In this document: one piece after another, positions 1 to 35,792 of the stretch
Layout of the letters: each line of letters opens with the position of its first letter
Numbering within the stretch: the stretch's first letter is position 1
IMG/VR virus record: IMGVR_UViG_3300046779_000236
Coordinates: 1 to 35,792 of that record
From: a virus
Lineage: Duplodnaviria; Caudoviricetes
Strand: one strand, 5' to 3'
DNA length: 35,792 nucleotides
Notes under the pieces: model-generated
Told to the model about the DNA's origin: nothing
Database searches by the model: none
Seen by the model: the letters and a program-made list of their open reading frames with translations, nothing else
Translations under genes and position numbers: made by a program

Positions 1-127
1 GACATCCGTAGTCTGCGGTATTTAGTAATCATCTTTCATCCCAAGGTGTTCTGCTGTCAATTTCATAGTTAGCTCTGTCAATTGCATAACCTTCCATGAC
101 TTCTACTGTGTGATTCCAGACCCATCT
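1..127. repeat. 127-bp terminal direct repeat, left copy (circular-assembly overlap)
   Basis: gacatccgtagtctgcgg...ccagacccatct is identical to 35666-35792. Confidence 0.97.
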
Positions 128-283
128 TCCTAGAGCCTCAAAGTCTCTGTTCTCTAGCAACTCTTGGAGTCTTTCGCCTTGTTCTTTGCTGGTCTGCTCC
201 ATAGCTTCTAAAAAGTTATTAACCTTGTTAGGGCTATATTCATCAGACATAAATTCATCAACTAGTTCTTCAAAAGTCATCAT
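29..283 (-). CDS. hypothetical early protein (acidic, about 84 aa)
   Basis: ORF track 29..298; start moved to the ATGATG at 283/280 behind SD AAGGAGAAG. Confidence 0.75.
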   Translation of the reverse strand: MMTFEELVDEFMSDEYSPNKVNNFLEAMEQTSKEQGERLQELLENRDFEALGRWVWNHTVEVMEGYAIDRANYEIDSRTPWDER

Positions 284-297
284 CTTCTCCTTAAACA

Positions 298-597
298 TTA
301 AGAAACCTGTAACATCTTATCTACTAAATAAAAGTCTCCAGTAATTGTGCTAAATGGAGTTGCTCTGTCATTATCATAGCCTTCAAACTTTCTACCTGAT
401 TTTAATAAGCCACCATTGTGTTCATATCCTAGTGCATCAGATATTTCAAAGTAACAGTCATATGTTACAGAGCCAACTAACTCACCAAACTTATTAAACA
501 ATGGTGTATGTTTAGAAAAATAATAACTTGGTTCTTTGATAAAGCCACCATGAGCCAAGACTTGAATTGCTTCTTTTAATTTATATGTTTTCATCAT
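298..597 (-). CDS. hypothetical early protein (99 aa)
   Basis: ORF with the same AAGGAGAAG-ATGATG initiation region as the downstream gene. Confidence 0.75.
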   Translation of the reverse strand: MMKTYKLKEAIQVLAHGGFIKEPSYYFSKHTPLFNKFGELVGSVTYDCYFEISDALGYEHNGGLLKSGRKFEGYDNDRATPFSTITGDFYLVDKMLQVS

Positions 598-604
598 CTT
601 CTCC

Positions 605-688
605 TTAACCTAAGAAACCAAAAGCCCAAAACATTACAGGCAACATAAAACAAACACCTAAAAACAAACCTTTAAGAATATCAACCAT
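605..688 (-). CDS. small hydrophobic peptide (27 aa, MVDILKGLFLGVCFMLPVMFWAFGFLG)
   Basis: Manual translation; fills the gap between neighbouring genes; AAGGG upstream. Confidence 0.5.
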   Translation of the reverse strand: MVDILKGLFLGVCFMLPVMFWAFGFLG

Positions 689-690
689 GA

Positions 691-903
691 TTAACCCTTG
701 TTATTTTGTGAGATGTTAAAAAATCTAAAGTTGTTGCCCATTGCATCATTAGCAATTGCTTTAACTTTGTAGTAGCAAGCATAGGCTGGGTTTTTTGTAG
801 ATAGTTCTGCATGAAAAGCATTGGCTTGTTCTTCTGAGTCAAACCACTTGTAAACATTCCAATTTTCAAAGGTGTATTGTTGAACAGCGTAGATTTTTTG
901 CAT
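691..903 (-). CDS. hypothetical protein, first gene of the leftward early operon
   Basis: ORF track 691..921; AGGAG SD upstream of the ATG at 903 (MQKIYAVQ...). Confidence 0.7.
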   Translation of the reverse strand: MQKIYAVQQYTFENWNVYKWFDSEEQANAFHAELSTKNPAYACYYKVKAIANDAMGNNFRFFNISQNNKG

Positions 904-1014
904 TTTGATTCTCCTAAACAATTAAACAAATAAACTTCAGTAATAGAGATAATGGACTAGTTAGCTTACAATTTGCTTACATCAACAACTTTTTTTATAG
1001 GTAATTTCCCTAAT
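904..1014. promoter_or_regulatory. divergent control region between the leftward and rightward operons
   Basis: AT-rich gap at a strand switch; GCTTACA direct repeats at 964-970 and 975-981; TAGGTAATTTCCCTAAT site at 998-1014. Confidence 0.6.
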
Positions 1015-1296
1015 ATGTCAAAATATGCTCGCAGGGTGGACATCAATCAGAAAGCCATAGTTGAACATCTAAGAGCTATGGGAATGTCAGTATTCCATCT
1101 GCATGAAGTTGGCAAAGGCTGTCCAGACCTATTGGCTGGCATGAATGGTCAGACTTACCTTATAGAAGTCAAGAAAGATTCTAAGGCTTCATTCACTCCG
1201 CAGCAGATAGAGTTCCAAGGAAACTGGAAAGGCTCTCCAGTAATTCGTATAAATTCAGTAGAAGAAGCTATTGCATTTGTAAAAAATATGGTTTAA
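1015..1296 (+). CDS. PD-(D/E)xK nuclease, VRR-NUC / Holliday-junction-resolvase-like
   Basis: R-V-D-x-N-Q ... G-C-P-D-L ... L-I-E-V-K ... T-P-Q-Q-x-x-F motif pattern; start set at ATG 1015. Confidence 0.75.
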   Translation: MSKYARRVDINQKAIVEHLRAMGMSVFHLHEVGKGCPDLLAGMNGQTYLIEVKKDSKASFTPQQIEFQGNWKGSPVIRINSVEEAIAFVKNMV

Positions 1297-1299
1297 TGT
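1271..1299 (+). promoter_or_regulatory. putative sigma70 promoter for the replication gene leader
   Basis: TTGCAT (1271-1276)-N17-TAATGT (1294-1299), directly before a structured leader. Confidence 0.5.
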
Positions 1300-1302
1300 A
1301 GC

Positions 1303-1390
1303 AGGAAGGCTAGGGCAAATTACCCGAAAAGTCGATTAGTCACCGACCTGCCAACCTTTTTTAATGTGACTACCTTTGACTAGGGAAAAT
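1303..1390 (+). ncRNA. candidate cis-regulatory structured leader RNA (three-way junction plus pseudoknot targets)
   Basis: P1 AGG-AA-GGC/GCC-AA-CCT; P2 GGG/CCC; P3 GTCG/CGAC; loop TAGTCAC complementary to GTGACTA (1366-1372) and TGACTA (1377-1382). Confidence 0.55.
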
Positions 1391-2140
1391 ATGAATTACT
1401 ATCCGTTCCATATAGGAGATTACATCTCCCACACAAGTCATCTTACTGATGCAGAAGATTTAGCATACAGAAGAATGATTGACTTGTATTATCAATCCGA
1501 ACAACCTTTTACAGATGTGGAATTTGTAGCTCGCAGAGTTAAATCCACACCTGAAATCGTCTCTGTTCTCTTGTCTGATTTCTTTGTGAAAACAGAAGAT
1601 GGATGGAGAAATAAGCGAGCTGATGAGGAAATTGAGAAGTATCATGCCAAGGCAGAATCAGCAAGAAATGCAAATAAAGCTAAATTGGAGAAGAAATCAG
1701 CTCTGAAATCAGAACTGAAATCAGAACCGAAACAGGATGCAACCAATAACCAAGAACCAATAACCAATAACCATAGTATAGAAGTCGCTAAAGCTCCCAA
1801 AGCTAAAAGATTGTCTTTAGAAGAATTGCCTAAAGAATGGGAAGATTTCTGCAAAAAAGAAAGACCAGACTTAAAACCACAATATATCTGGAATCAATTT
1901 AGAGATTATTGGATAGCTCAAGGCGGTCAAAAAGGAGCAAAATTAGATTGGTTTGCTACTTGGAGAAACTGGGTTAGAAACCAAAAATCACAAGCCATAG
2001 GAACAGTTGATAAGCCTACTATTCAATGGCATCAGACATTGGGTGGTGTAATGGCTAAAGGCAAGGAGTTAGGCATTGAACCAAGAGCAGGAGAAACAGA
2101 AGGTCAATACAGGCAAAGACTTATGTCAGCAGGAGCTTGA
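1391..2140 (+). CDS. phage replication initiator, DUF1376/YdaU family (functional analogue of lambda O)
   Basis: N-terminus MNYYPFHIGDYxxxTxHLxxxEDLAYRRMIDLYY; internal iteron-like repeats; C-terminal FRDYW...DWFATWRNWVRN domain; SD AGGG before ATG 1391. Confidence 0.85.
   Translation: MNYYPFHIGDYISHTSHLTDAEDLAYRRMIDLYYQSEQPFTDVEFVARRVKSTPEIVSVLLSDFFVKTEDGWRNKRADEEIEKYHAKAESARNANKAKLEKKSALKSELKSEPKQDATNNQEPITNNHSIEVAKAPKAKRLSLEELPKEWEDFCKKERPDLKPQYIWNQFRDYWIAQGGQKGAKLDWFATWRNWVRNQKSQAIGTVDKPTIQWHQTLGGVMAKGKELGIEPRAGETEGQYRQRLMSAGA
1693..1774 (+). repeat. iteron-like repeats, probable replication origin inside the initiator gene
   Basis: Three 12-bp units GAAATCAG(CTCT/AACT/AACC) at 1693-1728 plus a degenerate fourth; five 7-bp AACCAA(T/G)-type units at 1741-1774. 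Confidence 0.7.
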
Positions 2141-2294
2141 GCAATATCGACATGAGTGTGAGCTTAGATTTATTGCAAGGATGAATTTGTCAGAAAGAAG
2201 GAAGTATCTTGCTTTAGTGTTAGATAAGCGAGGTGTAGAACAACTTGAACGATTAAAGGAAGGTTTAATAGAATTATGGAAAAGCAAGAAATAA
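2076..2294 (+). CDS. hypothetical protein (start uncertain)
   Basis: ORF track; the RHECELR-containing part fills the gap after the initiator gene. Confidence 0.5.
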   Translation: MNQEQEKQKVNTGKDLCQQELEQYRHECELRFIARMNLSERRKYLALVLDKRGVEQLERLKEGLIELWKSKK

Positions 2295-2632
2295 ACCAAA
2301 GCATGAGGTCTATTGACCCACAAGAGGCAGTAGACTTTATTCTTAAAAATGCTGGTAAGTATGCAGAAGCACACAGCCAGAGGGTATACCTAGAAAATAT
2401 GACTAAGGTTATTCGTTCAAAGCTCATGCAAGACTGCAAGAATGAGCCTGTTAGCAGAGCAGAGGCTTATGCTTTAGCGCATCCTGACTATCAGGTAAAT
2501 ATCGAAGGTATCAAGGCTGCAATGTTTGAAGAAGATAGATTGCGCTGGTTCTTAGAAGCTGCAAAGTTAAGAGCTGAAATCTGGAGAACTACAGAAGCAT
2601 CTAGCAGGTCACAAGATAGGGCTACTAGATGA
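2276..2632 (+). CDS. hypothetical helical protein
   Basis: ORF track; possible start at ATG 2303; ATGA coupling to the next gene. Confidence 0.75.
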   Translation: MEKQEINQSMRSIDPQEAVDFILKNAGKYAEAHSQRVYLENMTKVIRSKLMQDCKNEPVSRAEAYALAHPDYQVNIEGIKAAMFEEDRLRWFLEAAKLRAEIWRTTEASSRSQDRATR

Positions 2633-2844
2633 GTGCTTTAGATAAGCAAGTATCTGGCAGTCATTACAAAGAGCTTGTAATACAGCCAATACAGTTCATT
2701 CATGCAAACAGTATTCCTTTTATGGAAGCCAATGTCATTAAGTATATTTGCAGACATAAGTCTAAGAATGGACTAGCAGACTTAGAGAAAGCCAAGCACT
2801 ACATTGAGTTGCTTATGGAGCTTGAATATGATGCGAAACCCTGA
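2629..2844 (+). CDS. DUF3310 (SaV-like / T7 gp1.7-like) protein
   Basis: QVSGSHY...IQPI...NVIKYICR...KNGLADLEKAKHY motif. Confidence 0.85.
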   Translation: MSALDKQVSGSHYKELVIQPIQFIHANSIPFMEANVIKYICRHKSKNGLADLEKAKHYIELLMELEYDAKP

Positions 2845-3199
2845 TGCAAAGCATCTAAACTTCTCAGAACTACAAGGGCTTATTCCTGATAATCCTAAGT
2901 GGCTACCATCAAACATAGATATGCTTGCAGAACGAAAAGGCAAGTTCTTACTATGCGAATGGAAAAGACCTAATGAAGAATTTGGTGGTGGTCAAAAGCT
3001 ATTACTCAAGGCTTTATCAAGGCAACCAGACTTTACTGTTCTAATTGTTCAAGGAAACACAGATAACGGAATGGTCGTAGAGAAGTTCTGGGAATTAAAA
3101 TTTGATTTGCTAAGACATAGAGGAAGCTCTACACTTGAGTTCAAGCTATTTGTAAAGCGTTGGTACGAAGATATTCCTTCTAAACCAATAGACGATTAA
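2828..3199 (+). CDS. hypothetical protein, possible PD-(D/E)xK fold
   Basis: NIDMLAER...FLLCEWKR...GQ pattern; GGAG SD before ATG 2828. Confidence 0.6.
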   Translation: MMRNPDAKHLNFSELQGLIPDNPKWLPSNIDMLAERKGKFLLCEWKRPNEEFGGGQKLLLKALSRQPDFTVLIVQGNTDNGMVVEKFWELKFDLLRHRGSSTLEFKLFVKRWYEDIPSKPIDD

Positions 3200-3206
3200 A
3201 GTATAC

Positions 3207-3473
3207 ATGACTACTAAAGCAGAAAAAGAACATTTTAGAAAGGTGGCTGAACTTGGATGCTCACTATGCCGTGTCCTTGGAAATGAAGGAACAGTCCCTG
3301 AATTGCATCATATTCGACGAGCAGGGATTAGAAGTAAATCGCCAGTCATTCCACTTTGTCCATACCATCACAGAGGTAATGGCGGAATACATGGAATGGG
3401 TAGAAAAGCATTTGAAAAGAAGTATGGATTGACCGAAGAAGATTTATTGTCATATACTTTGGAACTATTATGA
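3207..3473 (+). CDS. Ref-like (recombination enhancement) HNH/Zn nuclease
   Basis: GCxxC...ELHHIR...IPLCPYHHRG...GIH motif. Confidence 0.8.
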   Translation: MTTKAEKEHFRKVAELGCSLCRVLGNEGTVPELHHIRRAGIRSKSPVIPLCPYHHRGNGGIHGMGRKAFEKKYGLTEEDLLSYTLELL

Positions 3474-3859
3474 CAAATGATGAAGCTCTATGGAACTGGT
3501 CTTATTATCTAACCTATTGGCTAGATGACCCAGCTCCAACTCCACCTACTACTTGTCGGTCTTTTGAAAAGAACCATGTGCCAGACTTAGGCAATGTCAT
3601 GGATGAAGAAGATGACAAAGGTATGCCAAGCATAGATTGGAAACTAGGCGAGTTATACGAATCTTGCATGAAAGAGCTACCAGAGCATCATAGGAGAGCT
3701 TTAAAGGCATACTATGTATCATTCCCATATCAAAGCAATTACAATATTGCTAATCATCTAAGAATAAATGTAAAGAAGCTAGAGAATGACTTACAAGAAG
3801 CAAGAGCCAGAATTAACAAAGAAGTCAATCGGAAAATATCAAGAGACAAGGCTTTGTGA
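3470..3859 (+). CDS. putative late-gene regulator (Q-like antiterminator, sigma70 region-4-like HTH)
   Basis: LxNW near the N-terminus; LPEHHRRALKAYY...IANHLRI...LQEARARI HTH; position just before the late promoter and terminator. Confidence 0.6.
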   Translation: MTNDEALWNWSYYLTYWLDDPAPTPPTTCRSFEKNHVPDLGNVMDEEDDKGMPSIDWKLGELYESCMKELPEHHRRALKAYYVSFPYQSNYNIANHLRINVKKLENDLQEARARINKEVNRKISRDKAL

Positions 3860-3965
3860 TAATTGCAGAACAAAGAAGCCTAAGCACACAGGATTTATGC
3901 AAAAGTTCAATAATGGGCTAAATCAGCGTTGGTTATGTATGGACTGTAAAGAAAAGATTGAATAG
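3786..3965 (+). CDS. small zinc-ribbon protein (59 aa)
   Basis: Manual translation MTYKKQ...LCDNC...RWLCMDCKEKIE; two CxxC pairs; below the ORF-track length cutoff. Confidence 0.6.
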   Translation: MTYKKQEPELTKKSIGKYQETRLCDNCRTKKPKHTGFMQKFNNGLNQRWLCMDCKEKIE

Positions 3966-4038
3966 CTTCTATAGTTAAATGGTATAACACTTGACTTGTA
4001 ATCATGGATTGGCAGTTCGATTCTGTCTAGAAGCACCA
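3965..4038 (+). tRNA. tRNA-Thr (anticodon TGT)
   Basis: Acceptor GCTTCTA/TAGAAGC; D arm GTTA/TAAC; anticodon loop CT-TGT-AA (TGT at 3997-3999); T arm GGCAG-TTCGATT-CTGTC; encoded CCA at 4036-4038; one mismatch in the anticodon stem. Confidence 0.92.
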
Positions 4039-4047
4039 AAAAAATAG

Positions 4048-4076
4048 TTGTTGCATTTCTAAAAATGTAGTAAGAT
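4048..4076 (+). promoter_or_regulatory. putative late promoter (pR'-like)
   Basis: TTGTTG-N17-TAAGAT upstream of a short leader that ends in an intrinsic terminator. Confidence 0.55.
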
Positions 4077-4130
4077 TGCCTTGGGTAATCTCGTCTTGAG
4101 ATTGCTCAATCCCCACAGAGAGTGATTTTA

Positions 4131-4155
4131 GCCCTAGCAATAGGGCATTTTTTTT
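4131..4155 (+). terminator. intrinsic terminator (tR'-like) in the late leader
   Basis: GCCCTA-GCAA-TAGGGC hairpin with a GNRA loop, followed by A and T8. Confidence 0.8.
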
Positions 4156-4164
4156 GGAATTTAT

Positions 4165-4533
4165 ATGGACAAAGCAACTATCATGGTCGGACTGCTAGGT
4201 GAAAACCCTAAGATGGCAGAAGGAAAAGAAGGCGGACTTCTAGAGAGTGATGTATCTGCTTGTCCATTGGCTACTCAAGACAAAGTAGTAAATGCTGGCA
4301 ACAAGCGTAAGGCTGTTGTTGTAGCAAACTACACAGATAAACCTGTCGCTAAATGTATGGATTGCGAATATTTCTGCACAGCCAAGGACTTGCCTACTTG
4401 TGGCATTGAAAAAGACATGGGTTTCTGTGAAAAATTTGAGTTCATGTGTGCTAAAACTAACGGATGTGACGAATTTGAAGTAGCTACTGAGGAAGAAGAA
4501 TATGAAAATGAGCAAGAGTCAGAAGAAGATTAA
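4165..4533 (+). CDS. Cys-rich hypothetical protein with acidic tail
   Basis: ORF track; CP...CMDCEYFC...C...FC...C...C suggests metal binding. Confidence 0.75.
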   Translation: MDKATIMVGLLGENPKMAEGKEGGLLESDVSACPLATQDKVVNAGNKRKAVVVANYTDKPVAKCMDCEYFCTAKDLPTCGIEKDMGFCEKFEFMCAKTNGCDEFEVATEEEEYENEQESEED

Positions 4534-4663
4534 GTCTGTAATGGGCGAATATAAAGAAGGCACATTGCACTCTGGTAAAGGTGGCAAAGTGGTAACTAAC
4601 CCTAAGCAAGCGATTGCGATTGCGATTAGCGAAGCTGCTAAAAAAGCTCGTTACAAGAAATGA
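4502..4663 (+). CDS. small basic protein, DUF6496-like (53 aa)
   Basis: Manual translation ...VMGEYKEGTLHSGKGGKVVTNPKQAIAIAISEA...; GAGGA upstream; ATGA coupling to the next gene. Confidence 0.75.
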   Translation: MKMSKSQKKIKSVMGEYKEGTLHSGKGGKVVTNPKQAIAIAISEAAKKARYKK

Positions 4664-4950
4664 AAATCAGAGAAGCAGCAAAGCTCTTTGAACGCATTGG
4701 TGTAGATGGCTATAACAAGCCAAAAAAGACACCAAGCCATCCTACTAAAAGCCATGTAGTCGTGGCTAAGGAAGGTGACCAAGTAAAGACAATTCGCTTT
4801 GGTCAGCAAGGAGTATCAGGCTCACCAGCTAAGAAAGGCGAGTCAGAGGCTGATAAAGCTCGTAGAAAGTCATTTAAAGCTCGTCATGCAAGCAACATAG
4901 CTAAAGGCAAGATGAGTGCAGCATACTGGGCAGACAAGGTTAAATGGTGA
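4660..4950 (+). CDS. basic hypothetical phage protein
   Basis: ORF track; KTIRFGQQG...RRKSFKARH...SAAYWA motif. Confidence 0.8.
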   Translation: MKIREAAKLFERIGVDGYNKPKKTPSHPTKSHVVVAKEGDQVKTIRFGQQGVSGSPAKKGESEADKARRKSFKARHASNIAKGKMSAAYWADKVKW

Positions 4951-4953
4951 TTT

Positions 4954-5304
4954 ATGGGACTGTTAGACTTAATTAGCCAAATAGGTATAGCTCCATATGG
5001 ATTTAGATATATTGATAGTCCATCAGAAATTGCAATGCCAAAAGGTAAAGGTTATTTTGGTGGATTATTAGCAAAAGACAATAATCTATCTACAGAAATA
5101 TCAGCAACTACAGATATTGGGTCTTTCCCATTGTTAGTTCCTACTTTAACAAAAAATGAAGTAGAGCTTTTGCTTAAAGAACAAGAGCCAACAGAAGAAA
5201 TATTAAAAAAAGCAGAGGATTTTGCAAAACAAAGAATTTCTATGGGGTTAGACCCATTTGCAAGTCCGTTTGAACTTCGTATGCCAATTAGTTTATTAGA
5301 TTAA
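4954..5304 (+). CDS. hypothetical protein with MGLLD N-terminus and SLLD C-terminus
   Basis: ORF track; KGKGYFG...TEIS...PLLVPTLT core. Confidence 0.75.
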   Translation: MGLLDLISQIGIAPYGFRYIDSPSEIAMPKGKGYFGGLLAKDNNLSTEISATTDIGSFPLLVPTLTKNEVELLLKEQEPTEEILKKAEDFAKQRISMGLDPFASPFELRMPISLLD

Positions 5305-5463
5305 ATGGTAATAGTAGAAATCAAGAACCTTCCTAAAAAATGGGATGGTTTTGACGAAAAGTTTTATTTTTTAAAAGATTTATATGCAGAACTATTAAAT
5401 CTTTCAGATAGACTAGATGCTGACAGAATACAGTTTGTTGGCGAAATACAAACATTACATTAG
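5305..5463 (+). CDS. small hypothetical protein (52 aa)
   Basis: Manual translation MVIVEIKNLPKKWDGF...GEIQTLH; fills the gap exactly. Confidence 0.55.
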   Translation: MVIVEIKNLPKKWDGFDEKFYFLKDLYAELLNLSDRLDADRIQFVGEIQTLH

Positions 5464-5471
5464 GAGAGGAA

Positions 5472-6467
5472 ATGGCTGGATTGCTAGGCGGTGTATTACC
5501 TGCCATTTATTCTGGAGCAGACCAATTAAAGAGACAAGTCTATGGATTATTAACAAATCCTATGGAAATGGCTGAAAGAGCAGGTCAAAACCTATTGCAG
5601 TCTCATAATGAAAGACAGGCTTTAATGAGACAAGCTCATGGAGACCCTACAAATCCGCTAAAAATTACAGACAAAGATGCTTTTAATGCTTTGACATCAC
5701 AAGTTATGGCAGGTGAGTTAGGCTTTGCTCCTATGGGTATTACTGCTTGGCATGGAACTCCACACAACATCTCAGGTAAGTTTGATGTTTCTAAAATAGG
5801 TACTGGAGAAGGTAATCAGTCTTTTGGTTATGGAATGTATTTTGCTGAAAACCCAAATGTAGCATTATCCTACACAGGAAAAGAAGGCGTTAAACCTACA
5901 TCTGTAATATATCAAGGAAAATCATATCCTTATGAATCAGATGTTGCAAAATTATTAGTTGATGTTAATAAATTTGGTAAAGAAGAAGCAAAAAAACTAT
6001 ACCCTACTCAAACTAAATTTATTGATGAAGTAAAGCCTATGGAAATAGGTTTTCAATCTGGTAATTTATACAAAGTAGACATTCCTGATAATGATATTCC
6101 AACAATGATGAATTGGGATAAACCACTAGGTGAACAATCTGATTTTGTTAAAAAAGCTATTAATAATTTAAAGAAGCAAGTTACTCCTGAGATGAAAGAT
6201 GAGTTAGGTGGTGACTTAAACTTATTATTTGGTAAAGATATAACTCCTGCACAATTCTTAAATACTTGGGAAATTATCCACCCTACAGGTGGAACAGGTA
6301 TTGGAGAAAAATTATTAAATGAGCAAGGTGTTAAAGGTATTCGATATTTTGACAATACAAGTAGAGATGCAGGTAAAGGCACTTCTAACTTTGTAATCTT
6401 TGACCCTTCTAATGTAAAGATACTAGAAAGAAACAATCAACCAATTGAAAGTTTGCTAGGAAACTAA
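5472..6467 (+). CDS. ADP-ribosyltransferase-fold protein (ART-PolyVal-like domain) with N-terminal leader
   Basis: AWHGT...F...IGTGEG...FGYGMYFAEN...NLYKVDI...GVKGIRY...NFVIFDP motifs; strong SD AGGAGAGG. Confidence 0.72.
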   Translation: MAGLLGGVLPAIYSGADQLKRQVYGLLTNPMEMAERAGQNLLQSHNERQALMRQAHGDPTNPLKITDKDAFNALTSQVMAGELGFAPMGITAWHGTPHNISGKFDVSKIGTGEGNQSFGYGMYFAENPNVALSYTGKEGVKPTSVIYQGKSYPYESDVAKLLVDVNKFGKEEAKKLYPTQTKFIDEVKPMEIGFQSGNLYKVDIPDNDIPTMMNWDKPLGEQSDFVKKAINNLKKQVTPEMKDELGGDLNLLFGKDITPAQFLNTWEIIHPTGGTGIGEKLLNEQGVKGIRYFDNTSRDAGKGTSNFVIFDPSNVKILERNNQPIESLLGN

Positions 6468-6516
6468 AACTGTTGTATATTTGCAACATCATCAACCAAC
6501 ACCCTATTGGATTGGA

Positions 6517-6837
6517 ATGGAAAACAGTAGCGAAAACAACAACTTGCCTATTGAAACAAAATCTGTAGGTGCGCCTAAAGGCAATGACAATGCTAAGAAA
6601 GGCAGACTGTTCTTTGACCAATTAAGGAAAGAGCTAGTTCAAGAAGATGCTCTTAGACTAAGAAAGATTGCTAAGAAGCTAGTAGAAGCAGCAGAGGATG
6701 GAGAACCTTGGGCTGTAAAAGAAATCATGGATAGAGTAGATGGTAAAGCTATTCAAGTTACAGAAATGTCTGGCTTGGATGGTGGAGCAATAGAGACAGT
6801 AACTTCTATCAATATCAACTTAAAGAAGCCTGAATGA
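6517..6837 (+). CDS. terS: terminase small subunit (putative)
   Basis: GAPKGNxNAKKG motif; KEIMDRVDGKA...E.SG.DGG; coupled to TerL; ATG at 6517. Confidence 0.7.
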   Translation: MENSSENNNLPIETKSVGAPKGNDNAKKGRLFFDQLRKELVQEDALRLRKIAKKLVEAAEDGEPWAVKEIMDRVDGKAIQVTEMSGLDGGAIETVTSININLKKPE

Positions 6838-8087
6838 GTGAACTCAATCTAGAGTTACCAGAGAAGATGAGCTTCTTGTTTGAGCCACACAGATATAAAG
6901 TGGCTTATGGTGGTCGAGGCTCAGGAAAGTCATGGGGAGCTGCTATAGCTTTATTAGCTTTAGGCGCACAAAACCCATTAAGAATATTATGCGCACGAGA
7001 GTTTCAGAACTCTATTAGCGACTCGGTTCATGCCTTGTTAGCAGACCAGATTAGAAAGCTCAATCTAGAGTCATTCTATGAGGTTCAGAACACAGCAATT
7101 TATGGCAAGAATGGCACAGAGTTCTTGTTTGCAGGTTTAAAGCACAATGTCACAAAGATTAAGTCTTTTGAAGGTGTAGACATTTGCTGGGTAGAAGAAG
7201 CACAGACTACTTCTAAGTCTAGCTGGGATGTATTGATTCCTACTATCCGTAAAGAAGGCTCAGAGATATGGATTACATTCAACCCTGAGCTTGATACAGA
7301 TGAGACTTACAAGCGGTTTGTAGTAGTGCCACCAAGCAATGCAAAAGTAGTCAAAGTAAACTGGTCTGATAATCCTTGGTTTCCTAAAGTCCTAAGAGAC
7401 GAGATGGAAGATTTAAAGTCTAGGGATATGGATGCTTACCTGAATGTTTGGGAAGGCAATACAAGACAAGTTCTAGATGGCGCTGTATATGCTAATGAGC
7501 TAAGAAAGGCTCAAGAAGATAGCAGAATTAAAGATATATTTGTAGACAAGTCTATTCCTGTAAGCACCTTCTGGGACTTAGGATGGGCTGATATGACATC
7601 TATTTGGTTTGTTCAGACAATCTCAGGTGGAGAGGTTAGAGTAATTGACTTCTACCAAGACTGTCAGAAACCAATTGACCATTATGTTCAACTCCTTCAG
7701 AATAAGGGTTATACATACAGAGACCATTGGCTTCCGCATGATGCAGAACACAAGAATATGACAGGTCGTAGCACTAAAGAGATTATTGAAGGCATGGGAT
7801 TACCAGTTAGGATTACTCCTAAACTGTCCATTGCTGATGGTATTAACGCAGCTAGAATGTTGATGAATCGCTGTTACTTTGACCAAAACAGATGTGCAGA
7901 AGGCTTACAAGCATTAAGACATTACAGATATGCTGTAGACCCTGACACTAAGATGTTTAGCGATAAACCTTTGCATGACCAACATTCTCATGCTGCTGAT
8001 GCTTGGAGATATGTTGCAGTAGGGCTAGATGAGAAGCCTAACGATTGGAACAAATCAATTAAGATTAACACGAAATGGATAGTCTGA
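6834..8087 (+). CDS. terL: terminase large subunit, PBSX-like
   Basis: Walker A YGGRGSGKS; CAREFQNSI; Walker B CWVEEA; TFNP; nuclease domain WDLG...LPHDA...HAADAWRY. Confidence 0.95.
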   Translation: MSELNLELPEKMSFLFEPHRYKVAYGGRGSGKSWGAAIALLALGAQNPLRILCAREFQNSISDSVHALLADQIRKLNLESFYEVQNTAIYGKNGTEFLFAGLKHNVTKIKSFEGVDICWVEEAQTTSKSSWDVLIPTIRKEGSEIWITFNPELDTDETYKRFVVVPPSNAKVVKVNWSDNPWFPKVLRDEMEDLKSRDMDAYLNVWEGNTRQVLDGAVYANELRKAQEDSRIKDIFVDKSIPVSTFWDLGWADMTSIWFVQTISGGEVRVIDFYQDCQKPIDHYVQLLQNKGYTYRDHWLPHDAEHKNMTGRSTKEIIEGMGLPVRITPKLSIADGINAARMLMNRCYFDQNRCAEGLQALRHYRYAVDPDTKMFSDKPLHDQHSHAADAWRYVAVGLDEKPNDWNKSIKINTKWIV

Positions 8088-10153
8088 TGGACAACAATAC
8101 CCTTAAAGGAATACTAGAAGCCGAGATTGATAATGCTCTTGGCTTTATTGAGACAGAAACGACTGATGCTCGTAGAAAGGCTTTGCAATACTACAATCGT
8201 GAGCCATACGGAAACGAAGTAGAAGGTCGTAGCTCTATCGTTACTGGTGAAGTAGCAGAAGTAGTTGATGGTGCATTGCCACAATTACTAAGGGTTTTCA
8301 CTCAGTCAGACGAGATGGTTCGCTTTGAGCCTAAAGGTGCTGGTGACGAGGAAAAGGCTAAACAAGCTACTGAGTATGTAAACTGGGTTCTAAACCACGA
8401 TAACCAAGGTGTAATTCTGTTCCATAACTGGTTCAAAGATGCTTTGTTGCAGAAGAATGGTATCGTTAAAGTCTACTGGGATGAGCAGACAGATGTAACA
8501 AAAGAGCAGTATGAAGGCTTGAACGAAGAAGAACTAACAATGCTTTTGGCTGACCCAGAGGTAGAAGTAGTTAGTCAGGACATGGAAGAAGTAGCTCCTG
8601 CTGGTGTAGACCAGATGGGTATGCCAACTCCACCTGTATATTCATACAGTATCAAGCTAAAGCGTACTAAAAAGAATGGCAAGGTAATTGTTGAGAATGT
8701 CCCACCAGAGGAGTTCTTAATATCTAAGAAAGCTCGCACTATTGCTGATGCTCCATTCGTAGCTCACAGAAAACTAACAACTCGTAGCGAATTAGTAGCT
8801 ATGGGCTTTGACAAGGCTACTGTAGATGAGTTGCCTTCTTATTCAGACTTAACATATTCTGAGGAAAGAGTAGCTCGATTTGACAGAGGCGAGATGCCAG
8901 ATGAGCAAGCAAGCCTAGACAAAGCTATGCAAGATGTAGAAGTCATGGAGTGCTACCTTAAAGTAGATATGGATGAGGATGGCATTGCTGAGTTGCGTAA
9001 GATTGTTTATGCAGGTCAAAACATCCTAGACAACACAGAAGTAGACTTTGTTCCTTTTGCTTCAATTTGCCCTATTCCTATGCCACATAAGTTCTTTGGT
9101 CATAGCTTGGCAGACAGAGCAACAGACTTGCAATTGATTAAATCGACAGTAACTCGTCAGATTCTAGACAACCTTTACCTTACAAATAACTCTCGTATGG
9201 GTGTTGTTGAGGGTCAAGTAAACCTAGATGATATGCTGACAGTTACAGCAGGTGGTGTGGTTCGTATTAAGAATCCTAATGCAATCGTTCCATTATCAGT
9301 TCCACCAACAGCATCACAGTCTTTCCCAATGTTGCAGTATCTAGACCAAGTTCAATCTAAGAGAACAGGTGTCAATGATGCTCAACAAGGCTTAGACCCT
9401 AACATTCTGCAAAACACTACTGCTACTGCTGTAGCTGCTATGCAGTCTGCTGCTGCTGGCAAGATTGAGATGATTGCTCGTGTATTCGCAGAAACAGGTG
9501 TAAAAGACCTATTTGAGAAGATTCTTCAGCTTCTATGCAAGTATCAAGACAAGGCTCGTATCATTCGCCTAAGAGGTAAGTATGTTTCTATTGACCCAAG
9601 AGAATGGGTAAATGGCTTTGACATCTCTATCAATGTAGGTCTTGGCACAGGCAACAAGCAAGAACAAATGGCTATGGTAGCTATGGTTCTACAGAAACAA
9701 GAGCAAATCTTGGGAACTCAAGGCTTTAACAACCCATTGGTAACATTGACTCAGTATCGTGAGACTCTAGGTCGCTTCATTGAAGCTGCTGGATACAAAG
9801 ACTCAAGCGAGTTCTTCAAAGAGATTCCACCTGAGTTAGAGCAACAGATTGCAAATCCACAGCCACAGCAAGCACCTGTAGACCCAGCAGTTCAGGCTTA
9901 TATGGCTCAAGCACAGGCTCAGATGCAGATTGACCAAGCCAAAGCTCAACAGCAGATGGCTCTAGACCAACAGAAAGCAGAAGCAGACTTGATGTTGCAA
10001 CAACAGAAGGCACAGGCAGAAATCCAGTTGAAGCGTGAGAAAGCAATGGCTGACTTAGAGCTAAAGACTGCTGAGTTCCAAGCTGAAGCCCAGTTGAAGG
10101 CTATGCAAGTAGGCGCACAATTAACCAATACTCCTAACATTCCTAACCTATGA
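8087..10153 (+). CDS. portal protein, P22-like with Gln/Ala-rich C-terminal barrel
   Basis: About 690 aa following TerL; DALLQKNGIVKVYW and ENVPPEEFLI motifs; coiled-coil tail; alternative start at 8075. Confidence 0.9.
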   Translation: MDNNTLKGILEAEIDNALGFIETETTDARRKALQYYNREPYGNEVEGRSSIVTGEVAEVVDGALPQLLRVFTQSDEMVRFEPKGAGDEEKAKQATEYVNWVLNHDNQGVILFHNWFKDALLQKNGIVKVYWDEQTDVTKEQYEGLNEEELTMLLADPEVEVVSQDMEEVAPAGVDQMGMPTPPVYSYSIKLKRTKKNGKVIVENVPPEEFLISKKARTIADAPFVAHRKLTTRSELVAMGFDKATVDELPSYSDLTYSEERVARFDRGEMPDEQASLDKAMQDVEVMECYLKVDMDEDGIAELRKIVYAGQNILDNTEVDFVPFASICPIPMPHKFFGHSLADRATDLQLIKSTVTRQILDNLYLTNNSRMGVVEGQVNLDDMLTVTAGGVVRIKNPNAIVPLSVPPTASQSFPMLQYLDQVQSKRTGVNDAQQGLDPNILQNTTATAVAAMQSAAAGKIEMIARVFAETGVKDLFEKILQLLCKYQDKARIIRLRGKYVSIDPREWVNGFDISINVGLGTGNKQEQMAMVAMVLQKQEQILGTQGFNNPLVTLTQYRETLGRFIEAAGYKDSSEFFKEIPPELEQQIANPQPQQAPVDPAVQAYMAQAQAQMQIDQAKAQQQMALDQQKAEADLMLQQQKAQAEIQLKREKAMADLELKTAEFQAEAQLKAMQVGAQLTNTPNIPNL

Positions 10154-10380
10154 ACAAATCGGAAAGAGCAAGAGTATTACTAAGTGACGAGTTTTTCATG
10201 GAACTTGTGGAAAACCAAAAACTGTTGTATAAAAACAACATATTCAATAGTAATGAAGATGATGTTGAATTAAGAGAGAAATCTCTCATCAAATACAGAG
10301 CTATTGAAGAACTCTTATCTGGTATCCAAGCTATCGCAGATGATAAGCAGATTCAAGATAAGAAATGGAAGATTTTTTAA
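10150..10380 (+). CDS. small hypothetical protein between portal and scaffold
   Basis: ORF track; ATGA coupling to the portal gene. Confidence 0.75.
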   Translation: MNKSERARVLLSDEFFMELVENQKLLYKNNIFNSNEDDVELREKSLIKYRAIEELLSGIQAIADDKQIQDKKWKIF

Positions 10381-10401
10381 CTACCATAAAAGGTAATAAC
10401 A

Positions 10402-11391
10402 ATGAGTGAAAACACCAATCCAAACGGAAGTGTTAGTGTAAACGAAGCAGCTAGTGCATTTTTGTCTTTGATGGACTCACCTACTGAGGAAGCGCAAGCT
10501 CAACCAGAGGTAGACCAGCAAGAGCAAGAATCTGAGGAAGTTGAGTATTCAGCAGAATCAGAGGAAGGTTCAGAGGACTACACAGATGAAAATGCAGAAG
10601 AAACTGAATACCAAGAAGAAGAAACCCAAGAACCACAGCGATTCAAAGTCAAAGTAGACAATGAGGAGATTGAGGTCACCTTAGAGGAACTTCAACAAGG
10701 TTACAGTCGCACAAAAGATTACACAAAGAAAACTCAGGCTTTAGCTGAGACTCGTAAGGCTGTGGAAGCAGAGAAAGCGAGAATCGAAGAAGCCAAGCAG
10801 TTGCGAGACACTTATGCTCAAAGACTCCAAGTAATCGAACAGATGCTCAATCAGAATCCTGACAATGAGAATCTAGCCGAGTTAAAAGAGTCAGACCCTA
10901 TTGGTTATGCCATCAAGGTCGCTGAGAGAGCAGAAAGAGACAAACAATTGCAAGCGGTACAAGCTGAAAAACAGCGAATTGCTCAACAGCAACAAGCTGA
11001 ACAGCAAGAGTACCTAAAAAATCATTTGGCTCAAGAGGCTACAAAGCTCAAGGAGTGGATTCCTGAGTTTAGGGATGAGGTAAAAGCAGATATAGCTCGC
11101 AAAGAGATTAAGGCTTATGCGAAGTCAATCGGTTTCTCAGACCAAGAACTTGCTAATGTATATGATGCAAGAGCAGTTCAAACCCTCTACAAAGCCATGC
11201 AGTACGAGAAGTTGATGAAGGGCAAGACTGTAGCAACTAAGAAGGTTACAGAAGCTCCTAAGACTTTAAAAGCTGGTGCATCTCAACCACAGGGAACATC
11301 AGAACAAGAAGCAATTAAAAAGCAGTTCCAGAAGCTGAAGCAATCAGGCAAGAAGCAGGATGCTGCAAAACTATTTGAAAAATTCATTTAA
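10402..11391 (+). CDS. capsid scaffolding protein
   Basis: Acidic N-terminus; VKVDNEEIEVTLEELQQGYSRTKDYTKKTQ motif; coiled coil; directly precedes the MCP gene. Confidence 0.88.
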   Translation: MSENTNPNGSVSVNEAASAFLSLMDSPTEEAQAQPEVDQQEQESEEVEYSAESEEGSEDYTDENAEETEYQEEETQEPQRFKVKVDNEEIEVTLEELQQGYSRTKDYTKKTQALAETRKAVEAEKARIEEAKQLRDTYAQRLQVIEQMLNQNPDNENLAELKESDPIGYAIKVAERAERDKQLQAVQAEKQRIAQQQQAEQQEYLKNHLAQEATKLKEWIPEFRDEVKADIARKEIKAYAKSIGFSDQELANVYDARAVQTLYKAMQYEKLMKGKTVATKKVTEAPKTLKAGASQPQGTSEQEAIKKQFQKLKQSGKKQDAAKLFEKFI

Positions 11392-11402
11392 AGGAAAAGA
11401 AA

Positions 11403-12362
11403 ATGGCAACATATACAAAATATGACGCAGTTGGTCAGCGTGAAGATTTATCAGATGTAATCTACAACATCAGCCCAACAGATACACCAATCATGTCATC
11501 TATTGGCAAGACTAAAGCTACTGCTGTAAACCACGAGTGGCAAACTGACAGCTTGGCTGCTGCTACAACAGCTAACGCATTAGTTGAAGGTGCTGACGCT
11601 ACTTCTGCTACATTGTCTCCAACAACTCGCTATGGCAACTTGACACAAATCGTTGGTAAGACTGTTCAAGTTTCTGGCACATTGGATGCTGTGGACAAAG
11701 CTGGTCGCAAGTCAGAAAAGGCTTATCAATTGGCTAAAGGCTCTGCTGAAATCAAGCGTGACATTGAAACAATCATTACAGCTAACCAAGCTAAAGTTGC
11801 TGGTGATGGTTCTTCAACAGCTCGCAAGATGTCATCATTGTTGTCTTTCATCAAGACAAACACATCAGTAGGTGCTGGTACAACTACTGCTGGTGCTGAC
11901 CCTACAACTATCGGTGTTTCAGCTCGTGTTGATGCTGATACAACTCGTACTTTCACAGAAACAATGTTGAAAGAAGTTGTTCGTGAAGTATTCAGCTCAG
12001 GTGGTACACCTTCAGTATTGTTCGTATCTCCAGCATTGAAGCAGACTGTTTCTAGCTTCACAGGTTTGGCAGCTCAACGCTACCAAGTTCCTACAAGCGG
12101 TCAAGCTACAATTTTGGCTGGTGCTGACATCTACCAATCTGACTTTGGTCAAATCAGCATTGTTCCAAACCGCTTCATGCGTACTCGTGATGCTTTGTTG
12201 TTAGACCCAGAATACGCAGCTTTGGCTTACTTGCGTCCATTCCAAACTAACGACTTGGCAAAAGCTGGTGACAGCGAGAAAACACAAATCTTGGCTGAAT
12301 TGACTCTTGAAGTTAAGAACGAAGCAGCTCATGGTGGTGTATTCGACTTGAACGCAGCATAA
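11403..12362 (+). CDS. major capsid protein (DUF5309/SU10-like)
   Basis: REDLSDVIYNISPTDTP...HEWQTDSL...NLTQI...EIKRDIE...YQSDFG motifs; biased codon usage; terminator follows. Confidence 0.92.
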   Translation: MATYTKYDAVGQREDLSDVIYNISPTDTPIMSSIGKTKATAVNHEWQTDSLAAATTANALVEGADATSATLSPTTRYGNLTQIVGKTVQVSGTLDAVDKAGRKSEKAYQLAKGSAEIKRDIETIITANQAKVAGDGSSTARKMSSLLSFIKTNTSVGAGTTTAGADPTTIGVSARVDADTTRTFTETMLKEVVREVFSSGGTPSVLFVSPALKQTVSSFTGLAAQRYQVPTSGQATILAGADIYQSDFGQISIVPNRFMRTRDALLLDPEYAALAYLRPFQTNDLAKAGDSEKTQILAELTLEVKNEAAHGGVFDLNAA

Positions 12363-12390
12363 TTGACTATTCTTGAATAGTTGGTAGAAT
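12363..12390 (+). promoter_or_regulatory. putative sigma70 promoter immediately after the MCP stop codon
   Basis: TTGACT-N16-TAGAAT with an extended -10 TGn. Confidence 0.5.
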
Positions 12391-12420
12391 TGGGGGTGGA
12401 GAAATCCATCCCCATTTTCT
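12391..12420 (+). terminator. intrinsic terminator after MCP
   Basis: TGGGGGTGGA-GAAA-TCCATCCCCA followed by TTTTCT. Confidence 0.75.
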
Positions 12421-12431
12421 AGGAGAGCAAC

Positions 12432-12755
12432 TTGTCTAAATTAGGCAAACTCAAACAAAATCAGAATGTTTACGCAGATGGTGAAGGCGGTATTATTATT
12501 GAGACTAAGGTCGATTTAAGCCAAATCATTGAGATAAACAAACAAAAATTTAATGAACGAAGCGAAAAGACTAATTGGGGTTCTGATGTATTAGACCCTC
12601 GAAATCATATCGCTACTATCCCTGACATCATCATTGATGAATTGAACAAAAAAGGTGTAATGCGTGGCTATGCAGTCATAGACAAGGAAGCCTTTAGACG
12701 ATTCTTAAATGACCCAGATAATAAAGTCTGGAGAACAAGGGGTGGCAATGTATAA
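12432..12755 (+). CDS. hypothetical protein (head region)
   Basis: TTG start behind AGGAG; HIATIP...FLNDPDN...WRT motif. Confidence 0.75.
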   Translation: MSKLGKLKQNQNVYADGEGGIIIETKVDLSQIIEINKQKFNERSEKTNWGSDVLDPRNHIATIPDIIIDELNKKGVMRGYAVIDKEAFRRFLNDPDNKVWRTRGGNV

Positions 12756-13377
12756 AGTAGGAATCTGTATCCCTGCAAGGGGAACAATGGAAGTAGGAAC
12801 TGCCTTTGATTTGGCAGCTTTGGTGAACTATACAAACAAGCATAGCAAGATAGAGATAAATCTTTACACTTCTATGGGAACTTTGATATTTGACCAAAGA
12901 AACAATATGGTTCAATCAGCGTTAGACGATAACTGCACACATATTCTGTTTATTGATGCAGATATGAGGTTTCCTAAGAACTCTCTAATGAAGCTGATAA
13001 ACCATAATAAGGCGATTGTAGGTGTTAATGCTACTACTCGTAGTGAGCCAGTAAAGCCTACAGCAAAGACATTAGAGGTATTTGATGACCATGTAGTATG
13101 GCATCCAGTATTCTCAAAAGGTAAGACAGGCATTGAGATTGTTGATGGCATAGGCTGTGGAGTCATGCTAATTGATGCTTCTGTATTTAAAGAATTAGAG
13201 AAACCTTGGTTTTACTTTGAGCAATTGCCGCAAGGTAAGATTCTAGGCGAGGACATCTACTTCTGTATTAAGGCTTCAGATATTGGCTTTAAGACTTATG
13301 TAGACCACGATTTATCACAAGAAATTAAGCATATTGGTTCGTATCAATATGGATGGCATAACATAGAAATGGATTAG
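12748..13377 (+). CDS. GT-A fold glycosyltransferase (GT2-like)
   Basis: VGICIPA...RNNMV...HILFIDADM (DxD)...GCGVMLI...GEDIYFC...HIG; ATG at 12748. Confidence 0.85.
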   Translation: MYKVGICIPARGTMEVGTAFDLAALVNYTNKHSKIEINLYTSMGTLIFDQRNNMVQSALDDNCTHILFIDADMRFPKNSLMKLINHNKAIVGVNATTRSEPVKPTAKTLEVFDDHVVWHPVFSKGKTGIEIVDGIGCGVMLIDASVFKELEKPWFYFEQLPQGKILGEDIYFCIKASDIGFKTYVDHDLSQEIKHIGSYQYGWHNIEMD

Positions 13378-13379
13378 AC

Positions 13380-14000
13380 ATGGCTTTTACCAACTACTCG
13401 GCTTTAAAGACCACAGTAGCTAATTACCTAGGTCGGACAGATTTAACTACTCAGATTCCTGACTTCATTACATTGGCTGAAACTCGTCTAGCAAGAGAGT
13501 TGCGTACAAGACAGATGCTAAAGTCAGCGACATCTTCAATGACTAGCGGTGATGCTAAAGTGGCATTACCTACAGACTTTCTTGAAGTAAGAGATTTATA
13601 TATCCGAGGAAACCCAAGGATGCCTGTTACTTATCTAGCTCCTAGTGCCTTCACAAGAGATGCTAGGGCAGATGAGTCTGGCTTACCTGTTTACTACACA
13701 GTATTGGCTTCAGAGTTCTTATTTGCGCCTATTCCAGATGGCACAAAGACACTAGAGATTCTTTACTATGCAAAACCTGCTGTATTGTCAGATAGCAATA
13801 CAAGCAATGTATTCTTGGCTAATTACCCTGATGCTCTACTTTATGGCGCATTATTAGAAGCAGAACCTTATCTCATCAATGATGCTAGGGTTCAGTTATG
13901 GGTAAGTTTGTACGATAGAGCTATTAACTCTATTTCTAGCGCAGATGAAGGCTCAGAATATAGCGGTGTCCCATTACAAATGAAAGTTACTTCAAGATAA
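13380..14000 (+). CDS. head-tail adaptor / tail tubular protein A-like
   Basis: YSALKTTVANYLGR...IPDFITLAE...LPTDFLE...YPDALLYGALLEA; gene position. Confidence 0.75.
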   Translation: MAFTNYSALKTTVANYLGRTDLTTQIPDFITLAETRLARELRTRQMLKSATSSMTSGDAKVALPTDFLEVRDLYIRGNPRMPVTYLAPSAFTRDARADESGLPVYYTVLASEFLFAPIPDGTKTLEILYYAKPAVLSDSNTSNVFLANYPDALLYGALLEAEPYLINDARVQLWVSLYDRAINSISSADEGSEYSGVPLQMKVTSR

Positions 14001-14009
14001 GGAAATATC

Positions 14010-14396
14010 ATGGCTGAAATGTCAAACTACTTGGAAAATGCAGTTATCAATGCAGTTCTCCGTAATACAAGCTACACAAGCCCTACAACAGTTTATGTAG
14101 GTCTTTTTACATCTGACCCTACTGATGCTGGTTCAGGCACAGAGGTTTCAGGTGGTTCTTATGCTCGTACTGCTGTTACTTTTGGTTCACCTTCTAATGG
14201 TGTATCAACAAACAGCGCTGCGGTAGAGTTCCCACAAGCTACAGATAGCTGGGGTACTGTTACACACATTGGTATCCATGATGCTTCTAGCTCAGGCAAC
14301 TTGCTATTCCATACTGCTTTAGATACTTCTAAGGCAATTGCTACAGGAGACATCTTCAAGATTGCTTCTGGTAACTTGAGTGTTACATTGGCATAA
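14010..14396 (+). CDS. virion structural protein (tail-associated)
   Basis: SNYLEN...YVGLFTSDP...EVSGGSYAR...WGTVTHIGIHDA...GNLL pattern; position in the tail module. Confidence 0.7.
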   Translation: MAEMSNYLENAVINAVLRNTSYTSPTTVYVGLFTSDPTDAGSGTEVSGGSYARTAVTFGSPSNGVSTNSAAVEFPQATDSWGTVTHIGIHDASSSGNLLFHTALDTSKAIATGDIFKIASGNLSVTLA

Positions 14397-15364
14397 TGCC
14401 ACTAACTCTTGAGCAGTTAGACCAGTTTGGAAGCCTAGATGATTTAGAATATTCTCTAGACCTAGACTGGTATGATGACCGAGTATCTGGCACTTGGACT
14501 TTAGAAGCCCTTGATGCCATTGGTTCTATCGACAGCCTGAACCTGTCTTTAGATAGCGAGCTATGGAATGGCTCTGTAACTGTTTATTTTGTAAATCCTG
14601 CAAGTGTTTCTTCTAGTGCAACAGTTTCAGCCAATGCGTTAAGAGAAAGATTTGCAACTGGCTCAGTTAGCTCTGAGGCTAATGTATCTGCAAGCCCTAC
14701 AAGAATTATGTTCTTTAGTGGCTCAATTACTGGTAATGCTCAGACAGAAGCCAATGCTTATGCAGTATATGGTGGCTCAGGCTCGATTACAGGCTCTGCA
14801 ACAGTATCAAGTAGTGCATTTAGGGTAAGGACTAGTGCTGGCTCAGTAAACTCAACAGCAAGCGTTTTAGCAAGCGCATACAGGATTTACTCAGGAGCAG
14901 GTTCTGTAACTGGTTCTGCTACTGTAACAGCCAATGGCGCAAGAGTGTTAAGTGCATCAGGAGCTATTTCAGGTTCAGCAACAGTTTCTGCTGACTCAAT
15001 TAGGGTAAGAACAGGAAGTGGAGCAGTCAATGGATTATCGACAGTTACAGCATTGGGTGGTGTTGAATACTCAGGCAATGCAGAGATTAGAGGCATTTCG
15101 ACAGTATCAGTTACAGCAAATGCAGTATTTAGCTCATCAGGCTCAATTAGCAACACAGCTACTATTCGGTGCTTAGGTAATATCCTAGGAGACAATTGGA
15201 GCTTAGACACAATAGGTTCAGAGTCTTGGACACCAATAACACCTGAGAATCCTAACTGGAACGATAATTCAGTAGGTAGCGAATCTTGGACAGAAATCAC
15301 AGCAGGTTCAGAAAACTGGACTGCTTCAACAAGTGGAAATGAACAATGGCAAATCAGCGCATAA
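14396..15364 (+). CDS. Ser/Ala/Gly-rich repetitive virion protein
   Basis: Two N-terminal TLExLD repeats, central repeats of about 24 aa, and a C-terminus with Trp every 10 residues. Confidence 0.7.
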   Translation: MPLTLEQLDQFGSLDDLEYSLDLDWYDDRVSGTWTLEALDAIGSIDSLNLSLDSELWNGSVTVYFVNPASVSSSATVSANALRERFATGSVSSEANVSASPTRIMFFSGSITGNAQTEANAYAVYGGSGSITGSATVSSSAFRVRTSAGSVNSTASVLASAYRIYSGAGSVTGSATVTANGARVLSASGAISGSATVSADSIRVRTGSGAVNGLSTVTALGGVEYSGNAEIRGISTVSVTANAVFSSSGSISNTATIRCLGNILGDNWSLDTIGSESWTPITPENPNWNDNSVGSESWTEITAGSENWTASTSGNEQWQISA

Positions 15365-16794
15365 CTTTTGGTGAGTGGTTACCAGACCAACCATCTGTAA
15401 CTGGTGCTTTAATGAAGGCAGATAATGTCTACTCTAGAGCTATCGGCTATGGTGGTATTCCGTCTGCTGTGGACTATTCTCAATCTGCTTCAGAGCCATT
15501 AAACAATGTGGTAGCTGGTAAAAACCCTGATGGTTCTACAACAGTATTTGCAGGAAGCCAGACAAACCTATACAAATTAGACTCTGCTGATATGTCTTTA
15601 GATGATGTATCAGGAGCTACTTATGCTACTCCTGTAGACCAAAGATGGAGATTTACTCAGTTTGGCAACAGAATTATTGCTGCGAATGGATATGACAAGC
15701 TACAAGGCTGGTTACTAGGAACTTCTACTGCATGGGCTGATTTGTCTGCTGATGCACCTACAGCTCGTTATGTAACAGTAGTTCGAGACTTTGTAGTATC
15801 AGGGCATATTGGCACAGCTTACCCATTCAGAGTTAAATGGTCTGCATTAAATGATGAGACAAGCTGGGCAGATTCAGCGACAACTCAATCAGATTACCAA
15901 GAGATTCCTGATGGTGGCTCTATTGTTGGTGTAACAGGTGGTGAATTTGGCTTAATCTTGATGGACAGGTCAATCTATCGCATGACTTATGTCGGTAGCC
16001 CACTAGTATTCCAGTTTGACAATATCTCTAGAAACCTAGGCTGTTATGAGGCTAACTCAATTATTCAGTATCAAGGATTAACATTCTTCCTAGCTGATGA
16101 TGGCTTCTATGCCTGTGATGGTCAAAATGTCGTATCAATTGGTGGCGAAAAGATAGACAGATACTTCTTTACAGATGTAGACGAGGAATATCTATTCAAT
16201 ATGTCTGCTGCTGTAGACCCTATTAAAAACCTTGTGATTTGGGCTTACCCATCTAAAGGTCAGGGTGGAAATGTTAATAAGTTATTGATTTATAACTTCC
16301 AAACTAAAAAGTGGTCTAGCGGAACTACTGATGTAGACAGAGTGGCTTCATCTTCTAGCCCATCTACTACTTTAGAGGGTTTGGATGCTATTTCTAGCTC
16401 TATTGATGCTTTAGGAACTAGCTTTGACTCTCGTATCTGGTTAGGTGGAAAGTTGTTGTTTGCAGGGGTAAGAAATAGTAAAATTGTGACATTTACAGGC
16501 GCTAATTCTACTGCTACAATTCAGACAGGAGAACTGTCTCTAGAAAATCGTAAGTCTGCTGTGACTTTAGTCCAACCTATTGTAGACAATGGCTCATGTG
16601 ATGTTGCAGTATTTTCAAGAGATTTGCTTACTACCCAAGTTATATTTGGCTCATCAACTTCAGCAGATTCAGAGAATAGAGTGTCAGTAAGAAGCATGGG
16701 AAGATACCATAGATTACAGTTTAGTCCAACAGGAGCTAACTGGGATTCTATTATTGGTGCTGATGTTGAAATTGTCCCTATGGGTGGCAGATAA
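15346..16794 (+). CDS. tail hub / tubular protein B (P22 gp10-like, beta-propeller)
   Basis: 482 aa, beta-rich; FGEWLPDQP, WRFTQFG and VKWSALND motifs; gene position. Confidence 0.7.
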   Translation: MANQRITFGEWLPDQPSVTGALMKADNVYSRAIGYGGIPSAVDYSQSASEPLNNVVAGKNPDGSTTVFAGSQTNLYKLDSADMSLDDVSGATYATPVDQRWRFTQFGNRIIAANGYDKLQGWLLGTSTAWADLSADAPTARYVTVVRDFVVSGHIGTAYPFRVKWSALNDETSWADSATTQSDYQEIPDGGSIVGVTGGEFGLILMDRSIYRMTYVGSPLVFQFDNISRNLGCYEANSIIQYQGLTFFLADDGFYACDGQNVVSIGGEKIDRYFFTDVDEEYLFNMSAAVDPIKNLVIWAYPSKGQGGNVNKLLIYNFQTKKWSSGTTDVDRVASSSSPSTTLEGLDAISSSIDALGTSFDSRIWLGGKLLFAGVRNSKIVTFTGANSTATIQTGELSLENRKSAVTLVQPIVDNGSCDVAVFSRDLLTTQVIFGSSTSADSENRVSVRSMGRYHRLQFSPTGANWDSIIGADVEIVPMGGR

Positions 16795-17588
16795 TGTTTA
16801 GAGTCTTACCGCCTTTCGGTGGAGACCAGCGAGCTGTCGCTGAGATAGTCAATGGCATTATGAATGGCAAGACCAATAATACTGGTTCTGTCACATTAGC
16901 TACTAGCGGTGCAACAAGCACGACTATTACAGATGCTCGTATTGGTGTAGATTCAGTTATTTTGTTAGTTCCAACAAGTGCTGTAAGTGCAGCTTATCAG
17001 TTTCCTCATGGCTCGTTTCAGGATACAACAACACAGACCATAAGTAGCACAACAACTGCTTACGCAATGACATTTAACACTACAGATTTTGCTGAGTTTG
17101 TATCTGTTGCAAGTAACTCTAGAATTACTGTGCAGAAGTCTGGTGTTTATGATTTACAGTTTAGCAGTCAGTTTGTAAATACAGATAGCGCCATCCAAGA
17201 TATTGATATTTGGATTAGAAAGAATGGTACAGACATTCCTTTATCTAGAGGCTCAATTTCTATACCAAATAGACATGGTTCTGTAGATGGAAGAATCTTG
17301 CCATCATGGAACTATTTGCTTCAATTATCAGCAAACGATTATGTTGAGATTATGTGGTCAGCAACAAGCACAACAGTTTCAATGACAACAATCCCAACAG
17401 CAACAAGCCCAACAAGACCAGCAGCAGCTTCAGTTATTGCAACAGTAAACCATGTGTCTTGTGATGGATTTACAAGTAACCTTTTTACATTACCTTTTAT
17501 TAGTTCAGTAACTAACGGAAGCGCAGTAATTTCACATCCTGCTAATACGATTGCAGGTAAAACTTTTGATTATGTAGTCATAGGATAA
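16794..17588 (+). CDS. tail-associated protein with an internal C1q/TNF-like beta domain
   Basis: GKTNNTGSVTL N-terminal part; SRITVQKSGVYDLQFS...IWIRKNG...NDYVEIMW segment. Confidence 0.6.
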   Translation: MFRVLPPFGGDQRAVAEIVNGIMNGKTNNTGSVTLATSGATSTTITDARIGVDSVILLVPTSAVSAAYQFPHGSFQDTTTQTISSTTTAYAMTFNTTDFAEFVSVASNSRITVQKSGVYDLQFSSQFVNTDSAIQDIDIWIRKNGTDIPLSRGSISIPNRHGSVDGRILPSWNYLLQLSANDYVEIMWSATSTTVSMTTIPTATSPTRPAAASVIATVNHVSCDGFTSNLFTLPFISSVTNGSAVISHPANTIAGKTFDYVVIG

Positions 17589-17592
17589 AATC

Positions 17593-18516
17593 ATGGCAGA
17601 AACAGTAACCTCATCAAGCATTGACCCAGCGTTATTGCCTTATTTACAGACAGGCTTAGAAAGAGCAAAAAGCCTATTTCTGACAGGTGAGCAACCTAAA
17701 TTCTTTGAAGGTCAGACTTATGTTAGCCCATCAGCTCAGACTCAACAGGCTTTAACTCAACAAGAGGCTCTAGCAACTCAGCAAAGTCCTGTATTGCAAC
17801 AAGCTCAACAAGCCTACCAACAGGCTTTAGGCGGTATTGGCGCTACTGCTGCTGGTTCATTCCTAGGTAGTAACCCTTACCAAGCTCAGATGATGCAAGC
17901 TGCAACTCGCCCATTAGAGCAACAGTTCTCTGGTCAAGTATTGCCACAGATTGCTAGTCTTTATTCAAAGGCTGGTCGTTATGGTTCTGGTGCAATGCAA
18001 AATGCTTTGACAGGCGCTACAGAGTCTTATGGTCGTGCTTTAGGTGATGTAACTTCTAATATTGCAGGACAACAGTATCAGGCTGAAAGAGGCTTGCAAC
18101 AACAGGCTCAATTAGGTCAGGCTCAATTGGCAGCAGCAGCTCCTAGCATCTATTCACAACAATATTTGCCTTCTCAGCAATTGGCTCAAGTTGGCGCAGC
18201 AAGAGAAGCTATCGCAGCTCAACCATTACAAGAACAGATGGCTCGTTACCAGTTTGGTCAGCAGTTACCATACCAACAGTTATCTGGCTACTTATCAAGC
18301 GTTTATGGCTCTCCTATGGGTTCTTATGGCACACAAACTCAAACAATGCCTAGCAATCCTCTAATCAATACTGCTGCTGGTGCTGGTTTAGGTTATTTAG
18401 GTGGTCAGGCTCTAGGTTCATTCATAAATAAAACACCATTTAGCTTAACTTCTCCAAGTGGCTATGGTATTGCTGGTGGTTTAGGTGGTGCAGCGTTAGG
18501 TGGTTTATTGTTCTAA
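17593..18516 (+). CDS. DNA ejection / internal virion protein (Gln/Ala/Gly-rich)
   Basis: Low-complexity helical body and Gly-rich hydrophobic C-terminus; podovirus ejection-gene position. Confidence 0.65.
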   Translation: MAETVTSSSIDPALLPYLQTGLERAKSLFLTGEQPKFFEGQTYVSPSAQTQQALTQQEALATQQSPVLQQAQQAYQQALGGIGATAAGSFLGSNPYQAQMMQAATRPLEQQFSGQVLPQIASLYSKAGRYGSGAMQNALTGATESYGRALGDVTSNIAGQQYQAERGLQQQAQLGQAQLAAAAPSIYSQQYLPSQQLAQVGAAREAIAAQPLQEQMARYQFGQQLPYQQLSGYLSSVYGSPMGSYGTQTQTMPSNPLINTAAGAGLGYLGGQALGSFINKTPFSLTSPSGYGIAGGLGGAALGGLLF

Positions 18517-18878
18517 TGCTAATTTCTGACATTATCAGGAAAGATTCTCCAAAGGAAAATCCTGAAGATGTTATCAGGAGCATTAGGCATTATTTAGAAA
18601 CAAATCAAGGAGTCCTGCTGAGAAGAAACAATACTGTGATATTCGGTTATAAGTTCACAGACAACTCAGCAGGGATGCACCTTTTTACAATTGATAGCCC
18701 TATAAAAGTAGTGAAGTCAATTAAGTATTTTGTAAATGAAGCATCTAAGCACAATGTAAAGACTGTATATGGACTTACAGAGAATAAACAGATGTATAAA
18801 GTCTTTAAATTGCTTGGATTAAATGTAGAGAAATCAGAGCTTCCGCAATATAATTGGAAGTGGCAGATAAAGGAATAA
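18516..18878 (+). CDS. hypothetical protein, possible GNAT-like fold (T7 gp13 / P22 gp14-like position)
   Basis: 120 aa among the ejection genes; VYGLTEN...FKLLG resembles GNAT C-terminal motifs (weak). Confidence 0.5.
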   Translation: MLISDIIRKDSPKENPEDVIRSIRHYLETNQGVLLRRNNTVIFGYKFTDNSAGMHLFTIDSPIKVVKSIKYFVNEASKHNVKTVYGLTENKQMYKVFKLLGLNVEKSELPQYNWKWQIKE

Positions 18879-18880
18879 AT

Positions 18881-19819
18881 ATGTCTAGTAGTGGTATTCC
18901 AATTGTTGAAGATGTTGCTAAAGTAGGGGGAGCTTTAATAGAAGACCCACTTGGCACTATCGGAAATGTAGTAGAGGGAGCATTAGATGACCCTATAAAA
19001 ACTGCTGCAATGGTAGCTGCTGCTTATTATGCTCCTACTCTATTGGCTGAAACTGTGGCTGCTGATGCTGCTTTTGTTGCTTCAGATGCAGCTAGTTTGG
19101 CTGCTCAAGGATTGTCAGAAGCTCAAATTGCAAGCACACTAACAGCAAGTGGTGTAGATGCTATGGCTGCTGTTGATGCAGCTAGTCTAGCTTCACAAGG
19201 GTTAAGCGCATCTCAAATTGCTACTAATTTAGCTCAATATGGTGATTCTGCATTTACATCATATACAGCAGCTCCATCTGCTGAAGGCATCTTATCTAGC
19301 CCACAGACAACAGATTATCTAGGAACTCAAGCTCTTGGAGATTCAACTACAGGTGCAGTCGGTAGCACAGCAACACCATCTACAGTAGGACAACTAAGCA
19401 CTAATGTTTCTAATATTGGTGTTCAAGCTCCTGAGCTATCTAATCTAGGCTCATTGGGCGGTACTTCTGCTATGCAAACTGGAACTGCTGGCTTAACAGC
19501 AGAACAATTAGCTCAAGCTACTGCAAATGCTCAAGTAGGCTCAAATGCTACAAGTGGTCTAGGATATTTAGGTGGCGCAGAGTCTTTACCATCAGGAACA
19601 GCAGGAATACAAGGTGTAACAGCTCCTACAAGTTTAAGTCTTTCTGATGCACAAAGAGCATTAAAGCTAGGACAATCATTGTTTGGTCAGCAACCACAAA
19701 CACCTACAGGATTTCCAAAAAGACAGACTCAACCTTATGGAGCAGTAGATTACTCTCCAACATTGTCTCTTTTACAACAAAGAGTATCAACTCCAAATGT
19801 ATATTCATTACTAGGATAA
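18881..19819 (+). CDS. putative ejection / internal virion protein (Ala/Ser/Gly/Thr-rich)
   Basis: AAGGA SD before ATG 18881; internal duplication DAASLA(A/S)QGLSxxQIA; ends YSLLG. Confidence 0.65.
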   Translation: MSSSGIPIVEDVAKVGGALIEDPLGTIGNVVEGALDDPIKTAAMVAAAYYAPTLLAETVAADAAFVASDAASLAAQGLSEAQIASTLTASGVDAMAAVDAASLASQGLSASQIATNLAQYGDSAFTSYTAAPSAEGILSSPQTTDYLGTQALGDSTTGAVGSTATPSTVGQLSTNVSNIGVQAPELSNLGSLGGTSAMQTGTAGLTAEQLAQATANAQVGSNATSGLGYLGGAESLPSGTAGIQGVTAPTSLSLSDAQRALKLGQSLFGQQPQTPTGFPKRQTQPYGAVDYSPTLSLLQQRVSTPNVYSLLG

Positions 19820-19823
19820 GAAT

Positions 19824-21077
19824 ATGGCACTATTAGACACAAATCCATTAGCTCAGTTATTTGGGCAAGAGCAATACGGACAGATGAAAAATGAGGCGCT
19901 TAACATGGGTGCTTTAAATGCTATTGCTCAATTATTAGCTGCTTCTGGCGCACAAGCTAGACCTGTAGGAACTGGTCAAGCAATTGGTCAGGCTCTATTG
20001 GGTGGATACCAAGGCTATCAAGGTGCAATGGATAAAAACCTTAATGAAATGCTTAAAGCTACTCAAATTTCTGAAATGCTCAGAAAACAAGAAGAAACAA
20101 AGCAATTAAAAAGTCTTTATGCTAGTGCAGCTACTCCTAAATATGAAATTACTAAAGAAGCTGTTATCCCTCAAGGTCAAACATTAAGAGATGACCAAGG
20201 TCAATTGACAATGGGAGCAACACCAGAGGAGAAGAAATTAACTGGATATACATACGATATTAACAAGATTGCTCCTGTTCTTGCATCAATGGGAAGATGG
20301 GAAGAATTAGCTAATATTGAAAAGGCTCTACCAGTTTTAGGTGGTGGAACAATGAAGATGACTGATGTTCCTAGCCAAGTTAAAGAAGCTGTTAGCGTAT
20401 TGGGCATTAAAGATGATGGTGGAAGATTAAAGACACCAGATAAATTTACTGATGACGATAGATTAAGAGTTCAAAGATATATTGAAAAGTCTGATATAAA
20501 TAAAGCTCCTAAAATCAATACTGCTGACCCTACTGCTGTGGCTCAAGCTGCTGCTGGTAATGTCAAAGACTTTAATGCTCAAGTTAAAGACTATAGAGAA
20601 GTTGGTCGTAGATATAACGCAATGGTAGGCGCATGGAAAGATAAGGCTAATCCAGCAACAGACTCCACATTGATTTATGGTCTAGCTAAGATTTATGACC
20701 CATCTGGAGCTGTTCAACAGGGTGACATTAACACAATTAAGGGTAGCAGAAGTATTCCTCAAAATGTAATTGGTTTCGCTGATAGAGTTGCAAGAGGCGG
20801 AACTCTAACAGAAACAGAGAGAAATAACATTATGTCTACTGCTTACAACATGGTTAATAGCTATTCTAAAAATGTTCAAAATGATGTTGATACATATAGG
20901 TCTTTTGCTAAGGATTTTGGCGCAGACCCTAATCAAATTAGAAGTCCATTTGAGAATATGGAAAAACCAGACTATTTATACTTTACAATTGCAGGAAAGC
21001 AAGTAAAAGCAGATAAAGGTAAGGATGGTGCTTACTATGTCCAAAGAGGCAATCAATACTATAAGGTTAGTGAATAA
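19824..21077 (+). CDS. putative ejection protein (P22 gp20-like position)
   Basis: 417 aa, helical; GQALLGGYQGY N-terminal region; KIYDPSGAV motif. Confidence 0.65.
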   Translation: MALLDTNPLAQLFGQEQYGQMKNEALNMGALNAIAQLLAASGAQARPVGTGQAIGQALLGGYQGYQGAMDKNLNEMLKATQISEMLRKQEETKQLKSLYASAATPKYEITKEAVIPQGQTLRDDQGQLTMGATPEEKKLTGYTYDINKIAPVLASMGRWEELANIEKALPVLGGGTMKMTDVPSQVKEAVSVLGIKDDGGRLKTPDKFTDDDRLRVQRYIEKSDINKAPKINTADPTAVAQAAAGNVKDFNAQVKDYREVGRRYNAMVGAWKDKANPATDSTLIYGLAKIYDPSGAVQQGDINTIKGSRSIPQNVIGFADRVARGGTLTETERNNIMSTAYNMVNSYSKNVQNDVDTYRSFAKDFGADPNQIRSPFENMEKPDYLYFTIAGKQVKADKGKDGAYYVQRGNQYYKVSE

Positions 21078-23230
21078 TGGCGCTTACTCTAACTCCAGTT
21101 CAAGGCAATCCATTTGAAGGCATGGAAAAACCAAAATCTGAGGCAAAAACAACTGAAGATTTAGGCTTAACAAAGCTACCAGTTCCTACTGCTGAAACAG
21201 GGGAAGTTCTTACTGGCGCAAAAATCAAAGGATTAGAAGGCTTTAAGACATTTTTAGGATATATGTCTACTACTGAGCCTAGAGCATTACAAGACATTAT
21301 TTTAAGGTCTGTAGAAGGCTCTCAAGGTGGTGAAGATGCTCAAGGTAATCCTTATGTAGTTATTGACGGAAAACCTTTTTATACAAATAAACAGGGTTTA
21401 TCTCCTGTAGATGCCTTTGGATTTATTGGTGACTTATATCAATTTATTCCAGTAGCTAAGTTGGCTAGTTTAGCTAAAGGCATAGGAACAAGATTAGGTC
21501 TTGCTGGTTTAACTAGTGGCACTATTTCAGCAACTAAAGAAACTGGCGCACAAATGTTAGGTTCACAGCAAGAATTTGACACATTAAAAGTTGGCTTAGA
21601 TGCTGCTTTTGGTGCAGGTGGTCAAGTAGTTGGTGATGCTTTGACATCTTACCTTAGAGCTAAAAAACCAGTATTTAATGCTTCTGGTGAAGTTTCTGCT
21701 CAATTTAAAGACCAATTAAAATCTGCTGGTATCAATTTTGATGAGTTTGGTGAAAAAGGCAAGCAAGCAATTATTGATGCTTATAAGAACTTGGGTTCTA
21801 AGTTTGCTCAAGAAGCTGAAAGAGTTACATCTGTAGCTAGTTCTGCTGATACAGGAAGAATCCCATTGACTTTGGGTCAAGCAACTGGTGATGTAAGACA
21901 GATTGCTAGTGAAGAAGCTATGAGAAATGCCTCTAGAGGTAGCTTGGCTGAAAAGATTATGCAAAGATTTGACATTGGTCAAAGAAAAGCTATTGAAGAA
22001 GAAGCTGGAATTGTTGGTAAAGCAATTGCTCCAGAAGCTAGAGCTGCAACACAAACTGAAGCTGGTGGCACTATCTATGAAATGATTAGAGGTAAACAAC
22101 AGCAAATGAAGTCTGGTGTTACAAAGGCTTATGATGCAACAGATTTAAGGGCTTTAAATATTCCTGTTTCTTCTGTTGAAGAAATGCCATTAAGAATTGG
22201 CAAGGTTATTCAAGAGAATAATTTAGTATTTGACCCAGAATTAACTCCTTCTGCTGTAAAAGCATTTAATGAGGTTAAAAGTGCTGTTCCTAAGATGCAA
22301 GGTGTTAATGTTACTGACATCAATCTTAAATCTTTAGAATCAACAAGAAAGAAGTTGAACTCTTTTTATACTGCTGCTGCTAACGATACAGATAAGGCAG
22401 TAATAACAACTATTAGAAATGAATTTGATAATTGGCTAGATGACACAATTACTAAAGGATTAGCTTCTGGAGACCCTGAGCAATTAGCAAAACTTAAAGA
22501 TGCTAGAGCATCTGCTAGAGATTACTTTAGTAAATTTAAAGTAGACCCTAAATCTCCAGATGTTGATGCTCAAAAAGTTATTGATAAGATTGTTAGCAAA
22601 GACTTAACACCAGTAGAAACAATGAACTATCTATTTGGTAGCTCAAAAATTGGTGAAAATCAAACTGCTGTAAGAGTTGCCAAGAAATTTAAAGATATTT
22701 TTGGTGAAAACTCAGACCAATTTAACGAGTTTAGACAGGCTGCTTATTTAAGATTGGTTCAAGATAGCCAAGGAAATGTAAAGCCAGCATCTAAGATTGT
22801 TAAAGAAGTTGATGAGTTAATCATGGGTAAAGGTTCTTCATTAGCAAATGAAATATTTACCCCTGAACAAGTTAAGTCTTTACGAGATTTTAGAGTGGCA
22901 TTGTCTAAAACATTGACTCCATCTGCATCTACTAACCCATCTAAAACAGGTTACGAAATTGCAAGAATATTTGAAGATGCAACAAAAGGATTAGGCTTAA
23001 TGACAATGGCTGGCGGTGATATTGCAACTGGAGCTGGTATTACTGGTTTAACTACTATTGTTAAGCCATTAAGAGGCGGTGCAGCAGCTTATCAGGCTAC
23101 TAGAGGTGTAACTGCTCCTACCTTACAAGGCGGTTATGGTGCGCCTTTAGGAGTCGCTGTTGGCGGTTCTGCTGCTGATTTGCTAAAAGAAAGAGAACAA
23201 GTGCAGATGCAAGGATTACTAGGAATGTAA
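21077..23230 (+). CDS. large ejection protein (P22 gp16-like position)
   Basis: 717 aa, helical; Gly/Ala-rich membrane-active segments; IPLTLGQATG motif; ends QGLLGM. Confidence 0.7.
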   Translation: MALTLTPVQGNPFEGMEKPKSEAKTTEDLGLTKLPVPTAETGEVLTGAKIKGLEGFKTFLGYMSTTEPRALQDIILRSVEGSQGGEDAQGNPYVVIDGKPFYTNKQGLSPVDAFGFIGDLYQFIPVAKLASLAKGIGTRLGLAGLTSGTISATKETGAQMLGSQQEFDTLKVGLDAAFGAGGQVVGDALTSYLRAKKPVFNASGEVSAQFKDQLKSAGINFDEFGEKGKQAIIDAYKNLGSKFAQEAERVTSVASSADTGRIPLTLGQATGDVRQIASEEAMRNASRGSLAEKIMQRFDIGQRKAIEEEAGIVGKAIAPEARAATQTEAGGTIYEMIRGKQQQMKSGVTKAYDATDLRALNIPVSSVEEMPLRIGKVIQENNLVFDPELTPSAVKAFNEVKSAVPKMQGVNVTDINLKSLESTRKKLNSFYTAAANDTDKAVITTIRNEFDNWLDDTITKGLASGDPEQLAKLKDARASARDYFSKFKVDPKSPDVDAQKVIDKIVSKDLTPVETMNYLFGSSKIGENQTAVRVAKKFKDIFGENSDQFNEFRQAAYLRLVQDSQGNVKPASKIVKEVDELIMGKGSSLANEIFTPEQVKSLRDFRVALSKTLTPSASTNPSKTGYEIARIFEDATKGLGLMTMAGGDIATGAGITGLTTIVKPLRGGAAAYQATRGVTAPTLQGGYGAPLGVAVGGSAADLLKEREQVQMQGLLGM

Positions 23231-23315
23231 TAGAAGCGCCTATAAGACCAAAATACTCATAGGATAATCTGCCTAAAAAGATTGAAATAGGCACAGTTAA
23301 ATAAGATAATTGCAT
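23118..23315 (-). CDS. candidate antisense small membrane protein (65 aa) at a sieA-like position
   Basis: MQLSYLTVPISIFLGRLSYEYFGLIGASITFLVILASALVLFLLANQQQ...; TATAAT 6 nt before the ATG; no SD. Confidence 0.3.
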   Translation of the reverse strand: MQLSYLTVPISIFLGRLSYEYFGLIGASITFLVILASALVLFLLANQQQNRQQRLLKAHHNRLVR

Positions 23316-23331
23316 AAAGGAATTATAAATC

Positions 23332-24054
23332 ATGGCAAAAACCAAAATCTCGGAATTTGATGTAAACCCAGACAACAATACTGACATCAATAACATCAAT
23401 ATTGCTGAAGGCTGTGCGCCTAGCGGTATTAACAATGCTATTCGTCAGATTATGGCTGACTTAAAAGCATTTCAGACAGGTGCAGATGGCGATTCAGGCA
23501 CATTTGTAGGTGTTTATACTGACACTATTAGCGAGAAAACATCTGCTACTGGTGTAACAGTAGACGGAGTTTTGTTAAAAGACAATGGCATTACTGCTAG
23601 TGGCACGAATGTCCTAAGCGGAACTACAATCCCATCAAGCAAGACATTGGTAGTAACTACTGACATTGGCACTAGTGTTCAGGCTTATGATGCTGACACA
23701 GCCAAGACTGATGTAGCTCAGACATTTACAGCAGCACAAAGAGGAACTGTATCAGCTCTTACTGATGGTTCTAGCATTACTCCTGACTTTGCAGTAGCTA
23801 ACAACTTCTCTGTTACTTTAGGTGGCAATAGAACTTTGGCTAACCCTACAAATATCACAGCAGGTCAGTCAGGTGTGATTGTGATTACTCAAGATGGTAC
23901 AGGCTCTCGCACACTAGCTTATGGCTCTTACTTTAAGTTTCCTAGCGGAACAGCACCAACATTGACTACAACTGCAAGCGCAGTAGATGTCTTGGTATAT
24001 TATGTAGAAAGTTCAACTCGCATTACTGCTCGCCTTGTAGCAGATGTTAAGTAA
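23332..24054 (+). CDS. tail fibre protein (proximal / anchor)
   Basis: INIAEGCAPSGINNAIRQIMA anchor; IGTSVQAYDAD; TLGGNRTLANPTN...QDGTGSRTLAY...VDVL motifs. Confidence 0.78.
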   Translation: MAKTKISEFDVNPDNNTDINNINIAEGCAPSGINNAIRQIMADLKAFQTGADGDSGTFVGVYTDTISEKTSATGVTVDGVLLKDNGITASGTNVLSGTTIPSSKTLVVTTDIGTSVQAYDADTAKTDVAQTFTAAQRGTVSALTDGSSITPDFAVANNFSVTLGGNRTLANPTNITAGQSGVIVITQDGTGSRTLAYGSYFKFPSGTAPTLTTTASAVDVLVYYVESSTRITARLVADVK

Positions 24055-24062
24055 GGATATTT

Positions 24063-26453
24063 ATGTCAGTTATTCAGAATAACTTACTACTAGCTGGTGA
24101 TGATGCTTATAACCTTAATCGTTCACTAAGATTTAGGTCTAGTGCTAGTGCTTATTTAAGTAGAACTCTTACTACTCCGACAAACCAAAAGATTTGGACT
24201 TATTCAACTTGGTTAAAAAGAGGAACAATCAATACTGCTGATTGTTTATTTTCTAGCTCTGATAACTACAATGCCATTAGATTTGTTGATACAAATGGTG
24301 CTTTGATTATTTATGGTGATTCAGGCGGTTCAATGAATATTGAAACTGCATCACTATATCGTGACCCATCAGCTTGGTATCACATTGTTGTAGCCTTTGA
24401 TTCAACTCAAGCAACATCATCAAATAGAGTAAAAATCTATGTAAATGGCTCACAAGTTACTAGCTTTACAACTGCTACTTACCCATCACTAAATGCTACT
24501 TATGGCTTTAATAGTGCTATTGCTCATGCTATTGGTCGTAGGCAAAGCACAAGCAACTGTTATTTAGATGGTTATTTGTCAGAACTTAACTTCATTGATG
24601 GTCAAGCCCTAACCCCATCATCATTCGGTGAAACCAATGCTCAAACAGGAGTATGGCAACCTAAAAAATATAGTGGTGCTTATGGCACTAATGGCTTCTA
24701 TTTACCATTTACAGATAATTCTGCATTAACAAGTGGCTCAAATGCTGGTCTAGGTAAAGACTTCTCAGGCAATGGCAACTATTGGAATACTAACAATATC
24801 TCAATTACAAGTGGCTCTACTTATGATTCAATGACAGATGTGCCGACATTGACAAGTGCTACTGCTGCTAACTTTGCGGTAATTAACCCGCTATGGAAAG
24901 ATAGTGGGGTTACAGTAGCTAATGGTAATCTAAGTGTTTCTGGCGGTAACTATGGTGGTTTTTCTACACTTACTATACCAACCAACTCTAAGTTTTATGC
25001 AGAATTTACTGTAACAACAACCGAAGGTAATCAAGGTGTTGGTATTTTAAAAGCTACAAATGCTTATAGTGGAGTTCTAAGTCAAGCAGATATGTTTGGT
25101 TCTAATTCTGTTACTTACTATTCTACAAATGGTAATAAATATGTATTAGGTGGCGGTTCAACTGCTTATGGCTCATCATGGGGAACTGTTGGTGATGTTA
25201 TTGGTATTGCAGTTAATACTGTAGATAACCAAATTACATTCTATAAAAACAATACATCACAAGGCACAATTACAGGTCTTACTTCAGGAATTGAGTGGGT
25301 ATTTGCAACAGGCAACCAAACTTCTGATGGTGGCGGTGCTTGGAACTTCGGTCAAAGACCATTTAGCTATACACCACCTACAGGCTTTGTAGCATTAAAT
25401 ACTTTTAACTTACCTACTCCTACTATTGGTGCAACAACTTCAACTCAAGCAAGCAAGTATATGGACATCAATCTATATACAGGAACAGGCTCGACATTAT
25501 CAATAACTAATAGTGGCTTTCAACCTGACTTTACTTGGATTAAATCTAGAAGTAATGGCGGTCAATGGCATGCTTTATTTGACATCATTCGTGGAACTGA
25601 CAATCGTTTATTTTCAAATACAACAGATGCTCAAGATACAACTGCCAATACATTAACTGCTTTTAATAGCAATGGCTTTACTCTTGGTTCACAAGCTGGT
25701 CAAAACAGTAGTGGTGGTTCTTATGTAGCATGGCAATGGAGAGCTAATGGAACTGGAGTATCCAATACTGCTGGTTCTATTACTTCTACAGTAAGTGCTA
25801 ATACAAGTGCTGGATTTAGTATTGTAGGATGGACTTCAAATGGTTCTAACTCAATTAGCACTATGGGTCATGGATTAGGTGTAGCACCATCTATGATTAT
25901 TCAACATAGAAGAAGTAGCACAGGTGGCACATGGTATGTTTACCATAAGAGTTTATCTGTTCCTACTGATAGATTTTTAAAATTAAATTCAAGTGATGGC
26001 GAGCAAAATCCTAGTAAAACTTTATGGAGTGTTAGCTCATCAACTTTTGGATTCTGGCAATCTGATATGTTAGGTAATGGCGATACAGCTATTGCCTATT
26101 GCTTTGCAGAAGTAGCTGGATACAGTAAATTTGGCTCATATACAGGTAATGGTTCTGCTGATGGTACTTTTGTGGCTTTACCATTTAAACCTAAGTTTGT
26201 GATGTATAAACGAACAGATAGCACAGGTGCATGGTTTATGAAAGATTCAACAAGAAGAAGTTATAACTTAAATAATCTTCATTTAGCTGCAAACGCATCT
26301 GATGCTGAATATACAGATAACAATGTGGCTATGGACTTCTTATCTAATGGATTTAAACTAAGAGGAACGGATACTATGGCTAATGCTTCAGGCGGAACTT
26401 ATATTTACATGGCATTTGCCGAAGTGCCAGCTAAATTTAGCCTTGGTGTATAA
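24063..26453 (+). CDS. receptor-binding tail fibre with LamG/ConA-like and SPRY-like domains
   Basis: SLRF...WTYSTWLKRG...RDPSAWYHIVVAFD (LamG-like); YAEF...GDVIGIAV...FYKN...NFGQRPF (SPRY-like); YTGTG...FQPDFTWIKSR repeats. Confidence 0.85.
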   Translation: MSVIQNNLLLAGDDAYNLNRSLRFRSSASAYLSRTLTTPTNQKIWTYSTWLKRGTINTADCLFSSSDNYNAIRFVDTNGALIIYGDSGGSMNIETASLYRDPSAWYHIVVAFDSTQATSSNRVKIYVNGSQVTSFTTATYPSLNATYGFNSAIAHAIGRRQSTSNCYLDGYLSELNFIDGQALTPSSFGETNAQTGVWQPKKYSGAYGTNGFYLPFTDNSALTSGSNAGLGKDFSGNGNYWNTNNISITSGSTYDSMTDVPTLTSATAANFAVINPLWKDSGVTVANGNLSVSGGNYGGFSTLTIPTNSKFYAEFTVTTTEGNQGVGILKATNAYSGVLSQADMFGSNSVTYYSTNGNKYVLGGGSTAYGSSWGTVGDVIGIAVNTVDNQITFYKNNTSQGTITGLTSGIEWVFATGNQTSDGGGAWNFGQRPFSYTPPTGFVALNTFNLPTPTIGATTSTQASKYMDINLYTGTGSTLSITNSGFQPDFTWIKSRSNGGQWHALFDIIRGTDNRLFSNTTDAQDTTANTLTAFNSNGFTLGSQAGQNSSGGSYVAWQWRANGTGVSNTAGSITSTVSANTSAGFSIVGWTSNGSNSISTMGHGLGVAPSMIIQHRRSSTGGTWYVYHKSLSVPTDRFLKLNSSDGEQNPSKTLWSVSSSTFGFWQSDMLGNGDTAIAYCFAEVAGYSKFGSYTGNGSADGTFVALPFKPKFVMYKRTDSTGAWFMKDSTRRSYNLNNLHLAANASDAEYTDNNVAMDFLSNGFKLRGTDTMANASGGTYIYMAFAEVPAKFSLGV

Positions 26454-26476
26454 CAGAATTTACAGGAGAAATAGAA

Positions 26477-27019
26477 ATGCCTTACAAAGTAAACAACAGA
26501 GTGCTACCTTTAGATGTAGCTTTTACATTAAATGAAATCCAGTATCCAAATAACTTTTTGCGATTGGCTACTGAATCTGAGAAAGAAGCTCTAGGCATTA
26601 CTTGGGAAGCTGACCCAGTTCGTGCTTCAGATGTATTCTATTGGAATGGTGACATCAATCTTCCTAAAGCCCTAGAAGATAAAGAAGAAGTAGATGAAAA
26701 TGGTCAGCCATTGTATGTAAAAGTATTAGACAAGACAGACCCTGAGAATCCAGTAATGGTAGACAGCGATAAGCGATTAGTGACTAAAGGTCTTAAATCT
26801 GTATTTATTGCCCAAGTTAAACAAACTGCTGGCTCAATCCTAGCTCAGACTGATTGGATGGTTACTCGTAAAGCTGATATTGGCACAGACATTCCTGCAT
26901 CAGTAGTGGCTTATCGTGCATCAGTAAGAGCTAAGGCTGATGAATTAGAAGCTAGTATCTCTGCTGTAACTTCTGTAGAATCTCTAGCAAGCCTAGATTT
27001 AAGTTTTCCACAGGAGTGA
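26477..27019 (+). CDS. tail fibre assembly chaperone-like protein
   Basis: QYPNNFLRL...LAQTDWMVTR...YRASVR motif; follows the fibre gene. Confidence 0.7.
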   Translation: MPYKVNNRVLPLDVAFTLNEIQYPNNFLRLATESEKEALGITWEADPVRASDVFYWNGDINLPKALEDKEEVDENGQPLYVKVLDKTDPENPVMVDSDKRLVTKGLKSVFIAQVKQTAGSILAQTDWMVTRKADIGTDIPASVVAYRASVRAKADELEASISAVTSVESLASLDLSFPQE

Positions 27020-27023
27020 TTAA

Positions 27024-27236
27024 ATGGAAGATAGTGGCATTGACTTATACAAATATGGCAAGCTAGTTGCTACTGTAGAGTCTTTAGAAAAGAAAGTAGA
27101 CAAGCTAGAAGCTGGCATGGAAGAACTTCTAGAGCTTGCCAATAAAGGCAGGGGTGGGTTCTGGGCTGGCATGGCTGTAGTTAGTGCCATTTCTTCAATT
27201 ATTGGATTTATAGCTCATTGGTGGGGTGCTAAGTGA
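27024..27236 (+). CDS. small coiled-coil protein with C-terminal TM helix (holin/antiholin-like)
   Basis: Coiled coil, then ANKGRGGFW, then one TM segment. Confidence 0.6.
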   Translation: MEDSGIDLYKYGKLVATVESLEKKVDKLEAGMEELLELANKGRGGFWAGMAVVSAISSIIGFIAHWWGAK

Positions 27237-27682
27237 AACAAGTATTATTTTCAATCATGCTAGGCTTACCCCTAGCATTTTTTTTGTCTAATGTAAAAGC
27301 AGAGCCTATTGTTACAGAATCTACTGCTAAGACAAAGGTAGAGTCTCCGCCACCTTCTGCTATTTCTCCTAACATTACATCCATCAATAACAAGATGTGT
27401 TCTAGTGGTGTAGCTGCTGCTGTTCAGACTCAAATCTTTGGTATTTCTATGGGTACGACAGTTAGAGATGCTAACTGTGAGATGCTTCTAAAGGCTGAGT
27501 CTTTATTCAATATGCAGATGAAAACTGCTGCTGTATCTGTAATGTGCCAAGACTCTGCTTTATGGTGGGGTATGTGGGATGCAGGTACATACTGTCCAGT
27601 AGAAGGAAAAGTAGGGATTGAAGCTAAGAACTATTGGCTTGCTAATCCTAATATGATTCCTGACAGACCTAAAATCAAATGA
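27233..27682 (+). CDS. exported Cys-containing protein of unknown function
   Basis: Signal peptide ending VKA|E; SPPPSAISP; four Cys residues (C...DANC...MCQD...AGTYCP). Confidence 0.7.
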   Translation: MKQVLFSIMLGLPLAFFLSNVKAEPIVTESTAKTKVESPPPSAISPNITSINNKMCSSGVAAAVQTQIFGISMGTTVRDANCEMLLKAESLFNMQMKTAAVSVMCQDSALWWGMWDAGTYCPVEGKVGIEAKNYWLANPNMIPDRPKIK

Positions 27683-28887
27683 GATGGATTATTGCCTTTC
27701 TAGCCTGTATTGGCATAGCACAGGCACAAATTATTCAGCATCAAATATCAGATGATAGTTTCGCCCATATTCCTCTACAGTTTCCTTTTCCTCTCTATGG
27801 TCGCATCTTTACTGATTCTTATATGTTCAGTAATGGCGTTGTGGGATTTGGCTCTGTAAATAACCATTGGTGTTGTTCTGGATTTGACTTAACTAGAAGT
27901 CAAGGCTATCAGTTTAATTACTCGATTATGCCTTTGCAGACTGACCTAATTAACTATGGGTCAGGCAGATTCCTAACTGAAGGAACTCCACAGTATCAGC
28001 GTTATTACTGGGAGAATATCTCAGAATATGGTGCGCCTAATAATCTAAATACTTTTGGTGTTGAGATTAGACCTAGTGGCTACATTGGTATGCACTATAA
28101 CCAAGTCAATATTAGCACTTGGAGACCAGTTACCATTGGTGTAACAGGAGATACAGCGCTTGGTGAGTTTTCCCAGATTTATCATGGAAATGGATTTTCA
28201 CAGGGAAATTTCAACCATATCATAGACTCAACAGGTAATATCTGCGCCAGTAATCCGTTAGCAAGTCCAACCTGCGCTGGATACCAAGAGGCATACCTAG
28301 CTCAACAATGCTCTATAAGCTCTTTATACAGCCCTAGTTGCCCTAATTATGCTCAGGCATACCACGACCAGCAATGTAGTTTAAATCCTCTCTATGACAG
28401 GAATTGCACAGGCTATGCAGAAGCCTATGCTTTAGCCAATGTTGTTGCGCCTAGTGTTCCAGTAATACAAACTACAGGCTCAGTAGAAACCCCTATAGTT
28501 TCAGACCCAGTAGTAAACCAAGTAATTTCTACTCCTTCTGCTACAAGCCAAACTAGTCCTACTAGTGTAGTTGCTAGACAAAACACAGCTAGTCAGACAA
28601 CTAGTCAGGTAGCTACCCAACCAGAGAAGAAAGAAGAAAAAAAGGATGAGCCAAAAGCTCAACCAAAGATACAGCCAAAAACTGCAAAGAGTGAAGTAGC
28701 CAAGGATTCTGCTCCTGTTGTTGTTGATAGACCAATGGCTCAACCAGTTCAAATATTGGACTTAATGTTTGTAAAAATGGTTACTAAGCCAATTAAAGAC
28801 AATGGCAAGGCATATTACTTTTTAACTAAAAACAGTCAAATTAAGCATGAGGAGATGGTAGATGAGCAGTATCGAAAAAGAGATTAG
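27679..28887 (+). CDS. exported protein with a beta-rich N-domain and Cys repeats
   Basis: Signal peptide ending AQA|Q; LQFPFPLYG...SNGVVGF; three C-x8-C-x-x-Y repeats; Ser/Thr/Pro linker and Lys/Glu patch. Confidence 0.7.
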   Translation: MRWIIAFLACIGIAQAQIIQHQISDDSFAHIPLQFPFPLYGRIFTDSYMFSNGVVGFGSVNNHWCCSGFDLTRSQGYQFNYSIMPLQTDLINYGSGRFLTEGTPQYQRYYWENISEYGAPNNLNTFGVEIRPSGYIGMHYNQVNISTWRPVTIGVTGDTALGEFSQIYHGNGFSQGNFNHIIDSTGNICASNPLASPTCAGYQEAYLAQQCSISSLYSPSCPNYAQAYHDQQCSLNPLYDRNCTGYAEAYALANVVAPSVPVIQTTGSVETPIVSDPVVNQVISTPSATSQTSPTSVVARQNTASQTTSQVATQPEKKEEKKDEPKAQPKIQPKTAKSEVAKDSAPVVVDRPMAQPVQILDLMFVKMVTKPIKDNGKAYYFLTKNSQIKHEEMVDEQYRKRD

Positions 28888-29287
28888 TGTAGCTGGCTTT
28901 AGCTTTAAGCTAACTAGCAAGCTAATGGTTATGGTGGTTTCAATAGCTCCAGTAGTAGGCGGTGCTTTCTGGGGTGCTTTTGAGTTCTATAACGACTATA
29001 TGAGTATGCGTTCTGCTATCAAGAACTATGTATCTCCTGACTTTACTGAATATGACAAGAAGTTAGCTTTGATGGAAGAATCAACTAACAAAGTCAATGA
29101 CTACACAAGAGACATCAAGAACGACATCAAGAATGATGTTCGCAGACTTGAGAAAGTCGTAGAGCAAGTAGAACGAGATGGCAAACAGTTATCTAGAGAA
29201 GTAGACAAAGACTTACGAGAGATGCGTAAAGAAGTAGATAACAAGATTAAACGAGCTTTAGATAACCCATTAGCAAACAAGGACTGA
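28862..29287 (+). CDS. N-terminal TM plus coiled-coil protein
   Basis: TM segment LMVMVVSIAPVVGGAFWGAF followed by a long charged coiled coil ending ALDNPLA. Confidence 0.7.
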   Translation: MSSIEKEISVAGFSFKLTSKLMVMVVSIAPVVGGAFWGAFEFYNDYMSMRSAIKNYVSPDFTEYDKKLALMEESTNKVNDYTRDIKNDIKNDVRRLEKVVEQVERDGKQLSREVDKDLREMRKEVDNKIKRALDNPLANKD

Positions 29288-29289
29288 TT

Positions 29290-29772
29290 ATGCTTACAAT
29301 TCTATCAACAGTAGTTTCATTTTTAATGGGCGGTGTGCCTAAATTATTAGACATCTGGCAAGATAAATCTGACAAGAAGCATGAGCTTGAATTAGCTCGT
29401 ATGCAGACTGAAAGAGAAATGCAGATGATGGAGAGAGGTTATGCAGCTCAAGCTAAAATTGAAGAAATTAGAACAGACCAAATCGCAATACAGTCAGAGG
29501 CTCAAACTCACATGGCACTTCTTCAGCATGATATTGAATCAGCTAAAGGAGCTTCTTTATGGGTTATCAATGCAAGGGCTATGGTTCGTCCTGCTATTAC
29601 TTATGGTATGTTTGCTCTGCTTGTATTTGTTGATATTTTCGGCTTTTTATATGCTTTTAAAACTGGTGTTGCTTTTGATACAGCGTTAAATTTATTATGG
29701 GATGATGATTCTCAGCAAATATTTGCTAGTATTATTGCTTTCTATTTTGGCGGTCAGGCATTTAAAAAATGA
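29290..29772 (+). CDS. putative holin (3TM, GTA-holin-like)
   Basis: N-terminal hydrophobic helix; DKKHELEL; WVINARAMVRPAITY; IIAFYFG; adjacent to the endolysin. Confidence 0.7.
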   Translation: MLTILSTVVSFLMGGVPKLLDIWQDKSDKKHELELARMQTEREMQMMERGYAAQAKIEEIRTDQIAIQSEAQTHMALLQHDIESAKGASLWVINARAMVRPAITYGMFALLVFVDIFGFLYAFKTGVAFDTALNLLWDDDSQQIFASIIAFYFGGQAFKK

Positions 29773-30248
29773 ATGTAAGTGATAAATGTTTAGAGTTAAT
29801 CCGCCATCATGAGGGGGTCAGGACTAAGCCATATCAATGCCCAGCATTGCTTTGGTCTGTAGGAGTCGGTCATTTAATTGACCCAAATCATGTTAAAGTT
29901 CCATTAGCTGAAAGAAAGGCTTTACCTATTCCTGATGGCTGGAACAGAACTCTATCAATGGATGAAGTCAATGAAATACTTAAAAAAGACCTTGCTCGCT
30001 TTGTATCTGGGGTGGTTAGACTTTGCCCTGCTACTGTTAATAATCAGAGCCATCTAGACGCTTTAACTTCCTTCTCTTTCAATGTCGGACTAGGAAATCT
30101 GCAAAGAAGCCAAGTAAGAATGAAATACAATCGTGGAGATTATGAAGGCGCTATGGATGAGCTTTTGACATGGAATAAAGCTGGTGGTAAAGTCCTCAAG
30201 GGATTAGATAACCGAAGAAAAGACGAGAAAGCCTTATTTTTGTCATAA
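29769..30248 (+). CDS. endolysin, GH24 phage lysozyme
   Basis: HEG-x7-C-x5-S catalytic triad variant; DALTSFSFNVGLG; WNKAGGKVLKGLDNRRKDE. Confidence 0.92.
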   Translation: MNVSDKCLELIRHHEGVRTKPYQCPALLWSVGVGHLIDPNHVKVPLAERKALPIPDGWNRTLSMDEVNEILKKDLARFVSGVVRLCPATVNNQSHLDALTSFSFNVGLGNLQRSQVRMKYNRGDYEGAMDELLTWNKAGGKVLKGLDNRRKDEKALFLS

Positions 30249-30268
30249 TTAACTAGGATACTAGGCAG

Positions 30269-30610
30269 ATGAAATTAGTTACTCCACAAACTGTTCAAGC
30301 GGTCTACGAGATGTTAATTCAACTGCCACCTTTTAATCGGTGGAATCTACCACCATCTAAACAAGTAGGGTTTGAGGTACATAAAGACCCTACCTGCTTG
30401 GGTGAATACGAGCCAGAACCCCATGTCATTAGAATCTCTGAGGCTAAGAATGGGCATCTGGATACTGTTGTTAAAACTGTAGCCCATGAAATTATTCATA
30501 TGAGGCTATACCTAAAGGGCAGTAAGTCTTGGGATAAGCATGATGCTAGTTTCAATGAGTTATCTCATAAGATTGCAGTCCAATTAGGATTTGACCCCAA
30601 GGAATTGTAA
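30269..30610 (+). CDS. SprT-like zinc metallopeptidase
   Basis: TVAHEIIH (HExxH) plus downstream H-D-x-x-F. Confidence 0.75.
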   Translation: MKLVTPQTVQAVYEMLIQLPPFNRWNLPPSKQVGFEVHKDPTCLGEYEPEPHVIRISEAKNGHLDTVVKTVAHEIIHMRLYLKGSKSWDKHDASFNELSHKIAVQLGFDPKEL

Positions 30611-31611
30611 TGGCGATTGAGACTTGTTCTGAAGAAAAGTTTATTTCATTATTTAATGAATTAGGTTCTCCACAAGCAGTAGCTAATACTTTAGGCATCA
30701 ATGTCAGGAATGTCTATAAAAGAAGGAATAATCTTCTTAAAAAAGGTATTGTTCTGCAAACTACTAATTACAGTCGTTGCACCATTGAGTTTAATCAAGA
30801 GCTAGTTAGACAAAAGATGCAACAGCGACTAGAGGCTACTCGCCATTCAGTCCGCAGAGGAATCACAATGGAGAAGGGCAGAATCCTAGTATTCTCAGAT
30901 GCTCACTTCTACCCAGATGATGAAACTACTGCTTTCAGAGCATTGCTAGAGTGCATCAAAGAATTTAAGCCTGAAGTCATTGTGTGTAACGGAGATGCCT
31001 TTGATGGCGCATCTATTAGCCGACATCCTAGAATTGGATGGGATTCTAAGCCTACAGTCAAACAAGAGCTAGAAGCTGTTACAGACCATATGAACCAGAT
31101 TGAGTCTGCATCTACTTTTAAATCTAATCTTATCTGGACTCTAGGTAACCACGATTCTCGCTTTGAGACATTCCTAGCTGCCAATGCTCCTCAATATGAA
31201 GGAGTGCAAGGCTTTTGTCTAAAAGACTTCTTCCCTACTTGGCAACCATGCTGGTCTTACTGGGTTAATGACCATACAGTTATCAAGCATATGTGGAAGG
31301 GTGGATTCTCAGCAGGTAGAGCAAATGCCTTAAATTCTGGTGTCAATATGATTACTGGTCACACTCACAATATGGCAGTTCAGCCTATTACAGATTACAA
31401 AGGCACTCGCTATGGTGTGCAAACAGGTATGCTTGCTAATCCTGATGGTGAACAATTTGTAGACTATACCCAAGATGGCTGTAAAGATTGGCGGTCTGGT
31501 TTTGCTATGCTAACCATTGATAGAGGTCAATTGCTGATGCCTGAGCTTATCCAAGTATGGGATGAGGAAAAAGGTGAAGTTCAGTTCAGAGGTAAGATTT
31601 GGAATGTCTAG
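30610..31611 (+). CDS. calcineurin-like metallophosphoesterase with N-terminal HTH
   Basis: SDAH, NGDAFD, GNHD, H and GHTH motifs; N-terminal VANTLGINVRNVYKR HTH. Confidence 0.85.
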   Translation: MAIETCSEEKFISLFNELGSPQAVANTLGINVRNVYKRRNNLLKKGIVLQTTNYSRCTIEFNQELVRQKMQQRLEATRHSVRRGITMEKGRILVFSDAHFYPDDETTAFRALLECIKEFKPEVIVCNGDAFDGASISRHPRIGWDSKPTVKQELEAVTDHMNQIESASTFKSNLIWTLGNHDSRFETFLAANAPQYEGVQGFCLKDFFPTWQPCWSYWVNDHTVIKHMWKGGFSAGRANALNSGVNMITGHTHNMAVQPITDYKGTRYGVQTGMLANPDGEQFVDYTQDGCKDWRSGFAMLTIDRGQLLMPELIQVWDEEKGEVQFRGKIWNV

Positions 31612-31814
31612 GTAAAAACCCTAATAACACCTACAAAATAGATAAGAACTGCTACAAGCTCTACAATCAACAAAGCATAGTCTCTGTATATGTAGCCTTG
31701 GACTGTCCATAAAAAACTGCCTATAAGCCCAAATAACAAGTTTAAAGGGTATATATTTAGGCTAGTCAGGGCTATACCTATGAGACAAAGTATAGTTCCT
31801 GACCATCTAATCAT
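31608..31814 (-). CDS. small multi-TM membrane protein
   Basis: 68 aa, almost entirely hydrophobic; NIYPLN motif; last gene of the leftward operon. Confidence 0.7.
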   Translation of the reverse strand: MIRWSGTILCLIGIALTSLNIYPLNLLFGLIGSFLWTVQGYIYRDYALLIVELVAVLIYFVGVIRVFT

Positions 31815-31912
31815 TTTTGCTTGGCTAAAAACTCAGCCATAGTTTGTCTAATAGCTTCTCTTACTACTGCTAATTCATCTTCTGATAGTGTGAAGTCAGG
31901 ATTTAGTGTCAT
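31811..31912 (-). CDS. small hypothetical protein (33 aa)
   Basis: Manual translation MTLNPDFTLSEDELAVVREAIRQTMAEFLAKQK; ATGA overlaps at both ends. Confidence 0.6.
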   Translation of the reverse strand: MTLNPDFTLSEDELAVVREAIRQTMAEFLAKQK

Positions 31913-32223
31913 TTCTTCTTTGCTTTCTTTACTATAGTTTCTTTATAAACCTGCATAAGATTAGAAAATCTTTCATCAAGTTTGCTCTCAATGTCTTTCA
32001 TAATGTCGTATGCAGACCACAATGCTCCAGACTCATCTTCAATAAGTCTTTCAGCGCAGATGTAAATTATAGAACGACAACTATTTAGCTTGGTAGTCAA
32101 TTCATCAATTTTATTGATTTCATCCCAAAAAATATTTCTATAGACTTCTTCAAGTTCTATAACTCCTTCATATTTAAGACCTAAATTATCTCCGCATTTT
32201 TTGCAGATTAAAACATTGTTCAT
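31909..32223 (-). CDS. hypothetical protein (104 aa, N-terminal CxxC)
   Basis: ORF track; bounded by junction repeats. Confidence 0.7.
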   Translation of the reverse strand: MNNVLICKKCGDNLGLKYEGVIELEEVYRNIFWDEINKIDELTTKLNSCRSIIYICAERLIEDESGALWSAYDIMKDIESKLDERFSNLMQVYKETIVKKAKKK

Positions 32224-32239
32224 TTCTCACTCGCTTTCT

Positions 32240-32329
32240 TTATTTAGCAACTACAAATATTCCTGTTGCAAACATATAAATCGTAAATGCAACTCCAAGC
32301 ATGAACCACATAAAAAAACTATCTTTCAT
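32240..32329 (-). CDS. small hydrophobic peptide (29 aa)
   Basis: Manual translation MKDSFFMWFMLGVAFTIYMFATGIFVVAK; starts at a junction ATGA. Confidence 0.55.
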   Translation of the reverse strand: MKDSFFMWFMLGVAFTIYMFATGIFVVAK

Positions 32330-32442
32330 TTCTCTCTCTCTTTCTTTAGCTTTTGTTCAGAAGCATATCTACTATGCAACTGAAAAGAACAAATACCATA
32401 TACGACCCATCCGATTATTTCTAAAATATCGTATTGGCTCAT
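32326..32442 (-). CDS. small hypothetical protein (38 aa)
   Basis: Manual translation MSQYDILEIIGWVVYGICSFQLHSRYASEQKLKKEREK; runs from one junction to the next. Confidence 0.55.
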   Translation of the reverse strand: MSQYDILEIIGWVVYGICSFQLHSRYASEQKLKKEREK

Positions 32443-32753
32443 TTATCACTCGCTTTCTTTAGTGCATCTTCAAGGATTCTTTTATACCTTGGCACCTCTG
32501 TAATCTTTAAATAGTTTTCAGCTAATTCTCTAGGTATAACAACATCCTCATCACTCAACTCTCTTGGTGATTGCCATAGAACATCTTTAACGCTGTGTTC
32601 ATCATCAATCAAGGTAATAGCAATGATTTTTCCATCAACATCTCTAACAGTTGCAACATCCAAATTAGGTGCTGTGTAGAGTGGGATTGGACATACATCT
32701 GACTCAGCAAAACTTAAACAGAATTTTCCATCAGTCCATGCAACAGGTTTCAT
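32439..32753 (-). CDS. hypothetical mosaic protein (KPVAW...PLYTAP...RELSDE...LKKASDK)
   Basis: ORF track; AAGGAG SD. Confidence 0.75.
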   Translation of the reverse strand: MKPVAWTDGKFCLSFAESDVCPIPLYTAPNLDVATVRDVDGKIIAITLIDDEHSVKDVLWQSPRELSDEDVVIPRELAENYLKITEVPRYKRILEDALKKASDK

Positions 32754-32893
32754 CTAAATAAACTCCTTAAAAGTATCTCTGCTTGAATCACAGCTATTCT
32801 GTGTTGTTTTTTTACAACAAAACTACCATTAGGCATCTTTGCTTCCAAAAGTTCTTTAAGTCTATCTGCCAAGTCTGGTGGGTAAACTATCAT
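32750..32893 (-). CDS. small hypothetical protein (47 aa)
   Basis: Manual translation MIVYPPDLADRLKELLE...LLRSLFR; ATGA overlaps at both ends. Confidence 0.55.
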   Translation of the reverse strand: MIVYPPDLADRLKELLEAKMPNGSFVVKKQHRIAVIQAEILLRSLFR

Positions 32894-33069
32894 GGAGCAA
32901 GCCTCTTGCAAGAGTAGGCAAAGTCACCGATTCTGAACGCATACATTACTGCACAATCTTTAGCAATGATGGCATAACTGAAATAACCACCAACAATATG
33001 CCCAAGCATGAAAACAACCAGTAGAGTGATGGCAGAAAATTTAATTTTTTCGTAAAACCTTTTGAGCAT
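32890..33069 (-). CDS. small single-TM protein with two C-terminal Cys
   Basis: ORF track 32890..33075; ATG 33069 behind AAGGAAGGA. Confidence 0.6.
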   Translation of the reverse strand: MLKRFYEKIKFSAITLLVVFMLGHIVGGYFSYAIIAKDCAVMYAFRIGDFAYSCKRLAP

Positions 33070-33110
33070 TTGCAATTCCTTCCTTGGATACAGTCTTGAT
33101 TACAAGTCAT
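32946..33110 (-). CDS. small Cys-rich plus TM protein (54 aa), overlapping frame
   Basis: Manual translation MTCNQDCIQGRNCKC...YWLFSCLGILLVVISVMPSLLKIVQ; starts 1 nt after the upstream stop. Confidence 0.45.
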   Translation of the reverse strand: MTCNQDCIQGRNCKCSKGFTKKLNFLPSLYWLFSCLGILLVVISVMPSLLKIVQ

Positions 33111-33111
33111 A

Positions 33112-33465
33112 TTAAATTTCAGCTATTGGGTTAAAAAGCCAAGAAGCAGCTTCATCTGGTCTTGGTGTGAACTTATATGATTTCTTAATTGGTTCTCTTG
33201 CTTTTGGCTTTAATAATCTTGATGGCTTAACAACATCTGGAAAGTCCCCTGTCATATAGTGAACTGTGTAAGCTCCAATGTTATTTGTGCCATATCTAGC
33301 AATGTGTATCTTCTTTTTAATTCGTAACTCTGTAATGTATTTAGATACAGACTTTGGACTCATGTTTACAGCATCAGCCATTTGATGCACATTCATTGGC
33401 TCTTTTTGCATACGCAATAAAAGATAAGTAATTCTTTTTTCTTTTTGTTCGTCAATCTTTCTCAT
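33112..33465 (-). CDS. winged-HTH DNA-binding protein
   Basis: PMNVHQMADAVNMSPKSVSKYITELR...IHI motif; AAAGG SD. Confidence 0.75.
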   Translation of the reverse strand: MRKIDEQKEKRITYLLLRMQKEPMNVHQMADAVNMSPKSVSKYITELRIKKKIHIARYGTNNIGAYTVHYMTGDFPDVVKPSRLLKPKAREPIKKSYKFTPRPDEAASWLFNPIAEI

Positions 33466-33482
33466 ATTAAACCTTTCAAAAC

Positions 33483-33550
33483 TGGGCTACTCGCTGCGTC
33501 TGGTCGGCTAAGTAGTCTCAACCCAAATACCCAGCATCCGCTTTCGCCCA
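33483..33550 (-). ncRNA. candidate structured ncRNA (extended hairpin with loop-E-like internal loop)
   Basis: GC-rich intergenic island: UGGGC-GAAA-GCGGAUGCUGG...GGUUGAG-ACUA-CUUAGCC...CCAGACGCAGCG-AGUA-GCCCA. Confidence 0.55.
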
Positions 33551-33563
33551 TTGTTATATTACA

Positions 33564-33809
33564 TCAGAATGGCACATCTTGGTCTAATTCTGCTGCTGGA
33601 GTTGCTGTAGGATTCTGACCTACTTCTCGCTTCTCTAAGTCAGCAAAATAAATCCATCCGTCAAAAGGAACAGGTAGAGATTCAATCTTTAGCATCTCTC
33701 CTTTACCAGTTTCCAATAAAACACCTACATTGACATAGCGAGTCTTTTCTTCACCTTGCTTGTTTGTGTAAGTACCTGCTTTAGCTTTTAGTTGCTTCTT
33801 AACTGCCAT
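33564..33809 (-). CDS. single-stranded DNA-binding protein-like
   Basis: Small beta-rich domain with C-terminal acidic DQDVPF tail; follows exonuclease and recombinase. Confidence 0.65.
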   Translation of the reverse strand: MAVKKQLKAKAGTYTNKQGEEKTRYVNVGVLLETGKGEMLKIESLPVPFDGWIYFADLEKREVGQNPTATPAAELDQDVPF

Positions 33810-34416
33810 TTTTTAAACCTTTCAATTTATTTACTGTTTCGTCTACTTCTTGTAAGAAAGCAGACACTTCTTTCTCAAGATTTGCAATGTATTCATCATC
33901 TCGTTCAACACGAACAATGAACAACTGTAAATCTTCAGGAAGCCTTGGGTCAAATGAAACGAAATCACACCACTTGCGACCTGTTACAGCCATTTGCGTT
34001 TGCATTTGAGGAATATATTTACTGGGAGCTTTACCACTAAGCAAAGTATCAATATGAGTCTTAGAATTAGGACACTTAATTTCAATAAGACCGCTATCAC
34101 CAACAAGCCCATCAGGAGAGCAACCCAGATTAGCAATACTAGGGTGGTCAATGAAACCTTCTTCATCCACGAGATTATTTGTTTGCGCTTCATAAGCCAT
34201 CCTTGCTTGAGGTTCTGTTTCTGTTCCCCATTGCATTGCTTCATTTTGATAAAACTCAGCCTGTTGTCCTGTTAATCGTTCTACAACTAGGTCTGATAGA
34301 TAGTTAGCTCTTGATGCGCTAACACCTGTTTTAGTCTTTGCTAATACATCAGCTACTTTGCTGGCAGTTACTTTGCCAAGTCTAGCTTTGAACCATTCTT
34401 CTGTTCTTTGTTCCAT
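33799..34416 (-). CDS. YqaJ / lambda-exonuclease family protein
   Basis: QRTEEWFKARLGKVTAS...MQWGTETEP...SPDGLV...IEIKCP...QMQTQM...WCDFVSFDPR. Confidence 0.93.
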   Translation of the reverse strand: MEQRTEEWFKARLGKVTASKVADVLAKTKTGVSASRANYLSDLVVERLTGQQAEFYQNEAMQWGTETEPQARMAYEAQTNNLVDEEGFIDHPSIANLGCSPDGLVGDSGLIEIKCPNSKTHIDTLLSGKAPSKYIPQMQTQMAVTGRKWCDFVSFDPRLPEDLQLFIVRVERDDEYIANLEKEVSAFLQEVDETVNKLKGLKNGS

Positions 34417-34499
34417 TATCTATCTCCTAACCAAAGGAGTAGTGCTACTAACACTACCCCAGCCAATAAACCCAATATGAGAACAAATGGGACTATCAT
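34416..34499 (-). CDS. small hydrophobic peptide (27 aa)
   Basis: Manual translation MIVPFVLILGLLAGVVLVALLLWLGDR; coupled at both ends. Confidence 0.5.
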   Translation of the reverse strand: MIVPFVLILGLLAGVVLVALLLWLGDR

Positions 34500-34675
34500 T
34501 TTAACTCATTCATCTCTTTTAAAACAAGAGCTAATTTTGTAGAGTATTCGCCACACTTCTTGGCACATTGCTCTGCTGTAGACCACTCACCTTTAAGGCA
34601 GTAGTTGTGTAGCATTTTTACTTCTGCCATTAGGTCAATCCATACTCCAGAGTAGTCTTTATCGTAATCAATCAT
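34496..34675 (-). CDS. small hypothetical protein (59 aa)
   Basis: Manual translation MIDYDKDYSGVWIDLMAEVK...EMNELK; GGAG SD; ATGA overlaps. Confidence 0.6.
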   Translation of the reverse strand: MIDYDKDYSGVWIDLMAEVKMLHNYCLKGEWSTAEQCAKKCGEYSTKLALVLKEMNELK

Positions 34676-34833
34676 TGCTCATTTCTCCATGCTAAGTGTT
34701 TGTAAGTCTGCCATTTTTCCTGAAATCTTTTATCTTCACTAGGTGGAGTCCAGCCTAGTTTCTTCAATGTTTCAACAATATTTGTTTTTGCTGCTGGAAC
34801 ATAGGGTTTATCAATATTATCTAAGTGGTTCAT
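34672..34833 (-). CDS. small hypothetical protein (53 aa)
   Basis: Manual translation MNHLDNIDKPYVPAAKTNIVETLKKLGWTPPSE...; ATGA overlaps. Confidence 0.65.
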   Translation of the reverse strand: MNHLDNIDKPYVPAAKTNIVETLKKLGWTPPSEDKRFQEKWQTYKHLAWRNEQ

Positions 34834-35066
34834 GCTTCCCTCGCTTTCATCATTGCATCTGCTATTTCATAAGACATTTCGGAAAGAATTTGTATGTCTA
34901 AATTCCAATCTAATCCTTGTCCTTCAATTTTTCCTCTATCACAAACTAATCCTTCCATAGCTTTAGCAGCAAAGTAATCTCTTAAATCCATGCCACCATG
35001 AGGAACTGGATTAAGAACATTAGGGTCATCACTATTTAATCTTTCTTGCCAAGGAAATGCTTTCAT
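34830..35066 (-). CDS. conserved phage hypothetical protein (GMxLRDYFAAKAM family)
   Basis: AFP...GMDLRDYFAAKAM...SYEIADAMMKAR motif; AAGGAG SD. Confidence 0.85.
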   Translation of the reverse strand: MKAFPWQERLNSDDPNVLNPVPHGGMDLRDYFAAKAMEGLVCDRGKIEGQGLDWNLDIQILSEMSYEIADAMMKAREA

Positions 35067-35593
35067 GACAACTCCTTCTTCTTCAATTCTTTGGCATCAT
35101 TGATTAACTTCAATGCTTCTTTGTCTTTGCTTGCTACTTTGTAAGCCTGTGCAAATGCTTTCTTTAACTGTTCCATATCTGTGCATAGACCAATTGCTTC
35201 TACCAATGCAGTAGCATCTACTGGCTCTGGGTCATCTTGTGGCAAGTCCTCACCTGCATAGATATATAAACCGATACCATGTAATGCAATAGCTTTGGCT
35301 AGGCATCTTTGCATAGCTGTATTAACTGCAAAAGCATCTGGGTTAGGAATGGCTTTATTGCGGTAATCCATAACAGGCAATTGAGCTGTCATAGACTTAC
35401 CAAAAGCATTGACTGTGCAAAATACCATTACAGTCTCACCAAACAATACTGGCTGACCATAAGACCAAGTAGCCATTGGGTCTTGCTGCAACAACTGGTC
35501 ACAAGCCCAAGCCCATGACAAATAACTAAGACCATTCTTTTTTTCAATCTTGCTAGAAACATCTATCTTTCTTAGTTCTGAATATTTACTCAT
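35063..35593 (-). CDS. sak: Sak / DUF1071 Rad52-like single-strand annealing recombinase
   Basis: IEKKNGLSYLSWAWA...LPVMDYRNK...VNTAMQRCLAKAIALHGIGLYIYAGEDLP. Confidence 0.9.
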   Translation of the reverse strand: MSKYSELRKIDVSSKIEKKNGLSYLSWAWACDQLLQQDPMATWSYGQPVLFGETVMVFCTVNAFGKSMTAQLPVMDYRNKAIPNPDAFAVNTAMQRCLAKAIALHGIGLYIYAGEDLPQDDPEPVDATALVEAIGLCTDMEQLKKAFAQAYKVASKDKEALKLINDAKELKKKELS

Positions 35594-35697
35594 TTACTTC
35601 TCCTTAAAAACCTATTTAAAAAACTGCGCCAACAAAAATATAAAGCTAAAGACTTACACAATCCTGACATCCGTAGTCTGCGGTATTTAGTAATCAT
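35590..35697 (-). CDS. small basic protein (35 aa) spanning the circular join
   Basis: Manual translation MITKYRRLRMSGLCKSLALYFCWRSFLNRFLRRSK; ATGA overlaps with both neighbours. Confidence 0.5.
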   Translation of the reverse strand: MITKYRRLRMSGLCKSLALYFCWRSFLNRFLRRSK

Positions 35698-35792
35698 CTT
35701 TCATCCCAAGGTGTTCTGCTGTCAATTTCATAGTTAGCTCTGTCAATTGCATAACCTTCCATGACTTCTACTGTGTGATTCCAGACCCATCT
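35666..35792. repeat. 127-bp terminal direct repeat, right copy
   Basis: Identical to 1-127. Confidence 0.97.

What the first reader, a model, noticed from the sequence alone, without database searches (positions are those of the whole stretch)
1271..1393. Three-way-junction leader RNA whose loop has two alternative pairing targets at the replication-initiator RBS
Seen: a promoter-like TTGCAT-N17-TAATGT precedes a compact fold: P1 1303-1310/1350-1357, P2 GGG/CCC, a GAAAA junction strand, and P3 GTCG/CGAC, followed by a T6 run. The P3 loop TAGTCAC (1337-1343) is the exact reverse complement of GTGACTA (1366-1372). Six of its bases also match a second copy, TGACTA (1377-1382), which abuts the SD AGGG of the DUF1376 gene (ATG 1391). 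Established: RNA pseudoknots and antisense loops control rep translation in IncI/IncB plasmids and immunity in P4 (CI RNA) and P1 (C4 RNA). Inference: an RNA-only switch controlling initiator synthesis. The terminated short RNA of about 60 nt could also act in trans as an immunity or incompatibility factor, which is notable because no CI repressor is visible.
Basis: partly seen in the sequence, partly recalled or inferred. Interest (0 to 1): 0.78.

Follow-up and report, generated by a model that had tools for sequence, protein, structure and literature searches.

The report
Two-target leader RNA before replication initiator
In front of this phage's likely replication-starter gene lies a small three-armed RNA, a diverged form of a catalogued but untested motif, with a loop that matches both a nearby decoy and the ribosome-binding region, so it likely limits how much of the protein is made.

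Summary
The fold and both loop targets are real. The element (1303-1369) is a diverged form of the orphan Rfam motif int-alpA (RF02996): full-length match, 26.4 bits, below the 35.8 cut-off; 13 of 20 picked relatives pass. About 4,100 stored viral stretches match its core pattern. In 145 non-redundant copies the P3 loop changes together with two downstream repeats (second-best match of 5 bp or more: 81 of 145, against 3% for swapped partners); two hold-out sets agree. Target 1 has H-type pseudoknot geometry and lies clear of the Shine-Dalgarno; target 2 overlaps it (78 of 108). Half of 76 genes behind viral copies are replication genes. Best reading: a cis switch that limits translation; the trigger is untested. 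P2 loops are self-complementary in 50 of 80 distinct loops, hinting at self-dimerisation, but weakly in this copy. A terminated immunity RNA is not supported: the U-run is poorly kept, and the leader coexists with Cro. This scan has noted the family on other DNA at least eight times. I found no functional study; the defining paper's supplement was unreadable.

The parts
1015..1296 (+). Upstream gene, Holliday-junction-resolvase-like nuclease; ends 6 nt before P1, so read-through transcripts could also carry the leader
   Evidence: Pfam Hjc E 0.0011, below cut-off; phrog_93 endonuclease E 2e-13
1271..1299 (+). Possible weak sigma-70 promoter (TTGCAT-17-TAATGT; TTTAAT 1292-1297 is an alternative -10)
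   Evidence: Seen in sequence; not called by the scan. Family-wide, a -10 box of 5/6 or better ends 6-21 nt before the core in 50 of 145 copies against 5 of 145 further upstream
1303..1357 (+). Three-way junction: P1 (1303-1310/1350-1357, 2x2 A/A loop), P2, GAAAA junction, P3; int-alpA-type core
   Evidence: Rfam RF02996 26.4 bits, model 1-71 of 71, E 0.0027, E 3.8e-5 per genome; covariation in P2 and P3
1313..1325 (+). P2 hairpin; 7-nt loop with a 4-nt palindrome (AAUU), a weak form of the family's self-complementary loop
   Evidence: 50 of 80 distinct P2 loops hold a palindrome of 4 nt or more against 27% in shuffles; this loop's self-duplex is +0.2 kcal/mol
1331..1347 (+). P3 hairpin; loop 1335-1343 carries the anti-target UAGUCAC (1337-1343)
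   Evidence: Sequence
1357..1362 (+). U-rich linker, probably the pseudoknot's connecting loop and not a terminator
   Evidence: No terminator call; T5 run in 28 of 145 copies and 12 of 47 kin
1366..1372 (+). Target 1 (decoy): 7 Watson-Crick pairs flush with the 3' end of the P3 loop; predicted H-type pseudoknot
   Evidence: Duplex -8.4 kcal/mol; geometry conserved; 4 of 7 pairs with compensatory changes
1377..1383 (+). Target 2: 6 Watson-Crick pairs plus a G-U, covering the first two bases of the Shine-Dalgarno
   Evidence: Duplex -7.1 kcal/mol; 4 of 5 pairs with compensatory changes; overlap with the SD in 78 of 108 copies
1382..1393 (+). Shine-Dalgarno (AGGGA) and ATG of the DUF1376 gene
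   Evidence: Sequence
1391..2140 (+). DUF1376 gene, probable lambda-O-like replication initiator
   Evidence: Pfam DUF1376; PHROG 'primosomal protein' E 6e-33; internal tandem repeats at 1693-1732 and 1741-1773 that look like iterons (the iteron reading is inference)

Best explanation
The element is a conserved three-way-junction leader of the int-alpA type whose P3 loop is complementary to two downstream repeats, and it likely works in cis as a translational switch on the probable replication initiator. Shown: the fold, the three-site covariation, and the positions of the two targets. Inferred: target 1 is made first and pairs more strongly, forming an H-type pseudoknot stacked on P3 that leaves the Shine-Dalgarno open (ON). 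When the loop slides by about one register onto target 2, it covers the Shine-Dalgarno (OFF). The most likely trigger, and the weakest step, is pairing of two transcripts through their self-complementary P2 loops, so that a high transcript level favours OFF and caps the protein's dose. The leader brings its own promoter and ribosome-binding site and heads many unrelated genes.
For: Rfam match with the same topology. Loop against its own downstream 50 nt in 145 non-redundant copies: second-best Watson-Crick run 4.66 nt against 3.17 for swapped partners; highest of 10,000 permutations 3.38; 5 bp or more in 81 of 145 against 3.1%. Hold-out sets with other P1 pairs: 18 of 32 and 11 of 27 against 5.0% and 2.3%. 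Of 125 copies with two runs of 4 bp or more, target 1 starts 10-16 nt after P1 in 113 and is flush with the loop's 3' end in 94; target 2 is shifted towards the 5' side in 76, the other way in 12. Target 2 overlaps the best SD match in 78 of 108; target 1 is apart from it in 99 of 108. Target 1 is the stronger duplex in 111 of 169, target 2 in 54. Stem mismatches are G-U 34 times and A-C 4 times (15 against 4 without the position fixed by the pattern), which points to + strand RNA. P2 palindromes: 50 of 80 distinct loops, 22 types, 0 of 2,000 shuffles as high; 15 of 25 loops seen only in the hold-out; P3 loops show no excess. GACG tetraloops, which link retroviral RNA dimers (PMC516450, passages), cap P2 in 15 of 300 copies.
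Against: No expression or functional data. This copy's + strand folds no better than shuffles, and the - strand has the lower folding energy in 109 of 145 copies. In this copy the lowest-energy fold of 1295-1400 is a long hairpin that replaces the junction. The two duplexes differ by only 1.3 kcal/mol here. For the dimer trigger: only 14 of the 47 closest kin have a 4-nt P2 palindrome, yet all 47 keep both targets; 28 of 42 copies without a palindrome keep a second target. Twenty of 145 copies lack two 4-bp runs. Copies are related, so counts overstate independent events.
Confidence: 0.6

Rival explanations
1. The same two-state leader, but gated by a small molecule or a host or phage protein that binds the conserved junction (riboswitch-like or protein-dependent), not by RNA-RNA pairing.
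For: One exact 22-nt core occurs in 97 stretches of genomes from Proteobacteria, Bacillota, Planctomycetota, Acidobacteriota, Bacteroidota, Myxococcota and others. Both targets persist where the P2 palindrome is lost.
Against: The conserved bases were partly fixed by my search patterns. Downstream genes share no metabolic theme. It does not explain 22 kinds of P2 palindrome.
Confidence: 0.14
2. One reading: a terminated or processed 60-nt RNA accumulates and binds the targets of another transcript in trans, giving immunity or incompatibility.
For: One loop and two targets would be saturated by one extra loop (inference). Loops are diverse: 179 kinds among 204 non-redundant copies. Precedent for a leader acting on its own mRNA: IsrK (PMC4825925, passages).
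Against: U-run poorly kept (28 of 145; 12 of 47 kin); no terminator call. No integrase, CI or Cro among the ORFs scanned in a complete genome. The leader sits beside Cro/YdaS elsewhere. Loop diversity is also expected if the loop must track each gene's ribosome-binding region. None of the other 17 copies of the 6-mer target in the genome looked like a ribosome-binding site by eye.
Confidence: 0.1
3. An activator, as in IncI-alpha repZ: pairing keeps a weak ribosome-binding site open, and target 2 is only an intermediate during folding.
For: In ColIb-P9 a loop pairs just upstream of the SD and turns translation on (PMC4705826, passages). Target 1 lies a median 19 nt before the start. In this copy an alternative hairpin buries the SD.
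Against: Target 2 overlaps the SD itself in 78 of 108 copies, which would compete with the ribosome. No leader peptide of 20 aa or more runs through the element.
Confidence: 0.1
4. The three repeats and the P2 palindrome are DNA binding sites for a protein; the RNA fold is incidental.
For: Direct and inverted repeats near a promoter are typical of operators (general knowledge). Single-sequence folding is weak.
Against: G-U excess on one strand; compensatory changes in P2 and P3; target 1 keeps a fixed register against the loop's 3' end; the repeat sequence changes freely before homologous genes.
Confidence: 0.05

Closest known systems
Rfam RF02996, int-alpA RNA motif (typed Gene; sRNA). That it comes from Weinberg et al. 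2017 (PMC5737381) is recalled and echoed by earlier notes; 'alpA' does not occur in that paper's main text and its supplement was unreadable.
   Same: Same three-way junction, CUAG and CGAAAAG junction strands, CCUG exit and U-rich tail; full-length match. 19 of 20 picked relatives hit the model and 13 pass its cut-off.
   Different: This copy scores 26.4 against a 35.8 cut-off. The consensus line shown by cmscan ends near target 1 and shows no pseudoknot or second target. Of 137 downstream ORFs scanned, 1 is an integrase and none is AlpA; replication genes and nucleases dominate.
IncI-alpha/IncB repZ pseudoknot with Inc antisense RNA (PMC4705826, passages)
   Same: A hairpin loop pairs with a sequence next to the SD of a replication initiator.
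   Different: There the pseudoknot activates, needs a leader peptide, and is blocked by a separate antisense RNA. Here there are two tandem targets, no leader peptide, no Rfam match to those families, and G-U bias points to one sense RNA.
P4 CI RNA with seqA/seqC, and Gifsy-1 IsrK (PMC4825925, passages); P1 C4 RNA (recalled; Rfam RF01695 listed in PMC2864571)
   Same: A short RNA segment complementary to two sites in the same transcript that carries replication or antirepressor genes.
   Different: No match to these families. P4's two sites flank the RNA and it acts through termination after processing; here both sites lie downstream within 30 nt, at the ribosome-binding site, and no conserved terminator is seen.
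Retroviral dimer-initiation kissing loops, including GACG tetraloops (PMC516450, passages)
   Same: Palindromic or GACG hairpin loops, often with purines on the 5' side.
   Different: Analogy only. Dimerisation of this RNA was not tested, and this copy's palindrome is weak.

Membership tests
Rfam RF02996 int-alpA | Covariance-model score at or above the gathering cut-off (35.8 bits) | tested here: not met
   26.4 bits
Rfam RF02996 int-alpA | Full-length match with the three-stem junction | tested here: met
   Model positions 1-71 of 71; two non-standard pairs, both in P1; E 3.8e-5 per genome, 0 of 14 control genomes ring
Rfam RF02996 int-alpA | Conserved junction strands CUAG, CGAAAAG, CCUG | tested here: met
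   All three present
Rfam RF02996 int-alpA | Continuity with copies above the cut-off | tested here: met
   13 of 20 hand-picked loci (of 121) sharing the core pattern pass; scores run from 55.8 down to 27.2
Rfam RF02996 int-alpA | Upstream of integrase or alpA genes (read from the family's name) | tested here: not met
   DUF1376 here; 1 integrase and no AlpA among 137 downstream ORFs
Rfam RF02996 int-alpA | Whatever the original description says on pseudoknot or function | not testable with these tools
   Supplement too large to read
IncI/IncB repZ pseudoknot and Inc RNA | Match to the family models | tested here: not met
   No such hit
IncI/IncB repZ pseudoknot and Inc RNA | Leader peptide coupled to the initiator | tested here: not met
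   No + strand ORF of 20 aa or more through the leader; shorter ones not listed
IncI/IncB repZ pseudoknot and Inc RNA | Antisense RNA from the opposite strand | tested here: inconclusive
   No - strand promoter called in 850-1500; G-U bias favours +; the - strand folds well (z -3.2)
P4 CI / P1 C4 / IsrK immunity RNAs | Match to the family models | tested here: not met
   No such hit
P4 CI / P1 C4 / IsrK immunity RNAs | A discrete short RNA that acts in trans | not testable with these tools
   No RNA holder was listed; terminator signal poorly kept

The most novel reading that the evidence does not exclude
int-alpA-type leaders are RNA-only copy counters. Each transcript kisses an identical one through its palindromic P2 loop, and the dimer moves the P3 loops from the decoy onto the ribosome-binding site. 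A single sense RNA, with no repressor and no antisense gene, then caps replication initiators, primases and selfish nucleases in thousands of phages, with two loops setting self-identity.
Probability: 0.25. Interest if true: 0.82.

Novelty: new variant of a known kind. Interest (0 to 1): 0.5.

Why it matters
The fold is catalogued, but I found no functional study of it. The three-site covariation gives an orphan motif a concrete mechanism that three mutations can test. The family is large (about 4,100 stored viral stretches for one pattern) and spans several phyla. In the viral sample it heads core replication genes in 38 of 76 cases, so it may be a common way to set initiator dose. If the dimer trigger holds, it would be a sense-RNA counterpart to antisense copy-number control and a compact regulatory part with a changeable loop. 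The element in this window is one ordinary copy of that family.

Tried and rejected
Rfam at gathering level over the window: only a tRNA; the int-alpA match appears only below the cut-off. 'The leader replaces Cro or CI': first looked right (Cro/YdaS directly upstream in 0 of 9 loci with the leader and 18 of 41 scanned without it), then failed, since 9 of 19 ORFs picked by eye from 48 upstream of other leaders are Cro/YdaS. Intrinsic terminator: rejected. Further copies in this genome: none; next best 16.6 bits, E 0.17, with my own model. Other targets at ribosome-binding sites: none seen by eye among 17 other 6-mer copies. The long alternative hairpin and the 11-nt repeat between the P2 strand and the SD region looked particular to this copy on reading the kin; not counted. 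The - strand as the functional RNA: lower folding energy but disfavoured by G-U bias. G-U excess at target edges is slight (86 G-U to 71 A-C, against 967 to 1,324 for swapped partners). Sequencing runs: no RNA holder listed; no reads were laid. Named phages gave only DUF1376 matches under 60% identity; not followed up. Literature: 'int-alpA' in 2 papers, one a gene-order label and one an untested row in a small-RNA table; 'RF02996' in none; two mechanism searches found nothing on this RNA by title and abstract.

Full report
Observation. Four details need correcting. P1 pairs at 6 of 8 positions, with a 2x2 A/A loop. The first T of the T6 run closes P1, leaving T5. The promoter matches 3/6 + 3/6 and the scan called neither it nor a terminator. 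Alone, the + strand folds no better than shuffles (z -0.10); the drawn junction scores -11.2 kcal/mol against a minimum of -12.4. The case therefore rests on relatives.

Context. The window is a complete phage genome with direct terminal repeats. The downstream gene is DUF1376, matches PHROG 'primosomal protein' families and holds two tandem arrays. I read it as a lambda-O-like initiator; that is inference. Scans of the main ORFs (32, 35, 4 and 30 proteins, overlapping) show no integrase, CI or Cro. There is one copy of the element in the genome.

Identity. At gathering level Rfam finds only a tRNA. A core pattern taken from the window matches about 4,100 stored IMG/VR stretches, by the tool's estimate from 2 of 64 parts. 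Of 20 loci hand-picked from the 121 returned, 19 hit int-alpA and 13 pass the cut-off. An exact 22-nt core occurs in 97 stretches of genomes from several phyla. I file it as a diverged variant: it fails the score cut-off and the gene context in the name, and meets the structural features.

Covariation. Upstream of DUF1376 relatives the loop and both repeats change together. Pooling four locus sets gave 281 parsed elements, 241 unique with enough flank, and 145 below 80% similarity. The second-best Watson-Crick run between a loop and its own next 50 nt averaged 4.66 nt, against 3.17 for swapped partners; the highest of 10,000 permutations was 3.38. It reached 5 bp in 81 of 145 against 3.1%; 20 of 145 lacked two 4-bp runs. 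Two later scans with other P1 pairs served as hold-outs. After stem filters and removal of look-alikes, 32 of 120 and 27 of 121 loci remained, and 18 and 11 reached 5 bp against 5.0% and 2.3%. On an 18-row MAFFT alignment, 4 of 7 loop-target 1 pairs and 4 of 5 loop-target 2 pairs show changes on both sides. Most of those rows had been chosen for having two targets, so this count leans my way; the permutation tests do not. Copies are related, so none of these counts are independent events.

Geometry. Among 125 copies with two runs, target 1 starts 10-16 nt after P1 in 113 and pairs flush with the loop's 3' end in 94, as the second stem of an H-type pseudoknot would. Target 2 is shifted towards the 5' side in 76, the other way in 12, and ends a median 6 nt before the start codon (n = 115). 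It overlaps the best Shine-Dalgarno match in 78 of 108, while target 1 is apart from it in 99 (the SD consensus is recalled). Target 1 is the stronger duplex in 111 of 169; here -8.4 against -7.1 kcal/mol. A -10-like box precedes the core in 50 of 145 against 5 of 145 in a control window, so the element usually opens a transcript. Stem mismatches are G-U 34 times and A-C 4 times, or 15 to 4 without the pattern-fixed position. Against that, the - strand has the lower folding energy in 109 of 145 and in this copy (z -3.2).

Genes controlled. Of 76 ORFs behind the general viral set, 23 are DUF1376, 9 other initiators or loaders, 6 primase-like, 15 nucleases, 3 antirepressor or Rha, 1 integrase, 1 ParB, 2 tail and 16 unassigned (many ORFs cut by the flank). 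Replication genes are thus 38 of 76. The pattern came from this window, so the sample may lean towards its kin.

The P2 loop. Of 80 distinct P2 loops, 50 hold a palindrome of 4 nt or more, against 27% (sd 4) in shuffles, in 22 types; of 25 loops seen only in the hold-outs, 15 do; 15 of 300 copies have GACG. P3 loops show no excess (9 of 85). This fits kissing between identical RNAs. But this copy has only AAUU (self-duplex +0.2 kcal/mol), only 14 of its 47 closest kin have a 4-nt palindrome while all 47 keep both targets, and 28 of 42 palindrome-free copies keep a second target. Dimerisation is thus a family-level hint, weak for this copy.

The trans and immunity reading. A T5 run follows P1 in 28 of 145 copies and 12 of 47 kin; 79 of 145 have 5 T in 8 nt, which also fits a pyrimidine linker. 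Cro/YdaS lies directly upstream of 0 of 9 leader-bearing and 18 of 41 scanned leaderless DUF1376 loci, but 9 of 19 ORFs picked upstream of other leaders are Cro/YdaS, so the leader does not simply replace a repressor. With no integrase, there is no evident lysogen to protect. I give this reading 0.1.

Mechanism. Shown: fold, three-site covariation, target positions, palindrome excess. Inferred: loop on target 1 gives ON, loop on target 2 gives OFF, and the trigger is most likely self-dimerisation at high transcript level. Confidence is 0.6 for the cis switch and about 0.25 for the dimer trigger. The word 'decoy' is taken from earlier notes.

Comparison. In ColIb-P9 the pseudoknot activates repZ, needs a leader peptide and is blocked by an antisense RNA (PMC4705826, passages). 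P4 CI is processed and terminates transcription through flanking seqA and seqC; IsrK acts in trans on its own read-through mRNA (PMC4825925, passages). None of these families is matched. GACG and palindromic loops link retroviral dimers (PMC516450, passages); that is an analogy.

What is in print. 'int-alpA' occurs in 2 papers: a gene-order label (PMC13612085, passage) and an untested table row (PMC12370729, passage). 'RF02996' occurs in none. Searches on the mechanism returned nothing on this RNA, judged from listings. Of Weinberg 2017 (PMC5737381) I saw the abstract and passages; its supplement could not be read and may already describe a pseudoknot. I also saw passages of PMC2864571, PMC10724649 (references only) and PMC5795418.

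Verdict. A real, strongly covarying leader; a new variant of a catalogued orphan motif; mechanism testable and not found in print. This copy adds the replication-initiator context but is not itself unusual. Interest 0.5.

Noticed in passing
L001-L080 (DUF1376 relatives): The leader stands directly before the gene in 16 of 80 loci, duplicates included, and in 14 of the 16 best matches. L010 and L012 (84-86% identical over the first 128 residues) lack it. Of 43 leaderless loci examined, 29 have an upstream ORF ending within 13 nt of the start, so translational coupling may be the alternative way to set the dose.
   Followed up: partly
L071:2205-2304 (- strand): Carries the same leader as L007 but before a gene with a different N-terminus; the leader and its ribosome-binding site behave as a swappable module.
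   Followed up: partly
L491, L534, L558, L592, L602: A sub-branch with the same junction but short P3 loops, no clear targets, and a shared downstream motif next to the ribosome-binding site.
   Followed up: no
L144, L229, L294: Leaders before tail tube protein genes; in L144 a strong hairpin with a U-run lies between target 1 and the gene.
   Followed up: no
window 1693-1773: Two tandem arrays inside the DUF1376 gene (12-nt unit x3.3, 7-nt unit x4.7), the likely origin region.
   Followed up: partly
window 3965-4038: A single tRNA gene, tRNA-Thr(TGT).
   Followed up: no
window 5472-6467: 331-aa ORF before the terminase with a weak ART-PolyVal match (E 0.0036, below cut-off).
   Followed up: no
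window 33112-33465 and 34830-35066 (- strand): The only regulator-like ORFs seen: a weak helix-turn-helix (E 0.003) and a weak PHROG 'transcriptional regulator' (E 1.9e-4).
   Followed up: no
window 1-35792: Complete genome with direct terminal repeats, SU10-type portal, capsid and adaptor, Sak and YqaJ recombination genes, and no integrase among the ORFs scanned.
   Followed up: partly
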